A DNA stretch of 64,000 nt, from assembly GCA_965199265.1 (NCBI GenBank), contig CBDAQV010000010.1, forward strand, positions 53,345-117,344. The letters are read 5' to 3'. The position numbers and the translations under genes are program-made. The notes beneath the pieces are model-generated. The model was given only the letters and a program-made list of their open reading frames with translations, ran no database searches and was not told the origin of the DNA. How positions within the stretch are numbered: the stretch's first letter is position 1; the number at the start of each line of letters is the position of its first letter. Origin of the DNA: Alphaproteobacteria bacterium (GTDB lineage Bacteria; Pseudomonadota; Alphaproteobacteria; CALMVH01). This document shows positions 1-64,000 of the stretch, one piece after another.

Positions 1-315
1 GATCTGCTCGATTTCGCCCCGCGTTACCGGTTGATGATACGCGATGATCGATAATACTTCGGTCGACGCGCGCGTAAGCCGGCGGGGAGCTTGCGTCAGC
101 TTGCCAAGCTGCGCCGCCAGATCCGGCGCCGTGCGGAATACCCAATGTTTCTGGCGTTCCACCAGAACGACGCCGCGTGCCGAGTAGATCCGACGCAGTT
201 GCTCCAGCAACGCGGGAACGTCACGGCCCGGCAGGTAACCGGCCAATTCCTTCTCGGCCAAGGGTTCGGCGCTGGCGAAGATCACCGCTTCGAGCAAGCG
301 CAGATCATCATCCAT
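1..315 (-). CDS. scpB: SMC-Scp complex subunit ScpB (runs off the left edge)
   Basis: Manual translation from ATG 315: MDDDLRLLEAVIFASAEPL...FRTAPDLA...EVLSIIAYHQPVTRGEIEQI; overlaps the scpA stop. Confidence 0.92.
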   Translation of the reverse strand, partial: MDDDLRLLEAVIFASAEPLAEKELAGYLPGRDVPALLEQLRRIYSARGVVLVERQKHWVFRTAPDLAAQLGKLTQAPRRLTRASTEVLSIIAYHQPVTRGEIEQI

Positions 316-1105
316 CGCGCTCTCCGAAAACTTCAGGTTGTGGAATGCCCCTTACGTAGAGAGCCGCGAATGGCCTCTCCTGCTTTATCGTCAGAGTTCC
401 CCTTTTTACCAGCTCCAAGCCGGCACCAAACGTCGCTGCCAAGTGAGCGCGGCGATGCAGAGGCGAGGGAACGTCCGCAGGAATGAAACCGGACAGTGCC
501 GACCAGTGCGGCAGGCAAGAGAGGACGCCCGAAAGCCGTTCCAACGCATGCTCGATCGAATCGAGCATAAGCGGCGCGATCTGATAGAGCGAGACCGGTT
601 CGCTCCGAGCGCGCGCCTTCGCGTAGGCTTCCAGAAAATCATGCATCGACAGGTCGACGGACCCGATGAGCTTCGTTGAAAAGCTTTCCCGCGCGCCGCG
701 GGACAAGACCGAACTGCCGAGACGAGGACGCACCATCAACGCATCGCCGGCATCGCGCATCGCTTCCAGCCGGCGCAGCTGGAACGCAAGCGCAGCAGCC
801 AGTTCTAGGGGAGTCTGCTCGGTTTCACCGTCATTATCGGGCGATGCGGGAAGCAGCAGCCGCGATTTGAGGTAGGCGAGCCATGCCGCCATGACTAGGT
901 AGTCGGCTGCGACTTCGAGTTGCAGATGCCGCGCCTGCTCAATGAACGCGATGTACTGCTCCGCAAGCGTGGCGATGGACAGCTGCGTCAGATCGATCTT
1001 CCTGTCTCGCGCGAGTTGCAGCAACAGGTCAAGCGGACCGCCAAACCCGTCCAGGTCGAGGATCAGCTGCCCATCCGGCGCCTCGGCTGGTAAGCTACTC
1101 CCCAT
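308..1105 (-). CDS. scpA: Segregation and condensation protein A
   Basis: LDGFGGPLDLLLQLAR and AADYLVMAAWLAYLKSRLLLP motifs; adjacent to scpB. Confidence 0.95.
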   Translation of the reverse strand: MGSSLPAEAPDGQLILDLDGFGGPLDLLLQLARDRKIDLTQLSIATLAEQYIAFIEQARHLQLEVAADYLVMAAWLAYLKSRLLLPASPDNDGETEQTPLELAAALAFQLRRLEAMRDAGDALMVRPRLGSSVLSRGARESFSTKLIGSVDLSMHDFLEAYAKARARSEPVSLYQIAPLMLDSIEHALERLSGVLSCLPHWSALSGFIPADVPSPLHRRAHLAATFGAGLELVKRGTLTIKQERPFAALYVRGIPQPEVFGERDG

Positions 1106-2231
1106 AGCCGGGAATCAGCTCGCGCAGCCGGGCGCGTTTGGCGAAAGCGACTTCGGGCATTAAATGGCGGGACAACGCGAAAGGCAGCATGGCCGCTTCG
1201 GCCAGGCGCGCGTAGGTTGCCGGTGTGATTCGCGTGATTGCCGGCGCGATCAGCTCCATTTCATCCAGCTTGCCGCTACAATGAAGCGTCAGGTCGTTAC
1301 CCGCCGCCAGAGTGGCTTCGGCTCGTTCGCGAAGCCCTCCGCTCAGCGCATGCATGCCGATATCATCCGCGATCAGTACGCCCGGAAATCCCATGCCGAT
1401 GCGGATAACGTCCTCGATCACGGTGCGCGAAGTGGAAGCAGGCTGCTCCGCGTCTATGTCGGAATATTTGACATGCGCCACCATTGCCCAGGGTAGTCCG
1501 GCGTTTCCTGGATGCGCCAGCTTCCAGAACGGGTGAAAGTCGGTTTTGATCAGTTCGGCTCGGGATGTCGTGACGTTGGGCAGGTCTGCATGGCTGTCCA
1601 CCGGCGCCCGGCCGTGGCCCGGAATGTGCTTGATGACCGGGACCACGCCGCCGATCTGCAGGCCGAAGCATACCTGCGTTGCCAGCTGCGCAACGAGTTC
1701 GGGATCGCTGTCGAAAGCCCTGTCTCCCACGACGCCGTGCGCGTCGGGGAAGTACAAGTCCGCGACGGGGGCACAGTTCACCGTGACCCCCAGCGAAGCC
1801 AATTCGTAGGCGATCAGGCTGGCGTTCAGCATTGCCGCTTCCAGCGCCGGGCTAAGCTCGCCGGCATCGGGACCTGCCTGCAGCGCCAAGCCATGGGCCC
1901 GGTCGGCCCGGAGCATGTCACCGAACACCCGCATCGGTGGAAATTTGGGCCAGTGCGGCGGTTTCAAACGCGCAACGCGCCCCCCTTCCTGGTCTATCAG
2001 GATAGGTGCATCGTCACGCCCGACGCTGTCGCGCAAAGCACGGGTTAGTGCACGCACCTGATCGGGAGTTTCACAGTTGCGCTGGAACAGGATGAAACCG
2101 AGCGGATCGAGTTCGCGGAAGAAGCGCTGCTCGGCGTTTGTCAGCACGGTTCCGGAACAGCCGAGTATGACCGCAAGCGGCAAGGAAGCCGCGCTGGGAT
2201 AGTCAGCGCGAGACTGCGATGCAGGAGACAT
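1095..2231 (-). CDS. nagZ: Beta-N-acetylhexosaminidase (GH3)
   Basis: IDQEGGRVARL and KHIPGHG...DSH motifs; conserved context. Confidence 0.95.
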   Translation of the reverse strand: MSPASQSRADYPSAASLPLAVILGCSGTVLTNAEQRFFRELDPLGFILFQRNCETPDQVRALTRALRDSVGRDDAPILIDQEGGRVARLKPPHWPKFPPMRVFGDMLRADRAHGLALQAGPDAGELSPALEAAMLNASLIAYELASLGVTVNCAPVADLYFPDAHGVVGDRAFDSDPELVAQLATQVCFGLQIGGVVPVIKHIPGHGRAPVDSHADLPNVTTSRAELIKTDFHPFWKLAHPGNAGLPWAMVAHVKYSDIDAEQPASTSRTVIEDVIRIGMGFPGVLIADDIGMHALSGGLRERAEATLAAGNDLTLHCSGKLDEMELIAPAITRITPATYARLAEAAMLPFALSRHLMPEVAFAKRARLRELIPGYGE

Positions 2232-3192
2232 TGGCTGCCTTTAATGTTGCACAGGTTTGCTTGGCGATGTCGGGCCCGAGCGGCCCGGCCTTCAGCCTGA
2301 ACCATATCCCCTTGTCACCAAGGTCTACACGCTGGATCGACGGCGACAGGGGGCTCAGCTGGTCGGCGTGACGCGCTTGCAGCCGTTTCCATTCGCCGTT
2401 CGCGCTCGCCTCGTCCCTGAAGGCACCGAGCTGGATCATGCCGCCGCCAGCGCCTGTGTTGACGGGCTTGGCCTTTTGCGGGATCGCTTTGGAGGCCTGT
2501 TTCGACGGGGAAGGTGCAATCGCCGCCTCAGGATTGCTCCCGTCACGATCCTGCCCGTTCGCTGCCTGGCTTTCCGGTGCCGGCGGAAGCGGGAGCTTGT
2601 TGGCCGGGATCGCTGATGGGTTGTGAGCTGTGACAGGCGCAAGCGCGGAGGGATTGTCGCTCGTCGAGGTTTCGACGTCGCCAGGGGGGGAGTCCGCGTC
2701 CGAGGATGTGCCGGGTACGCGCGCTGCCGGCGCATCAGCATCGAAGGTACTCCTGGCCGCCTCCGCTGCCGGCGGCTGAGGCTTGGGCAGCGGCTGCTCG
2801 GGGGGTTGCAGCAAATGTTCGACCTCGCTGGACGCACGCCGTCCCTTGTGCTGCGTCAACTCATCATAGACAGTAGTGTCCTGGAATGGAATCTCCGTTC
2901 CCCCTGGGTTGTCCGGCTTGACCTTGACCGGACCAGGCTCCGCGGCAATCACCGGCAGCTGCCCCGATGCGCCGATAGGATGGCGCCGATAGGCGATCAT
3001 GACAAAAGCGGTGAACAGGACCAGCGCGCAGCCGACAAGAAAAGTCGGGATCAGCGATCGGCGTCCGCGGCGTGTCGGCATGGGCGAGGACCTCTGTGTC
3101 TCTTCGAAATAAGGTTCGTGCCGTTTCCTGTAAGGGCCAGCGCCAAACGGTGGCTCTTGCCGGTGATCGTCGTCGAACGGATTGCCTGTCAT
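2203..3192 (-). CDS. SPOR-domain membrane protein (FtsN-like)
   Basis: One TM helix, Pro/Ala-rich linker, C-terminal SPOR (IQLGAF...WFRLKAGP...C...C); usual position upstream of nagZ. Confidence 0.85.
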   Translation of the reverse strand: MTGNPFDDDHRQEPPFGAGPYRKRHEPYFEETQRSSPMPTRRGRRSLIPTFLVGCALVLFTAFVMIAYRRHPIGASGQLPVIAAEPGPVKVKPDNPGGTEIPFQDTTVYDELTQHKGRRASSEVEHLLQPPEQPLPKPQPPAAEAARSTFDADAPAARVPGTSSDADSPPGDVETSTSDNPSALAPVTAHNPSAIPANKLPLPPAPESQAANGQDRDGSNPEAAIAPSPSKQASKAIPQKAKPVNTGAGGGMIQLGAFRDEASANGEWKRLQARHADQLSPLSPSIQRVDLGDKGIWFRLKAGPLGPDIAKQTCATLKAANVSCIAVSR

Positions 3193-3935
3193 CCTGGCTC
3201 GTGGGAAAGGACGAGGGCGGTCGCCCTGACAAGCGCCAGACGGGCGCGCGACAGCTCACGGTCCGCAGGGGCGATGAAGCCGAGCATCGAATTGTCTCGC
3301 CGCGATGCCCAAACCGCGCGGAAAGCGGTCGCCACATCCTGCAAGTACTTAGCAATCTGCCGATCTTGGCCGTTGGCAAGCGCATAAGGCCAGCCGGCGA
3401 GAGTTTTCATCAATGCGGCGTCCGGCTGACCGTCGATCCGGGCCAGCTTTGCACCGGCGAGAGCATTGTCGTGCAAATCTTCACCTGACTTGGCGGCATG
3501 CCCGAGGACGGAGCAGCACAGCGCCAGCACGTGCGACAGGTTGAACACCGGATCGGTCGCCGACCAGTCGGTCGCGGCGGCGTGATCGACATGCCCGCAT
3601 ACATCCCGGTCACCCCCGCCATGCAGGATGCCGGCGATGGCGCGATGCCAGACAACCGGTTTCAGGCGCAGGTTGACGAAGCCGTTCTCGGCCGCGTCGG
3701 CGTGCAGCACATCGGGCAGGGCAATGAAGTGACGGGCCAGGGTTTTTGCCAGCGTGGGCGCATCCACCCTGCCGGCGGCGACCAGTGCGGCGTTGGTGGA
3801 CATATCCCCATGCCTTGGGTCGCGTGCCGGCTCGACGCTGAGACGCCCGAAGTCCACTGCGTCGAGGTCGCCGGCGGAAACCATCCGCTCCAGCTCGAAC
3901 CGCATCAGGTGTTCATAGGTCTCGTAAAGGTTCAT
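3189..3935 (-). CDS. ArgRS-derived protein: N-terminal domain fused to the DALR anticodon-binding domain, catalytic domain absent (possibly a pseudogene)
   Basis: VEPARDPRHGDMSTNAALV and GFVNLRL (ArgRS N-domain); DPVF...CCSVL and RARLALVRA (DALR); no HIGH or KMSKS; 248 aa; ATGA overlaps at both ends. Confidence 0.8.
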   Translation of the reverse strand: MNLYETYEHLMRFELERMVSAGDLDAVDFGRLSVEPARDPRHGDMSTNAALVAAGRVDAPTLAKTLARHFIALPDVLHADAAENGFVNLRLKPVVWHRAIAGILHGGGDRDVCGHVDHAAATDWSATDPVFNLSHVLALCCSVLGHAAKSGEDLHDNALAGAKLARIDGQPDAALMKTLAGWPYALANGQDRQIAKYLQDVATAFRAVWASRRDNSMLGFIAPADRELSRARLALVRATALVLSHEPG

Positions 3936-5125
3936 GGGGTCGGGCTGCGCAGGTCGAAAAGGCGGTTGTGTTCGGTCAGGGCATAACGGTCGGTCATGCC
4001 GGCGATGTAGTCGGCGATCAGCCGGGCTTGCTCTGCCTTGTTTCCCGAAGGTGAACGCCAGTCGGGTGGAAGGGTTTCCGGCTCGGCAATGAAAATCTCG
4101 AACAGGTCGCGCACGACCCGCCTCGCCTTGCTGGTCATCCGGTTTACCTGATAATGCCGGTACAGGTGTTCCCACAGGAAGGCGCGCAACTGCTTTTCCG
4201 CCGGTTGGAACCCTTCCGAGAAGGCGACCACGGGCGCACCCGCGTTGCGGATGTCATCCGCGCTTTGCGGGTTCAGGGCCGCAAGCCGTCTGCGGGTCTC
4301 GTCCAGCACATCCAGAACCATATGGTTGATGGTCGAGCGGATCAGCTCGTGGATCAGGCGCGAGCGGTCGAGGACAGGGCCTTTCCGCACGTCGACCGAG
4401 CGCAGCGCGTCGCCGACGATCGGCAATCCGCGGAGCTGGTCGATGGTGAACGCTCCGGCGCGAAGCCCGTCGTCTAGATCGTGATTGTTGTAGGCGATGT
4501 CGTCGGCCAACGCCGCGATTTGCGCTTCGGCCGAGGCATGGCTGGCAAGCTCCAGATCGTACTGGCGGCTGAACGCTTCGGTCGTCAGGCCCAGTTTCTT
4601 GCCGTGAGTGACCGGCACCGCCGGGCCATTGTGTTTGACCAGGCCTTCCAGCGTCTCCCAGGTCAGGTTCAGACCGTCGAAATCGGCATACCGGCACTCG
4701 AGACGGGTGACAATCCGCAAGGCTTGGTCGTTGTGATCGAAGCCGCCATATTCGGCCATGCAGGCCCGCAACGCGTCCTCGCCGGCGTGGCCGAAGCATG
4801 TATGGCCAAGGTCGTGCGCCAAAGCCAGCGCCTCGCCAAGATCCTCGTTCAGTCCCAGCACGCGGCAGATCGAGCGCGCGATCTGAGCCACCTCGATGCT
4901 ATGCGTCAACCGGGTGCGGTAGTAGTCTCCTTCGTGGTAGACGAAGACCTGTGTCTTGTACTGCAGTTTCCGGAAAGCGCCCGAATGGATGATCCGGTCG
5001 CGGTCGCGCTGGAACACAGTGCGAGTCGGAGCCTCGCTCTCGGCGAACTGCCGCCCGCGCGAGCGCGCCGGATCGCAGGCGAACGACGCCTGCTGGGGCG
5101 GGAACGGCTCTGATGCATTCGGCAT
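3932..5125 (-). CDS. dgt: dGTP triphosphohydrolase
   Basis: FQRDRDRIIHS, RTRLTHS, HDLGH, ADDIAY, DYIAGMTD. Confidence 0.95.
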   Translation of the reverse strand: MPNASEPFPPQQASFACDPARSRGRQFAESEAPTRTVFQRDRDRIIHSGAFRKLQYKTQVFVYHEGDYYRTRLTHSIEVAQIARSICRVLGLNEDLGEALALAHDLGHTCFGHAGEDALRACMAEYGGFDHNDQALRIVTRLECRYADFDGLNLTWETLEGLVKHNGPAVPVTHGKKLGLTTEAFSRQYDLELASHASAEAQIAALADDIAYNNHDLDDGLRAGAFTIDQLRGLPIVGDALRSVDVRKGPVLDRSRLIHELIRSTINHMVLDVLDETRRRLAALNPQSADDIRNAGAPVVAFSEGFQPAEKQLRAFLWEHLYRHYQVNRMTSKARRVVRDLFEIFIAEPETLPPDWRSPSGNKAEQARLIADYIAGMTDRYALTEHNRLFDLRSPTP

Positions 5126-5205
5126 GACGTTGAGTCTACGATTTGTTTGCCGGTTTGATCCAGAGCTATTCCACGCTATATTACAGCGAACAGGAGACTT
5201 CCGAC

Positions 5206-5556
5206 ATGAACGAGATCACGAAAATCGATACCGGCGTAAGTTTGAGCGAAAGCGCGTCGCGCCGCATCAGGGCGCTGCAGGCAAAGGCAGGCGACTCCAG
5301 GAAACTGCGCGTGTCCGTGCTGGGCGGGGGTTGCCAGGGTTACAAGTACAAGTTCGACTTCGTGGAGCAGTCGAACGCCGACGACAAGGTGTTCGAGCGC
5401 GACGGCGCCGAACTCGTGGTCGACGATGTCTCGATGGACCTGCTGACCGGGGCGGAAGTCAATTTTGTCGAAAGCCTGATGGGATCGTATTTCGAGATCC
5501 GCAATCCGAACGCCTCTTCCACCTGCGGCTGCGGCACGAGCTTTTCGGCGAAGTAA
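5206..5556 (+). CDS. erpA: Fe-S cluster insertion protein (ErpA/IscA family)
   Basis: GGGCQG and CGCGTSF; ATG 5206 follows a GGAG RBS. Confidence 0.88.
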   Translation: MNEITKIDTGVSLSESASRRIRALQAKAGDSRKLRVSVLGGGCQGYKYKFDFVEQSNADDKVFERDGAELVVDDVSMDLLTGAEVNFVESLMGSYFEIRNPNASSTCGCGTSFSAK

Positions 5557-5559
5557 GGG

Positions 5560-6321
5560 GTGAAGATCGCGACCTGGAATGTCAACTCCATCCGGGCGCG
5601 GCTGGGGATCGTGGTCGATTGGCTGCGCGACGCCGGGCCTGATGTCCTGCTGTTGCAGGAGATAAAAACGCTCGAGTTTCCCGAGCTGGATTTTTCGGGA
5701 CTCGGTTACCAGACGGTCTATGTCGGGCAAAAAAGCTACAACGGCGTTGCCATCCTGTCGCGCGAGCCGGTCACCGATCTGGTGACGGCGCTGCCCGGAG
5801 ATCCGCAGGACGACCATTCGCGCTATATCGAGGGTACTGTGCGCGGCGTTCGCGTCGCCTCCATCTACCTGCCCAACGGCAATCCCGTCGATTCGCTCAA
5901 GTTTCCCTATAAGCTGGCGTGGATGGAGCGCCTGCGCGCTCACGCCGCCATGCTTCTGGAAACCGAGATGCCGGTCGTGCTGGGCGGCGACTACAATGTG
6001 ATTCCCGAGCCGGAAGATTGTCATAACCCTGCATCGTGGGAAGGCGACGCGCTATACCGCCTTGAAACCCGGCAATTGTTCCGTTCTATCAAGCACCTTG
6101 GCTATACAGACGCGTTCCGCGCCGTGAATCGCAAGCCCGGGCAGTACAGCTTCTGGGATTACTTCGGAAGCTGGGAACGGGACCATGGCATCCGCATCGA
6201 CCACCTGCTCCTTTCACCCGAAGCTGCGGACCGGCTGGAGACTTGCACCATCGACAAGGCCCCGCGCGGCCGGGAGAAGCCGTCCGATCACACGCCGGTC
6301 ATCGTCACGCTTTCCTCCTAG
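5560..6321 (+). CDS. xth: Exodeoxyribonuclease III
   Basis: KIATWNVNS, LQEIK, GDYN, RIDH, SDH. Confidence 0.95.
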   Translation: MKIATWNVNSIRARLGIVVDWLRDAGPDVLLLQEIKTLEFPELDFSGLGYQTVYVGQKSYNGVAILSREPVTDLVTALPGDPQDDHSRYIEGTVRGVRVASIYLPNGNPVDSLKFPYKLAWMERLRAHAAMLLETEMPVVLGGDYNVIPEPEDCHNPASWEGDALYRLETRQLFRSIKHLGYTDAFRAVNRKPGQYSFWDYFGSWERDHGIRIDHLLLSPEAADRLETCTIDKAPRGREKPSDHTPVIVTLSS

Positions 6322-6367
6322 CCTGATTTTCGGTACCTCAGGCGCGTAACACTGATGGACGGCGTGA

Positions 6368-7639
6368 ATGCTCGATCTTCGCTGGATTCGTGACGAACCC
6401 TACGCCTTCGACAGAGAAATGGCGCGGAGAGGCTTGTCCGCACAATCCCCTTCCATCCTGGAGCTGGACCGTGGCCGCCGCAGCCTGCAAACCGAGATTC
6501 AGGAACTGCAGGCGGAACGCAACGCCGCCTCGAAGGAGATCGGCGCGGCGAAGCAGCAGGGCAGGGACGCGGGCGAGGTCATGGCGCGCGTCAGCGCCCT
6601 CAAGGATCGGCTTACATCGCTGGAAGCGGAAGAAAAACTGGTCGCCGAACAGCTGGACACGATCCTTGCCGCGCTGCCGAGCGTCATGGACCCTGCCATC
6701 CCCGAAGGTCCCGACGATGACTCCAACCTCGAGGTTCGCCGTGTAGGGGCGATCAGGCCGATGGCCGCCCCCAAGGACCACGCCGCCCTGGGCGAAGCGC
6801 TAGGCCTGATGGATTTCGAAACAGCAAGCCGCATGTCGGGCGCCCGGTTCACGATCCTGAGCGGCGGGCTGGCGAAGCTGGAGCGGGCGCTTGGACAGTT
6901 CATGCTGGATGTCGCCACGAACGAGCACGGCTACCAGGAGTGTTCCGTGCCGCTCATGGTCCGCGACAGCGCGGCTTTCGGCACCGGGCAACTGCCCAAG
7001 TTCACCGAGGATCTTTTCCGCACCACCGACGGAAGATGGCTGATCTCGACATCCGAGATGTCGCTGACCAACATTGTTGCCGAGCGCATTATCGATGCAA
7101 AAACGCTTCCTATCCGGCTATCGGCGCTGACTCCGTGCTTCCGCTCCGAAGCCGGATCGGCGGGGCGGGATACCAGGGGCATGATCCGGCAGCATCAGTT
7201 TTGGAAAGTCGAGATGGTGTCTATTACAGAGCCGGCGCGCTCGGACGCAGAGCTGGAACGAATGACGGGCCATGCCGAAACGGTGCTGAAGCGCCTCGAT
7301 CTGCCATTCCGTACGGTGCTGAAATGCACGGGTGAAACCGGGTTCACTGCGCGAAGGACCTATGACCTTGAGGTCTGGTTGCCGGCGCAGCACACATACC
7401 GCGAGATTTCCAGCTGCTCGAACTGCGGCGATTTCCAAGCCCGGCGGATGAAGACGCGTTTTCGCTCGGAAGGCGAGAAGGACATGCAGTTCGTCCACAC
7501 GCTGAACGGATCGGGCGTCGCGGTCGGGCGGGCGCTGGTCGCGGTGATGGAAAACTACCAGAACCCCGATGGCTCGATCAGCGTGCCCGACGTGCTCAGG
7601 CCTTACATGGGAGGGATCGGAAGAATTGAAAGCCACTGA
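6368..7639 (+). CDS. serS: Serine--tRNA ligase
   Basis: N-terminal coiled coil; [29 protein letters not shown]. Confidence 0.97.
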
Positions 7640-8432
7640 CATCTCGGGCGCGGACCTCTCGCGGTTTTGCATCCTGATCACCAACGATGACGGGATCAGC
7701 GCAAGCGGCCTGAGCGAACTCGAGGCCATTGCGCGGACGATCACGGGCGACGTATGGGTTTGCGCTCCGGACATCGAGCGTTCGGCATGCGGGCACTCGG
7801 TGACAATCCATGATCCGCTGCGCCTTTCGCAGCATGGCGACCGCCGCTTTTCGACCAGCGGCACACCGGCAGATTGCGTGTTCATCGGCGTTCATCACCT
7901 GCTGAAAGGCCGTAAGCCCGACCTGGTGCTGTCCGGGATCAATCGCGGGCTGAACCTTGGCACGCATGTAAGCTACTCCGGAACGGTTGCCGCGGCGCGC
8001 GAGGCGACCGTGCTCGGCGTTCCTGCCATAGCTTTCAGCCAGGAGCTGCGCGACTGGTCCGCAGGCGCGCGCTGGGATGTGGCCCGCCGTTTCCTGCCGG
8101 ACATAGTGCGTAGGCTGGTTTTACATGGTTTCAGCCCTGGCATCCTGTACAACGTGAATTTTCCCGACGTGGATCCGGAGGAAGCGACAGGACCCCATGT
8201 CGCGCCACTGGGCGTTTACGACCTCGAGCAGGATTTGCAGGTGCGCCGCGATCCGCGTGGCCGGGACTACTTCTGGGTCGGTGCGAACTTCAAAACGCGA
8301 AACGCCACACCCGGAACCGACATAGCCATTCTGGCTGAAGGCGGGATCACGGTCACTCCGCTCAGTCTGGACTCGACTGATCAGTCCGCACTGCGAAGCG
8401 CTCGAACTGTGTTTGCCGAAGCGGGTTCATGA
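7626..8432 (+). CDS. surE: 5'/3'-nucleotidase SurE (start uncertain)
   Basis: [33 protein letters not shown]. Confidence 0.95.
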
Positions 8433-9067
8433 CAATCGAGGCGCGCAAGATCAGGATGGTCATGCACCTGCGCCGTTCGGGCATCCAGGATATGGATGTA
8501 CTCAGCGCGATCGAGCGTATCCCGCGCGAACGCTTCGTGCCCGAGGCCTTCCTGGACAAGGCTTACGACGACACGGCGTTGCCTATTGGCATGGGACAGA
8601 CGATTAGCCAGCCGCTGGTGGTTGCAACCATGACCGAAGCCCTGAGGCTGGCCAGGACCATGAAGGTCCTCGAGATCGGGACAGGGTCGGGTTACCAGAC
8701 CGCGATCCTCGCCATGCTGTCGCGTCGCGTGTACACGGTGGAGCTGTTGCGGGAACTGCAGGTCGAGGCTGAAAACATCCTTCATGAACTTCGGCTCACC
8801 AACGTGACGGCCAAGGTTGGAAACGGAATGAAAGGCTGGATCGAGCAGGCGCCGTTCGACCGGATCATCGTCACCGCCGCGGCGATGCGCGAGCCGCCGC
8901 CGGTGCTGCTTGAGCAACTCGGCCCGGGCGGAATCATGATCGCGCCCATTGCGCAGGACGCGATCAACCAGGTAGTGGCCGAGTTCACCCGCACTGAAAC
9001 CGGCATCGAGCGCAGGGATCTGTTTCCCGTTCGCTTCGTGCCGCTCGTCCCGGAGAAGCAGTCTTGA
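8429..9067 (+). CDS. pcm: Protein-L-isoaspartate O-methyltransferase
   Basis: GQTISQP, VLEIGTGSGYQ, APFDRIIVTAA; follows surE. Confidence 0.95.
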   Translation: MTIEARKIRMVMHLRRSGIQDMDVLSAIERIPRERFVPEAFLDKAYDDTALPIGMGQTISQPLVVATMTEALRLARTMKVLEIGTGSGYQTAILAMLSRRVYTVELLRELQVEAENILHELRLTNVTAKVGNGMKGWIEQAPFDRIIVTAAAMREPPPVLLEQLGPGGIMIAPIAQDAINQVVAEFTRTETGIERRDLFPVRFVPLVPEKQS

Positions 9068-10038
9068 AACTACGTGCCCTCGTTTTGCTGCTTCCTCTGA
9101 TGGCGGGGGCCTGCGCCGGCCACCCGGATCGCGGGACGGCACTGGGCGGCATGCAGACCGTGTCGGTGCATCCCGGCGAGACCGTATACCAAGTCGCGCA
9201 GCGCGTCGGCGTTCCCGTGCGCGACATGATCGACGCCAACCATTTGTCGCCGCCTTATTATTTGGCCGCAGGGCAAACTTTGGTCGTGCCCGTGCCGCAT
9301 ATCTACGTGGTGCAGAAGGGCGACTGGCTATCCACCATCGCCAACCGCTTCAATGTCAGCCAGAACAGCATTGCGCGCCTCAATCAACTTTCGCCACCCT
9401 ACAAGCTGCAAGTCGGCCAGCAACTCCAACTGCCCAACTTTCATGGCGAAGACGTCGATACCGGTACCCTGAACGCGGCAGGTGCCGCCTCCGCAAGCGA
9501 GGGTGTTCCGCCGCCGCCGCCCCGCGAAGCCGTGGAGACGGCGCCGCTTGGGCCGCCTTCCGCCATGGCGAAACCGGGGATGACGGACCGGTCTTCGCCG
9601 GCGGCGTTGGCGCCGCCGACCACGGTGGCGGCTCTCCCTATGGAAGAAGCGGCTCTACCGGCCAGCGGTTTCATGTGGCCCGTGCGCGGCGAGGTGGTTT
9701 CAACCTTCGGCGCGAAACCGGGCGGTCTGCACAACGACGGAATCAATATCGCCGCCGCCGAAGGCACGCCGGTGCACAGCGCCGCGGCAGGCACGGTCGC
9801 CTATGCCGGCAACGACCTCAAGGGCTTCGGCAATCTGATCCTGATCCGCCACGCCGATGGCTGGGTGACGGCCTATGCGCATCTGGCTTCGATGAACGTG
9901 GCGAAGGGCGCGACCGTAAAAGCCGGGCAGACCATCGGCGCGGTGGGCCAGACCGGATCGGTCGACAGCCCGCAACTGCATTTCGAGCTGCGTCACGGCA
10001 AGGACGCGGTGGACCCGACCACGAAGCTGAGCACCTAA
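9064..10038 (+). CDS. nlpD: LysM + M23 peptidase-domain lipoprotein (NlpD/DipM-like)
   Basis: Lipobox-like AGAC, two LysM domains, M23 (HNDGINI, YAH, LHFE). Confidence 0.85.
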   Translation: MKLRALVLLLPLMAGACAGHPDRGTALGGMQTVSVHPGETVYQVAQRVGVPVRDMIDANHLSPPYYLAAGQTLVVPVPHIYVVQKGDWLSTIANRFNVSQNSIARLNQLSPPYKLQVGQQLQLPNFHGEDVDTGTLNAAGAASASEGVPPPPPREAVETAPLGPPSAMAKPGMTDRSSPAALAPPTTVAALPMEEAALPASGFMWPVRGEVVSTFGAKPGGLHNDGINIAAAEGTPVHSAAAGTVAYAGNDLKGFGNLILIRHADGWVTAYAHLASMNVAKGATVKAGQTIGAVGQTGSVDSPQLHFELRHGKDAVDPTTKLST

Positions 10039-10101
10039 AGATACCAGTTCGCTTTGCTCACGGTAATGAAAGTGGTCCCAATAAGCTGAAGGGAGCATAA
10101 G

Positions 10102-10941
10102 CTAGGCCCGTCCGCGCAAATCCTGTACGAACTGCCAGGCCACGCGGCCTGAACGGCTGCCGCGAGTGATCGCCCATTCCAAGGCCTCGGCGCGGAGCCC
10201 GTCGGGCGCGATGGCGAGCCCTGCCGCCTTTACATACCCCTCGACGATGGCGAGGTAGGTTTCCTGGTCGATAGTGCGGAAGCCGAGCCAGAGGCCGAAC
10301 CGATCCGACAGGGAAACTTCCTCGTCCACTGCCTCGGCCGGATTGATTGCCGTCGAGCGCTCGTTGTCGGTCATGTCGCGCGACATCAGGTGACGGCGGT
10401 TCGAAGTCGCGTAAACGACGACATTGTCAGGCCGGCCTTCGATGCCGCCGTCCAGAACCGATTTCAATGCCTTGTACGTGTTGTCGTCGCTCTCAAACGA
10501 AAGATCGTCGCAGAATAGCACGAAGCGGCGCTGGGCTTGGCAAAGTAGGCCGAGGAGACGAGGCAGCGTAGCAAGCTCGTCACGCGAAACCTCGACCAGG
10601 ACCAGTGACCCCGGCTCCGCGCGGTTCACCTCCGCATGCACGGCCTTGACGACCGAGCTTTTGCCCGTACCCTTTGCGCCCCATAGCAGCACGTTGTTGG
10701 CCGGGAGCCCACGCACGAACTGGCGCGTGTTGCGCAGCAACGTTTCAGCCTGGCGTTCGATGCCTTTCAGCTGCGCCAGATCGACATGACTTACCGCGGC
10801 GACGCCGGTCAGAGTTCCTGACTCCCAGCGGAAGGCATTTCCTTCCTTCAGCATCGCCGCGGTCTGCCGAGCTGGGGCAATGCGCTCCAGCGCGTCGGCA
10901 ATGCGGCCAAGCAGAGTCGGAATGCCGGGTTCGTCAATCAT
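10102..10941 (-). CDS. DUF815-family AAA+ ATPase
   Basis: NNVLLWGAKGTGKSS, FCDDLSF, YATSNRRHL, SLSDRFGL; divergent from yajC. Confidence 0.9.
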   Translation of the reverse strand: MIDEPGIPTLLGRIADALERIAPARQTAAMLKEGNAFRWESGTLTGVAAVSHVDLAQLKGIERQAETLLRNTRQFVRGLPANNVLLWGAKGTGKSSVVKAVHAEVNRAEPGSLVLVEVSRDELATLPRLLGLLCQAQRRFVLFCDDLSFESDDNTYKALKSVLDGGIEGRPDNVVVYATSNRRHLMSRDMTDNERSTAINPAEAVDEEVSLSDRFGLWLGFRTIDQETYLAIVEGYVKAAGLAIAPDGLRAEALEWAITRGSRSGRVAWQFVQDLRGRA

Positions 10942-11016
10942 GGTTGATTGATTGCTTGCCAACTCGTCTCTGGCAAGCCAATAGTCCCCTAAGAAATCAT
11001 GAAGGGTGGAGCGGGA

Positions 11017-11373
11017 ATGTTCGTCACTTCGGCCTATGCACAAACGCTGACGCATGCGGGCGGCGGAACGAGCGACCTGCTGCTGCCAATGGTGCCGCTG
11101 GTCCTGATCGTGCTTGTGTTCTACGTCTTGATGTTCAGGCCCATGGAGCAGCAGCGCAAAAGGCAGGAACTGATCCTCGCAGGCGTCAAGAAAGGCGATC
11201 AGGTCGTAACCGCAGGCGGCCTGATCGGCACGATACAGCGGGTGGACGATGAGGAACTGCTGCTCGAACTGGCGGAGAACGTTCGCGTCCGTGTTGTACG
11301 CTCGACGATTTCCGGATTGCATGGCGCCGCCGCGCCCGAGAAAGCCTCCAAGTTTCCCGGCAAGACACGCTGA
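11017..11373 (+). CDS. yajC: Preprotein translocase subunit YajC
   Basis: One TM helix, then KKGDQVVTAGGLIG; upstream of secD. Confidence 0.93.
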   Translation: MFVTSAYAQTLTHAGGGTSDLLLPMVPLVLIVLVFYVLMFRPMEQQRKRQELILAGVKKGDQVVTAGGLIGTIQRVDDEELLLELAENVRVRVVRSTISGLHGAAAPEKASKFPGKTR

Positions 11374-12971
11374 TGTATTTTTCGCGCGCCAGGATCGCGG
11401 CCATGGTCGCGGTGTGCCTGCTGGGCCTCCTGTTTGCGATGCCGAACCTCTTTCCGAAAGAGCAGGTCGAGAAATGGCCTGCCCTGCTGCCCAGCCGGCA
11501 GATGAACCTCGGTCTCGATCTGAAGGGCGGAGCGTATCTGCTGCTGAAGCTCGACCTCGACGCCATGCGCAAGGAGCAGTTCGAAACAGCGCTCGACGGG
11601 GTGAAGACCCAATTGCGCAATGACCGGATCGGCTTTACGACGCTTGCCGCCACGGCAAACGGTTTTCACATCACATTACGCGATCAGGCGCAGGCGCAGG
11701 CTGCGATAAGCTCGCTCGCGAAAGTGGAGGGCGTCGGGCAGGACCAGACCGCAACGTTCCGGATCGCGCCGACCGGTGACGGGACGGGCATCGACGGCGC
11801 CATTACCGAAGCGGCCGGGCGGGACCGGGCTTCGAAAGCTGTAACGCAATCGATCGAGATCATTCGCCGCCGCATCGACCAGCTTGGTGTCGCCGAGCCG
11901 CAGATCGCGCGCCAGGGGAACGATCGTATCCTGGTGCAGCTTCCCGGCGTAAAGGATCCCGACCGCGTGAAGGCGATCATAGGCACGACGGCCAAGATGA
12001 ATTTCCAGATGCTGGATGAAACCGCCGATCCGAGTGCGACGGTCGCGCCGGCGGGCGACGAGATCCTGGATGGCGAGGACAAACGTCCCGACGGAAGCGC
12101 GATCAAATACGTGGTCCGCAAGAAGATCGAGGTTTCCGGCGCTGACCTGACCGATGCCAGGGCGATGACCGATCCCAGCTCCGGGCGCTGGGTGGTCAGC
12201 CAGGAGTTCAACAGCGTCGGCGCAAAGCATTTCGGAGAGACGACCACAGCCAATGTCGGCAAGCGGTTCGCCATCGTCCTCGACAACAAGGTGATCAGCG
12301 CGCCGGTGATCCAGGAGCCGATTACCGGCGGCCGCGGCCAGATCAGCGGCAACTTCGACGCCAAGGGCGCCAACGACCTTGCCGTCCTGCTTCGCGCCGG
12401 CGCCTTGCCCGCGCCCCTGAAGATCATCGAGGAGCGCAGCGTCGGCCCGGACCTCGGCGCCGACTCCATCCGGTCCGGCGTCATCGCCGCATGCATCGGC
12501 CTTGCGCTGGTTGCCGTGTACATGATCCTTGCCTACGGCCTGTTCGGCTTTTTTGCCGATATCGCCGTGGTGTTCAACCTGATCATCACCATCGCGGTAC
12601 TGTCGCTGATCCAGGCGACGCTGACTCTGCCCGGCATCGCCGGGCTGCTTTTGACGGTCGGCATGTCGGTCGATGCCAACATCCTCGTCAACGAGCGGAT
12701 CCGGGAGGAGAGCAAGCTAGGAAGGACTCCCTTCGCCGCGCTGGACGCGGGGTACAAACGAGCCTTCGGAACGGTTCTGGACGCGAACCTTACCACGCTG
12801 ATCAAGATGGCCATCCTGTTCACCTTCGGCGCCGGCGTTGTGAAGGGGTTTGCGGTGACGATCAGCTTCGGCATCGTTATCTCGCTGTTCACCGCCATGG
12901 TCCTGGTGCGCTACATGATGGTCAGCTGGCTGCGCCGCACCAAGCCTAAAACCTTGCTGACACAGGTCTGA
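11373..12971 (+). CDS. secD: Protein translocase subunit SecD
   Basis: LGLDLKGG, LRAGALPAPL, TLTLPGIAG, VDANIL..ERIREE. Confidence 0.97.
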   Translation: MYFSRARIAAMVAVCLLGLLFAMPNLFPKEQVEKWPALLPSRQMNLGLDLKGGAYLLLKLDLDAMRKEQFETALDGVKTQLRNDRIGFTTLAATANGFHITLRDQAQAQAAISSLAKVEGVGQDQTATFRIAPTGDGTGIDGAITEAAGRDRASKAVTQSIEIIRRRIDQLGVAEPQIARQGNDRILVQLPGVKDPDRVKAIIGTTAKMNFQMLDETADPSATVAPAGDEILDGEDKRPDGSAIKYVVRKKIEVSGADLTDARAMTDPSSGRWVVSQEFNSVGAKHFGETTTANVGKRFAIVLDNKVISAPVIQEPITGGRGQISGNFDAKGANDLAVLLRAGALPAPLKIIEERSVGPDLGADSIRSGVIAACIGLALVAVYMILAYGLFGFFADIAVVFNLIITIAVLSLIQATLTLPGIAGLLLTVGMSVDANILVNERIREESKLGRTPFAALDAGYKRAFGTVLDANLTTLIKMAILFTFGAGVVKGFAVTISFGIVISLFTAMVLVRYMMVSWLRRTKPKTLLTQV

Positions 12972-12972
12972 C

Positions 12973-13926
12973 ATGCCGCTGCTTCGCCTCGTTCCCGACA
13001 ACACGCGGATCCAGTTCATGAAGGGCCGGGTCGCCGGCCTCGTGACCTCGGCGATCCTTTCCATCGCCTCGGTCGTGCTGTTCTTCCACCCCGGCCTCAA
13101 CTACGGAGTCGATTTCCGGGGCGGCATTTTGATCGAGCTGCGTACCGAAGGACCGGCCGATTTCGAGGCGCTGCGAAACGACGTCGAGAAGCTGGATGTC
13201 GGGCCTGTGCAGCTGCAGCAGTTCGGCAGCCCGGAGGAAGTGCTGATCCGCCTGCAGCGGCAGGCAGGAGGCGATGACGCGCAGGAACAAGCCGTGGCCA
13301 AGGTCAAAATGGACCTGACTAGCCACTTTGCCCAGGCCAGGATCATGCGGGTTGAGTCCGTCGGCGCGACGGTCAGCGACGAGCTGTTCAGCCAGGGGCT
13401 TCTGGCGCTTGGCCTCGCGCTGTGTGCCATGCTGGTGTATATCTGGTTCCGCTTCGAGTGGGAGTTCGGGCTGGGGGCGGTAGTGACGTTGATGCTGGAC
13501 GTGACCAAGACAATCGGCTTCTTCGCCCTGACGCGCCTGCAGTTCGACCTGGTCAGCATTGCCGCGATCCTTACCATCATGGGGTATTCGATCAACGACA
13601 AGGTTGTGGTGTACGACCGCATGCGTGAGAATCTACGCAAGTACAAGACCATGCCGCTGCGCCAGCTGATCGACCTTTCGATCAACGAAACCCTGAACCG
13701 GACGATCAATATCTCGACAGCCACCTTCCTGTCGGCGCTGCCTTTGGCGCTGATCGCCAGCGAGGATTTGCGCGAGTTCGCCATTGTCATGCTGTTCGGC
13801 ATCGTTGTCAGCACGACCTCGTCCATTTTCATTGCCGCGCCGATCCTGCTGTTCCTGGGCGAGGGCCGGCTGCGCAAGAGCGGCATCGCCGCTCCGGTGG
13901 CGACCACGCAGGCAACGAGCCGTTGA
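12973..13926 (+). CDS. secF: Protein translocase subunit SecF
   Basis: GVDFRGG, GYSINDKVVVYDRMRE. Confidence 0.97.
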   Translation: MPLLRLVPDNTRIQFMKGRVAGLVTSAILSIASVVLFFHPGLNYGVDFRGGILIELRTEGPADFEALRNDVEKLDVGPVQLQQFGSPEEVLIRLQRQAGGDDAQEQAVAKVKMDLTSHFAQARIMRVESVGATVSDELFSQGLLALGLALCAMLVYIWFRFEWEFGLGAVVTLMLDVTKTIGFFALTRLQFDLVSIAAILTIMGYSINDKVVVYDRMRENLRKYKTMPLRQLIDLSINETLNRTINISTATFLSALPLALIASEDLREFAIVMLFGIVVSTTSSIFIAAPILLFLGEGRLRKSGIAAPVATTQATSR

Positions 13927-14300
13927 TGGACATCACCCCCGCCGTCGCCGCAGGCAAGCAGATCATCCAGAGCTACGGGCCAGCCGGGTTCCGAATCGGC
14001 GGGCAGGTGTACAAGGGGCCGGTTCTGGTGCTGCCGGAACAGGTGATCGCGTGGTCGGTGGGCGAGTTCTCCGCCATTTGCGCCGCTGACTTCGCGCCAC
14101 TACTGGAAGGCGAACCGAAGATTGAAGTCGTGCTGTTCGGCACCGGCGCGACCGGGCTTCTGGTACCCTCGCAGCTCAAGCGTGACCTGAAAACACAAGG
14201 CCTTGCCATGGATGGCATGGACACGGGCGCCGCGTGCCGGACCTACAACGTGATGCTCTCCGAGGAGCGCCGCGTTGCGGCGGCGCTGCTGCCGGGTTGA
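13926..14300 (+). CDS. Mth938-like (NDUFAF3 family) protein
   Basis: EVVLFGTG, MDTGAACRTYNVM..E.RRVAAAL; usual position after secF. Confidence 0.9.
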   Translation: MDITPAVAAGKQIIQSYGPAGFRIGGQVYKGPVLVLPEQVIAWSVGEFSAICAADFAPLLEGEPKIEVVLFGTGATGLLVPSQLKRDLKTQGLAMDGMDTGAACRTYNVMLSEERRVAAALLPG

Positions 14301-14316
14301 TTTGCATGTCCAGACA

Positions 14317-14351
14317 ATCCCGGACAGCGCCAAACCATGATCCGGGATGAC
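14317..14351. repeat. REP-like hairpin / possible terminator between convergent genes
   Basis: ATCCCGGA (14317-24) pairs with TCCGGGAT (14341-48), followed by GAC; related copy at 40539-40569. Confidence 0.45.
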
Positions 14352-14362
14352 GTCACTATCGC

Positions 14363-14962
14363 TTAGTGCTTGGCCAGCAGCTCCGCAACTGCTTCCCAGT
14401 TCACCATGTTGGACAGGAATGCCTTCAAGTAGTCGGCGCGCTTGTTGCGGTAGTCGATGTAGTAGGAGTGTTCCCACACGTCGCAGCCCAGCAGGGCGTG
14501 GCTGCCATGCGCCAGCGGGTTGTCGCCGTTGGGGGTCTTCAGGATCGACAGCTTGTGGCCGTCGCTGACCAGCCAGACCCATCCGCTGCCGAACTGGCCA
14601 ACGCCGCCGGCGACGAAATCCTCCTTGAACTTGTCGACGCTACCGAAATCCGCGACGATCTTCTTTTCCAACTCGCCCGGGATCGCGCCGCCGCCGTTCG
14701 GCTTCATCCACTTCCAGAACTGGATGTGGTTCCAGTGCTGCCCGGCGTTGTTGAAGATCGCCGCGAGTTCGGCCTTGCCGTTGGTCTCCTGTACGATCTC
14801 GTCGAGGCTCTTGCCATCGACGGCCGAGCCGGGGACGAGCTTGTTCAGCGCGTCCACGTAGGCCTGATGATGTTTGCCATGGTGGAACTCGAGTGTCTCG
14901 GCCGACATATAGGGCTGTAGCGCATCTTTCGGATAGGGCAGGGCCGGAAGTTCGAACGCCAT
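14363..14962 (-). CDS. sodB: Fe/Mn superoxide dismutase
   Basis: HHGKHH, FNNAGQHWNH, DVWEHSYY; metal specificity not certain. Confidence 0.93.
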   Translation of the reverse strand: MAFELPALPYPKDALQPYMSAETLEFHHGKHHQAYVDALNKLVPGSAVDGKSLDEIVQETNGKAELAAIFNNAGQHWNHIQFWKWMKPNGGGAIPGELEKKIVADFGSVDKFKEDFVAGGVGQFGSGWVWLVSDGHKLSILKTPNGDNPLAHGSHALLGCDVWEHSYYIDYRNKRADYLKAFLSNMVNWEAVAELLAKH

Positions 14963-15045
14963 GGGATCACCTTTCAAGGTTTGCTAACGCGAATGCCGCT
15001 AGATACTCCTACCCCTAACGCTTTCCAAGCCGGTTTGTCCCCAAC

Positions 15046-15873
15046 TTGACCCAAGTTCTTTCCTATTGCGGCGAGCAGGTGCGCCAGTACGACCCGGACC
15101 GGTTCCTGACCGCGCTGTTCGCGCCTTCCGAGAAACGTGAAAGCCTGCTGGCGCTTTATGCGTTCAACCTGGAGCTGTCGCGCATCCGCGAGAGCGTGCG
15201 CGAGCCGATGATGGGGCAGATCCGCCTGCAATGGTGGCGCGAGGCGATCGCCGACCTGTACGAAGCGAAGGTGCGCGGACATCAAGTTCTCCAGGCTCTG
15301 GACGGCGCGGTATCCAGGCTGGTCGACCAGGCATTATTGCAGGAGATGATCGACGGACGCGAGGTCGATCTGGCCGACGTGCCGCCTGCGACCGATGTCG
15401 CGGTGAAGGAATACGCGCGTTCGACCGGGGGAGCCCTCATGCGCGCCGCCGCCATGCTGCTCGACGTGACCGATCTTGCCACGCTGGAAGCCGCTGCGGA
15501 CATCGGCGAGGCGGTCACACTCGTCGGCCTGCTCCGCTCCGTGCCGTACCATACGGCGCAAGGCAAGTCGTACCTGCCCAGCACGCTCGCCCGGCGCCTG
15601 AACATAAACCCCGCCGCGCCGCAGAACGCGCGCCCGTTCGGGATCGAGGTGGTGACGATGCTGATCGCCTGCGAGGCGACGCGGCTGCTGCGCATCAACC
15701 ATCCCAGCGTTCCACGCGCCGCCATCGCGGCCTTCCTGCCGGGACGGCTGGCGTGCCATTACATCAAGCGGCTGGCGCGGCTTGAATACGACCCGTTCCG
15801 TCCGGAGAACCTTGCCCCATCACCCCTCAAGCCGCTGGATCTGGCGTGGGCCTGGGCGCGCCGGACGGCGTGA
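15046..15873 (+). CDS. Squalene/phytoene synthase-like (NDUFAF6-type) protein
   Basis: DPDRFLTALFAP, ALYAFNLEL, IRLQWWREA. Confidence 0.88.
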   Translation: MTQVLSYCGEQVRQYDPDRFLTALFAPSEKRESLLALYAFNLELSRIRESVREPMMGQIRLQWWREAIADLYEAKVRGHQVLQALDGAVSRLVDQALLQEMIDGREVDLADVPPATDVAVKEYARSTGGALMRAAAMLLDVTDLATLEAAADIGEAVTLVGLLRSVPYHTAQGKSYLPSTLARRLNINPAAPQNARPFGIEVVTMLIACEATRLLRINHPSVPRAAIAAFLPGRLACHYIKRLARLEYDPFRPENLAPSPLKPLDLAWAWARRTA

Positions 15874-15892
15874 ACGTCAACCTTTTCGCAGT

Positions 15893-17212
15893 TCACGCAA
15901 ACCCCGCGACATCCGCCAGCGCCCGTGTCGTGTACGCCTTCTTGCGCTCGCGGCCCTTCGCCTTGCTTTCCACCGCCGGGAACAGGCCGAAATTTACGTT
16001 CATCGGCTGGTAGGTCTCGGCGTTCGCGCCGCCGGTGATGTGGCCCAGCAGCGCGCCAAGCGCGGTCGTGTCCGGCGGCAGGATGCTGGCTTCGCCGCGG
16101 CTTTCGGCGGCGGCGAAACGTCCCGCCAGCAGGCCGATTGCGGCGCTCTCGACATAGCCCTCGCAGCCGGTGATCTGGCCGGCGAAGCGCAGGCGTGGCT
16201 CGGCCTTCAGGCGTAGGGTCCGGTCCAGCAGGCTCGGGCTGTTGATGAAAGTATTGCGGTGCAGGCCGCCCAGCCGCGCGAACTCGGCATGTTGCAGGCC
16301 GGGGATCAGGCGCAGCACGTCGCCCTGCGCGGCGTATTTCAGCTTCGTCTGGAAGCCGACCAGATTGTAGAGCGTGCCGAGCGCGTTGTCCTGGCGCAGC
16401 TGCACCACGGCGTAGGGGCGGCGGCCGGTGTGCGGGTCGGTCAGCCCGACCGGCTTCATCGGCCCGAAACGCAGGGTGTCGAGCCCACGCTGAGCCATCA
16501 CCTCCACCGGCAGGCAGGCGTCGAAATAGGGCGTGCTGGCTTCCCACTCCCTGAACTCGGTCGTCTCGCCCGCCAGCAGCGCGGCGATGAACGCGGCGTA
16601 CTCGTCCTTCTCCATCGGGCAGTTGATGTAATCGGCGGCGGTTCCCGACGGGCCGACTTTATCATAGCGCGACTGGAACCACGCGCGGCCGAAGTCGATG
16701 CTGTCCTTGTAGACGATGGGGGCGATGGCGTCGAAGAAGGCGAGCGAGTCGCCGGTCAGTTCCCGCAGCGCCTGCGCCAGCGGCGCGGAGGTCAGCGGCC
16801 CGGTGGCGACGATCACGGATTGCCAGTCGAGGGGCGGCATGCCGCCGATCTCCTCGCGAACCAGCGTGATCAGGGGGTGGCCGTCGATCGCCTCCGTCAC
16901 CGCGACCGCGAAGGCGTCGCGGTCCACCGCCAGCGCGCCGCCGGCGGGCAGCTTGTGCCGGTCGGCCATGGCGAGAATCAACGAGCCGCAGCGCCGCATC
17001 TCCTCGTGCAGCAGCCCGACGGCGTTGTACTCGGCATCGTCCGAGCGGAACGAGTTCGAGCAGACCAGCTCGGCCAGGCTGTCCGTCCTGTGCGCCTCGG
17101 TCGGCTTAACGCCGCGCATCTCGTGCAGCACGACCGGAACACCGCGTCCGGCGACCTGCCACGCCGCCTCGCTACCCGCCATGCCGCCGCCTATGATGTG
17201 AATGGGGGTCAT
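15893..17212 (-). CDS. trmFO: Folate/FAD-dependent tRNA m5U54 methyltransferase
   Basis: [41 protein letters not shown]. Confidence 0.97.
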
Positions 17213-17508
17213 TCCTGCACCGTAACCTGTTTCTGCGCCTTGATGATCTCGCGAAATGGCGAACTTGTACCAGCCCAATCGAGCACATCCACGCGGATCG
17301 GCAGCGGCGAGTCCTCCAGCTCGTCCTTCAGGTTCGATAGAGCCCGGCTGTCCGGCGGCTCCTCGCCCATCACGCACAGGTCGAGGTCGGAGTATATCCG
17401 CGCCTTACCGTTCGCCCGGCTGCCAAAGGCGATCACCGTCCGGCCGGGCAGGTGGCGGCGCAAAGCGTCGCGGACCAGTTCCAGTTGTTCGGCGGGCAGG
17501 TCAAGCAT
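17209..17508 (-). CDS. Minimal nucleotidyltransferase (MNT, HI0073-like antitoxin)
   Basis: [17 protein letters not shown] (GS-x10-DxD); 99 aa. Confidence 0.88.
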
Positions 17509-17908
17509 CCTTCAAGCGCCGGGCCATGCGGTCGCGCAGGTATCGGGCATCTTCCAGGAAAGCAGGAACGATTGACAGAACTTCGAGGGCCTTGGCGCGG
17601 TCGTAAGTGTGGCTCGTGATGTTGCGCGACTTGCGGTAGGTGAACCAGCGGTCCCACCCGTTTAGCACTAGGCCGCGTACGGAAGCCAGCCGGATCAGGT
17701 TGGGAAAGGAGCCGTCATCGCCCTCCGGCTGCGCCGCCTCGGTCTCGGCAAAAAACCGGCGCAACATCTTGGGGCAGAGGTCGTAGGTGAACTCGAAGCA
17801 CTGGATCACCCCGGCGCGGACGGTCTCGACCTCGGGATAACGAGCCGCATCCGCCAGGGCGTTCTCAAGCTGCGCGATGGCGCTGTTCAGGGGCGTGAGG
17901 TCGAGCAT
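17501..17908 (-). CDS. HEPN protein (HI0074-like; putative RNase toxin)
   Basis: GVIQCFEFTYDL and RNITSHTY (R-x4-H); overlaps the MNT gene. Confidence 0.88.
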   Translation of the reverse strand: MLDLTPLNSAIAQLENALADAARYPEVETVRAGVIQCFEFTYDLCPKMLRRFFAETEAAQPEGDDGSFPNLIRLASVRGLVLNGWDRWFTYRKSRNITSHTYDRAKALEVLSIVPAFLEDARYLRDRMARRLKDA

Positions 17909-17955
17909 GTGCGGCCATAGCTGGTAATTTCTATAGCGATCTATATACCACTACC

Positions 17956-18207
17956 ATGAGTGATGAACCGATCAATCTGGTGCTAGAGCATTTGCGACAC
18001 CTCGGTAGCGCCATGGATCGCCTTCACGACGACATGCGCGATGTGAAGGACCGCTTGACCGGGGTCGAGCTGGCCGTCGTTTCCCTGCGCCGTGACGTCG
18101 TCTCCCTGGAAGAATCCCACGCCCGCATCTGGGCCTCGCACGACCGTCACCTGGAACGAACGGCCCGCATCGAGCGGCGTCTGGATATCTCGGACACGCC
18201 TGCCTGA
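17956..18207 (+). CDS. Small coiled-coil hypothetical protein
   Basis: 83 aa, heptad pattern, NLVLEHLR...RIERRLD; fills the gap between neighbours. Confidence 0.7.
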   Translation: MSDEPINLVLEHLRHLGSAMDRLHDDMRDVKDRLTGVELAVVSLRRDVVSLEESHARIWASHDRHLERTARIERRLDISDTPA

Positions 18208-18267
18208 AAGCGCGAAGAGTACCGACTTGATAACAGGCCTTGCATCCTGGCGGAAGGCGGCATTGTG

Positions 18268-21135
<2,868 letters not shown>

Positions 21136-21267
21136 GGGGCCGTGGTCAATCGTTCGGTTTGCACAGCATATAGGCGCGAACGAAGCAGAGGGAACAGCGG
21201 AAATTCGAGTTGCCGCAATCGTCGGATCAGAGTATAGATTAATTGAGAATACTACAGTGTTGCCCAC

Positions 21268-21489
21268 ATGTTGGAGTTCGAAGACTTTCGCGATGACTGC
21301 GCGCGTGCGGCAGACCTGGAGCCTCTCCGGCCGGTTCGATCGCTCGGGGCGTTGCTCTTGCTGGCAGGGTTGGAAGCGGGAAGTCTCTGTGTAAGCGCGG
21401 CGAAGGCTTTGGGCGAGGCTGGCGACGCACTACGCAGCTGTGCGGGCGATCGCCATGGCCGCGTAACCTTAACCCGGCCGGATCGGTAG
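21268..21489 (+). CDS. Hypothetical small protein
   Basis: 73-aa ATG ORF after an AT-rich stretch; no recognised motif. Confidence 0.4.
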
Positions 21490-21497
21490 GACTGCCC

Positions 21498-21836
21498 ATG
21501 AGCGATGACTCGCTGCTGCTGTTTCCTGAAAACCTGAGCCCGTCAGAGCTGCGCCACAGGGCCGGCATCTCGCACGCCCACCTGTCGGCCTGTCTGGGCA
21601 AGGGGGTTGTCGCCAGCCTTGGGACCGGGGTCGTCCTCGCCGCCGTTACAGGTTCGCTGCGAACCGGAGCCGTTGTAACGGCGGCATGTCTGTTGGCCGA
21701 TGCCGCCGCCGCGGTGAACTACCGCAGCGAGGAGAATGAGTACAGGCAGGCATTGGCCGAGCGCCAGGGCGATATCCGCTTGGCGCGTCCTCAAATTACG
21801 GGCGCGGCTGGTTCGTCCAAACTAGGCCGCTCCTGA
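21498..21836 (+). CDS. Hypothetical membrane protein
   Basis: AGGA RBS; two Gly/Ala/Val-rich hydrophobic stretches. Confidence 0.55.
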   Translation: MSDDSLLLFPENLSPSELRHRAGISHAHLSACLGKGVVASLGTGVVLAAVTGSLRTGAVVTAACLLADAAAAVNYRSEENEYRQALAERQGDIRLARPQITGAAGSSKLGRS

Positions 21837-21908
21837 TCCCAGTTTTCGCTTTGCGGACGCCCTCGCGCTGGCTAGGATGCGCCACCAATTTCAGACAGGA
21901 ATAATCCC

Positions 21909-22448
21909 GTGGCAGGCAGCGTCAACAAAGTCATCCTGATCGGCAATCTTGGCAAGGATCCGGAGGTGCGCTCCATGCAGAACGGCGGCCGGGTCTGCAA
22001 CCTGACGATCGCCACCTCCGAAAGCTGGAAGGACAAGTCCAGCGGCGAGCGCAAGGAAAAGACCGAGTGGCACCGCGTGGTGATCTTCAACGACAACCTG
22101 ACCCAGATCGCGGAGAAGTACCTGCGCAAGGGATCCAAGGTCTACATCGAGGGCTCGCTGGAAACCCGCAAGTGGCAGGACCAGTCGGGCGCCGAGAAGT
22201 ACTCGACGGAGGTGGTGCTGAAGCAGTACCGCGGCGAGCTGACGATGCTGGAAGGTCGCGGCGAGGGCGGCGGCGACCGCGCCGGCGGATCGGGCGGGTA
22301 TGGCCAGTCCGGCTATGACGATCCGGGTGTGGCGCGCGAATACGTCTCGCCATTGGCAGGCGCAAAGCCCGCTCCCGAAGTGGTCGGCGGCTCGTCGGGC
22401 GGTGGTTCCAATTCAAACTTCGACCTTGACGACGAGATTCCGTTCTAG
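21909..22448 (+). CDS. ssb: Single-stranded DNA-binding protein
   Basis: [25 protein letters not shown]-terminal DDEIPF. Confidence 0.98.
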
Positions 22449-22485
22449 GCTGGTGCGCTGAAATACCTGCCGTTCTACCCGCCGT

Positions 22486-23163
22486 ATGCCAGACAATAAC
22501 GATATCCTTGGCCTGATCGTCGACAGACTTCGTACTGCCCACTCATGCCATACGGTAATCCTATACGGCTCACGGGCGCGTGGCGATGCAGACGCAACCA
22601 GCGACTATGATGTTCTGGGTATCCATAATGGAAAGGGCGACGTTATACGCGATACCGGACTATGGATGGGCACCTATCTGGATCTATTCATATACCCGCG
22701 CGATAAACTCGCGAACCCGCAAGACTTCATGCAGGCACGGGGCGGAAAGGTGTTATACGAAACCGACGTCTACGGGACGAATCTGCTGCAAGCTCTCGAG
22801 GAAGTTTACGCGAGAGGTCCTGAAAAGCTGTCGTCCAACGAAGTTGAAGCGCGCCGAGTCTGGGCATTCAAGATGCTCGAACGAGCAGGCAGGGGCGATA
22901 TAGAGTCGAATTACCGTCGCGTTTGGCTGATGACAGCGATACTTGAAGATTACTTCACCTGCCGTCAGCGTTGGTATGAAGGTCCAAAAACCTCGTTCAA
23001 GTGGTTGAATGATCACGAGCCAGAGCTTCTGGCCCTGTTCAAAGCGGCCCTACATCCCGGCGCGGCGCAATCTGCGCTGGAAACGCTGGTCGAGGCGGTG
23101 ACGGAGCGTTACCCAGCGGAAAACGTCCAGCCTTCGCTTTCGCGCCAACCGGCGAGATGCTAG
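22486..23163 (+). CDS. Nucleotidyltransferase-domain protein (Pol-beta superfamily) with helical C-domain
   Basis: [20 protein letters not shown]; more A/T-ending codons than its neighbours. Confidence 0.82.
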
Positions 23164-23173
23164 AAACCTTTCC

Positions 23174-25924
23174 ATGACCGACCTTACCGCCCCTCTCGGC
23201 CCCCGCACTCCCGGCTCCGACATCGCTCCCGTCGCCATCGAGGAGGAGATGCAGCGCTCGTATCTCGATTACGCGATGAGCGTGATCGTGTCGCGCGCGC
23301 TGCCCGACGTGCGCGACGGGCTGAAGCCGGTGCACCGCCGCATCCTGTACGGCATGCACGCGGGCGGTTATTCCAGCGACAAGAGTTTTAAGAAATCGGC
23401 CAACATCGTCGGCGAGGTGATGGGCCGTTATCACCCGCATGGCGACGCCGCGATCTACGATGCCATGGTCCGCATGGCGCAGGACTTCTCGATGCGGCTG
23501 CCGCTGGTGCAGGGGCAGGGCAATTATGGCTCGGTCGACGGCGATCCGCCGGCGGCGATGCGCTACACCGAGGCGCGCCTCGCCAAAGCCGGCGACGCGC
23601 TGCTGGCCGATATCGAGAAGGAAACCGTCCAGTTCGGCCCGAACTACGACGAGGCGCGCGAGGAGCCGCTGGTCCTGCCGGCGCGTTTTCCCAACCTGCT
23701 GGTGAACGGGTCGGGCGGCATCGCCGTCGGCATGGCGACCAACATCCCGACGCACAATCTTGGCGAGGTGATCGACGCCTGCTTCGCCTACCTCGACAAC
23801 AACGACGTGACCTTCGCCGAGCTGATGGAGATCATGCCAGGTCCGGACTTCCCGACCGGCGGCACCATCCTCGGCCGCTCGGGCATCCGCCAGGCGTTCG
23901 AGACGGGGCACGGCTCGATCCTGATGCGCGCCAAGACCGAGATCGAGGAGCACGGCAAGGACCGCAGCCGCATCATCGTCACCGAAATCCCGTTCCAGGT
24001 GAACAAGGCGACGCTGGTCAAGCGCATCGGCGAGGTGGTGAACGAAAAGATCGTCGAAGGCATCTCCGACGTGCGTGACACGTCGAGCAACCGCGGCGGC
24101 CTCCGCATCGAGATCGACCTGAAGCGTGATGCGGTGCCCGACGTGGTGCTGGCGCAGCTGTTCCGCCACACCGGGCTGCAGACCTCGTTCGGCGTCAACA
24201 TGATGGCGCTGATCGGGGGACGCCCGCGCATGCTGAACGTCAAGGAAGTAATCGCCGCCTTCATCGACTTCCGCGAGGAAGTTATCACGCGTCGGACCAT
24301 CTTCGACCTGAAGCAGGCGCGCATCCGCGCCCACTTGTTGATCGGGCTTGCGATCGCCGTCGCCAACATCGACGAGATCATCGCGGCGATCCGGGCCGCG
24401 CCGGATTCGGTTTCGGCGCGCGAGGCGCTGATGGGCCGTGCCTGGCCAGTCAGCGACGTCGGCCCGCTGGTCGAGCTGATCGGCGAGCCCGGAGCGCGCA
24501 TGGTCCGCGACACGTACACGCTGTCGGAGGAACAGGCGCGCGGCATCCTGGAACTGCGCCTGCAACGCCTGACCGGGCTGGAACGCGACAAGATCGGCTC
24601 GGACCTGAAGAAGGTCAGCGACGACATCCTGGAGCTGCTCTCGATCCTGGCCGACCGCGACAAGCTGCTGGCGATCCTGCGTGCCGAGCTGAGGGAAGTC
24701 CGCGATCAGTTCGCCGAGCCGCGCAAGACGGCGATCGACGATTCCGAGTTCGAAGCGGACATGGAAGATCTGATCCAGCGCGAGGACATGGTCGTGACCG
24801 TCAGCCATGCCGGCTACGTCAAGCGCGTGCCGCTCTCGACCTACCGGGCGCAGCGGCGCGGCGGCAAAGGCCGCACCGGCATGGCGACAAAGGAGGAGGA
24901 CTCGGTCGACGACCTGTTCATCGCCAGCACGCACACGCCGATCCTGTTCTTCACCACGCGCGGCATCGTCTACAAGCTGAAGGTCTACCGCCTGCCGGTC
25001 GGCAACCCGCAATCCAAGGGCAAGGCGCTGATCAACCTGCTGCCGCTGGAGCAGGGGGAGACGGTTTCGACCGTCATGCCGCTGCCGGAGGACGAAACCA
25101 GCTGGGACAGCCTGTCAGTCATGTTCGCGACCAGCATGGGTACCGTGCGGCGCAACAATCTGTCGGACTTCACCAATATCCGCACCAACGGCCTGATCGC
25201 GATGAAGCTGGAGGATGGCGAGCGGCTGATCGCGGTCAAGACCTGCGCCGACAGCGATGACGTGCTGCTGGCGACCAAGCGGGGCAAGTGCATCCGCTTC
25301 GCCATGGACGAGGTGCGCACCTTCATGAGCCGCGCCTCGGTCGGCGTGCGCGGGATCAAGCTGCAGGCGGAGGACGAGATCATCGGCCTGTCCGTGCTGC
25401 ACCATGTCGAGGCAACGCCGGAGGAACGCCAAGCATATTTGCGCCGCGCCAACGCGCTGCGCCGCGCTGCGGGCGAGACGACGGAAGAGCTGGAAACACC
25501 GGCGGAGGACGAGGAAGCCGCGCCCGAAACCGCACTTTCGGACGAGAAGTTCGCCGAGATGCAGGGACGCGAGCAGTTCGTGCTGACGGTTACCGATCGC
25601 GGCTTCGGCAAGCGCACCTCGTCGTACGAATACCGCGTGACGGGCAGGGGTGGGCAGGGGTTCGGCAACATGGACCTGACGCCGCGCAACGGCACGGTGA
25701 TCGCCGCCTTCCCGATCGACGCCGACCACCAGGTCATGCTGGCGACCGACGGCGGGCAGGTCCTGCGCATGAACTTGAGGGAAGTCCGCGTCGCCGGCCG
25801 CCGGACGCAGGGCGTGACCCTCTTCCGCATCGCGGCCGACGAGCAGGTAGTCTCCGCCGCATCCATCCTGGCCGACGAGGAAGGTGAAATCGTCGAGATC
25901 GACGGGCCGGAAAGCCCGCTTTGA
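23174..25924 (+). CDS. gyrA: DNA gyrase subunit A
   Basis: [29 protein letters not shown], GyrA-box QRRGGKG. Confidence 0.98.
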
Positions 25925-26141
25925 GAACGGTCTATCGGTAAATCAGAAACGTTCATCAGGCTGTGTAAGCGACCATCTGAAAATGTAATTCCTCGTCATA
26001 CCGTCCAAATCGTATAGTTAACTTCTGATGAAGCAGCCAAGCCTACAGTTTAGGCAACTGCACTTTTTTTAAATACTAATATCCTGAAGGGCTTTGGAAA
26101 CAAAACTTCCGTCTATCGGTTTATTCTGTTATAAATAAGTT

Positions 26142-27104
26142 ATGGCTGCCGATATAAACGTAATCACGCCTTATCCTACGTCACCGGCCTGCGGTTTTCC
26201 CCGCCCTGCGGAAGCTCTGCTCTCACCCATGCTGAACATTCAAACGGCCGCTCCAACAGGAGCGGCCGTTTCCGTTCCGGAGCATCTCAGGGGATTGACG
26301 CTTGAGGCTCGCGCAGCGCTTTGCAATCCGGTCATTGCCGCGGGTACGAGGCGGTTCCTGGAGCGTAGCGGCATGGACCGCGAAACCGGCATTGGGCTGG
26401 TCCTTGCCGGCCTTCCTTCCGACATGGTCCCGCATTTGAACAGGATGCCCGATCAATTGGAACTGGTGGTCGCCGCGGCCGAGCCTTCGATGAAGACCGA
26501 TTGGCGACTGCAAACGAAGTTATATGAACTGCACCGGGCCGATTATCTTCATTGGACTGCCGAGCGCGCCGCCGAGCAAGGGGCTAAGTTTCATGTCGAG
26601 GCGCGTGTCCCGTCGCGCAACGCCCGGACATCACAGCCCGAGACGACGTTAATGACGCTCGGGCCGGAAAGCATCGTGTGCATGAAGGCAGGCAAGACTC
26701 CGCCAGGCTGGAATGTCGAGCATGTAAGCTGCCGTTACTTGGTGAAGGGGGATGGGCAATCCGCCAACCGGATCGGGAACCTGCAGATCATGCCCGCGGT
26801 GATCAACCGCTGGACGGCGACGCTCGAACAGCTGCAGTTCGAGAGCGGCTTGTTTACGGAAAAATGGAAGTCACCCTCGGCGGTCAAGGCGACTGGCGGT
26901 TCCGACCGGACTTTGATCTTGTGCGCGCGGCCGAAACAAGGACCGTCCCAGGGCTTCCTGTTCTTCGGCGCAAAGGAGCCGCAAACCAGTAATCCTGTCA
27001 TCCTGGCAAAATGGCGTGACCTGGACATCTCGCAATTGCCGCGAACATCGTCTATGATGTTTTCACGGGCGCATCAGGTGATGAGGCCCACTCCTTTCCT
27101 CTGA
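26142..27104 (+). CDS. Hypothetical protein with HNH/HNN-like nuclease motif
   Basis: PPGWNVEH-x11-N-x3-NL-x7-N near 26700-26810; AT-rich upstream region. Confidence 0.55.
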   Translation: MAADINVITPYPTSPACGFPRPAEALLSPMLNIQTAAPTGAAVSVPEHLRGLTLEARAALCNPVIAAGTRRFLERSGMDRETGIGLVLAGLPSDMVPHLNRMPDQLELVVAAAEPSMKTDWRLQTKLYELHRADYLHWTAERAAEQGAKFHVEARVPSRNARTSQPETTLMTLGPESIVCMKAGKTPPGWNVEHVSCRYLVKGDGQSANRIGNLQIMPAVINRWTATLEQLQFESGLFTEKWKSPSAVKATGGSDRTLILCARPKQGPSQGFLFFGAKEPQTSNPVILAKWRDLDISQLPRTSSMMFSRAHQVMRPTPFL

Positions 27105-27115
27105 GACACTCGTAC

Positions 27116-27601
27116 ATGGTTACATCCAGCGGCTTCAGGCAGATCCTGGACCTCTTCACGGTTCCCAACCAGATCATTGCTCCGGACCCTGTAGCTTCCC
27201 GTACCCTGCAGGAAGCCGAATATGTGCTTTCCGAACAGGGTCAGAAACTGCCGGGCGATTACCGCGAGTTCCTCACCGAGGTTAACGGTTTTACGTGGAA
27301 CGGCATCGACATGTTCGGAGTGCCTCCAACCCGTAGCGACATTCACCTGCTGAACGCACAATCGACGATTGATCCGGCCCGCCGGATTGGAAGCGACAAG
27401 CTCATGATCGGGACATCGGAAAGTTACGTGTACCTCCACGACGGGTCGACAAATACATATCACCTTGCGATCCGTCCGAAGTTCGTACTTGAAGCAACCG
27501 CATGGCCAAGCTTTTCGAGCCTGCTTGTCGATATTTTCACGCAGCGGCAGGGAGTACCGCGACCCGGCCCGGCGGGCGGTCCTGTTCTCGGCTTCAACTA
27601 G
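27116..27601 (+). CDS. SMI1/KNR4 (SUKH, YrhA-like) family protein
   Basis: LQEAE..L...KLPGDYREFLTEVNGFTWNGIDMFG signature. Confidence 0.72.
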   Translation: MVTSSGFRQILDLFTVPNQIIAPDPVASRTLQEAEYVLSEQGQKLPGDYREFLTEVNGFTWNGIDMFGVPPTRSDIHLLNAQSTIDPARRIGSDKLMIGTSESYVYLHDGSTNTYHLAIRPKFVLEATAWPSFSSLLVDIFTQRQGVPRPGPAGGPVLGFN

Positions 27602-27666
27602 GTTTACATCATGAGCGCCGGCGCCCGCCAGCTGGAATGGCATTTCTGCTTTGTAGCGATGACCCG

Positions 27667-28209
27667 GTGAACGAGCCGGCGAGCCTTAAGCCGCGGACAG
27701 CGCTCTACCCCGGCACTTTCGACCCGATCACCAACGGCCATCTCGACATCATCCAGCGCTCCCTCAGCCTTTGCGATCGCCTGATTATCGCGGTGGCGGC
27801 CAACGCCGGCAAAGGCCCGATCTTCAGCGCCGACGAGCGTGCCTCTCTGGTCCGGTCCGAGGTTGCGCCGCTGGTTGCTGAGGGTTGCGATGTCACGGTG
27901 GTCACGTTCAGCAACTTGCTGATGCATTTTGCCGCGCAAATGGGGACGGCTATGATCGTGCGCGGCCTACGTGCCGTTTCTGACTTCGAATACGAGTTTC
28001 AGATGGCCGGAATGAACGCCCGCCTTGACCCTAACATCCAGACGGTCTTCCTGATGGCGTCCGACCGGCACCAGTTCATCTCGTCGCGCTTCGTCAAGGA
28101 GATAGGACGGCTCGGCGGCGATATCAGCAAGTTCGTGTCCCCCAACGTCGCCGAACGCTTGGCTGAGCGGTTTGCAAGGGCAGAAGGCCTGCCGACTGCG
28201 GGAGGATAA
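27667..28209 (+). CDS. coaD: Phosphopantetheine adenylyltransferase
   Basis: YPGTFDPITNGHLDII, RGLRAVSDFEYE, ISSRFVKE. Confidence 0.97.
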   Translation: MNEPASLKPRTALYPGTFDPITNGHLDIIQRSLSLCDRLIIAVAANAGKGPIFSADERASLVRSEVAPLVAEGCDVTVVTFSNLLMHFAAQMGTAMIVRGLRAVSDFEYEFQMAGMNARLDPNIQTVFLMASDRHQFISSRFVKEIGRLGGDISKFVSPNVAERLAERFARAEGLPTAGG

Positions 28210-28308
28210 CCAATCCACCTCCGCGCGGCCCTGTCGTATCATCCTTTGCCACCGTGCGAGTTTTACGCTAGAACGCTGAACGCCGACCCGTAAGCGGGAT
28301 CGAACGGC

Positions 28309-28384
28309 GACCGCTTAGCTCAGTCGGTAGAGCAACTGACTTTTAATCAGTAGGTCGTGGGTTCAAGTCCCACAGCGGTCACCA
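28309..28384 (+). tRNA. tRNA-Lys (TTT)
   Basis: GACCGCT/AGCGGTC acceptor stem, anticodon loop CTTTTAA, GTTCAAGTC T-loop, encoded CCA; 76 nt. Confidence 0.97.
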
Positions 28385-28455
28385 ACCCTGCGCGTCACAA
28401 GCCTTATGGTAAAAGGCGATGCCTGACTTGACGCCCAGTGCGGCGCGTTTGCAGA

Positions 28456-29073
28456 TCAGGCCTTGCGATTAAACTTTTTTGCCTGCGTATCCGTGTTCGC
28501 CATAACAGCAGGCGGCTTGTCCGCCATGCTTGGCAGGGCCCCGATCTTTATTCCCATCTTCTGCTCGGCGTCGCGGATCATCCGCTGGTGCATTTCGACC
28601 TTTGGCAAACCTTCCTTTGCGTCCGCCACCAAGCCGAGGTTCATGCCCTTGTCCGCTTCCTCGCTGAAGGCCATGATCGCCTCGCGATGTTCCTTGTCCA
28701 TGATCTGCAGGAACAGGTTGTCGAAATCCGTGGCCGAAGCGTCCTCGAGCTGGCTGATTTCCATCTGATGACCGGCGTCAAGATCGTAGGGCTGGTAAAC
28801 GTCGGCATTGTCGGCGTCCTTGGCGACCACCTTGGAAAGGTACTTGTGATCAGCGATCATACGGTCCGCAATGGCCCGCACCTCCGGGTTGTTGCTGCGA
28901 TCGCGCGCAAGTTTGGACGATTCCATTTCTGTCATACTGCCTTGTGTTGCGAGCACGACGAACAGTCCGTCCTGGCTGGACGCCAAGGGCGGCGACACAT
29001 CGCGAGCATGGGCGCTGACGGGCAGGGCCAACATCAGGCATCCCAAAGCTGCAGTCTTCGCGAATTTGTTCAT
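28456..29073 (-). CDS. DUF4142-family exported protein
   Basis: Signal peptide; EVRAIADRMIADH, FDNLFLQIM..H, LPKVEMH. Confidence 0.82.
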   Translation of the reverse strand: MNKFAKTAALGCLMLALPVSAHARDVSPPLASSQDGLFVVLATQGSMTEMESSKLARDRSNNPEVRAIADRMIADHKYLSKVVAKDADNADVYQPYDLDAGHQMEISQLEDASATDFDNLFLQIMDKEHREAIMAFSEEADKGMNLGLVADAKEGLPKVEMHQRMIRDAEQKMGIKIGALPSMADKPPAVMANTDTQAKKFNRKA

Positions 29074-29112
29074 CTTGACCTCGGACAGGAAGTAAACTGG
29101 TTGGGAATAGGG

Positions 29113-29137
29113 AACCCGCCTGACGAGGCCTTGTTCC
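29113..29137 (-). promoter_or_regulatory. Putative sigma-EcfG (general stress response) promoter
   Basis: Minus strand reads GGAAC-N16-GGTT, about 40 nt upstream of the DUF4142 ATG; consensus is GGAAC-N16/17-(C/G)GTT. Confidence 0.6.
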
Positions 29138-29264
29138 AAGCGATGTCCGAGGTCATGCGCGGGTCGCGTGCGGACGAGGAACTCGCCTTAGCAAGGGGCG
29201 TTGATGTGCTATCCGAAGGACTTCAAGTGTCCGCACAGCCATTTCTCCAGCATGGAAGACAACC

Positions 29265-29831
29265 TTGAAACTCCATATCCTGATCTGCAGCACACGGCCG
29301 ACGCGGAAAGGGCCGGCTGTTGCAAGCTGGTTCCGCCAGTACGCCGCGACGCACGGAAAGTTCGAGAGCGAATTGGTGGACATCGCCGCGTTCGACCTGC
29401 CGGTGTTCGACGAGCCGGAACATCCCGCCAAACGGCAATATGTTCATGAACACACTAAAAACTGGAGCGCCAGCGTCGACGCGGCAGACGCTTTCGTTTT
29501 CGTGATGCCGGAGTACAACCATCACACGCCGCCGGCGCTGCTGAATGCCATGACCTACGTCTATCACGAATGGACATACAAGCCGGTCGGCTTCGTCAGC
29601 TACGCCGGGCTTTCGGGCGGATTGCGCGCGGTCGAGACCACCAGGCAACTGGTCGGCACTTTTCGCATGGTGCCTGTTGTCGAGCAGGTGGCGATTCCTT
29701 TTTTCGAAAAGAAACTCGACAAGGATGACGTCTTGATCTCTGATGAAAAATTGGACAGTTCAGCCAAAGGGTTGCTGGATGAACTTCATAAATGGTCCGA
29801 AGCCCTGAAACCCCTTAGACTCAGGGGCTAA
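29265..29831 (+). CDS. NADPH-dependent FMN reductase
   Basis: ICSTRPTRKG, PEYNH, KPVGFVSY.G.SGG.RA. Confidence 0.92.
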   Translation: MKLHILICSTRPTRKGPAVASWFRQYAATHGKFESELVDIAAFDLPVFDEPEHPAKRQYVHEHTKNWSASVDAADAFVFVMPEYNHHTPPALLNAMTYVYHEWTYKPVGFVSYAGLSGGLRAVETTRQLVGTFRMVPVVEQVAIPFFEKKLDKDDVLISDEKLDSSAKGLLDELHKWSEALKPLRLRG

Positions 29832-29907
29832 CGGCTTCGAACGGCTAACCAATTCTTAGCGTAGGCGGGGTCAAAATGGCGAATTAGAACTCGTCGCGTG
29901 AAGACCC

Positions 29908-32900
29908 ATGGCCAACCTCCTTATTGCGATCATCGGGATAGTCTTTGCCGCCGCGCTGGCCACCGCCGGCATCAGCTACCTGAACCCGAGCGCCTTCGTG
30001 GAGCACCGCCAGGCGACGGCGGGTACGTCGCAGATCGAAGCCCTGGCGGCGGACTACCAGAACCTGTCGATGAACCTCGGGCACAGGCCAACGGCTGCGG
30101 ACTACGCGGCGCAGTATCCGAAGCAGTCCGCCAACTCGCAGTACAGTTACAGTTCAGCCGGGTCGTCCACCACCGTGACCACGAATGCCGACCAGGGAAA
30201 TACCGCCGGCGTCAAGTGGACTTTCGTGCCGGGCTGCGGGACCGCGAGCAACGGCACGGTGCAGGATTGTTTCTGTACCACAATCAGCGACGGTTCGGAT
30301 TTGACCTACAAGGCCGCCAAGATGTCGGCGTTGTCCGAAATGGATTCCACGTCGTTGTCGCGGGTGGAGTACGGATCGAGCTGTTCGGGATCCAACAACG
30401 TCACCGACCCGCATGCGTGGCCCGCCGCAGCCCCCGCAAACGGCTACACCCTGACCCTGCGCATGCAGGGCGGCACGCCGAGCGCGGCAACGGCCACGCC
30501 GTTCTACAGTTATAATCCGGTTCCCGTCACGACATGCCCCCTGGGGTGCGGACAGTCGATTCCGCGCGTGCTGGTTAGCTGGAGCTGTGTACGCTCGGAC
30601 GGTCAGACGGTAGCGCAATCTTACTGCGCGTCCGGACCGCCTACTGACCTCGGTACCTGCCAGGACACAACCTACTGCAGTGTCCAAGGTGCTGCGGTCG
30701 TATCAGGCTATGGTCCTTGCATAGGCGGCGTCCAGACCCTGCAATGGAACTGTTATGCGAACGGGGTCAAGCTCAATTCAAACCAATGCACGCCTCCACC
30801 AAATCTGACCCAGACATGCGGAACCAGTAACAATAATAACAACTACACTTACGCCGTTTCAAATGCCCAGTACGGAACCTGCACGGCCGCGTGCGGCAGC
30901 AGCACAGCGCCTGTCGCAAGCTGGACGTGCGTTCGGAGCGACGGCACGACGGTCTCGCAAAGCGACTGCACCAGCGCGGGCGTGACGCCGGCGGCGACGC
31001 AGGCGTGTACCAGCTACGCGACCTGCGTCGCCAGCAGCCCGGTCTATGGTACCTGCTCAGCGACATGCGGCACCGGCACGGCTCCTCTGGTCAGCTACAC
31101 TTGCGCAGACCTTGCCGGTAATTCGGTGGCCAGCAGCAATTGCCCGTCTCCCGCCAAGACGCAGGCCTGTACGTCGACGACTTCGTGCACCTACACCGCC
31201 AATGCGTCGACTTACGGAACGTGCACGCCCGCCTGCGGCAGCAGCGTGGCGGCGGCCGGCAGCAACTGGACATGCATGCAATCGGACGGTACCAGCGTCA
31301 GCCAGTCGGTCTGCCTCGCGCACGGGGTTTCGCCGACGTCGCAGGCTTGTACGAACTATTCGCTGTGCACGCCCGAAAACGTGGTCTACTCGCCCACATG
31401 CTCTAACACATGCGGCACGGGGACGGAGGCGTTGCAGTCCTGGACCTGCGGGTTCCTGGCGCAAACCGCCAGCCAGTCGCAATGCACCGCGCCCGCAGCC
31501 ACGCAGGCCTGCACCGGCTACAGCGGATGCAGCTACACGGCCAGCAACCCGACGGCGTACGGCTCTTGCTCGACAACATGCGGAACAGGCACGCAAACGG
31601 CAACGGCGTTCACCTGTACACGCTCGGACGGAACCGTCGTGGCGCAAAGCAACTGCACCGCGCCGACCACGAGCTGCACAAGCACGTCGCAATGTGTCCT
31701 GCATAACTCCTACGGTCCCTGCTCTGCCACTTGCGGAGCCGGAACCCAGACTTTGAAGGGTTCCACCTGCACAGACAGCAACGGCAACTCAGCGCCCACT
31801 GCAGATTGCAAGACGCCTCCCAGCACCTTGATATGCACCAGCACGTCGGGTTGCAGCTACGTAGCTGGGCTGCCTTCGGCGTGGGGCGCTTGCTCGACGA
31901 CCTGCGGCGTCGGCACGCAGACCGCAACCACCTATCCCTGCACCCGTTCGGATGGCACGTCCGAGCCGCAGGGCGACTGCACCGCCCCGGTGCGCGCCTG
32001 CACCAGCACCACACAGTGCATTCCGCATGCAAGCTACGGATCCTGCTCGTCGACGTGCGGGACCGGTACGCAGGTGCTTCTGCCGGGCTGGACGTGCACG
32101 GACAGCACCGGCAATGCAGCGCCGGCTCTGAACTACTGCACCGCGCCCATCGGCATTGCCTCTTGTACGGTTACGAGCGGCTGCAGCTACACCGCCAGCA
32201 ATCCGACAGCGTACGGATCGTGCTCGACAACCTGCGGAACGGGTACGCAAACCGCGACCGCGTTCACTTGCACCCGCTCCGACGGAACGTCCGAGCCCTT
32301 GAGCGCCTGCACGGCGCCGACGAAGAGCTGCAGCAGCAACACAGGCTGCGTCGCAACCCCCACCTACGGCGCCTGCAACACGACCTGCGGCACCGGCACG
32401 CAGACGCTCACCTCGTGGACGTGCGACACGAGCGGCGGCAGCGTCGTGACGCCGGCCAGCACCTACTGCCCGACGCCGCCGGCCAGCAGCGAAAGCTGTA
32501 CCGCCACGTCCGGGTGCACCTATACCGCCAGCGGCGGTTCGAACTGGGGCGCCTGCTCGACAACCTGCGGAACGGGAACGCAGACGGCCGGCACGTTCAC
32601 GTGTAAAAGGTCGGACGGAACCGTGGTCGCCGCAAGCAACTGTACCGCGCCCACTCAAAGCTGCACGAGCACTTCGCAATGCGTGGTTCACGCCAGCTAC
32701 GGAGCATGCAATGCGACTTGCGGCGCCGGGACCGAGGCCTTGAACAGTTCGTGGACCTGCACCGACGCGAACGGCAATGCCGCACCGACACGCAGCGACT
32801 GCACCGCCCCGGCAGGCAGCATGGCCTGCAGCGCGTACACCGGTTGTACCTATGCCGCGAGCGCGCCTACGGCCTGGGGTGCGTGTTCCAGTACCTGCGG

Positions 32901-33471
32901 CACGGGTACCCAGACCGCGACGGCGTTCACCTGCACCCGCTCGGACGGGACCTTGGAACCGGATAGCTATTGCACTGCGCCGACTGAGGCCTGTACGGAT
33001 TACTCCAGCTGTACGTTTACCTACCAGCCTGTCAACTACAGCTACAGCAACACGTGCGCACCTGCCGATTGCGGGGCGCCCAGTCACCAGGAATTGGCAA
33101 GCTGGCAGTGCGAGCGCTTCCCGGACGGCACGATCGTCGACAACAGTTATTGCGTAAACAACCAGCCGCCTCCAGGACCGGTTTGCTACAATTACTCAAG
33201 CTGCTACACCTACACCTCGTCCAACCCGACCTACGGGGCCTGCGTGGCAAGTTGCAACGGCTCGACCCCGGTCGGCACCGCGACCTTGCCCACGGCAACC
33301 GACCCGGTGCTTGGAACAAGCTATTACGACGGGTTTACCTGTACGCGCTCCGACGGCGTTATCTTCAGCGGTGCTGGCGATGCGGAGCAGGGATGTCAGG
33401 CGCTGGTGGGCAGCTCGACCCTTCCCGCCAGCATCTCGTGCACCCCAACAACGCCGGCGACTTGCCATTGA
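29908..33471 (+). CDS. Large Cys-rich surface protein: pilin-like N-terminal helix plus about 17 thrombospondin type-1-like repeats
   Basis: MANLLIAIIGIVFAAALATAGISY hydrophobic helix; repeated (W/Y)GxCSxTCGxGTQT...C..SDG...C...C-x5-C; about 104 Cys by manual count. Confidence 0.82.
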   Translation: MANLLIAIIGIVFAAALATAGISYLNPSAFVEHRQATAGTSQIEALAADYQNLSMNLGHRPTAADYAAQYPKQSANSQYSYSSAGSSTTVTTNADQGNTAGVKWTFVPGCGTASNGTVQDCFCTTISDGSDLTYKAAKMSALSEMDSTSLSRVEYGSSCSGSNNVTDPHAWPAAAPANGYTLTLRMQGGTPSAATATPFYSYNPVPVTTCPLGCGQSIPRVLVSWSCVRSDGQTVAQSYCASGPPTDLGTCQDTTYCSVQGAAVVSGYGPCIGGVQTLQWNCYANGVKLNSNQCTPPPNLTQTCGTSNNNNNYTYAVSNAQYGTCTAACGSSTAPVASWTCVRSDGTTVSQSDCTSAGVTPAATQACTSYATCVASSPVYGTCSATCGTGTAPLVSYTCADLAGNSVASSNCPSPAKTQACTSTTSCTYTANASTYGTCTPACGSSVAAAGSNWTCMQSDGTSVSQSVCLAHGVSPTSQACTNYSLCTPENVVYSPTCSNTCGTGTEALQSWTCGFLAQTASQSQCTAPAATQACTGYSGCSYTASNPTAYGSCSTTCGTGTQTATAFTCTRSDGTVVAQSNCTAPTTSCTSTSQCVLHNSYGPCSATCGAGTQTLKGSTCTDSNGNSAPTADCKTPPSTLICTSTSGCSYVAGLPSAWGACSTTCGVGTQTATTYPCTRSDGTSEPQGDCTAPVRACTSTTQCIPHASYGSCSSTCGTGTQVLLPGWTCTDSTGNAAPALNYCTAPIGIASCTVTSGCSYTASNPTAYGSCSTTCGTGTQTATAFTCTRSDGTSEPLSACTAPTKSCSSNTGCVATPTYGACNTTCGTGTQTLTSWTCDTSGGSVVTPASTYCPTPPASSESCTATSGCTYTASGGSNWGACSTTCGTGTQTAGTFTCKRSDGTVVAASNCTAPTQSCTSTSQCVVHASYGACNATCGAGTEALNSSWTCTDANGNAAPTRSDCTAPAGSMACSAYTGCTYAASAPTAWGACSSTCGTGTQTATAFTCTRSDGTLEPDSYCTAPTEACTDYSSCTFTYQPVNYSYSNTCAPADCGAPSHQELASWQCERFPDGTIVDNSYCVNNQPPPGPVCYNYSSCYTYTSSNPTYGACVASCNGSTPVGTATLPTATDPVLGTSYYDGFTCTRSDGVIFSGAGDAEQGCQALVGSSTLPASISCTPTTPATCH
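30844..33468 (+). repeat. Intragenic tandem repeat, about 160-180 nt units in alternating A/B types
   Basis: 15 consecutive six-Cys modules (last two longer and divergent); A units carry C(T/V/K)RSDG, B units often carry CTDxxGN. Confidence 0.85.
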
Positions 33472-33601
33472 TCCCAAGGCAACCTCCTGTATAGAGAACA
33501 GGGCTGTTCATCACGGTCGGCACGACCGGAATCAACAGCTCTCCCGCTGCGACGCACTGCTTGATCCATTCTGGAAATACTTCGATTGATCGAGCTGCGG
33601 C

Positions 33602-35788
33602 TCAGCCGGAACGCGAGTAGCTCGTTTCCTCTTCACGGTCGAACAGGGCCATTAACAGCCGCAGGTTCCCCCATTTCTGCCCGGACAGGTTCGGATCCTG
33701 CTCAAGCGCCAGCTTCGCCTGCGCATCGGCCACGGCGATCAGGTCGACATGGGCGTTGAGGTCGGCCAGACGGTATTCGGGCAGGCCGCTTTGCTTGGTG
33801 CCCAGCATGTCGCCCTCGCGTCTCAGCCGCAAATCCTCTTCGGCGAGGAAAAAGCCGTCCTCGCTTTCGCGGATGATGCGAAGCCGCTCGGCGGCGATGC
33901 GCGACAAGCCCGGCGAGTAGAGAAGCAGCGTGGTCGACTGATCCGTGCCGCGGCCGACGCGGCCGCGCAGCTGGTGCAGCTGCGCCAGCCCGTAGCGCTC
34001 GGCATGCTCGATCACCATCACGGTCGCGCGCGGCACGTCGACCCCGACCTCGATCACCGTCGTCGCGACCAAAATCGACATCCGGCCCGCGCCGAACGCC
34101 TCCATCGCGGCCGCTTTCTCGTTCGGCTTGAGGCGGCCGTGCACGAGGCCGACCCTATCGCCGCCGAACCGTTCCTGCAGCAGGATCGCGCGCTGTCGGG
34201 CGGCGGCGAAGTCGCTTTGCTCGGTTTCCTCCACCAGCGGGCAGACCCAGTAGACCTGCGCTCCTTCGACGATCTTCCTGCCGATCGCGGCGAGCAGGTC
34301 CTCCAGCCGGTCGAGCGGCATGACGCGGGTGTCGATCGGCTTGCGTCCCGCCGGCTTCTCGGTCAAGCGGCTGATGTCGAGGTCGCCGTGCATGGCAAGG
34401 CTCAGGGTGCGCGGGATCGGGGTTGCGGTCATCAGCAGCATGTCGACGCTCTGGCCCTTGGCCGCCAGGGTCAGGCGATTGTTCACGCCGAAGCGATGCT
34501 GCTCGTCAATGATCACCAGCCGCAAATTCCGGAACTTCGCCGCGTCCTGCAGCAGCGCGTGCGTTCCGATAACGATCTTGAGGCTGCCATCGGCAAGCTG
34601 CTTCAGGACGGGGCTGCGTGCTTCGCCTCGCCCATGCCCCAACAGCAGGCCGCATTCGACACCGACGGCGCGGCACAGAGGCTCGATCGACTTGAGGTGC
34701 TGGCGGGCAAGGATTTCGGTCGGCGCCATCAACGCCGCCTGCCCGCCGGCTTCAACCGCGAGCAGCATCGCCAGAAGGGCGACGATGGTTTTGCCGCTGC
34801 CTACGTCACCCTGCAGCAGGCGCATCATGCGGCGGCGGCTCTGCATGTCGGCGGTGATTTCCGCAAGCGCCATGGTTTGCGAATTCGTAAGGCGGAAGGG
34901 CAGGGCGGCCAGTGCCGCTTCCCGCAGCGAGCCGTCTCCAACGGTAGCCAGCCCCGGCTCGCGCTTGAGCCGGCCGCGCAGCAGCGCAAGCGTCAGCTGG
35001 CTGGCCAGCACTTCATCGTAGGCAAGACGCGTTCGCGCCGGCGCTACGGCTTCGAGGTCGGCACTCGTCGAGGGACGATGCGCGGCCTGCAGCGCCTCGC
35101 GCCAGCTCGGCCAGCCGCGCTGTCTCAGCAGCGGGCCGTCGATCCATTCGGGCAGGTCGGGAACAAGCTCCACCGCCCGGGATATCAGTTTCTGCAAGGT
35201 AAGCGCCGGCAATCCCTGCGTGCTGCGGTACACCGGCTGCAGGCTTCCGACTTCGCCAAGGCTGGTGATCGGCAGCACCAGTTCGGGATGCGCCATCTGC
35301 AGGAAGCTGTCGTAACTGTCGAGGTGGCCGCTGACGATCCGTTCCTCGCCGATCGGAAGCATTTTTTGCAGGTAGCCGCCCGACAGCTTGAAGAACACGA
35401 GATCGAGCGAGCCGGTCGCGTCCGAGACATTCACGCGGTACGGCCGGCCGCACCGCGGAGCTGGCCGGTGCGCGTCGATGCGTACGCGCAGGGTCGCCGG
35501 AGCGCCGATCCGCGCCTGCGAAATGGACGGGATCAGGCGGCGGTCGAGCAGGGAGAACGGCAGGTGCCACAACAAATCCACGACTCGTGGACCGGCCGCG
35601 CGGCGAATGAGCGGCGCGAGCCGCGGCGTCACGCCCGGAAAATCCTCCACGGGCGCGAACAGCGGCTCCAGCTCGGAGCTGAGGCGCTCGCCGGTTACGA
35701 GTGCGGTGTGTTCTTGTATCGCTCGATCCCGTCCACGATCAGCTGCTTGGCTTCTTCGGGACCGACCCAATGGCTGACCTTGACCCAT
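33602..35788 (-). CDS. recG: ATP-dependent DNA helicase RecG (start uncertain)
   Basis: [40 protein letters not shown]. Confidence 0.95.
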   Translation of the reverse strand: MGQGQPLGRSRRSQAADRGRDRAIQEHTALVTGERLSSELEPLFAPVEDFPGVTPRLAPLIRRAAGPRVVDLLWHLPFSLLDRRLIPSISQARIGAPATLRVRIDAHRPAPRCGRPYRVNVSDATGSLDLVFFKLSGGYLQKMLPIGEERIVSGHLDSYDSFLQMAHPELVLPITSLGEVGSLQPVYRSTQGLPALTLQKLISRAVELVPDLPEWIDGPLLRQRGWPSWREALQAAHRPSTSADLEAVAPARTRLAYDEVLASQLTLALLRGRLKREPGLATVGDGSLREAALAALPFRLTNSQTMALAEITADMQSRRRMMRLLQGDVGSGKTIVALLAMLLAVEAGGQAALMAPTEILARQHLKSIEPLCRAVGVECGLLLGHGRGEARSPVLKQLADGSLKIVIGTHALLQDAAKFRNLRLVIIDEQHRFGVNNRLTLAAKGQSVDMLLMTATPIPRTLSLAMHGDLDISRLTEKPAGRKPIDTRVMPLDRLEDLLAAIGRKIVEGAQVYWVCPLVEETEQSDFAAARQRAILLQERFGGDRVGLVHGRLKPNEKAAAMEAFGAGRMSILVATTVIEVGVDVPRATVMVIEHAERYGLAQLHQLRGRVGRGTDQSTTLLLYSPGLSRIAAERLRIIRESEDGFFLAEEDLRLRREGDMLGTKQSGLPEYRLADLNAHVDLIAVADAQAKLALEQDPNLSGQKWGNLRLLMALFDREEETSYSRSG

Positions 35789-36234
35789 TTCCCGGGCTCC
35801 AGATCCTTGTAATGGGTAAAGAAGTGTTCGATCTGCTGGATCGTGATGTCCGGCAGATCCTTGTAGGTTTTTACCGAGCTGTAGAACGAGTGCAGCTTGT
35901 CCACAGGAACCGCCAGAATTTTTTCGTCAACGCCGCTTTCGTCTTCCATGAGAAGCGCGCCGATCGGGCGCGAGCGGATGACGACCCCGGGAACGACGCG
36001 GGTCGGTACAACGACCATGCAGTCGGTCGGGTCGCCGTCGGCCGACAGGGTGTGCGGGATAAAGCCATAATTGGCGGGGTAGAACATCGCCGTGTTCAGG
36101 AAGCGATCGACGAACATGGCGCCGGATTCCTTATCCAGCTCGTACTTTACCGGCGCGCCGCCCTGCGGGATTTCGATCACGACGTTCACGTCATCGGGCG
36201 GGTTCTTGCCGAGCGGTATCTTAGTTATATCCAT
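35695..36234 (-). CDS. ppa: Inorganic pyrophosphatase
   Basis: KYELDK, YPANYGFIP, DGDPTD, DEK, HFFTHYKDLE. Confidence 0.97.
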   Translation of the reverse strand: MDITKIPLGKNPPDDVNVVIEIPQGGAPVKYELDKESGAMFVDRFLNTAMFYPANYGFIPHTLSADGDPTDCMVVVPTRVVPGVVIRSRPIGALLMEDESGVDEKILAVPVDKLHSFYSSVKTYKDLPDITIQQIEHFFTHYKDLEPGKWVKVSHWVGPEEAKQLIVDGIERYKNTPHS

Positions 36235-36271
36235 AAGCTGTTTTTCTCTTGGGTTTGGTCAGGATGCGCGT

Positions 36272-36580
36272 ATGAAGCCGGATTGTGGTGAAAATGCAAT
36301 TTATACCCGGCGCAAGCGGGTGAAATTTCGTGCCTGGCATCGCGGAACGCGCGAAGCCGACCTGCTGATCGGCAGTTTTGCCGACAAGATCGTGCCCGAA
36401 CTTGACGAACGGGGGTTAGACCAGTTTGAAACACTCCTCGAATGCCCCGATCCGGATATATATGACTGGATGACGGGGCGGAGCCAGCCGCCCCCTTGCC
36501 ATGATCACGAGATCATGCGCCGTTTGAAAGAGTTCCGTTTTGTCAGCAACAACCGCCAGAATATTGAACAAGAACGATAA
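36272..36580 (+). CDS. sdhE: Succinate dehydrogenase flavinylation factor SdhE/Sdh5
   Basis: FRAWHRGTREADL (RGxxE); usual position upstream of mfd. Confidence 0.9.
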   Translation: MKPDCGENAIYTRRKRVKFRAWHRGTREADLLIGSFADKIVPELDERGLDQFETLLECPDPDIYDWMTGRSQPPPCHDHEIMRRLKEFRFVSNNRQNIEQER

Positions 36581-39500
36581 TCCTGCGTCGCAGACGATTG
36601 CGGGCGTGCCGGAAGGCTACGAGGGATTTGTACTGGCCGAAATGGCGCGAGATGCCGCCGCTGGTATTCTTCACGTCGCCTTGGACGAGCCGGCGCTAGA
36701 CCGGATCGCCGACGAACTGGCGTTCTTCGCGCCTGAACTCGCTGTTCTCAGGCTTCCGGGCTGGGATTGCCTGCCCTACGACCGCGTCTCGCCCAATCCC
36801 AACACGATCGCCCGCCGCCTCGACACGCTGACGGAGCTTGCGGCTTCCGCAGGCGGAAAGCGCGTGGTGATAACCACCGTGGGGGCGGCAACGCAGCGCC
36901 TGCCGCCTGCCGCGGCCTTGTCCTCCGCGACCTTTCGCGCGCAGGTCGGGCAACGCATCGATGTGGAAGGTTTAAAAAAGTTCCTTGCGAACAACGGCTA
37001 CCATCGTACTGAAACCGTTCGCGAAACCGGAGAGTACGCGATACGGGGCGGCATCGTGGATTTGTTCTCGTCCTCGCTCGACGAGCCGTTGCGCCTCGAC
37101 ATGTTCGGAGATGAGATCGAGCGCATCCGCACTTTCGATCCGCTGTCGCAACGCACCACGGGCGAGCGCAAGAGCGTAATCTTGAAACCGGCGGCCGAGG
37201 TGTTCCTCGACCAGGAATCGATCAGCCGCTTCCGCGCGGCCTACCGTCATGCCTTCGGCGCGGTGCTTGAGGATGATCCGCTCTATGTCGCGATCAGCGA
37301 AGGCCGCCGCTTCGCCGGCATGGAACATTGGCTGCCGCTGTTTTATGAACGGCTGGAAACCGTGTTCGACTACATGCCGGGCGCGCTTGTCACCCTTTCG
37401 CCGCAGACAAACGAAGCGCGGGACGAGCGCTGGGCGCATGTGCGCGACTTCCACGAGGCGCGCGTTCTGCGCCAGGCGATCGACAAGAAGGCAAAACAGC
37501 CGCAGTACAAGCCTGTCGAGCCGGCCTTGCTGTACGTGGATCCTCCGGAGTGGATGGAAATCCTGTCGCGGCGCAATGTCACGCGCTTCGCCTTGTTTGC
37601 CCCGCACGAGGAATCGTCCGCCGAGGACGCGGGCGGCCGGCGCGCGCGCGATTTCGCCGAAGCGCGCAACCGCCAGGACGTTAACCTGTTCGACGCCGTG
37701 GGCGAGTACCTGCGCGGGCTGATCGAAAGCCGCAAGCGCATCCTGATCACGGGGTACAGCGCCGGATCGGTGGACCGGCTGGGCTCCGTTCTGGCCGACC
37801 ATGGTATCGAGCCGATCGAGCCGGTGAACAGCTGGGCCGACCTGTTGAAGTTGCCGATCAACACCGCGGGCCTTGCGATCCTGCCGATGGAGCGCGGCTT
37901 CACCGCGCCCGCGTTCGCGGTGCTGACCGAGCAGGACATCCTCGGCGACCGCATTGGCCGCCCGCGCGTGAAACGCAGGCGCAGCGACAAGTTCATCCTC
38001 GAAGCGGCCTCGCTGGCGACAGGCGACCTGATCGTGCACGTCGAGCACGGCATCGGCCGCTACGACGGCCTGGAGACCATCGAGGTCGCCGGCGCGCCGC
38101 ACGAGTGCCTGCGCATCCAGTACGAAGGCAATAACAAGCTGTTCGTGCCGGTCGAGAACATCGACGTCATCAGCCGCTACGGATCGGAGGACAATGGGGT
38201 CGCACTCGACAGGCTGGGCGGGGCAGGGTGGCAGGGCCGGCGCGCGCGCATCAAGAAACGGCTAAAGGATATGGCGGACGCGCTGCTGAAAGTCGCCGCC
38301 GCGCGGTCGCTGAAGCGCACGGACCCAATGTTCGTGCCGGAAGGCCTCTACAACGAATTTTCGGCCGGCTTTTCTTACACCGAGACCGACGATCAATTGC
38401 GCGCGATCGAGAACGTGACCGAGGACCTTTCCTCCGGCAAGCCGATGGACCGGCTGGTATGCGGCGATGTCGGTTTCGGGAAAACGGAGGTCGCGCTACG
38501 CGCCGCGTTTGTCGCCGCCATGGCGGGCAAGCAGGTGGCCGTGGTCGTGCCCACGACTCTGCTCTGCCGTCAGCACTTCCGCAATTTCCGCGAACGCTTC
38601 GGCGGCTTCGACCTGAAGGTCGGGCAGCTGTCGCGCCTGGCCAGCGCGATCGACGCGAAAGCGGTGAAGGCTGGGCTGGCCGACGGCACGCTGGACATCG
38701 TCATTGGCACGCACGCGCTGCTGAGCAAGGGCGTCGAGTTCGCCCGGCTCGGCCTGGTCATCGTCGATGAGGAGCAGCGCTTCGGCGTCAAGCAGAAGGA
38801 ACGGCTGAAGGAGATTTCCGAAAACCTTCACGTCCTGACGCTGACGGCTACGCCGATCCCGCGCACGCTGCAGTTGGCGCTGACCGGAGTCAAGGAACTG
38901 AGCCTGATCGCCACCCCGCCGGTCGACCGGCTGGCGGCGCGCACGTTCGTCCTGCCGTTCGACCCCGTCACCATCCGCGAGGCACTGCTGCGCGAACGCT
39001 ACCGCGGCGGGCAGAGCTTCTACGTTTGCCCGCGGCTGGAGGACATGCCCAAGGTCGAGGAGGAACTGCGCCGCCTGATGCCTGAGATCAGCATCATCAC
39101 CGCGCATGGCCAGCTGACCCCAACCGAACTGGAGGATCGCATCGGTGCGTTCTACGAGGGCAAGTATGACCTTCTGCTCTCGACCAACATCGTCGAGTCG
39201 GGCCTGGACATCCCCCGCGCCAATACGATGGTTGTGCACCGCGCCGACCTGTTCGGCCTGGCGCAGCTTTACCAGCTGCGAGGCCGAATCGGTCGGTCGA
39301 AGCTGCGCGGGTACTGCTACCTGACCTACGCGACTGACAAGAAGCTTACGATCTCGGCCGAGCAAAGGCTCAAGGTCATGGAGACTCTGGATACGCTAGG
39401 CGCGGGGTTCCAGCTCGCCAGCCACGACCTCGACCTGCGCGGCGCGGGCAACCTGCTGGGCGAGGAACAGTCCGGGCATATCCGCGAAGTCGGCATCGAG

Positions 39501-40037
39501 CTGTACCAGCAGATGCTGGATGACGCGGTCGCCGCCGCCAGGGCGGGCGTTGACGCCGAAGCCGCCGCTTCGGGCGAATGGACGCCGCAGATCAACCTTG
39601 GCCTGCCTGTCATGATTCCAGAGGAGTACGTCCCTGATCTGACCCTGCGCATGTCGCTGTACCGGCGCATCGCCGGATTGCAGGGCAAGGCGGAAAACCA
39701 GGCCTTCGCCGCGGAGCTGGTGGATCGCTTCGGCCCGATGCCGGAGGAGGTCAGGAACCTGTTGGAGATCGTCTCGATCAAGCATCTGTGCCACGCGGCC
39801 AATGTCGAGCGGATCGATGCAGGCTTCAAGGGTGCGGTGGTAACCTTTCACAAGAACACTTTCCCCCGCGTGGACCGGCTGGCCGCGTTCGTAACCAAGT
39901 ACGCGCATTACGCCAAGCTGCGACCGGACGGTAAACTGGTCTACGCAAAAGCTTGGGCGGACCAAGGCCTGCGGGTAAAGGGGGCGATCAACCTGTTGGC
40001 GGCACTCGGGAATCTGTTGAGCGATCAACAGGGTTAG
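36540..40037 (+). CDS. mfd: Transcription-repair coupling factor
   Basis: [47 protein letters not shown]. Confidence 0.98.
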
Positions 40038-40088
40038 CGCTTTCTTAGCCATGACGGGAGTAGACTTACGCCAAACAAGGGAACGCCT

Positions 40089-40451
40089 ATGTCGTCCAGC
40101 CCATCGTCCCGTGTCAGGGAAATCGTTGTACAGGCGCGTGGCAACCGCAGCCATGCGGAACGCCTGATCCGCGACGCGATCGCGCACGATCCCCAGTTCC
40201 TGCGTCAGCTGGTTGAGCCGTTCCTGCCCGGAATCATTGCCCACGCTCTGTCGCGCGAAACAACTCAGGCGGCCCAGACTGTATCCAAGCCGCTCTCCGA
40301 AATCGGCATGGAAGCTTTGATGCGAGGACTCGGCAGCAAGGTGGAAACGCATGCGGCAGCAGCATCCGGCAAACTTCATACCGGCAGCGGCCATGCCGAT
40401 ACCATACGGGCCCTCGCCGAAGCGCAGAAGCGAAGGCGCGATCGCGCCTGA
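40089..40451 (+). CDS. Hypothetical protein
   Basis: AAGGGA RBS; 120 aa, helical-looking; no recognised domain. Confidence 0.7.
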   Translation: MSSSPSSRVREIVVQARGNRSHAERLIRDAIAHDPQFLRQLVEPFLPGIIAHALSRETTQAAQTVSKPLSEIGMEALMRGLGSKVETHAAAASGKLHTGSGHADTIRALAEAQKRRRDRA

Positions 40452-40621
40452 TACCGATCCCGGCTGATCGAAGCCTGTTTGCGGCCTTTGGCTTGACCGC
40501 GGAGTACAGCGGCACGGCTGAGTCCGCGATCAGGCCCGATCCCGGATTGATCCGGCGTCGCGGGATGACAGGAAAAGACAGGTCGTGATCAAGCGGATTT
40601 GGCATGAGCCGTTGCGGTCCG

Positions 40622-42076
40622 CTACGATTTCCGGCGCAGGTACAACGTGACGGTATTGCCTGACATTCCCCAGGCCGGAAAAACATCGACGCGAGTGAAA
40701 TCCATCCGGCACGCCGGTAATCCCCAGACGATCCCGTAAGCTCCTGACGACTGGTAGGGCCCGGACTTCGCGATCACCCACTCGGGCGGCGTCGCGCAAG
40801 ATTGGGCGAGCGGCACATACTGCAGAGGCACGCCGGTTCGCGATGCATAGAAGCTCAGCTCCGCTGTGTTGCTCCAATCCGGGCCGGTCCCGCCGTAACT
40901 TGCCGGCCCTTTCGAAGCCATGACACGGACCGCATCGCTGTAATGTCCTCTGCCGGCATTCAGGAACATGAACAGGGAAACGGCGTTGCCGGCCAGGACT
41001 CCCCCGAGCGCAAGCGTTGCGAGACCACGGCTCCAGATACCTTTTTTCCATGCCATCGCCGCAAGCTCGGCGCTGCACAACAGGAAGGCCGTTCCGCTGG
41101 TCAGGAAATAGCGCCTGACTTCGGCGTTGGGCATGTGGACCAGGAAGAGCGCCGCCGGCAGGCCCAGCGTAAGGCTCGCGTACAAATCCGGACGGCTGTT
41201 TCCAGGCCCACCCCAGCGCAGGCACAACAGCGCTGCGGCGACCGCGACCAGCAACCCTGTCCAGGAAGGATATGGGTCGGGCACGCCGATGACGACCTTG
41301 ATGATTCCACCGTAACCGGAAATGAAGTCCGCAGGCGTAAAGGGCTTCAGGTAGCCGAAATGCAGGCCATGGCTGCGCACGACTGTCAACAGCAGCAGCA
41401 AGGCGACAGGCGTGACAAGGTAGAGGGCCGGTTCGAAGACGAACACGGTCGCCGCCAACGCCGCCCGCATGCTGCGTGCATGCCGTACGGCGCGCGCGAG
41501 CGTGAACAGGCCAAGCGTCGTGGCGGCCGCGATCATGTTCAGGTGCATGAGCATGCCAAACGCGGCGGCAAGCCCGAACTTGAGCCGGTGGCCTCCAACG
41601 GCAAGCTGCCGGTCGAGGTAATGGATCGCCAGCACCGTGCACAGGATCAATCCGGCATAGCCGCGTGCCTCCGACCCGTAGTTGACCATCGGAAAGGACA
41701 CGGCGAAAAGCAGCATTCCCAGCAGGGCCGCCCCTCTACCGGCCGGAGCCAGCACGATCCCCGCGGCGGCGACGGTTGCCGTGCCCAGCAGGATCGAGAA
41801 CGCGCGCTGCACCTGAGGCGCGGCCGCGGGACCGGTGAACCAGAGGTAGAACGAGTTCAGGAAATGATTATTGTCATGAGCAAGCAGGAACACCTTGCCG
41901 GGTGAATGAAGCGGCTCGACCAGCCTCAGGCTGGTGATCTCGTCCATCCACAGGTCCCCGCGCGCTCCGCAGATGCGCAAGGCGAGCCCGAGGACAACAA
42001 TTACCGTGGCCGCAAGGCGGAATGCAGTCGGAGCGCCGTCGGCCCCCCGGGCCAAGGCAACGGCGAACCGGTTCAC
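40622..42076 (-). CDS. Multi-TM GT-C/PMT-like glycosyltransferase
   Basis: ALRI...DLWMDE, EARGY and many TM helices; GTG start overlaps the bphP stop (GTGA). Confidence 0.75.
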   Translation of the reverse strand: MNRFAVALARGADGAPTAFRLAATVIVVLGLALRICGARGDLWMDEITSLRLVEPLHSPGKVFLLAHDNNHFLNSFYLWFTGPAAAPQVQRAFSILLGTATVAAAGIVLAPAGRGAALLGMLLFAVSFPMVNYGSEARGYAGLILCTVLAIHYLDRQLAVGGHRLKFGLAAAFGMLMHLNMIAAATTLGLFTLARAVRHARSMRAALAATVFVFEPALYLVTPVALLLLLTVVRSHGLHFGYLKPFTPADFISGYGGIIKVVIGVPDPYPSWTGLLVAVAAALLCLRWGGPGNSRPDLYASLTLGLPAALFLVHMPNAEVRRYFLTSGTAFLLCSAELAAMAWKKGIWSRGLATLALGGVLAGNAVSLFMFLNAGRGHYSDAVRVMASKGPASYGGTGPDWSNTAELSFYASRTGVPLQYVPLAQSCATPPEWVIAKSGPYQSSGAYGIVWGLPACRMDFTRVDVFPAWGMSGNTVTLYLRRKS

Positions 42077-44664
42077 TGCCGCTGCAGGCAAGCGGCCAGT
42101 GCGGAGCGAAGGCTATCCGCGTTGTACGGTTTCTTGACCACGGGATGCGACGCAAACTCCGTCGGCAGCTTCAGCATCTCGCCGTAGCCGGTGGCAAAGA
42201 AGAACGGCACGTTGAGTTCCGAAAGCTTTTCGGCCAAGCCGATGCTGGTCTCCGAACCGAGATTGAAGTCGAGTACAGCCGCCTCTGGACGCGATTTATC
42301 CAGGTAGCGCAACCCGTCTTCTACCGAGCTCACGGAAATAACCTGGCCGATGCCGATGTCGTGCAGCGCATCCTCGGCGTCCAGCGCAATGATCATGTTG
42401 TCCTCGGCCAGGAGCATCGGGCCGACAAACCCTGCCATCTCGCCCGTCACCGTTTCCGTGAAACGTTCCGGCGTCGTAGCCTTGCCGAGCATGATAAGGT
42501 GACTCGGAAGGGTGAACCGAGCTTTCAGCCCTTCGAGCGCGTACTCGACCTGCGCTTCCCCCTTGAGATCAAAGGGGATTGACCGTTCAATGATCGTCGA
42601 TCCGAAACCGCGACGCGTCGGGGGCCGTACGGGAGGACCGCCTTGCTCGCGCCAATCGAGAACCAGGTTTCCGGCATTGTCCCGGCGCCATTTGATCGTG
42701 ACCCAGCCGCTGCGATCGCAAAGCGCGCCGTACTTGGCCGAATTTGTCATAAGCTCGTGTATGACAAGCGCCATGGTCGAAAAGGCTTGCGGCGCGATGA
42801 GGACGTCCTCGCCGTCGATGCGGATACGATCGCCCTTGCCGACCAGGTACGCCTCGCCTTCGGCACGGATGAGCGCTTTAAGGGGCGCCGGTTGCCAGTC
42901 ATCGGTGGTTATCTGATCGTGCGCGCGCGCCAGCGCCTGTACGCGGCCGGCAACGATCTGCGCGAACTCCTCCACCGATCCCGTGGTGCTGGTCTGTGCA
43001 AGCAATCCCTTGACCAAGCCGAGTATATTGCGAACGCGGTGATTGAGTTCCGCAATAAGCAGTTCCTGGCGCTCGTTGGACGTTTTGCGCTCGTTTTCGG
43101 CCTCGCTTGACATGCGCAGCACGACGTCGAGAAGCGTCATCCGCAATGACTCCGCAACTCTCAAATCGAGTTCCGACCAAGGTTCGCTCTCGCCCCGCAC
43201 GACCTCGCGCCACATTTCGAAACTTTTGCGCGGCGTAAGTCGAATGCCGTTCGGTCCGAGTTCCGCGGGCTTTTGCGGGTTGCCGGCCCAGTTCACCGTT
43301 TGCGCCACCTCGCGGCGGAAAAAGACTATGTAGTCCCTCGGCATGCGCGACAGCGGGATGGCGAGCAGGCCGGCGGCGCGCTCGGGGAAATCAGCTGCTG
43401 GGCCGTGTTCCGCCGACAGGGCCTGGGTCGACCACGTCGTCGAGTGCCGTTTCTGGTTGAGCATCCGCACGACGCCCAGGAACTCCTCCTTCGTCGGGGT
43501 AAGCCCGTGAAGAAATACCCCGTCGCCCAGGGTGATGCCGATCCCGTCGCATCGCACCATTTCGCGCATGTCGGCGGCGAGATAGCCGAGACTCTGCAAT
43601 GACGCGCCTTCGTTCGCGATCGAAGCGAGGATTTTGTTCTGGATCGCGCGGGCCTGCGCTTCCTGGTCGGCTTCCTCCTCGCGCTCGCGGCTTTCAAGCA
43701 ACAGGGAGAACATCTGTCCGAACAGCTCGGTTGCGATCCGCCGTTCGAACGACAGGTAACGCGGCGCGAGGTGATGGCAGGCGATCAGGCCCCATAGCTT
43801 GCCGCGCACCACGATCGAGATCGACATGGACGCGGCAACGCCCATATTTTTAAGATATTCGATATGGATTGGTGAAACGCTGCGTATCCCGCTCAGCGAG
43901 AGGTCAAGGGGCGTCCCGCGTTGCGGCAACAGCGGCACTGGTTCAGCCGCGACATCCGCGATGATCCGCATCGAGTTCCGCAGGTACAAAGCACGAGCCT
44001 GCGACGGGATGTCAGACGCCGGGTAACGCAGCCCGAAAAACGACTCGACGCCGCCGCGAACGGCCTCGGCGATCACCTCGCCCGAGGCGCCGACGTTGAA
44101 CTTGTATATCATGACCCGGTCAAACCCGCTGAGCATCCGGACCTGCCGCGCGCCTTCGCGGCAGAAAGCCGTGAAACTTTCGGCAAGGTTCAGGCGCGAG
44201 ATCATGCTGCGCACCAGAGAACCCGAATTGAGATCCGGCTCGGAAACGCTCGGCTCGGCCTCGATAACGATCGTGCTACCGGACAGGTAAACCGCAACAT
44301 CGAAGCGTTCGTCACCGTTCCGGGAAAGGGGAAGGGCAAACACCCGTTCGACGCTGTCGCCGCCGCGCAGCGATTGCAAACGGTTGCGGATGGCATGTTC
44401 GGCCTCGGCCGACAGGGCATCGCCGAGCGGTTTGCCTATCAGATCCCGGGCATCGGGCCCAAGCCAGCGGGACACGTTCGACGACGCGTAGTCTATGGTC
44501 CACTGGGCAGAAACGGCGAGCAGGAACCCAAATGGCTGGATTGCGCCCAGCTCATGAATCGGTTCACGGTCGCAGTTACCAAGGTCGATGGAACCGGCTT
44601 CAACGGTTTGCTGAGGGGGGTAAAGTTTCACCACGGAATGCCTATAATCCTCAGGATTCCGCAT
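42073..44664 (-). CDS. bphP: Bacteriophytochrome: PAS-GAF-PHY, HWE histidine kinase, receiver (start 44664, 44673 or 44703)
   Basis: NCDREPIH (bilin Cys), PASDIP, SPIHIEYL, PRKSF, ELNHRVRN, HELMTN, WREQGGP; REC with LDFNL and FATGY. Confidence 0.95.
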   Translation of the reverse strand: MRNPEDYRHSVVKLYPPQQTVEAGSIDLGNCDREPIHELGAIQPFGFLLAVSAQWTIDYASSNVSRWLGPDARDLIGKPLGDALSAEAEHAIRNRLQSLRGGDSVERVFALPLSRNGDERFDVAVYLSGSTIVIEAEPSVSEPDLNSGSLVRSMISRLNLAESFTAFCREGARQVRMLSGFDRVMIYKFNVGASGEVIAEAVRGGVESFFGLRYPASDIPSQARALYLRNSMRIIADVAAEPVPLLPQRGTPLDLSLSGIRSVSPIHIEYLKNMGVAASMSISIVVRGKLWGLIACHHLAPRYLSFERRIATELFGQMFSLLLESREREEEADQEAQARAIQNKILASIANEGASLQSLGYLAADMREMVRCDGIGITLGDGVFLHGLTPTKEEFLGVVRMLNQKRHSTTWSTQALSAEHGPAADFPERAAGLLAIPLSRMPRDYIVFFRREVAQTVNWAGNPQKPAELGPNGIRLTPRKSFEMWREVVRGESEPWSELDLRVAESLRMTLLDVVLRMSSEAENERKTSNERQELLIAELNHRVRNILGLVKGLLAQTSTTGSVEEFAQIVAGRVQALARAHDQITTDDWQPAPLKALIRAEGEAYLVGKGDRIRIDGEDVLIAPQAFSTMALVIHELMTNSAKYGALCDRSGWVTIKWRRDNAGNLVLDWREQGGPPVRPPTRRGFGSTIIERSIPFDLKGEAQVEYALEGLKARFTLPSHLIMLGKATTPERFTETVTGEMAGFVGPMLLAEDNMIIALDAEDALHDIGIGQVISVSSVEDGLRYLDKSRPEAAVLDFNLGSETSIGLAEKLSELNVPFFFATGYGEMLKLPTEFASHPVVKKPYNADSLRSALAACLQRQ

Positions 44665-45226
44665 GCGCTGCATGTTCTGCTTCAGCGGTCCTTTGGAACA
44701 CATCGAAGGCGCTGATCGATCCCTTCAGGATCTCGGGCCAGCGGCTGCGGTGAGGCGCTTGTGCGTTCATGCGATCCGTGAAGCCGCGCCAAAAACCGGG
44801 CGCGGTCGGAAAGCCGAGAAAGGCGGAAGCTTCGTCGGCAAGCACTGGATTTTGTGCCTGTAGCTGGCGGAACAGCATGGCATTTCCCAAGCGCGAACCT
44901 TCGAGAGTGTAAGCTGCCCCCAGCGCCCCATCGAAACTGCAAAGCACCGATACGGTTGCTGGAGCAGGCCGGCCGCCCAGCGCCGCGAGGTCGGCAAGAG
45001 CCGCGTGCGACCGAAGCGACCAGCGTATGCCGGCTGCGGCGAACTCCGGCTCGAACGGCATTAAGGCCTGCTCGATCCCGGCGACCGCCGCCGCCTGGAT
45101 ACGCAGGAACATCATGTATTGCGGCCGCGTGAACAGGCTGATGCCGCCCATCGTCGCTTCCGTACGCTCATGCCTCGCCATCGAGGCCTGCTTCAGGAAA
45201 GAATGCAGCGTTTCGTGAGTTTCCAC
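44651..45226 (-). CDS. bphO: Biliverdin-producing heme oxygenase (start 45226 or 45253)
   Basis: LKQASMARHE and GAAYTLEGSRLG; directly upstream of bphP. Confidence 0.88.
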   Translation of the reverse strand: METHETLHSFLKQASMARHERTEATMGGISLFTRPQYMMFLRIQAAAVAGIEQALMPFEPEFAAAGIRWSLRSHAALADLAALGGRPAPATVSVLCSFDGALGAAYTLEGSRLGNAMLFRQLQAQNPVLADEASAFLGFPTAPGFWRGFTDRMNAQAPHRSRWPEILKGSISAFDVFQRTAEAEHAAHAES

Positions 45227-45239
45227 GGCTGGGTTTCGT

Positions 45240-45548
45240 TCAGCTCTGGGCAATGCCGAGCCGGTAGCGGACTTCGGTTACGGGAAGGTCGAGCAGGTAA
45301 AAACCGGCCGCCCACTCTGTTGCGGTCACGTCTTCTTCTGCAAGTTCGACAACGGCATAAGTGTCCTTGGCCTCTACCCACGAGCCGCTTTGTTCGTTGA
45401 ACATGGGCCATTCGCCAAAGGGGGTCACGTATTGATCCTCGTGCAAACCCAGCGTCTCGCGGTAATCAGCCAGAGTACCGGACGCGATGAACTCGCGATG
45501 TTCCGGTGTCGCCGCATCGCCCAATGACCATAACCTCGCCATTCCCAA
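45240..45548 (-). CDS. Hypothetical acidic small protein
   Basis: 102 aa, Glu/Asp- and aromatic-rich; co-oriented and abutting bphO. Confidence 0.6.
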   Translation of the reverse strand: MGMARLWSLGDAATPEHREFIASGTLADYRETLGLHEDQYVTPFGEWPMFNEQSGSWVEAKDTYAVVELAEEDVTATEWAAGFYLLDLPVTEVRYRLGIAQS

Positions 45549-45603
45549 CCCTACCGGATGAAGAACGTCCCGGCAACCTGTTTACGATGTGCTTGCCGGA
45601 AAG

Positions 45604-46785
45604 TCATAGGGCTGCGGTGTCCCTGCGATTGCTGACGTACCTGCCAAGGCGCACGCCAGGGTTTTCCACAAGGAGGTGGATCGCCCAGGCCAGGCTCACG
45701 GTTGCGGTCGCGCAAAGCCCCATCACCAGCCAGTAACTCGCGTCGCTTTGCCGCGCGAACACCCTTACCCGGCGGATACCCAGCACATCGTAGAAAACGA
45801 GACCTTGAACAAGGTAGATGCCGTAGCTTATGTCGCCCAGGCGGCGGGACGGCTTGGACGTCAGAAGCCCGAAGATTGTGGAGCCGGAAACGACAAGGTG
45901 GAAAACCAATCCGAGCATAAGCACGGCGGGAAAGTCGTACCCGTTGGCGCACCCGAACCCCGCGCCGGCGAGCAGAAGCACGCTGGCTGCGGAACACGCG
46001 GTGGGACTGAGGCGCAAACGCACGTCCTTCGCTTGCAAGGATGCCGCCATCATTCCCATCAGGAACAGGGTTGCGACGACGAAATCGGTATGGTCGCCGT
46101 TCTGTGTGAGCAGCACCAGCACTAGGCCGGCCGCAAGGCAGGACGACGTCGCGGTCAAGTGCCATTTCGTGCTGCCGGCGACGAACGCGACGGTGGGCAG
46201 GGTAAAGTAGAAAATCCACTCCGAGTGCAGCGTCCAAGCCATGCCCATCCTTGGCCCGATCGCCGTGTCCCCGTTAAAATCCCCGGGCGTCGTCACGCCG
46301 AGACTGAGCCACTCGACCGTCTCTTCCAGTAGCGCGAGGCGTCCGATCTTGAGGGTAAAGCCGGCAAACGAAAGAACGCTCAGGAACACACCGGCTATGA
46401 CGGCGAAGTACACCGGCGCGATGCGGAAGAATCGACCGAGGTACAGCCGCATCCACCGGGGACGCCCCTGCTCGGCGATCAGCCGCGACCAGAACAGGTA
46501 GCCGGTGATCATGAAGAACATGTCGACCGCGCCTTCCCCGGCCACGGTGTAGAAGCCCGAGGGCGGCAAGTCCCACTTGCCGTCGCGGATGAAACGGTAG
46601 TTGGACGCCGCATGATGGACGAGCACGGACGACGCCAGAATGCCGCGAAGCCCGTCGAGTGCGACAAGTCGCGCCTTTGGCGAGCCAGGCGGGCTATCGG
46701 CGGCTTTAAAAATGGGCAAGGAGACGAGCGCCATCATCAGCGCGACGATCAGGAAATAATTCACGCAGGAGTAAGCGGTGATCAA
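45604..46785 (-). CDS. Acyltransferase family 3 (OafA-like; start uncertain)
   Basis: LDGLRG...VHH, VDMFFMITGYLF, RFFRI.P, WTL..EW.FY, LGDISYGIYL. Confidence 0.9.
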   Translation of the reverse strand: MITAYSCVNYFLIVALMMALVSLPIFKAADSPPGSPKARLVALDGLRGILASSVLVHHAASNYRFIRDGKWDLPPSGFYTVAGEGAVDMFFMITGYLFWSRLIAEQGRPRWMRLYLGRFFRIAPVYFAVIAGVFLSVLSFAGFTLKIGRLALLEETVEWLSLGVTTPGDFNGDTAIGPRMGMAWTLHSEWIFYFTLPTVAFVAGSTKWHLTATSSCLAAGLVLVLLTQNGDHTDFVVATLFLMGMMAASLQAKDVRLRLSPTACSAASVLLLAGAGFGCANGYDFPAVLMLGLVFHLVVSGSTIFGLLTSKPSRRLGDISYGIYLVQGLVFYDVLGIRRVRVFARQSDASYWLVMGLCATATVSLAWAIHLLVENPGVRLGRYVSNRRDTAAL

Positions 46786-46841
46786 GGTTTCACGACTGCG
46801 CTGCAAGCTGGAACATGGTTGCCGGCGTTGTCCCTGGATAT

Positions 46842-46931
46842 TGGCGGATGGGGTCGGATTCGAACCCACGGAGGGCTTGCGCCCTCGCCGGTTTTCAAGA
46901 CCGGTGCCTTAAACCGCTCGGCCACCCATCC
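46842..46931 (-). tRNA. tRNA-Ser (TGA)
   Basis: GGATGGG/CCCATCC acceptor stem, loop CTTGAAA, long variable arm GAGGGC-GCAA-GCCCTC, CCA; 90 nt. Confidence 0.95.
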
Positions 46932-47047
46932 CGCAATCGGACTATAAATCAGAAAACCCGTGGCGGCTTCAAGGTTTTCGACGCGTTTCTGCTCCCGTGC
47001 ACGGAAAGCATCTTTTCGCGCAAGCGGCGGGGGGCTACACAGGAATC

Positions 47048-48019
47048 GTGACCCGCTTCCTTTCACCTTTGCTGTTCGCCGTGCTCGCGATCGCCGTTCC
47101 GAACGTCGCGGCCGCACAGGATTTGGCGGATTTCGAGCAGGAAATCAGCGAGTCCGCCGCTCGAGCAGGCGTATCGCAGCAAACGATCGACGCCAGCCTG
47201 CGCGGGTTCCAGCCCAACCAGCACGTCATCGAACTCGACCGCAGGCAGCCGGAGAAAACCCAGACGTTCGATCAGTACTTTGCTCACACCGCGACCGATT
47301 CGCGAGTAGCCAAGGGTCAGGATCAGCTTGCGCGAAACCGCCCGCTGCTGGAACGGATCGAAAGCGACTACGGCGTGGCGCCGGCAGTCCTGGTCGCGCT
47401 GTGGGGCATGGAGTCGAGCTATGGCTCTGTCATGGGCGATTCGCCGACCATTCATTCCTTGGCAACGCTGTCCTACGAGGGACGGCGCCACGAATTTTTT
47501 AAAAGCGAGTTGATCAAGGCGATGCAGATCGTCGATGCCGGCGATGTCACCGTTCAGGGCATGGTCGGTTCGTGGGCGGGAGCGATGGGGCAGGTGCAGT
47601 TCATGCCCTCGACCTTCCAGAACTATGCCGTCGATTACGACGGTGCGGGGCGGCGCGATATCTGGCACGACAATGCCGACGCGCTGGCTTCTGCCGCGAA
47701 CTATCTTTCGCAGTCCGGCTGGCACAGGGGCGAGCTGTGGGGTCGGGAGGTTACTCTCCCGGGGAACTTCAGTTCGACGTTGATCGGACTCGACAAGCCT
47801 CGTCCCCTCGACGACTGGAAAAGGCTGGGTGTGCTGCGCACGGACGGCACCGAACTGCCTGAAGCCGATATCGACGCGGCGCTGGTGCTGCCCGACGGCC
47901 CGAACGGGCGCGCGTTCCTGGCGTACAACAATTACCGGGTCATCATGCGTTGGAACCACTCGACTTACTTCGCGACCAGCGTCGGGCTGATCAGCGATGC
48001 GATCGAGGGACGGGAATGA
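47048..48019 (+). CDS. mltB: Lytic murein transglycosylase (MltB family)
   Basis: ALWGMESSYG, GSWAGAMGQVQFMPS, SAANYL. Confidence 0.92.
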   Translation: MTRFLSPLLFAVLAIAVPNVAAAQDLADFEQEISESAARAGVSQQTIDASLRGFQPNQHVIELDRRQPEKTQTFDQYFAHTATDSRVAKGQDQLARNRPLLERIESDYGVAPAVLVALWGMESSYGSVMGDSPTIHSLATLSYEGRRHEFFKSELIKAMQIVDAGDVTVQGMVGSWAGAMGQVQFMPSTFQNYAVDYDGAGRRDIWHDNADALASAANYLSQSGWHRGELWGREVTLPGNFSSTLIGLDKPRPLDDWKRLGVLRTDGTELPEADIDAALVLPDGPNGRAFLAYNNYRVIMRWNHSTYFATSVGLISDAIEGRE

Positions 48020-49113
48020 CGCGGCATGGCGGCGCCGCGCTGCTGGCATCGCTGGTCATGCTTGCCGCCTGTTCGTCTTCGCCGCCACCAAGGCGAACGG
48101 CCTCGAGCGGCGGCGCGGGACCGGGCGAGGGCGGCTACTACAAGATCGGCAGGCCGTACCAGATCAACGGCGTGACCTATACGCCCGCCTGGGATCCCGA
48201 CTACTCTGAAACCGGTATCGCCTCGTGGTACGCGGGCGAGTTCACGGGCGAGCCGACGGCCAACGGCGAACTCTACGATCCGAACCAGTTGACCGCCGCG
48301 CATCGCACGCTGCCCATGCCCAGCCTGGTGCGCGTCACCAATCTCGACAACGGGCGGGCGCTAATCATTCGCGTCAACGACCGCGGCCCCTACGCGCAGA
48401 ACCGGATCCTCGATTGCTCCCGCCGCTGCGCGCAGCTGCTCGGCTTCGAGCAGAAAGGGACGGCCAAGGTGAAGGTGGAGATCATGGCGCAGGAAAGCCT
48501 GGCGCTGGCGGACGCCGCGCGCCACGGCGAGCTGGCGACGACGGTGGCGAGCGCAATCGAGACCAATCCAATTACGCCGCAAGCTGCTACCGTCGCGCCG
48601 CCGGTCGAGGTCGCCAGCAACGAGCCAGGCGAAATGCCTCAGATCGAGCAGCCCGCTGTCCAGCCGGCCGCGCCGCCGCCGCCCGTGATCGAGAGCCAGC
48701 CTTTGCCAGCTTCCCAAACGTTGCAACAGCCGGGCGCGCCTGCGCCGCTGGCCGATCAGGCAGGCGGTCTGAAGGTCGTGAACGAGAAAGCCGTCATCCA
48801 TAAGGAAACCGGCGATACGCTTGCCGGACAGTCTGTCGGCGGACGCTACCTGCCAGCGCCGGTGGTCAGGCACGAGAAGGTGGGCAAGACAAAAATCTAT
48901 GTCCAGGCCGGCGCGTTCGCCAGCCAGGACAACGCCGACCACCTGCGCGACCGGTTGCAGACGCTCGGCACGCAGGTGCTGCCGGTTACAGTCAATGGCA
49001 GGCAGTTCTACCGCGTCCGCGTGGGGCCGCTGCCCGACGTGCCGAGCGCCGACGCCGAGTTGCAGCGCGTGCTGCAGGCCGGTGCGGCCGGTGCGAAGAT
49101 CGTCGTCGAGTAA
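48016..49113 (+). CDS. rlpA: Septal ring lytic transglycosylase RlpA
   Basis: Lipobox LAAC, GIASWY, TAAHRTLP, RVNDRGP, C-terminal SPOR. Confidence 0.95.
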   Translation: MTRHGGAALLASLVMLAACSSSPPPRRTASSGGAGPGEGGYYKIGRPYQINGVTYTPAWDPDYSETGIASWYAGEFTGEPTANGELYDPNQLTAAHRTLPMPSLVRVTNLDNGRALIIRVNDRGPYAQNRILDCSRRCAQLLGFEQKGTAKVKVEIMAQESLALADAARHGELATTVASAIETNPITPQAATVAPPVEVASNEPGEMPQIEQPAVQPAAPPPPVIESQPLPASQTLQQPGAPAPLADQAGGLKVVNEKAVIHKETGDTLAGQSVGGRYLPAPVVRHEKVGKTKIYVQAGAFASQDNADHLRDRLQTLGTQVLPVTVNGRQFYRVRVGPLPDVPSADAELQRVLQAGAAGAKIVVE

Positions 49114-49137
49114 AGTTCGGAATACCGAGGATTTCCA

Positions 49138-50370
49138 GTGAAGAAACTTCCCGCACTGTTGCTGTGCTCCGCCCTGGTTTCATCCGGCATGCCCGGCGCC
49201 GTCGACGCCCGGCCGCGACCTGTGAAGCACCCTCCGGCGCCTGTTTCCGCGGCGCCTCAAACAGCGGCCTCGGCCAGCCCGGTTCCCGAGGCGCCGGGCA
49301 CGGACGCGCATTACGCGTACATGGTCGACTTCGATACCGGCCGGGTGCTCTACGACAAGAACGGGGAGGAGCACATGCCGACCTCCTCCATGAGCAAGAT
49401 GATGACCATGTACCTGGTTTTCGAGCAGCTGAAGGAAGGCCACCTGCACCTGGAAGACAAGCTGCCGGTCAGCCAGCGCGCCTGGAAGACGGGCGGCAGC
49501 GGCGTGGACAGCTCGGCCATGTTCGCCAAGCTGGGCGACAACATCGCCGTCGAGGACCTGATACGCGGCGTCATCATCCAATCGGGCAACGACGCGACGG
49601 TCGTGCTGGCTGAAGGCATTGCCGGGTCGGAGGACGCATTTGCGGAGAAGATGAACGTCGAGGCGCAGAAGCTCGGCATGACCGACAGCCACTTCGTCAA
49701 CGCGAGCGGCCTGCCGGACCCGAACCATTACTCGACTGCCAAGGACCTTTCCATCCTCGCGCACCACCTGATCACCGACTTTCCCGAGTACTATCATTAT
49801 TTCGGCGAAATCAAGTTCAGCTGGAACGGCATCACCCAGGAGAACCGCAACCCGCTTCTGTACCGCGGCATCGGCGTTGACGGCCTGAAGACGGGACATG
49901 CCGATCAGGCGGGTTACGGCCTGACCGCCTCGGGAGTCGAGAACGGGCACAGGATCATCCTGGTCATCAACGGCCTGCCGTCCAAGCAGGCGCGCGCGGA
50001 CGAGCCGACCACCCTGATGGAATGGGGCTGGCACGAGTTCCGCCTGTTCGACCTGTTCAAGGCCGGCGACGTCGTCGACAACGCGCCCGTCTGGATGGGG
50101 CAGGCGGATGCGGTTCCGGTTGCTGTCGAACACGATGTCCAGCTAAGCCTCACCACCAACGAGCGGCATGGGCTGAAAGCGACGATCGCGTACGACAGTG
50201 CCGCTCCCGCGCCGGTGGCGGTCGGGCAGAAGGTGGGCGTCCTGAGGCTGCAGGTGCCCGGGCAGGACGTCCAGGAGTTCCCGTTGGTCGCTACCGCGGC
50301 GGTGGGCAGGGTCGGCGCTGTGTCGCGAATCTTCGTCGCCCTGCGCAGCCTCGTGTCAGGCCACGCGTGA
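49138..50370 (+). CDS. dacA: D-Ala-D-Ala carboxypeptidase (S11)
   Basis: SMSK, SGN and KTG motifs. Confidence 0.93.
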   Translation: MKKLPALLLCSALVSSGMPGAVDARPRPVKHPPAPVSAAPQTAASASPVPEAPGTDAHYAYMVDFDTGRVLYDKNGEEHMPTSSMSKMMTMYLVFEQLKEGHLHLEDKLPVSQRAWKTGGSGVDSSAMFAKLGDNIAVEDLIRGVIIQSGNDATVVLAEGIAGSEDAFAEKMNVEAQKLGMTDSHFVNASGLPDPNHYSTAKDLSILAHHLITDFPEYYHYFGEIKFSWNGITQENRNPLLYRGIGVDGLKTGHADQAGYGLTASGVENGHRIILVINGLPSKQARADEPTTLMEWGWHEFRLFDLFKAGDVVDNAPVWMGQADAVPVAVEHDVQLSLTTNERHGLKATIAYDSAAPAPVAVGQKVGVLRLQVPGQDVQEFPLVATAAVGRVGAVSRIFVALRSLVSGHA

Positions 50371-50371
50371 C

Positions 50372-51028
50372 GTGAACGGGCGTTTTATCACATTCGAGGG
50401 CGGGGAGGGGGTCGGCAAGTCGACCCAGCTGCGCCGCTTGGCCCAAACCCTGCGCGCGCGTGGCGAAACCGTGCTGACGACGCGCGAGCCGGGCGGCACG
50501 CCGTCCGCCGAGGCGATCCGCACTCTTGTCGTCACCGGAGAGACCGGACGTTGGCTGCCGCTTTCCGAAGTCATGCTATTTGCCGCCGCACGCTACGAAC
50601 ATGTCGAGCGCGTGATCAGGCCGGCCCTGGCGCTCGGCAAATGGGTGCTGTGCGACCGCTTCACCGATTCGACCCTGGCTTACCAAGGCTATGGCCTCGG
50701 ATACGACATCGCCGCTATTTCCCGGCTGCAGGAGCTTGTTCTTGCTGGATTGGCTCCCGCCCTGACGTTCGTGCTCGACATTGAAGCCGGGGCAGGGCTG
50801 GCGAGGTCGGGGCAGAGTCAACGCTACGAGGCCATGGGCCTCGATTTCCACTGCCGCCTGCGCGACGGTTTCCTAGCCGTTGCCGCCGCAAACCCAGCGC
50901 GCTGCGCGCTGATCGACGCCGGTCAATCGGTGGAGGAGGTCGAGACGGCGATTTTAGACGAGATGCAGCGACGCTTTCCTCTCTCCCTTATCGGAGAGGA
51001 TGTCGGCCCGGAACGGGCGGACGGGTGA
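50372..51028 (+). CDS. tmk: Thymidylate kinase
   Basis: FITFEGGEGVGKSTQ, REPGGT, CDRF.DS..AYQG. Confidence 0.97.
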   Translation: MNGRFITFEGGEGVGKSTQLRRLAQTLRARGETVLTTREPGGTPSAEAIRTLVVTGETGRWLPLSEVMLFAAARYEHVERVIRPALALGKWVLCDRFTDSTLAYQGYGLGYDIAAISRLQELVLAGLAPALTFVLDIEAGAGLARSGQSQRYEAMGLDFHCRLRDGFLAVAAANPARCALIDAGQSVEEVETAILDEMQRRFPLSLIGEDVGPERADG

Positions 51029-51101
51029 GGGAGATACCAATCTGATATTTCCCTTTGCCCCCCTCGTTCCCACGGAACGGAGCCCTCCCATTCCCATCGG
51101 G
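50976..51101. repeat. Degenerate palindromic REP/MITE-like element, copy 1
   Basis: CCTCTCTCCCTTATCGGAGAGG...GGGTGAGGG...CCCCCTC...CCCTCCCATTCCC..GGG. Confidence 0.6.
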
Positions 51102-51113
51102 GATTAGGTATCC

Positions 51114-52169
51114 ATGACAGCTTCTCCCCGCACAAACTCCACCCTCCTCGGCCATGAGAAGGTAGAGCGCCAGATTGCGGAGGCGGTAGCCGCAGGCCAC
51201 CTCCCGCACGGCATCATCCTTGGCGGCGAATGGGGAATCGGCAAGGCGACGCTGGCGTTCCGGCTGGCCAAATACCTGCTGTCGCCCGAAGCAAGGCTGA
51301 CCGGTTCGCTGGAGATAGAGCCCGGATCGGCGACAGCGCGACGGGTCGGCGCCCAATCGCACGGCGACCTGATCGTGGTCGAGCGCGAGACGGACGCTTC
51401 GACAGGCAAGCAGGCTCGGGACGTTTCCGTCGAGGATATCCGCAAGGTCGCGCCGTTCCTGCGCCTGACGGCATCCGAGGGCGGATGGCGGATCGCAATC
51501 ATCGACGATGCGTCGTTCCTGAACCGCGCCGGTCAGAACGCCCTGCTGAAGATACTGGAGGAGCCGCCGCCGCGTTCGGTCCTGATCCTGGTCTGCGACC
51601 GCCCTGGCCTGCTGCTGCCGACCATCCACTCCCGCTGCCGCCTCATCCGGCTTGCGCCGCTTGTTCCGGCGACGTTGGAAACGCTCCTGAGATCACACGC
51701 GCCCGAGCTAGACGCGGAGCAGCGCCCGGCGATCGTCGCCCTGGCCGAGGGCAGCCTGGGCCGCGCGCTGAGGCTGGTCGAAAACGATGGGCTGCCGCTT
51801 TACGGCGAGCTTGCGGGGCTTCTGGAAACGCTTCCGGATCCGGACTGGCCGGCGGTTCACGCCTTTGCCGACCGGCTCGGAAGTCCCGCCGCCGAGCCGT
51901 CCTACCGCCTGTTCACCGAGTTCCTGAGCGGCTGGCTGACGCGGCTGGTCAGAACCGGCGCGGGCGAGCGCGTGACGGACATCCTGCCGGGGGATACCGC
52001 GCAAAGGCAGCGGCTGCTTGGCCTGAGCGGCCTTGATCGCTGGATTGACGCATGCGAGAACATCGCCCAGCGCCTGACGGCTACCGATTCCGCCAACCTC
52101 GACCGCAGGCTGGCGGTTTGGAGCGTCTTCGAAACACTGGCACGGCTGGGCGCGCGGTCTGCCGCTTGA
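51114..52169 (+). CDS. holB: DNA polymerase III delta' subunit
   Basis: GIGKATLA, NALLKILEEPP, LLPTIHSRC; between tmk and metG. Confidence 0.93.
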   Translation: MTASPRTNSTLLGHEKVERQIAEAVAAGHLPHGIILGGEWGIGKATLAFRLAKYLLSPEARLTGSLEIEPGSATARRVGAQSHGDLIVVERETDASTGKQARDVSVEDIRKVAPFLRLTASEGGWRIAIIDDASFLNRAGQNALLKILEEPPPRSVLILVCDRPGLLLPTIHSRCRLIRLAPLVPATLETLLRSHAPELDAEQRPAIVALAEGSLGRALRLVENDGLPLYGELAGLLETLPDPDWPAVHAFADRLGSPAAEPSYRLFTEFLSGWLTRLVRTGAGERVTDILPGDTAQRQRLLGLSGLDRWIDACENIAQRLTATDSANLDRRLAVWSVFETLARLGARSAA

Positions 52170-52179
52170 GCCGAGTTCC

Positions 52180-53721
52180 ATGTCGAAGCCCCCGTTCTAC
52201 ATCACCACCCCGATCTATTACGTCAACGGCGAGCCGACCGTCGGCGCGACTTACACGACGCTGGCCTGCGACGTGCTGGCGCGGTTCAAGCGGCTGGACG
52301 GGCACGAGGTGATGTTCCTGACCGGCACGGACGAGCACGGCCAGAAGGTCGAGAAAGCGGCGAAGGCGGCAGGGCTGCATCCGCAGGCGTTCACAGACCA
52401 GGTCTCGCAGGCTTTTCGTAGCCTTTCCGGGCTGATGAACTTCTCCATAGACGACTTCATCCGCACCACCGAAGGGCGGCACAAGCGCGGCGCGCAGGAT
52501 TTCTGGAACCGCCTGCAAGACGCCGGACAGATTTACCTAGGCGGTTACTCCGGCTGGTACGCGCTCAGCGACGAGGCCTTCTATGCCGAGGACGAGACCA
52601 GCATCATGCCCGACGGCAAGCGCAAGGCCACCGCCAGCGGCTCCGAATGCGTGTGGATGGAGGAACCGAGCTACTTCTTCAAGCTGTCGGAATGGAGCGA
52701 ACGGCTGCTCGATCATTACGAAGCCCATCCGGACTTCATCCTGCCGGCCTCGCGCCGCAACGAGATCGTCAGCTTCGTCCGCGGCGGGTTGACCGACCTT
52801 TCGATCAGCCGCACCGGCTTTACCTGGGGCGTCAAGGTGCCCGGGAACGAGACGCATGTCGTCTATGTCTGGCTCGACGCCCTGACTAACTACATGACCG
52901 CGCTCGGCTATCCCGACCAGACGGAAGCCTACAACAAGTTCTGGCCGGCCGACCTGCACATGGTCGGCAAGGACATCCTGCGTTTTCACGCCGTCTACTG
53001 GCCGGCTTTCCTGATGGCGGCGGGGTTGCCGCTGCCGAAGCGCGTCTTCGCCCACGGCTGGTGGACCAACGAGGGCGAGAAGATGTCGAAGTCGCTCGGC
53101 AACGGCCTGTACCCCGAACCGCTGGTGCGCGAATTCGGCCTCGACCAGACGCGCTTCTTCCTGCTGCGCGCTTTTCCGTTCGGCAATGACGGCGATTTTT
53201 CGCGAAAGGCGATGATCGAGCGGATCAACGGCGACCTGGCGAACGGCATCGGCAACCTGGCGCAGCGTACCCTGTCGCAGGTAGCCAAGAACTGCGGTGG
53301 CAAGCTGCCCTCGGTCGCGAACCCAACCGATGACGACAACGCGCTGCTATTCGCGGCGCGGCAGCTGCCGCAGATCCTGCGGCTGGAGCTGGAGATCCCG
53401 GCTTACCACAAGGCCCTGGACGCGATTTTCGCGGTGGTCGGCGAAGCCGACTCCTACGTTGACCGGCAAGCGCCGTGGAACCTGCGCAAGACCGACTTCA
53501 CGCGCATGGAAACCGTGCTGGCGGTGCTGGCGCGCGTCCTGCGCGAAGTCGCGACCTGCCTGCTGCCCTTCATGCCGGACGCGATGGAGCGGCTGCTGGA
53601 CCAGCTCGGCGTACCAGCAGAGAGCCGGGATTTTGCCGCTCTCGAACGCGACGTTCCCGCCGGCACCGTCCTGCCAGCGCCGCAAGGGATTTTTCCGCGC
53701 TTCGTCGAGGAAACGGCGTGA
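52180..53721 (+). CDS. metG: Methionine--tRNA ligase (HIGH motif reads TVGA)
   Basis: YITTPIYYVNG, TGTDEHGQK, YVWLDAL, GKDILRFH, KMSKS. Confidence 0.96.
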   Translation: MSKPPFYITTPIYYVNGEPTVGATYTTLACDVLARFKRLDGHEVMFLTGTDEHGQKVEKAAKAAGLHPQAFTDQVSQAFRSLSGLMNFSIDDFIRTTEGRHKRGAQDFWNRLQDAGQIYLGGYSGWYALSDEAFYAEDETSIMPDGKRKATASGSECVWMEEPSYFFKLSEWSERLLDHYEAHPDFILPASRRNEIVSFVRGGLTDLSISRTGFTWGVKVPGNETHVVYVWLDALTNYMTALGYPDQTEAYNKFWPADLHMVGKDILRFHAVYWPAFLMAAGLPLPKRVFAHGWWTNEGEKMSKSLGNGLYPEPLVREFGLDQTRFFLLRAFPFGNDGDFSRKAMIERINGDLANGIGNLAQRTLSQVAKNCGGKLPSVANPTDDDNALLFAARQLPQILRLELEIPAYHKALDAIFAVVGEADSYVDRQAPWNLRKTDFTRMETVLAVLARVLREVATCLLPFMPDAMERLLDQLGVPAESRDFAALERDVPAGTVLPAPQGIFPRFVEETA

Positions 53722-54497
53722 TGCTGGTCGACAGCCACTGTCACCTCGACTTCCCGGAGTTCGCCGCGGACCGTGAGGAAGTCATGGAACGTGCGCGCAA
53801 GGCCGGGGTCGGGCATTTCCTGACCATCTGCACGCATCTTCGCAAGGCGGAGTCGGTCCTCGCCGTCGCGGACGCCTACACCGATGCCAGCGCCAGCATC
53901 GGCACCCACCCGCATCATGCGGAAGAGGAGCTCGACCTGGGCAAGGCGGAGCTCCTGCGCCTTGCTTCGCGACCTAAAGTGATTGCCATCGGCGAGTGCG
54001 GGCTGGACTACCACTACAACCATAGCCCGTCCGGTGACCAGCAGTCCGTCTTTCGCCAGCACATCCAGGCATCTCTGGAAACCGGGCTGCCGCTCATCAT
54101 CCACACCCGCGACGCGGAAGACGACACCATGCGCCTGCTTCGCGAGGAATCTGCAGGCGCGCCGCTCAAGGGCGTGCTGCACTGCTTTTCCTCAAGCCGC
54201 AAGCTGGCGGAGGAAGCGCTGGAGTTCGGCCTCCTGATCTCCTTTTCCGGCATCATCACCTTCAGGAGTGCGGACGATATCCGCGTCACTGCCGGCATCG
54301 TCCCGCTCGACCGGCTGCTGGTCGAGACCGACGCGCCGTTCCTTGCGCCGATCCCGAACCGCGGCAAGCGCAACGAGCCGGCTTTCGTCAGTCACACTGC
54401 TGAAAAATTGGCCATGATCAAGGAAGTCCCGGTGCGCCAGCTTGCCGAGCGCACGACCGGAAATTTCTTCAGGCTCTTCGCTCGCGCCGTACGATGA
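53721..54497 (+). CDS. tatD: TatD-family DNase
   Basis: DSHCHL, IGECGLDY, IHTR, LHCF, LVETDAP. Confidence 0.95.
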   Translation: MLVDSHCHLDFPEFAADREEVMERARKAGVGHFLTICTHLRKAESVLAVADAYTDASASIGTHPHHAEEELDLGKAELLRLASRPKVIAIGECGLDYHYNHSPSGDQQSVFRQHIQASLETGLPLIIHTRDAEDDTMRLLREESAGAPLKGVLHCFSSSRKLAEEALEFGLLISFSGIITFRSADDIRVTAGIVPLDRLLVETDAPFLAPIPNRGKRNEPAFVSHTAEKLAMIKEVPVRQLAERTTGNFFRLFARAVR

Positions 54498-55258
54498 AAG
54501 TTACCATCCTGGGATGCGGCGCTTCGACTGGGGTGCCGATGATCGGTAACGATTGGGGCGATTGCAATCCTGCCGAACCGCGCAACATCCGTACCCGCAG
54601 CTCGATCCTGATCGAGCATGCCGGCAGGGCGATTCTGGTCGACGCGGGACCGGACCTGCGCGCACAGCTGCTGACCGCGGGGACGAGGCACCTCGACGCG
54701 GTTGTCTTCACGCACGAGCATGCGGACCATACGCAGGGCGTGGACGACCTGCGTAGTTTCTTCCAGATGAGCGGTCGGCCGCTACCTGTCTACGGTACGG
54801 TGGACACAATCGGTTCGATCCGTCAGCGCTTCGGCTACATGTTCGACGAGACCAAGGAAGGCGTTGCGCGCGGCTTCCTGAGCGCTCATGCAATCGGCGA
54901 CGATGAAGGCGTGCCGGAACTGGGGATTTCGACTTTCGCGCAGAAACATCTGTACTGGACAAGCCTCGGCCTCCGGATCGGCAGCTTCGCGTATTCAACG
55001 GATGTCAAGGAGATGCCGGAGGCTGCCTTTGGCAATCTGGAAAGCCTAGACACGTGGGTTGTCGCAGCGCTGCGACGACAACCTCATCCGGCCCATGCCG
55101 CGCTGGATGTTATCCTCGGCTGGATCGGCAGGGTGGCGCCGAAGCGATCTTACCTGACGCACATGAATCCCAGCATGGATTACCGAACGCTTCTGGACGA
55201 GCTACCCTCCGGCATCGAGCCGGCTTATGATGGACTGGTCATCGAACTTGAAGACTGA
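54494..55258 (+). CDS. Metallo-beta-lactamase-fold hydrolase (PhnP-like)
   Basis: LGCGASTGVP, THEHADH, YSTD, LTHM, AYDG. Confidence 0.92.
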   Translation: MKVTILGCGASTGVPMIGNDWGDCNPAEPRNIRTRSSILIEHAGRAILVDAGPDLRAQLLTAGTRHLDAVVFTHEHADHTQGVDDLRSFFQMSGRPLPVYGTVDTIGSIRQRFGYMFDETKEGVARGFLSAHAIGDDEGVPELGISTFAQKHLYWTSLGLRIGSFAYSTDVKEMPEAAFGNLESLDTWVVAALRRQPHPAHAALDVILGWIGRVAPKRSYLTHMNPSMDYRTLLDELPSGIEPAYDGLVIELED

Positions 55259-56738
55259 ACCGCCGAGCAGGGCGCAAACCCGGCAGGCGACGGCGGAGCG
55301 CACGCTATCGACGGCGTTCGCGGCGATCCTGGCGATCACGGTCTTCCGGCTGGTGACGCTGGTCGAAAGCCCGATCAACCTGCAGTTCGACGAGGCGCAG
55401 TACTGGGACTGGTCGCGGCACCTTGCCTTCGGGTACGTCTCGAAACCGCCGCTGATCGCGTGGCTGATTCGTGCGACGACCGCCCTGTTCGGCGACAGCG
55501 AGGCAGGGATACGCGCCTCGGCACCGGTCCTGCATGGATTGACCGCAATGGCCATCTTTGCCGTGACGCGGATCATGTACGATGGGCTGACTGCGTTCTG
55601 GGCCGCCATCGTGTACATCACGCTCCCCGCCGTCGGTTACTCCTCGCTGATCATCTCGACGGATGCGGTGCTGCTCCCGTTCTGGGCCGTGGCGCTCGGG
55701 TTGTGGTGGCGTGGGCTGCAGCGGCCAAGCGACCGGCTTGCCGTCGCCCTCGGTATTTGCATCGGCTTGGGCCTCATGGCCAAATATGCAATGATTTATT
55801 TCGTACTCTCCGCCGCGGTTCACCTGGCGGTGTCGCGAGAGGCGAGGGGGAAAATACTTCGGCGCTTTTGCCTGATCGCCGCGGCCGTTGCCACCATTAT
55901 CGTAATTCCGAACCTGTGTTGGAATTTCGAGCATGGCTGGGCGACGTTCTCGCACACCGCAGAGAATGCCGACTGGGAGGGCTCGCGCAAGGGCGGGTTC
56001 GAGCCCGCGCTCGAGTTCATCGGCGGTCAGTTCGGCATGTTCGGTCCGATCCTGCTTGGGATGGTGATCTGGTTCCTGGTAAGCGGCCGCGGCAAGCCGA
56101 AGAGCGAGCGCACGGTCTTCCTTCTCTGCTTCAGTATGCCGCTTCTAGTAATTGTTTTGTCTCAGGCTTTTATTGCCGGTTCGCATACGAACTGGGCAGC
56201 GCCGGCCTATATTGCCCTCACGATCCTGCTGGCGCACTGGGCTGTGACAAGCGCGCCGAGATGGCTGTTGACCTCGACGGTGCTTCACTTGGGATTGATC
56301 ATCGTCTTCTGCTTCATGTTCGCGGGCTACGTTCCGGCGCGCGATATCCCGCACCGGATCGATATCCTTGCCAAGCTTCGCGGCTGGGACCGCATGGCGC
56401 AGCTGATCGATGGCGAACTGAAGCAGCATCCCGGCCATAACCTGCTGCTGGACGAGCGCAAGTTTGCAGTCTTGTTCAGTTATTACCTGCGCAACAAGCC
56501 GTACCAGATTGTAATATGGCCGTTTAAAGGAAAAAACCATAGCCAGTTCTCGATGACGAACTCGATCGATCTGAAGACCGGCAGGGAAGTCCTGCTGGTG
56601 ACGCGATGGCCCGAGCCGAACATTGAAAACATGTTTCCCAAGCACAAGGAAATTGGCAGCCTCGCCTTGATCCCCAGTCCTGGCGAGAAGCGCGAGTTCT
56701 ACCTTTTCGATTGCCGCGATTTGCAGCTGGCGCCGTGA
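55227..56738 (+). CDS. ArnT/PMT-2-like (GT-C) glycosyltransferase
   Basis: FDEAQYWDWS..LAFGY.SKPP, ISTD, GLMAKY, many TM helices. Confidence 0.88.
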   Translation: MMDWSSNLKTEPPSRAQTRQATAERTLSTAFAAILAITVFRLVTLVESPINLQFDEAQYWDWSRHLAFGYVSKPPLIAWLIRATTALFGDSEAGIRASAPVLHGLTAMAIFAVTRIMYDGLTAFWAAIVYITLPAVGYSSLIISTDAVLLPFWAVALGLWWRGLQRPSDRLAVALGICIGLGLMAKYAMIYFVLSAAVHLAVSREARGKILRRFCLIAAAVATIIVIPNLCWNFEHGWATFSHTAENADWEGSRKGGFEPALEFIGGQFGMFGPILLGMVIWFLVSGRGKPKSERTVFLLCFSMPLLVIVLSQAFIAGSHTNWAAPAYIALTILLAHWAVTSAPRWLLTSTVLHLGLIIVFCFMFAGYVPARDIPHRIDILAKLRGWDRMAQLIDGELKQHPGHNLLLDERKFAVLFSYYLRNKPYQIVIWPFKGKNHSQFSMTNSIDLKTGREVLLVTRWPEPNIENMFPKHKEIGSLALIPSPGEKREFYLFDCRDLQLAP

Positions 56739-57472
56739 GCAAACGCCTGCCCCCTTCCGTCACGTTCGGCAAGCGTTCTCGCCTTTCCAGCAGGTCTTTA
56801 CCGCTGATATCAAGCGCGACAGCGGCGTGGGCGTTGCTAGCAGCGACCGTCCTTGCGAGCCTCGGTTTCTACCTTTTTCCTCAGGTCGATCTCGCCGCCA
56901 GCGCGCTGTTCTGGAATGGCGCTCACTTCGTGCTGGCGAAGGGAGAACCAGCCGCTTTTTTGTCCGACTGGATTCATTACGGTTTGCGTGGCGCGTTTCT
57001 TGCCGGCTTGGTTCTGGACGGGATCCTTTTGATCATTGGCCGGCAACCCGCTGGCCTGACACGACGCAAGTACCTGTTCGTTGTTCTCAGCCTGTCGCTG
57101 AGCGCCGGGCTGGTCACCAACGTTTTGCTGAAAGATCACTGGGGCAGGGCGCGCCCCAACCAGATCAGTGAGTACGGCGGCAAGGCCCGGTTCACGTCGG
57201 CCTGGGTCATCAGTGACCAATGCGGCAGGAACTGCTCCTTTATCGGAGGCGATGTCTCGTTCGCGGCCTGTGCGCTCGCACCGGCGATGCTGGCAAGTCG
57301 CCGCAGGCGCTGGGTTTGCGGCGCTATCGGACTGACGGCCGTGACCGCGCTGGCTCGCCTTGCGGCAGGAGGACACTTCCTGAGCGACTGCGTGATCGCT
57401 GCGTTTCTGACGTGGTTTGTCGTAGTCTGTTTGTTTCGCTTGCTGAAGCTTGAAGCCAACGGTCGAAGCTGA
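56735..57472 (+). CDS. PAP2-family membrane phosphatase (LpxE/LpxF-like)
   Basis: KDHWGRARP, CSFIGGD, RLAAGGHFLSD; GTGA overlap with the GT gene. Confidence 0.85.
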   Translation: MSKRLPPSVTFGKRSRLSSRSLPLISSATAAWALLAATVLASLGFYLFPQVDLAASALFWNGAHFVLAKGEPAAFLSDWIHYGLRGAFLAGLVLDGILLIIGRQPAGLTRRKYLFVVLSLSLSAGLVTNVLLKDHWGRARPNQISEYGGKARFTSAWVISDQCGRNCSFIGGDVSFAACALAPAMLASRRRRWVCGAIGLTAVTALARLAAGGHFLSDCVIAAFLTWFVVVCLFRLLKLEANGRS

Positions 57473-57557
57473 GGCATATTATTTTCCATAATATATATTA
57501 TACGACTAAAACGAGGTCGATCTCGACAAACTCCGCGTCTCCTGCCAGTGATGAAGG

Positions 57558-58376
57558 ATGGAAGATACCAAGCCGATCGACACTCTCCTTTCCTTGATGG
57601 CTCGCCTGCGCGATCCGCAGAACGGCTGTCCGTGGGACATCGAGCAAACCTTCGCGACCATTGCCCCGTACACCATCGAGGAGGCCTATGAGGTCGCTGA
57701 CGCCGCGGAGCGTGGCCACATGGCGGATTTGAAGGAGGAGCTTGGCGATTTGCTGCTGCAGGTCGTGTTCCATGCTCGCATGGCCGAGGAACAACACAGC
57801 TTCACATTCGACGACATCGCCGCCGCAATCGCGGAGAAGCTGGTGCGCCGGCACCCTCATTTATTCGGGAAAGAGTCAGCCGGAACCGCGGATGATGTGC
57901 TCGGGATTTGGGAAAACAAGAAATCCCAAGAACGCGCCGCCAAGGCTCATCCGGGCAAGCCGGCCAGCGTTCTTGACGGGGTCGCGCTTTCTTTGCCCGC
58001 CCTGACCCGCGCCGCCAAGCTTCAGCGCCGCATGTCGCGCGCAGGCTTCGACTGGGACAAGCCGGAACAGGTGCTTGGAAAAATCCAGGAAGAATTGGCC
58101 GAGCTGAAGGTAGAAATCCTCGCAGGCGAACGCGAACTGGCGCAGCAGGAACTGGGAGACGTGCTGTTCACGGTGGCGCAGATGGCCAACCATCTTGAAA
58201 TTGAGCCCGAAACCGCCCTGCGCGGCGCCACCGCCAAGGTAGAACGCCGTTTCCGGCACATCGAGGCCGGTGTGGCCGAATCAGGCAAATCGCTGAACGA
58301 GGCCAGCTTCGAAGAGATGGAAGCCTTGTGGCAGGATGCGAAACGCATGGAAAAAGACGTTCAGGCGGCCGAGTAA
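57558..58376 (+). CDS. mazG: Nucleoside triphosphate pyrophosphohydrolase
   Basis: GCPWD.EQT, EEAYEV, EELGDLL, RRHPH. Confidence 0.96.
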   Translation: MEDTKPIDTLLSLMARLRDPQNGCPWDIEQTFATIAPYTIEEAYEVADAAERGHMADLKEELGDLLLQVVFHARMAEEQHSFTFDDIAAAIAEKLVRRHPHLFGKESAGTADDVLGIWENKKSQERAAKAHPGKPASVLDGVALSLPALTRAAKLQRRMSRAGFDWDKPEQVLGKIQEELAELKVEILAGERELAQQELGDVLFTVAQMANHLEIEPETALRGATAKVERRFRHIEAGVAESGKSLNEASFEEMEALWQDAKRMEKDVQAAE

Positions 58377-58389
58377 GCCTGCGTCGGAA

Positions 58390-59616
58390 CTATTTATTCA
58401 CTCGCCGCTCCAAGGTCACCCGCGTCGTTCCGTCGTCGTCATGACGGTCCAGCACCCTTCCCTGCCGGTACAGAGCCGCAAGGCCTTTGTCGTCCGTCGA
58501 GTCGATCTCGATCTGGACCCGCTCGCGATCCGTGGCAAGCTGCAGGTCGATCTCTGCCAGAAGGGCGTCCATTCCCTGCCCCGTCAGCGCGGAAACGCGG
58601 ATTGCCGTACCGGCCACGGCTTCAGGCAAAGCAAGATCCGCCTTGTTCAGTACTTCCAGCAATCGGCTATCGTCCGGTGCAATCCCAAGGTCTTCCTCCA
58701 GCACTTTCAGAACATCATCCCGCTGCGCCACCGTGTCGCGGTGGGAAACATCGCGAACATGCAGGATAATATCCGCCTGGCGGACCTCCTCCAGCGTTGC
58801 CGAGAACGCGGCGACCAGCCCGGTCGGCAGGTCGGACACGAACCCGACCGTATCCGATACCAGTACCGGCCAGCCGGACGGCAGCATGGCTTGGCGAATG
58901 GCGGGGTCGAGCGTCGCGAACAGCATGTCGGCCGCCATGACGCCCGAGCGGGTCAGGCGGTTGAACAACGTCGATTTGCCGGCGTTGGTATAGCCGACAA
59001 GCGCCATGACAGGGTCGATGCGCGAACGGCGTTGCAGGCTGCGGCTGTTCTTTACCGTATCCAGTTCCACCTTTATGCGGACGATCCGCTTGTCGGTCAG
59101 CCGCCTGTCGATTTCAAGCTGCGACTCGCCGGGGCCGCCCAGGAAACCGAAGCCGCCGCGTTGCCGCTCAAGGTGGGTCCACGAGCGCACAAGGCGTGAA
59201 CGCTGATATTGCAGCGCGGCCAGTTCGACCTGAAGCTGGCCTTCGCGCGTATGCGCGCGTTCGCCGAAAATCTCAAGGATGAGGCCGGTGCGATCAATGA
59301 CCTTGGCTTTCCATGCCGTCTCGAGCTCGCGCTGCTGCGCGGGGCTGAGCGCATGGTCGACGACGACCAGACCGGCATGCCGGTCCTCGACGATTTCGCC
59401 GATCTGTTCGACCTTGCCGCGGCCGAAAAGGCTGGATGGCTCTATCTCGCGCACGCGCACGATCTGTGAGTCTACAATGTCTAGATCGATGGCGCGGGCG
59501 AGGCCTTCGGCTTCAGCCAGTCGCGCTTCCGGTTCGCGGTTCGAAGGCTCGAACCGGATGTCGGGACATAGAATGATCGCTTTGACAGGCGGTGAACGGG
59601 TTTCGATTGGAGCCAA
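58390..59616 (-). CDS. hflX: GTPase HflX
   Basis: GPGESQLE.DRR, GYTNAGKST, FATLD, DTVGF, NKAD. Confidence 0.97.
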   Translation of the reverse strand: MAPIETRSPPVKAIILCPDIRFEPSNREPEARLAEAEGLARAIDLDIVDSQIVRVREIEPSSLFGRGKVEQIGEIVEDRHAGLVVVDHALSPAQQRELETAWKAKVIDRTGLILEIFGERAHTREGQLQVELAALQYQRSRLVRSWTHLERQRGGFGFLGGPGESQLEIDRRLTDKRIVRIKVELDTVKNSRSLQRRSRIDPVMALVGYTNAGKSTLFNRLTRSGVMAADMLFATLDPAIRQAMLPSGWPVLVSDTVGFVSDLPTGLVAAFSATLEEVRQADIILHVRDVSHRDTVAQRDDVLKVLEEDLGIAPDDSRLLEVLNKADLALPEAVAGTAIRVSALTGQGMDALLAEIDLQLATDRERVQIEIDSTDDKGLAALYRQGRVLDRHDDDGTTRVTLERRVNK

Positions 59617-59619
59617 ATT

Positions 59620-59859
59620 CTATTCTTCGTCTTCCGGCTCGAATAGCTGAACCGGCTGTGCCGGCATGATCGTGGAAATCGCATGCTTGTACACAAGCTG
59701 CGAATGCGCGTCGCGTCGCAGCAGCACGGAAAAATTATCGAACCACGTCACGATGCCTTGCAACTTGACCCCGTTCACGAGGAAAATCGTCACAGGGGTT
59801 TTCTGCTTGCGGATTGAGTTCAGGAAAACATCCTGAACATTCTGGCTCTTGTCGGCCAT
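59620..59859 (-). CDS. hfq: RNA chaperone Hfq
   Basis: [22 protein letters not shown]; start at MADKSQ after GAAAGGAAG. Confidence 0.98.
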
Positions 59860-59985
59860 CGCGCTTCCTTTCTTCTGTTCCATCTTCGGCTCCGCCGCCC
59901 GGGTTTCGCCTTCGTTTCCCGAGCTCAGCGTCAAAGTTCTGCCGAGTGCCTGCGCCATCGTCTTTCCTCCGTATGCCCTTCAACG

Positions 59986-60666
59986 CTATATGGTGCGAGG
60001 CACGCCCTTTACCAACTCCCTGAGCGCGCTTGCGTTCCGCACGCGCGCATGCGGCGGGTAAGGTTTCAAGTCGCCTTCAAGGCCCAGGCCGAGGCCGGCG
60101 GTCGTTTCGATCAGGATGGCCGTCACCCCTGCCCGCCTTGCGGCCTGCATGTCGGAATGCATGTCGCCCACCATCCAAACGTCGCTTGCGGCGGGAATCA
60201 TGCGTTGCTCCAGCGCGTAAAGGATCGGGGCCGGATGCGGCTTGTCAAAGGCGGCGTCCCCCGCGCCGACGTTGGCGAAGAAATATTTCTCCCAGCCGAG
60301 GCGCGCGATCTCCTGCCGCAGGTTGAATCCCTTCTTGTTGCTGACGACCGCCATCGGCAACCCTGCCGCATGGAACTCGTCAAGCATTTCGGCGCTACCT
60401 TCGATTACCCGGCTTTCCGTGGCGGACAGCATGCCCTCGTAGAACAAGCTGGCGCCAAGCTGCGCGTCTTCTTCGCCGAACACGTCCCGGCAGTTCTCGG
60501 TTGGCGGCCCGCCGGAAAGAGCGATTGCCTGCCGGCGGGTCATGGTAGGGGGTTTTCCGAGTTCGCTCAAAGCGTGGTTCCAGGCGCCGACGATGCCGGT
60601 CCAGTTGTCGACCAACGTCGTGTCCCAATCGAACAGGATGGCGGCTGGAGGGGAGAGCGAAATCAT
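59986..60666 (-). CDS. HAD-family hydrolase (phosphoglycolate phosphatase-like)
   Basis: LFDWDTTL, VSNK, KPHP, VGD...D. Confidence 0.9.
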   Translation of the reverse strand: MISLSPPAAILFDWDTTLVDNWTGIVGAWNHALSELGKPPTMTRRQAIALSGGPPTENCRDVFGEEDAQLGASLFYEGMLSATESRVIEGSAEMLDEFHAAGLPMAVVSNKKGFNLRQEIARLGWEKYFFANVGAGDAAFDKPHPAPILYALEQRMIPAASDVWMVGDMHSDMQAARRAGVTAILIETTAGLGLGLEGDLKPYPPHARVRNASALRELVKGVPRTI

Positions 60667-60777
60667 GGCTTCCTTTCGTCGGGTGATTGGGCGCGCGGCA
60701 TCGATTTCTACAGCTGCATGAGTTGCAACCACCGGCATGGATCGCGCGCCACGCACGGATGACAATCGTTGAGAAAC

Positions 60778-62178
60778 CTACTCCGCCGCCGTCTTCTCCC
60801 GCTCCGTGCCTTGCACGCCCAGCAGCTTCAGCTTGCGGTGCAGGGCCGAGCGTTCCATGCCGATGAAGGTGGCGGTGCGCGAGATGTTGCCGCCGAAACG
60901 GGTGACCTGGGCCAGCAGGTACTCGCGCTCGAACACCTCGCGGGCATCACGCAGCGGCAGGCTCATCATTTCGGCGCCGCGATCCCATTTTACCACCGAC
61001 GGCGCGACGGCGGAGATTTCAGGGGGCAGCATGTCGGCGCGTATCGGGTCGCGGCCGCTGCCCGGGGCCATGATCAGCAGCCATTCGATCAGGTTGCGCA
61101 GCTGGCGGACGTTGCCGGGCCAATCGTAGGTCTGGAGCACGGCGACCGCGTCCTGCCCCAGTTCGCGTGGGCTGCCGCCCACCGCGTCCGCTGCGCGGCG
61201 AAGAAAATGCGTGGCAAGCAGGCTGATGTCCTCGCGCCGCTCGGCCAAAGCCGGCAACCGGATCGGCACGACGTTGAGGCGGTAAAACAGGTCTTGGCGG
61301 AACTGCCCGTCCGCCATTTCATACACCAGGTCGTGGTTGGTCGACGCGATGACGCGCACGTCAACCTCAACCCGGGCGGTGCCGCCGACGCGCTCGAACG
61401 TTTGGTCCTGCAGCGCGCGCACCATCTTGCCCTGAATCTCCAGCGACATGTCGGCGACTTCGTCCAGCAGCAGCGTGCCGTTATGCGCCTGCTCCAGCAA
61501 GCCGATCTTGCGCGTCGGCCCCTCGAAGGCCTGCTCGGTGCCGAACAGTTCGATCTCCAGCCGCTCGGGGCGGATCGCGGCGCAGTTGAGGATGACGAAC
61601 GGCCCATCGGCCCGCCGCGACTGGGTGTGGATCAGGCGCGAGACCAGCTCCTTGCCGGTACCGGGCGCGCCGGTGATCATGACGCGGCTATTGGTCGGCG
61701 CGACTTTTTCCAAAACGTGGCGTACCTGCGCGATGCCGGCGGAGGTGCCGATCAGCTCGGTGTCGGCTCCGGTTCGCGCCCGCAGCTCGCCGATTTCGCG
61801 GCGCAGGCGCGCTGACTCCAGCGCGCGCTCGACCAGCAGCAGCAGCCGGTCGGTCTTGAAGGGCTTCTCAATGAAATCGTAGGCGCCGCGCTTGATTGCC
61901 GCCACCGCGGTCTCGATCGTGCCATGGCCACTGATCATGATCACGGGCACGGTGGGATGGGTTTGCTGGATTTCCTCGAGCAGCTGCAGCCCGTCGAGCC
62001 GGCTGCCCTCCAGCCAGACGTCGAGGATGATGAGGTTGGGCTGGCGCTGCTTGCACGCGGCGAGCGCCTGGTCGCTGCCGCCGGCGTAACGTGCCGCATG
62101 CCCCTCGTCGGAGAGGATTCCACCAATCGCGAGCCGGATGTCGGCCTCGTCGTCGACGATGAGGATGTCGCTTGCCAT
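60778..62178 (-). CDS. ntrX: Response regulator NtrX
   Basis: REC + AAA+ + HTH (MERSALHRKLK); no GAFTGA; downstream of ntrY. Confidence 0.95.
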   Translation of the reverse strand: MASDILIVDDEADIRLAIGGILSDEGHAARYAGGSDQALAACKQRQPNLIILDVWLEGSRLDGLQLLEEIQQTHPTVPVIMISGHGTIETAVAAIKRGAYDFIEKPFKTDRLLLLVERALESARLRREIGELRARTGADTELIGTSAGIAQVRHVLEKVAPTNSRVMITGAPGTGKELVSRLIHTQSRRADGPFVILNCAAIRPERLEIELFGTEQAFEGPTRKIGLLEQAHNGTLLLDEVADMSLEIQGKMVRALQDQTFERVGGTARVEVDVRVIASTNHDLVYEMADGQFRQDLFYRLNVVPIRLPALAERREDISLLATHFLRRAADAVGGSPRELGQDAVAVLQTYDWPGNVRQLRNLIEWLLIMAPGSGRDPIRADMLPPEISAVAPSVVKWDRGAEMMSLPLRDAREVFEREYLLAQVTRFGGNISRTATFIGMERSALHRKLKLLGVQGTEREKTAAE

Positions 62179-62311
62179 TAAGCCACTTGTCCCAAAATCA
62201 GGCAGTGGGCGTCAAGGGGTGTGATCATGTTGCCACGGTGTGGCGCAGTTGGTGATGTTACTCGTAATACAGTGCATATCCATTTTACATATGTAAAAAT
62301 TGCCCTTATTA

Positions 62312-62431
62312 ACCCTCCTCCCTGCGTAGAAGGTAGCTACTGCTCAGCAATGTTGGATGAGGGCTGGTTAGAACCGTCGGCAGAGCCCCTCACCCTGATC
62401 CTCTCCCGCCGGTCGAGGGGACAATGCCGCT
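62312..62431. repeat. Degenerate palindromic REP/MITE-like element, copy 2
   Basis: CCCTCCTCCC...AGAAGG...GGATGAGGG...CCCCTCACCCTGATCCTCTCCC...GAGGGG. Confidence 0.6.
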
Positions 62432-64000
62432 GCTGGCATCTGGCACCCTCTCCAACGGAAACACCAGCGACACCACGGTCCCGCCGCCATCGCGGTCCTG
62501 CAGGATCAGCTCGCCGCCGTGGTCCTCCATGATCTTCTTGACGATGGCAAGGCCGAGGCCCGTGCCCTTGGCGCGGTTGGTGACGTAGGGTTCGGTCAAG
62601 CGCTCGCGCTCGACGACCGGCAGGCCGCGGCCGTTGTCCTCGACTGCGATCACGACCTGGTCCTCGTCAAGGGACAGCGCGATCCCGATCTCGCCGCGCG
62701 GCAGGGGAGCGCCTTCATCGGCGCTCCGCCCTTCGATCGCCTCGATGGCGTTCTGCAACAGGTTGGTGATCGCCTGCCCGATCTGCCGGCCGTCGCACTG
62801 CGCGACGATCGGTGGCGAGGGGAAGTCGAAGTGGAAGCCGAGCTCAGGATAGGCCTCGCCACGCAGCGCGAGAAGCTGGCGGCAGAGATCGTTCAGGTTC
62901 TCGCGCGCGAAGACCGGGGCCGGCATGCGGGCGAAGGAGGAAAACTCGTCCACCATGCGGCCGATGTCCTCGACATGGCGGATGATGGTGTCCGTGCAGG
63001 CCTGGAATGTCTCAAGGTCGCTGGTTATCTGCCTGGAATACTTGCGTTTCAGGCGCTCTGCCGAAAGCTGGATCGGGGTCAGCGGGTTTTTGATCTCGTG
63101 CGCGATACGGCGCGCGACATCGGCCCAGGCAGCCTTGCGCTGCGCGACCATAAGGTCGGTCAGGTCGTCGAAGGTAACGACGTAGCCGCGAATCTGGCCC
63201 CCGGTATGCTCGGCGCTGACGCGGAGCAGGAACGAGCGCTCGGGCGATCCGGGGCGGCGCAGGTCGATGTGCAGCTGTACGACGCGGTTGTTGCGCGGCG
63301 CGCCGCCCTCCAGGATCGCGCCCAGTTCGGGAATGAAGTCGGACAGATAGCGCCCGACCAGCTCCTCCGGCTCAAGGTCGAGGAATTGCGCCGCCGAGAT
63401 GTTGGCGAGGGTCATCCTGCCGCCCGCGTCCAGGCCGACCACCCCGGCCGACACGCCCGCGAGCACGGTCTCGGTGAACTGGCGGCGGAAGTCGAGCTGC
63501 TGGTTGGCTTCGACCAGGTCGCGGCGCTGGCCTTCCAGCTGCGCGGTCATGCGGTTGAAGGCGCGCGACAGGGTGGCCAGCTCGTCCTCGGTCCCGCCTT
63601 CGGCGACGCGCACGGTGAGGTCCCCTGCCCTGACCAGCTCGGTCACCTCGATCAGCGCCGCGATGGGGGTGACAAGATACTTGGCGAACAGGATGCCCAG
63701 CCATACGGCGGCCATCAGCAGCAGGAGCGCGATCACCATGAAGATGATCGTGATCTTGATCTGAATCTCGTTGCTGCGACCTTCCAGCTCCTTGTATTCC
63801 ACTACCGCATTCTGCGCGGTCAGGATCTGGCTGAGCACGTTGGGCTCGATCCGGCGCTCGACGTAGAGGAAACTGTCGACGAAGCGGTCAAGCCGCAGCA
63901 ACGCGCGCACGCGGTTGTCCTTGGCGCCTGTCAGGATCAGCACCTCGCCGTCGCGCGCGCGGTCGAGCTCGGTCGCGTCTGCCGGGTTGTACTCGAGTTC
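62390..64000 (-). CDS. ntrY: Sensor histidine kinase NtrY (start lies beyond the right edge)
   Basis: HAMP, PAS, AWADVARRIAHEIKNPLTPIQLSAERL, GTGLGL. Confidence 0.95.
   Translation of the reverse strand, partial: ELEYNPADATELDRARDGEVLILTGAKDNRVRALLRLDRFVDSFLYVERRIEPNVLSQILTAQNAVVEYKELEGRSNEIQIKITIIFMVIALLLLMAAVWLGILFAKYLVTPIAALIEVTELVRAGDLTVRVAEGGTEDELATLSRAFNRMTAQLEGQRRDLVEANQQLDFRRQFTETVLAGVSAGVVGLDAGGRMTLANISAAQFLDLEPEELVGRYLSDFIPELGAILEGGAPRNNRVVQLHIDLRRPGSPERSFLLRVSAEHTGGQIRGYVVTFDDLTDLMVAQRKAAWADVARRIAHEIKNPLTPIQLSAERLKRKYSRQITSDLETFQACTDTIIRHVEDIGRMVDEFSSFARMPAPVFARENLNDLCRQLLALRGEAYPELGFHFDFPSPPIVAQCDGRQIGQAITNLLQNAIEAIEGRSADEGAPLPRGEIGIALSLDEDQVVIAVEDNGRGLPVVERERLTEPYVTNRAKGTGLGLAIVKKIMEDHGGELILQDRDGGGTVVSLVFPLERVPDASSGIVPSTGGRGSG

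Follow-up and report, generated by a model that had tools for sequence, protein, structure and literature searches.

A native arginyl-tRNA synthetase gene reduced in frame to its two tRNA-facing domains and probably retained as a working non-catalytic protein in an alphaproteobacterial lineage

What can a synthetase gene still be doing once its catalytic core has gone? The question is raised by an open reading frame at positions 3189..3935, on the minus strand of the window, the whole 64,000-nucleotide stretch of DNA that was analysed. It runs from an ATG at 3935 to a TGA stop at 3189-3191 and encodes 248 amino acids without an internal stop; Pfam matches and three orthologues bear out its extent. 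We refer to its product as mini-ArgS. The arginyl-tRNA synthetase (ArgRS) family Arg_tRNA_synt_N (PF03485) matches residues 32-91 with 30.1 bits (cut-off 21.5) and DALR_1 (PF05746) matches residues 140-244 with 27.2 bits (cut-off 22.3), and a Pfam scan gave no match to the catalytic family tRNA-synt_1d (PF00750) at E-values up to 1. This is the HMM outcome expected by an earlier reading made from the letters of the DNA (the sequence-only reading), whose quoted strings, VEPARDPRHGDMSTNAA, GFVNLRL, ILHGG and HVDHAAATDWSATDPVF, are all present in the protein.

Alignment with 13 full-length ArgRS relatives of 577-590 amino acids divides mini-ArgS into three parts, all encoded on the minus strand: the Add1 domain (ArgRS N-terminal, D-loop-binding; residues 1-108, positions 3612..3935), a linker over the deletion junction, where the earlier reading had placed it (residues 109-127, positions 3555..3611), and the DALR anticodon-binding domain (residues 128-248, positions 3192..3554). 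Some 330 residues are absent, the HxGH (HIGH) and KMSK motifs included, and the missing stretch lies between ILHG and the R(K/R)ND..LDFD..EQSKDNPVF entry into DALR. Pfam and the alignment agree on the proposed architecture, an uninterrupted 248-residue frame in which Add1 is joined to DALR without HIGH or KMSKS. The protein falls below the cut-offs of both ArgRS equivalog models, scoring 36.3 bits against 460 for NF002447 and 14.9 bits against 261.65 for TIGR00456. The alignments show that a native argS lost its whole Rossmann-fold catalytic core by an in-frame deletion of about 1 kb, and with that core lost mini-ArgS cannot charge tRNA.

A deletion introduced during assembly was considered as the cause and ruled out. 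Contigs from runs of two studies bridge the junction and show no difference, although X1 may be the source sample, and the identical junction occurs in three other species. The search for orthologues of the same architecture, which the earlier reading had called for, yielded these three; the four known minis, one from each of four species, are colinear, 248-249 amino acids long and about 51% identical, with 96 of 249 columns invariant and one single-residue indel each. The orthologue P0004 is labelled 'arginyl-tRNA synthetase' by one source.

The position of the gene speaks to its descent. Upstream on the minus strand lies dgt, which encodes a dGTPase-like HD phosphohydrolase of 397 amino acids (3932..5125; Pfam HD and HD_assoc). 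Downstream, in the same direction, follow the gene for a 329-residue SPOR-domain protein (2203..3192; Pfam SPOR), a nagZ-like GH3 hydrolase gene (1095..2231; Pfam Glyco_hydro_3) and scpA (308..1105; Pfam SMC_ScpA). As had been claimed, the ORF coordinates give an ATGA overlap at each end of the mini gene, with dgt ending at 3932 and mini-ArgS starting at 3935 (3932..3935), and mini-ArgS ending at 3189 and the SPOR gene starting at 3192 (3189..3192). By the same measure the four-base overlap with dgt recurs in G001, a related genome with a mini, and in G002, from a sister genus, where it involves a full-length argS (start read at 2400); the overlap with the SPOR gene recurs in G001, and the SPOR frame of G002 starts with GTG. 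The order dgt-argS-SPOR is common to the source genome (G000), G001 and G002, and the slot between dgt and the SPOR gene is the ancestral position of argS in Alphaproteobacteria. The 'cell-division operon' setting is therefore uninformative about any new function. The ArgRS nearest to the minis is the native enzyme of G002 (41%), and a clade of the minis with that enzyme is not rejected (p-AU 0.224). Sequence and gene order together identify the mini gene as the native argS of the lineage, of the alphaproteobacterial KMSK type, which continues to occupy the ancestral dgt-argS-SPOR-nagZ-scpA slot.

If the native gene makes no enzyme, a working ArgRS should be encoded elsewhere, as the sequence-only reading had supposed. 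The source genome contains one tRNA-synt_1d match (291 bits), on contig C11, and the protein concerned passes the argS equivalog cut-off, scoring 370 bits on TIGR00456 (cut-off 261.65). It is of the (G/A)D(Y/F)Q / KFKTR type, a type carried by all three genomes of the order, and it is the sole complete ArgRS of the source genome. The sister genus, represented by G002, has kept the native full-length argS in the dgt-argS-SPOR slot, and its copy of the other subtype is broken: HAGH has become LAFH, about 15 codons have been deleted out of frame and there is a second frameshift. The losses of the two subtypes are thus reciprocal. These observations suggest an ancestor that would have carried both ArgRS genes, displacement of the native one in the mini lineage, and resolution of the same redundancy in the opposite direction in the sister genus. 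In G186, a 299-residue frame over the DALR part turned out to be a full-length argS broken by masked bases.

Is the remnant a dead gene? Between the minis of G000 and G001 dN is 0.43, dS 1.42 and omega 0.30, a rough value because dS is near saturation (1.0-1.9). It rests on this one species pair, since a search of genome and metagenome contigs with A1 and P0336 as queries confirmed no DNA locus for the other minis. Identity at the three codon positions is 0.64, 0.71 and 0.44, so conservation is lowest at third positions, and the alignment of 248 codons has a single gap column. Omega in the same pair varies along the protein, from 0.09 in helix 1 (residues 1-24) through 0.23 in Add1 and 0.30 in DALR to 0.75 in the linker. 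The gene surE, a genuine enzyme gene nearby, has a dN of 0.429, equal to that of the mini. These comparisons show that in four species the remnant has kept its open frame and its colinearity, with purifying selection acting on it.

The contrary reading, which we regard as unlikely, is that of a slowly decaying relic with no function of its own, persisting through a chance in-frame deletion and through coupling to the translation of SPOR-nagZ-scpAB. The ATGA overlaps are conserved at both ends, no promoter-like or terminator-like site was seen between dgt and the SPOR gene, and long open frames do arise by chance in GC-rich genomes. The minis also sit on a long stem branch, and between the same two species mini-ArgS has changed at some 2.5 times the rate of the working ArgRS (in the tree, about 1.0 substitutions per site, against an amino-acid difference of 30%); the enzyme motifs are lost and 44 of 74 sites conserved in ArgRS are relaxed. 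Coupling, however, requires an open frame and not a particular amino-acid sequence, yet omega is low overall and lower still in helix 1, the changes concentrate in third positions and only one gap column has appeared. In neutral simulations at the observed divergence, 0.6% of 20,000 frames were still free of stops, and the redundant ArgRS gene of G002 has gained two frameshifts at a similar divergence. Moreover, in both genomes examined that have only the other ArgRS subtype (G015 and G038), some 130-165 bases separate dgt from the SPOR gene downstream and contain no remnant; the operon works there with nothing in the slot, which argues against retention of the mini for coupling alone. The sequence-only reading had left the choice between a relic kept for translational coupling and a repurposed non-catalytic protein; the former is now disfavoured, and the latter is preferred on the dN/dS and on the junction common to four species. 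That reading had also named an assembly deletion, the lack of another argS, and a dN/dS near 1 with variable breakpoints as findings that would tell against it; what we found was a bridged junction, the argS on contig C11, an omega of 0.30 and a single breakpoint. Conservation of the remnant across four species makes it probable that the gene is not dead and that mini-ArgS works as a non-catalytic protein.

What such a protein might do depends on how much of the ArgRS platform it has kept. An AF2 model of mini-ArgS has a pLDDT of 88.2 and a pTM of 0.87, with the linker at 57-74, and VIA-align places it on the tRNA-bound E. coli ArgRS (5b63_C) as one body, with Z 19.9 and an rmsd of 2.8 A over 212 of 248 residues. 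A new arrangement of the domains, which a Foldseek alignment of both domains with an rmsd of about 23 A had raised, was dropped in the light of that superposition. A model built from the four minis alone has a pLDDT of 61.8, with Add1 below 50; the confident model depends on the full-length homologues in its alignment, so its ArgRS-like domain arrangement is not independent evidence. The predicted fold would be that of an ArgRS without its core, in which the D-loop-binding N-domain packs against DALR.

The residues that face the tRNA tell a more divided story. Of 74 sites conserved at 85% or more in the 13 full-length enzymes, 22 are kept in the minis, eight are switched and fixed to new residues (L70F, P84N, V121A, E123D, N128D, Y135H, H206R and R219G) and 44 vary, among them PR59-60, the A20-stacking Phe (Leu in three of the four minis), YAHAR, EPHR and WNKG. 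The drift of the QYAHAR helix to SHVLAL and the loss of C-terminal residues, both reported from the letters, stand in the alignment: across the minis YAHAR becomes H(V/T/A)(L/R)(A/T)(L/V/I), and the tail GLxxxGVxPxEEMR, the last 10-12 residues of ArgRS, is gone. To these the alignment adds a four-residue deletion in the EAHEPHR helix, inside the DALR domain, that the earlier reading had not listed. In ArgRS the residues at the C-terminus make contact with the anticodon. The claim that both tRNA-binding domains were kept is correct for the folds and no further, given the 44 varying sites and the missing tail. The retained part is no more basic than in the enzymes, its net charge ranging from 0 to -6 in the minis and from +1 to -10 in the enzymes. 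On the D-loop side, the A20 contacts named for the E. coli enzyme include F36, Q40, A78, F82 and N84 (PMC8975779); on our own mapping to the alignment, A82, G85 and N88, which align with E. coli A78, G81 and N84, are retained in the minis, as is the HGDxxTN motif.

On balance we lean towards the view that mini-ArgS is a selected non-catalytic derivative of ArgRS that probably still docks tRNA. Most likely the ligand would be tRNA-Arg, for which the source genome has four genes, or some other RNA, and no charging would follow. With the ArgRS-specific motifs on the anticodon side and the C-terminal tail gone, the anticodon would be read less strictly or in a changed way. By analogy with DALRD3, which serves METTL2, the mini may be a binding protein or an adaptor.

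A functional protein whose role is no longer tied to tRNA is an improbable alternative, in which the two domains would form a scaffold for a new protein partner and the near-invariant N-terminal helix would be the interface. Helix 1 is invariant at 19 of its 24 positions among the four minis and variable in the 13 full-length enzymes, and the constraint on it acts on the protein, as its omega of 0.09 comes with a dS of 1.04; the eight ArgRS-conserved sites fixed to new residues and the lost anticodon-side motifs point the same way. Against this, the residues aligned with the A20 pocket (N88, A82, G85 and HGDxxTN) are kept and mini-ArgS has no known partner, and since the four minis are close kin, some invariance among them against variation in the class is to be expected.

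Proteins of similar build occur beyond these four species. Eight further Add1-DALR cluster representatives of 240-287 amino acids were found in metagenomes (P0252, P0279, P0258, P0259, P0276, P0303, P0336 and P0352), each matching the mini profile in a single colinear stretch with 73-122 bits in a library of representatives. All 12 minis align over their length, with the N-domain joined directly to DALR and no catalytic core. Unlike mini-ArgS, the eight have retained VQYAHARC and the G.x.EE(M/L)R tail; identity to mini-ArgS is 24-40%, and the linkers differ both in length and in what they contain. A homologue search with A2 over a length window of 136-1033 amino acids returned nothing but full-length ArgRS. 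The ESM Atlas contains clusters with the same two Pfam domains, 252-258 amino acids long, from other phyla, which we treat as a lead only.

Such a distribution might be read as an older, separately evolving Add1-DALR family, a member of which replaced the native argS in its slot without any deletion in place. We consider this very improbable. The eight representatives and the Atlas clusters speak for it, and the AU test does not reject a tree that unites all 12 minis in one clade (p-AU 0.208). The best tree, computed on a set of 33 rows, nevertheless has at least two origins of minis; P0276 groups with a full-length ArgRS (support 100/84), and none of 200 bootstrap trees unites the minis. The slot and the four-base overlaps of mini-ArgS are those of the full-length native gene of the sister genus, YAHAR and the EEMR tail persist in the other minis, whose linkers differ in length and content, and none of the genomes searched has a mini beside an intact native argS.

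Deletion in place of the native gene, the reading we prefer, raises a broader one that we put forward tentatively, by analogy, and with doubt: mini-ArgS may be one case of a recurrent, undescribed bacterial 'catalytic-null' ArgRS class, in which a redundant native gene would have its core excised at the domain borders and the Add1-DALR platform would live on as a protein dedicated to binding tRNA-Arg, whether adaptor or sequestering factor, in analogy to the vertebrate DALRD3. Our literature search found nothing on bacterial catalytic-null Add1-DALR proteins. DALRD3 is described as a DALR protein that lacks a catalytic core and directs the m3C methyltransferase METTL2 to tRNA-Arg, and its authors propose that it arose from an ArgRS gene that lost catalysis and retained tRNA binding (PMC7237682). 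Mini-ArgS resembles it in having a DALR domain without the synthetase core. It differs in that DALRD3, as described there, has a vertebrate-specific N-terminal region in place of Add1, a mass of 55-59 kDa and a known partner and substrates (PMC7237682); homology to the mini is considered for the DALR domain only. Human synthetases also yield 'catalytic null' splice variants, in which, by the account in PMC4756856, the catalytic part is removed internally and the non-catalytic parts are left as a new protein. There alternative splicing is at work and the gene still makes enzyme (PMC4756856), whereas mini-ArgS goes back to a deletion in the genome, within a gene that a second ArgRS had made redundant.

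Closer to hand is NrtL (NF045898), by its name an 'ArgS-related anticodon-binding protein', ArgS-derived and non-catalytic. Its 327-position model matches the Add1 part of the mini (residues 16-109, model positions 15-110) with 35.4 bits against a cut-off of 340; the model was above its cut-off in none of 14 control genomes, and a literature search found no paper on NrtL. With KMSK-type ArgRS itself (TIGR00456 / NF002447) mini-ArgS shares slot and descent, and its Add1 and DALR domains score above the Pfam thresholds, but it is without the Rossmann core, HIGH, KMSK, the C-terminal tail and the YAHAR, EPHR and WNKG signatures and cannot be an enzyme.

Non-catalytic relatives of aminoacyl-tRNA synthetases are known but, to our knowledge, their birth is rarely visible. 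Here three related genomes let the probable steps be read: two types of ArgRS in one ancestor, opposite losses in the daughter genera and, in one genus, a losing copy that was cut down to the two domains that face tRNA and has since been maintained by selection. The case amounts to a dated natural experiment on a synthetase turning into something else, and mini-ArgS, being small and tractable, lends itself to asking what the Add1-DALR platform can do alone. It also has a consequence for annotation, because a genome carrying P0004 under its synthetase name could be scored argS-positive from a gene that does not charge tRNA. The eight metagenome clusters and the Atlas leads in other phyla suggest that proteins of this kind extend more widely than this genus. 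If the catalytic-null class is real, this genus and its sister genus would represent the transition caught in progress.

The mini-ArgS of 248 residues is encoded on the minus strand of the window, from the ATG at 3935 to the TGA at 3189-3191, by an ORF with no internal stops. Its sole Pfam matches are to the ArgRS N-terminal (Add1) domain (residues 32-91, 30.1 bits) and to DALR_1 (residues 140-244, 27.2 bits), both above cut-off; the scan found no tRNA-synt_1d, as had been expected from the sequence alone. When aligned with 13 full-length alphaproteobacterial ArgRS enzymes of 577-590 amino acids, the protein can be followed from residue 1 to ILHG and again from just ahead of DFD..EQSKDNPVF, the entry to the DALR domain, and the approximately 330 residues that carry HxGH and KMSK are absent. 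Within the retained part, the EAHEPHR helix is four residues shorter, the YAHAR motif is lost and the final 10-12 residues (GLxxxGVxPxEEMR) are missing. ATGA overlaps join the start of the gene to the stop of a dgt-like HD hydrolase gene and its stop to the start of a SPOR-domain gene; nagZ and scpA are next in line on the same strand, and no promoter-like or terminator-like site was seen in the window between dgt and the SPOR gene. The sequence-only reading had described the ORF, its domains, the junction and both overlaps correctly in every particular. Downstream of scpA lies a partial minus-strand ORF (window 1-315) that may be scpB, in which case the order dgt-argS-SPOR-nagZ-scpA-scpB would be complete.

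An assembly artefact was considered as the source of the mini and ruled out. The junction (window 3555-3611) is bridged without difference by contigs from the runs of two studies, spanning 2900-3656 in X1, which is possibly the window's own source sample, and 3551-4300 in X2. More telling is the identical junction in proteins of 248-249 amino acids from three other species. A congeneric genome, G001, has the series dgt, mini, SPOR and nagZ, and its 4-base start/stop overlaps are, by ORF coordinates, identical to those of the window's genome, G000.

The prediction that a functional ArgRS is encoded elsewhere was borne out: the single tRNA-synt_1d match in G000 (2.47 Mb, 97% complete) is on contig C11, where an ORF with HAGH and KPFKTR motifs scores 370 bits against the argS equivalog (cut-off 261.65). 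The genome has 53 tRNA genes, including four for tRNA-Arg. Passages of PMC8975779 give FGDYQ and KFKTR as motifs of the cytosolic ArgRS type, with F36 and Q40 of the E. coli enzyme belonging to FGDYQ. The native alphaproteobacterial type has HGDxxTN and KMSK in their place. The two types differ so strongly that the mini has no match to the C11 gene at an E value of 0.001 or better. Where its DALR domain starts, directly after CNAILAKAG, the C11 enzyme also has some 46 extra residues inserted in frame (L001:2653-2799), and this insertion is absent from G001 and from the sister genus, G002. With blastn, parts of it are found at roughly a dozen further sites in G000, most strongly on C5, C6, C12 and C1, which suggests a small dispersed repeat inserted without disturbing the frame. 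Two C11-type orthologues (P0130 and P0131) have other insertions at the identical site.

All three species genomes of the GTDB order have a C11-type gene, and G001 has just one other tRNA-synt_1d match, weak at 18.9 bits and lying in a 506-aa frame. In G002, whose assembly is fragmented (360 contigs, 85% complete), the slot of the mini holds an intact native argS of 585 amino acids with identical 4-base overlaps (L004:646-2400). Its product has KMSKR, and TAGH in place of HxGH; this is not a sign of inactivation since a full-length native ArgRS of G018 (L019:1501-3243), the sole ArgRS match detected in that genome, also has TAGH, and the variant is presumably active. The C11-type argS of G002 (L031, G002:C33:2236-5521, minus strand, about 1181-2905) is broken at three points, with LAFH in place of HAGH, an out-of-frame loss of some 15 codons following LDIRF, and another frameshift at residue 579/580. 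H(A/V)GH is kept in all six intact C11-type orthologues that we fetched, and a two-residue motif change and a deletion of about 15 codons are not typical of sequencing errors. This is most simply explained by an ancestor that had both argS genes and by reciprocal loss thereafter. With its native argS intact and its C11-type copy broken, G002 is the mirror image of the window.

Across the class, strong C11-type matches occur in five of 38 other families sampled (G006, G010, G015, G025 and G038), all five falling among the nine genomes without a match to the mini. The dgt locus was compared in two of these, G015 (L039) and G038 (L040); in both, a gap of about 130-165 bases, with no argS remnant seen in it, separates dgt from the SPOR gene, the erpA-xthA / dgt / SPOR / nagZ neighbourhood is conserved, and only a KFKTR-type ArgRS is present. 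Because the SPOR gene comes directly after dgt, we conclude that native argS was removed cleanly there. G010 may be another lineage with both types: it seems to have a divergent argS-like 574-aa frame directly after dgt (G010:C5:42316-43977) and a second argS-like gene, 35% identical to the C11 type (G010:C9:15879-16919).

The four minis (that of G000 and its orthologues in three other species) are invariant in 96 of 249 alignment columns, including 19 of the first 24 residues, with one indel of one residue per protein. Between G000 and G001 the mini shows identity of 0.64/0.71/0.44 by codon position, one gap column in 248 codons, and a dN of 0.429, a dS of 1.417 and an omega of 0.30, values that come from this one species pair with dS near saturation. 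Ten other genes (nine neighbours and the C11 ArgRS) have omegas of 0.10-0.22 in the same comparison; the working ArgRS, 70% identical, stands at 0.22, and surE has the same dN as the mini. One of the two main rival explanations, that the mini is a slowly decaying relic, has to be weighed against the distribution of change along the protein, with omega 0.09 in helix 1 (residues 1-24), 0.23 in Add1, 0.30 in DALR and 0.75 in the linker (residues 109-127). Helix 1 has a dS of 1.04, and the constraint is therefore on protein, not DNA. When random substitutions were simulated in the ORF at the observed 40.6% nucleotide difference, just 0.6% of 20,000 sequences were free of stops, the mean being 4.9 stops. 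Purifying selection on the remnant is well supported. A 17-row tree puts the minis in a single clade (100/100) whose stem is long (0.81 + 0.54) and which adjoins the enzyme of G002, a shape that fits a burst of change following the deletion and then slower evolution.

A profile of the four minis matched 1553 of 1.84 billion representatives at an E value of 0.001 or better. The best 150 of these include eight further proteins of 240-287 amino acids with one colinear match across both domains and no catalytic core, all metagenomic cluster representatives (P0252, P0258, P0259, P0276, P0279, P0303, P0336 and P0352), and two of these clusters comprise several members, on contigs as long as 67 kb. 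They are unnamed, except that P0400, which belongs to the P0336 cluster, is labelled 'arginyl-tRNA synthetase'. All eight retain VQYAHARC as well as the EE(M/L)R tail, with linkers that differ. For most of them, similarity to a full-length ArgRS equals or exceeds that to minis of other groups; in a careful 33-row tree P0276 clusters with a full-length enzyme (support 100/84), and none of 200 bootstrap trees from that set united all minis. AU tests rejected neither a single clade of all minis (p 0.208) nor one of the four minis with the G002 enzyme (p 0.224). In a sample of 401 genomes across the class, a count that takes in the unpublished G042 and G240, only G000 (321 bits) and G001 (318 bits) had a both-domain match among the matches listed; the next-best scored 192 bits, the 148 others listed were partial, from profile position 63 or later, and 507 weaker matches lay besides these. 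The ESM Atlas holds candidate clusters of 252-258 amino acids with the same two Pfam domains in Bacillota and Actinomycetota. The mini reaches 35 bits against the NCBIfam model 'ArgS-related anticodon-binding protein NrtL' (cut-off 340), and our literature searches found no paper on NrtL.

Passages of PMC8975779 place F36, Q40, A78, F82 and N84 in the A20 pocket of E. coli ArgRS. Mapped by us onto the alignment with the 13 enzymes, this pocket keeps A82, G85, N88 and the HGDxxTN motif in the minis; in GPGF, proline has become asparagine in all four and the stacking phenylalanine leucine in three. In the DALR part, YAHAR, EPHR and WNKG have been lost or changed, and there is no tail; the C-terminus of ArgRS contacts the anticodon. 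Across 74 retained positions conserved in at least 85% of the 13 enzymes, 22 are kept, eight carry a new residue common to the four minis and 44 are variable within them. An AF2 model from a 17-row alignment (pLDDT 88.2, pTM 0.87, the linker least confident) was superposed by VIA-align over 212 of its 248 residues, drawn from both domains, on E. coli ArgRS in complex with tRNA (2.8 A, Z 19.9), and on the T. thermophilus enzyme with Z 19.1. Large rmsd values from Foldseek were set aside as an alignment artefact, both domains being superposed by VIA-align at 2.8 A. With the four minis as sole alignment the model was poor (pLDDT 61.8), so the predicted ArgRS-like arrangement is borrowed from the family and speaks for plausibility, not proof.

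That the mini arose in place, when a displaced native argS lost its catalytic core in frame, is well supported. DALRD3, described in passages of PMC7237682 as a DALR protein that lacks the core and targets tRNA-Arg for METTL2, offers a functional precedent, and the human 'catalytic null' splice variants (PMC4756856) a conceptual parallel. A protein role independent of tRNA is the other main rival; the most likely mechanism is that the mini would dock tRNA-Arg or another RNA without charging it.

Follow-up and report, generated by a model that had tools for sequence, protein, structure and literature searches.

What kind of protein joins a pilin-like N-terminus to a long array of thrombospondin type-1 repeats (TSRs), and how might a bacterium assemble and use it? 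This is the question raised by a single gene in a 64,000-nucleotide stretch of alphaproteobacterial DNA (the window), whose open reading frame is intact, has boundaries at exactly 29908..33471 on the forward strand (as are all features below) and encodes a modular pilin-like protein of 1187 amino acids with a TSR tail (P0001). Searches of NCBIfam and PHROGs with this protein gave no match. Contigs from two sequencing studies carry pieces of the gene, one of which extends over 1961 nucleotides without differences; three joints in those contigs have sides of fewer than 30 letters and are not trustworthy for copy-number variants. None of the sequencing runs listed for the gene is an RNA run. The reading start matters greatly for any comparison with pilins, and here an in-frame TGA at 29899..29901, read directly from the sequence three codons 5' of the ATG, makes a longer leader peptide impossible, as the original prediction had held. 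Upstream stops also precede three of the genome's four M-A-N-L starts, at distances of 1, 2 and 11 codons. The protein itself starts M-A-N-L, with Leu as residue 5, and has neither a Gly-Phe site nor a basic n-region, so that its description as lacking a leader, a G|F site and Glu5 also stands. Its 104 cysteines comprise four in the head (110, 121, 123 and 159), which correspond to the four-Cys head domain that had been proposed, and 100 in the tail.

The tail (residues 210-1186; 30535..33465) is an array of 17 TSR-like modules, sixteen of which have six cysteines and one of which, at residues 271-304, has four, in keeping with the earlier estimate of about 17 modules each with an even cysteine count; the module then quoted as an example is found at residues 657-704. 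Scanning with the Pfam TSP1_ADAMTS profile (PF19030) gave 87.6 bits and an E-value of 6.5e-25 over 10 stretches, compared with a curated cut-off of 23.8 bits, and at the level of sequence this is not a chance match. The AF2 model of modules 9-10 (pLDDT 90.9) has an elongated, three-stranded predicted fold, and when it was compared with the PDB using Foldseek the best 13 rows were all solved TSRs, including TSP-1 (1lsl; the best, E 2.3e-3, probability 0.96), properdin, the complement C5b-8 and C5b-9 complexes, C6 and THSD7A. A sequence profile of the double module returned 0 matches among PDB sequences. By profile and predicted fold, the tail modules are real thrombospondin type-1 repeats, and the TSR fold on which the original prediction hinged is the one that the models give.

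Within the array, a regular core of nine modules (residues 554-1035; 31567..33012) alternates between two subtypes, of 43 and 45-48 amino acids, and is probably the spacer part of a rod. All twelve cysteines are invariant in 13 of 13 aligned copies of the double module, and mean column identity is 59% in the module alignment (A2). TRF found no tandem repeat at the DNA level within the gene, which indicates that the module copies are old. Two atypical modules with unusual cysteine spacing lie at the distal end (residues 1050-1186; 33055..33465), and since a comparison of C-terminal ends places the same pair at this end in five homologues, they are the candidate binding tip.

A TSR module normally has six conserved cysteines in some 45-55 residues. 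Stacked layers of Trp and Arg, provided by a W-x-x-W motif in strand A and by arginines in strand B, define the TSR family. This ladder is missing here, as had been noticed when the Arg ladder was described as replaced and Trp as often exchanged for Tyr: W-x-x-W is absent from all 17 modules, a single aromatic residue precedes the first cysteine in 15 of them (Tyr in most, Trp in three), and strand B carries an Arg or Lys in three, with neither in the other 14. Animal TSRs have a basic heparin-binding groove, but the tail studied here is acidic (pI 4.4) and has no Arg ladder, so such a groove cannot be assumed. The pattern C-x-x-[ST]-C-x-x-G, at which POFUT2-type enzymes add O-fucose, is found in 11 of the 17 modules; the O-FucT family (PF10250) has no match in the genome, and is equally silent in all 14 control genomes.

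We then consider the head. Residues 1-57 (29908..30078) are predicted to form a single long helix (2-25 and 27-57 in the AF2 model), hydrophobic over its first 25 or so residues (4-24) and amphipathic over the remainder, and residues 1-205 as a whole (29908..30522) are modelled as a pilin-like module in which this helix is joined to a six-stranded sheet and which contains the four cysteines (pLDDT 75.5, pTM 0.69). When the model was compared with 48,161 chains using VIA-align, the best seven were all type IV pilins, mostly of type IVb: the CofA pilus (Z 7.2), Clostridioides difficile PilA1 (6.9), TcpA (6.5), PilS (6.2), PilM (5.8), CofB (4.9) and TcpB (4.6), with the caveat that Z values of up to 7.2 fall in the range that the tool terms 'middling'. 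The top Foldseek row was again a type IVb pilin, at an E-value of 0.27, which is not significant. Of the features by which pilins are recognised, the N-terminal helix of around 50 residues with 20-25 hydrophobic ones is present, as is, in the model, the antiparallel beta-sheet head (six strands) that completes the lollipop fold. A class III signal peptide is absent, there being at most a two-residue 'leader', M-A, and Glu5 is absent too, the nearly invariant polar residue being Asn3 instead; Glu5 is frequent among mature type IV pilins, not universal. Bitopic machine proteins of the PilN/PilO/GspM type do not occur among the best 50 VIA rows, and since each genome has many paralogues, pilins are more likely than proteins of that type. 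We describe residues 1-205 as pilin-like by predicted fold.

The same data allow another reading, in which the helix is only an anchor and the rod never polymerises but stays attached to the inner membrane, for instance as a scaffold that spans the periplasm or is associated with the envelope. The middling pilin-fold scores and the lack of both Glu5 and a leader would suit such a protein, as would the position of the gene, which stands alone with no filament gene adjoining it. A Pfam scan of 18 to 47 kb of the window identified the neighbours as the housekeeping genes uvrA, ssb, gyrA, an FMN reductase gene, recG, ppa and mfd, with no export genes among them. In the sister species (G001) a syntenic orthologue lies between the FMN reductase gene and recG and contains a one-base frame change that interrupts it, which may mean either that the gene is dispensable or that the G001 assembly is in error at this point. 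Set against a simple anchor, however, are the helix-plus-sheet head of the model with pilins as its best seven structural matches, the presence among these of the large tip pilins CofB and TcpB, and the length of a 17-module rod, which on general values for both is several times the width of the periplasm. The conservation of the N-terminal residues, discussed below, is also far greater than an anchor would require. On these grounds we regard a membrane-tethered scaffold as unlikely.

Relatives of the head place it in a larger family. As a single-protein query against genome contigs the head found no relative; among 1.84 billion clusters its homologues fall into 17 representative ones, 15 of which align from residue 1 of both proteins. 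Among the matches listed, 118 of 120 short relatives start directly with M-(A/S/F)-N-L-I, and in these the first 26 or so residues are almost invariant. An hhalign comparison of the head subfamily with the short pilin-like family gave a probability of 94.6 and an E-value of 6.5e-8 over columns 1-61, that is, over the helix only, and BLASTP relates the head only weakly to a short paralogue (E 0.008, 27% identity); the fact that no significant kinship to the pilin-like proteins of the operon extends beyond the helix is a further point in favour of the anchor just discussed. In a genome search with alignment A1, carrier genomes contain up to 8 or more pilin-like paralogue matches each. The named carriers, found with the short paralogue as query, are metagenome-assembled genomes (MAGs) labelled Rhodospirillales, Rhodospirillaceae or Alphaproteobacteria bacterium, together with one contig labelled Abditibacterium; the carriers are uncultured and for the most part alphaproteobacteria with small genomes.

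These relatives also bear on whether the protein is an ordinary Sec-secreted TSR adhesin, whose N-terminus would be a cleaved signal peptide and which would either be released or attach to the outer membrane, as other bacterial TSR proteins do. Other bacterial TSR arrays (P0006 to P0008; L007 and L010) do begin with classical signal peptides, and small-residue sites resembling A-x-A occur at residues 16-21. Yet no family member has a Lys or Arg ahead of the hydrophobic stretch, the AF2 helix runs unbroken to residue 57, and cleaved signals do not show the near-invariance seen in 118 of the 120 listed relatives. It is this near-invariance across the family that makes a plain cleaved Sec signal, one of the outcomes that would have overturned the original prediction, unlikely, and a conventional secreted adhesin seems to us improbable.

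If the head is that of a pilin, a machine to assemble it would be expected, comprising an extension ATPase, a platform and, in diderms, a secretin, and one is encoded away from the gene. That export genes are not adjacent is true within the window, yet a matching machine is found elsewhere in the genome. Two short paralogues and a leaderless one of 684 amino acids adjoin a 543-residue type IV filament ATPase of the PilB/GspE type. This ATPase carries an MshE-type c-di-GMP motif at its N-terminus and scores nearly equally for GspE (3.4e-92) and PilB (1.8e-91), while a platform protein (best match GspF) and a secretin (best match MshL) are encoded on another contig; the scores of all of these are well under the NCBIfam equivalog cut-offs. 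One named MAG record (L026) has the parts together in a single cluster: secretin, platform, ATPase and five leaderless pilin-like genes. DsbA and DsbB, also proposed earlier as a check, are encoded in the genome studied here. The TSR gene would be tied to this machine by the shared N-terminal helix and the predicted fold.

The near-equal ATPase scores, together with the GspF-like platform, could also point to a pseudopilus of the type II secretion kind, with our protein as a pseudopilin-like cap or cargo-binding piece that is at the surface only transiently. However, the secretin is best matched by MshL, the ATPase has the MshE-type motif, pilin-like paralogues in such numbers (up to 8 or more per carrier) suit surface filaments, and it is hard to see what a piston would do with a long adhesive rod. 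We consider this the least probable of the alternatives, and very improbable overall.

The absence of a leader directs attention to the enzyme that would remove it. In PMC10191384, what defines a type IV pilin is a class III signal peptide that a dedicated prepilin peptidase cleaves off; this peptide is a hydrophilic leader whose last residue is Gly or Ala. We found no Peptidase_A24 in this genome (G000, 97% complete) or in its family relatives G001 (96%) and G002 (85%), and no classical prepilin or Flp motif in six frames. A prepilin-peptidase step seems unnecessary in this bacterial family. For the pilin family as a whole, independence of the peptidase was considered and rejected: a Peptidase_A24 gene is present in 8 of 8 other carrier genomes of the class, so independence is not a trait shared by all its members. 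Those eight carriers may have a two-residue leader ending in Ala, which according to PMC10191384 is one of the two residues allowed at the end of a leader.

Taking these lines of evidence together, we favour, with moderate confidence, the view that the protein is a modular minor or tip pilin displaying a TSR rod, and probably an adhesive tip subunit of an atypical bacterial pilus. It would be synthesised with Met, or at most Met-Ala, as its only leader and inserted N-in through Sec, with the N-terminal helix first embedded in the membrane and later in the core of a filament, and the beta-sheet head attached to it. The 100 cysteines of the tail would be oxidised in the periplasm by DsbA and DsbB, after which the protein would be taken up by the type IV filament machine. 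A position at the tip, as occupied by CofB and TcpB in type IVb pili, is proposed because of the bulk of the protein. Solved TSR modules span 4-5 nm each, and at this spacing the 17 modules, locked by disulfides, would make a thin rod roughly 70-80 nm long, which may pass through the secretin and present the conserved distal pair of modules as its binding end.

As far as our searches show, this would be the first pilin to bear thrombospondin type-1 repeats, and a literature search returned no paper on bacterial TSR pilins, on leaderless pilins or on this fusion. The protein and its short relatives would be invisible to pilin surveys based on that signal-peptide motif, and should the subunits polymerise, type IV filaments could form without the removal of a leader. 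The array also offers a simple bacterial setting in which to study how a TSR rod works without its Trp/Arg ladder, and whether the TSRs of bacteria and eukaryotes have a common origin. Because the carriers are uncultured alphaproteobacteria, mostly with small genomes, the protein may mark a lifestyle attached to a host or to prey. More speculatively, and with considerable doubt on our part, a small clade of uncultured alphaproteobacteria could build peptidase-free type IV filaments, an undescribed pilus subtype, in which one leaderless subunit holds an animal-type TSR rod tens of nanometres long as a reach-extending grappling tip for a eukaryotic host, a prey cell or a particle; the TSR would then be a rigid spacer used by bacteria and eukaryotes alike.

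[quoted passage not shown] According to PMC8179133, these are beta-rich domains carried on a linker, and the proteins occupy the tip and are required for the binding of partners. They differ from the protein described here in that their leader is cleaved by a prepilin peptidase, their genes lie inside pilus operons and their extra domains are not TSRs; moreover, their chains, at 496 and 390 residues, are under half as long. The modular type IV pilins described by Raynaud et al. (2021, PMC8179133), among them Streptococcus sanguinis PilB with a vWA module and PilC with a lectin module, are alike in grafting a eukaryote-like adhesion module onto a pilin module for display on a filament. Members of that survey were defined by the IPR012902 prepilin motif, which is absent from our protein, so the survey would miss it. 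The main text of PMC8179133 does not use the word 'thrombospondin'; its Dataset S1 may list TSP1 architectures. The most extreme modular pilin that the paper names is 860 residues long and contains 12 repeats, compared with 1187 residues and 17 repeats here.

With the TSRs of animals and apicomplexans (TSP-1, properdin, ADAMTS, TRAP/CSP) the tail shares six-Cys modules of 43-50 residues in tandem arrays, the TSP1_ADAMTS profile, an elongated three-stranded predicted fold and, in 11 of its 17 modules, the C-x-x-[ST]-C-x-x-G pattern. Unlike those proteins it has no W-x-x-W, one strand-A aromatic, almost no Arg or Lys in strand B and an acidic character. Other bacterial TSR arrays, all uncharacterised (L007, L009 and L010; P0006 to P0019), are similar in being secreted proteins with tandem TSP1_ADAMTS-type modules, from small-genome alphaproteobacteria and other bacteria, but they begin with a classical Sec signal, retain both the W..W and the Arg positions, end in Hint-like, He_PIG or LruC domains, and in no case carry a pilin-like head. 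The putative machine, finally, resembles those of the MSHA-type (T4eP) and type IVb systems in its PilB/GspE-family ATPase with an MshE-type c-di-GMP N-terminus, its GspF-family platform, its MshL-like secretin and its several pilin-like genes, and is set apart from them by pilin-like subunits that all lack a leader and Glu5, in a bacterial family in which no prepilin peptidase was found.

The TSR pilin gene lies at 29908-33471 on the plus strand, where it had been placed, and encodes 1187 residues in which a four-cysteine head precedes 17 cysteine-rich modules. There are 104 cysteines, four in the head (residues 110, 121, 123 and 159) and 100 in the modules, with six in each of 16 modules and four in the remaining one (residues 271-304); serine and threonine make up 30% of all residues. 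The protein begins M-A-N-L, followed by approximately 20 hydrophobic residues with no basic residue, Gly-Phe site or Glu5, and because an in-frame TGA lies three codons 5' of the ATG, a longer leader is impossible. The original prediction of a giant, leaderless, pilin-like protein with TSR-like repeats was confirmed in all details, and this is a real gene, correctly described. Searches of NCBIfam and PHROGs with the protein gave no match. The best-supported reading, which we hold with moderate confidence on the basis of sequence and models, is that of a modular minor pilin carrying a TSR rod, and the support obtained comprises fold predictions, a profile match, a leaderless family and a genomic link between the paralogues and a filament machine.

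The modules had been likened to ADAMTS-type TSRs, and the Pfam TSP1_ADAMTS profile (PF19030) matches ten stretches of the protein (E 6.5e-25, 87.6 bits against a cut-off of 23.8 bits). Across 13 aligned copies of a double module, seven from the TSR pilin and six from the orthologue of a sister species, none of the twelve cysteines varies, and the columns are on average 59% identical. An AF2 model of modules 9-10 built from this alignment (pLDDT 90.9) points to a TSR fold, as the first 13 rows of a Foldseek search of the PDB were thrombospondin type-1 repeat structures only: TSR2-3 of TSP-1 (1lsl; E 2.3e-3, prob 0.96) was accompanied by properdin, complement C5b-8/C5b-9 complexes, C6 and THSD7A, with circumsporozoite protein, semaphorin 5A, TRAP and UNC5 in lower rows. 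No row of this PDB search reached E 0.001, as expected for a query whose two small domains are joined by a free hinge, and a sequence profile of the modules gave zero matches to PDB chains.

The modules also depart from the animal pattern in the way anticipated, since W-x-x-W is absent and the single aromatic that stands ahead of the first cysteine in 15 of the 17 is mostly Tyr. Strand B Arg/Lys is found in only three of 17 modules, and the TSR tail is acidic (pI 4.4). Animal TSRs have a basic binding groove; the acidic, Arg-poor surface predicted here argues against a groove of that type, and we therefore take most modules to be spacer and place the putative binding end in the distal pair. 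At the distal end stand two atypical modules, a pair that also closes the C-terminus of five homologues, whilst two module subtypes alternate in the core (residues 554-1035). TRF detected no repeat in the DNA of the gene, so the module copies are old. Of the 17 modules, 11 contain the motif C-x-x-[ST]-C-x-x-G; a search of the genome for O-FucT homologues found none, and the control genomes were without any match too.

The head belongs to a small family. A phmmer search with residues 1-205 found only 17 proteins among 1.84 billion cluster representatives, and because the alignment of 15 of these starts at residue 1 in query and match alike, the family is consistently leaderless. Some members stand alone (155-241 aa) and others carry TSR-like or other cysteine-rich repeat tails. 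In the metagenome proteins P0022, P0023 and P0026, TSR modules are replaced by, or mixed with, repeat units of approximately 40 residues that have four cysteines and a conserved Trp, and so the leaderless head seems to be a general carrier of repeat stalks. The AF2 model of residues 1-205 (13 sequences; pLDDT 75.5, pTM 0.69) has a helix at residues 2-57, then a six-stranded sheet and one helix. Foldseek gave no significant match to it, the top row being the type IVb pilin PilS at E 0.27. The comparison with pilins was supported by VIA-align, which among 48,161 representative chains placed pilins at all of ranks 1-7: the CofA pilus (Z 7.2), C. difficile PilA1 (6.9), the TcpA pilus (6.5), PilS (6.2), PilM (5.8) and the large minor pilins CofB (4.9) and TcpB (4.6). 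By the tool's own note Z values of 7.2-4.6 are middling, and the argument is that the top rows are all pilins. A protein-atlas look-up, which provides leads only, gave N_methyl and PilM as the nearest named clusters (scores 0.85-0.91).

Paralogous N-termini are present in the same genome, where tblastn with the head found three short genes (198-209 aa) starting M-A-N-L-(I/V)-I-T-V-I-A-I-A-L, two of them with in-frame stops 1 and 11 codons upstream. BLASTP aligns the head with a short paralogue weakly, over 179 residues at 27% identity (E 0.008); when profiles of the TSR-type heads and of the short family are compared, the match has prob 94.6 and E 6.5e-8 and spans columns 1-61 only. A search with a short paralogue returned 164 proteins, none with a Pfam domain, and among the matches listed 118 of 120 short relatives share the same 26 residues from position 1, the other two being called from an internal Met. 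Genomes hold up to 8 or more matches, and so strongly conserved an N-terminus, together with heads that vary and multiple copies in a genome, is the pattern of pilins. One member, P0142, comes from the cultured gammaproteobacterium Natronocella acetinitrilica, a possible experimental handle.

T4P-type genes were found elsewhere in the genome. On contig C11 (L004:8986-14847, minus strand) a 543-aa PilB/GspE-family ATPase with an MshE-type c-di-GMP-binding motif directly adjoins two of the short paralogues (about 208 aa) and a 684-aa protein with a leaderless hydrophobic start, alongside small membrane proteins. Contig C4 (L006:9251-14142) carries a GspF-type platform, an MshL-like secretin and a conserved 296-aa partner, the type IV filament gene set being split between the two contigs. 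Also on C4, a 1805-aa TpsA-like filamentous haemagglutinin with a long Gly/Ser repeat (L006:3121-8538, plus strand) adjoins the platform gene. A MAG record (L026:2020-15956, on a 946-kb contig) holds secretin, platform, ATPase and five leaderless pilin-like genes (167, 173, 210, 526 and 767 aa) in one cluster, the cleanest form of the machine for reconstitution, and no peptidase gene is visible in the 16 kb inspected. DsbA and DsbB were both found in the genome of the TSR pilin. The only name in the short family is one JGI label, 'pseudopilin PulG'. We regard it as quite improbable that the TSR pilin is part of a secretion-type pseudopilus.

A Peptidase_A24 search gave no match in three genomes of the bacterial family, namely this one (97% complete), that of the sister species (96%) and one from the other genus (85%), with matches in 12 of 14 control genomes, and a six-frame search gave no classical prepilin or Flp motif. 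All eight other genomes of the class with the pilin-like family have a Peptidase_A24 gene, which argues against peptidase independence as a general claim for the pilin-like family and leaves it supported for this bacterial family only. Since pilin leaders end in Gly or Ala, according to PMC10191384, carriers outside this bacterial family may have a leader of two residues, the second being Ala. Most members have Ala, Gly or Ser as residue 2, and methionine aminopeptidase could accordingly take off Met1. A membrane-anchored protein that is never polymerised seems unlikely, and we continue to favour the modular minor pilin.

The sister-species orthologue occupies the same position, between FMN reductase and recG, and is split on the minus strand into a 279-aa head ORF (L002:4277-5116) and a 962-aa TSR ORF (L002:1465-4353). 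A one-base change within module 1 puts the pilin and TSR parts in different frames, which may be real decay to a pseudogene, phase variation or a fault in the assembly. Only 19 proteins among 5.8 billion are close full-length relatives (E <=0.001); among the genomes of the class that were searched, TSP1_ADAMTS modules occur in 7 of 401 (4 of 308 genera) and the pilin-like family in 11 of 401 (10 of 308). In the other TSR proteins the Trp and Arg positions are retained and a Sec signal is present. A Sec-cleaved secreted adhesin would bring the TSR pilin into line with them; given how little the N-terminus varies within its family, we find this improbable. Small-genome alphaproteobacteria of another family encode Sec-signal proteins with canonical-looking TSR arrays (L009 in G382:C27; L007 and L010 in G102 and G265) in which the W..W and T-Q-T-R positions are retained; one array ends in a Hint-like (intein/hedgehog-type) domain. 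Among sequencing runs the TSR pilin gene was in no RNA run, and pieces of it occur in contigs of two studies. Just upstream, at 26000-30000, G+C is 0.576-0.577 against about 0.62-0.66 around, and this stretch includes two ORFs with no Pfam match (26142-27104 and 28438-29268) and a weak SUKH/SMI1-KNR4-like ORF (27116-27601).

If the TSR pilin is a modular minor pilin, it would be inserted in the membrane, its cysteines would be oxidised by DsbA/DsbB, and its leaderless pilin module would join a type IV filament, with the tip as the likeliest place by analogy with CofB and TcpB. The TSR rod would pass through the secretin, and this thin, disulfide-locked rod would end in the two conserved distal modules, where adhesion may occur.

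Neither leaderless pilins nor bacterial TSR pilins turned up in the literature searched. Modular pilins are an established concept, defined in PMC8179133 by a prepilin motif that is absent from the TSR pilin; 'Thrombospondin' is absent from the main text of that paper, whose Dataset S1 may bear on the point. Pilins are likewise defined by a class III signal peptide, the peptidase being one of five ancestral parts, in PMC10191384. Under the strict definition the TSR pilin falls outside the canonical type IV pilins, and we predict that it most likely works like one. CofB and TcpB are tip-placed, and the TSR pilin is likened to them as a putative tip subunit. It would be a variant of the known modular tip pilins with two unusual features, an animal-type TSR rod and, judging from the genomes searched, a subunit family made leaderless in a lineage without a detectable prepilin peptidase.
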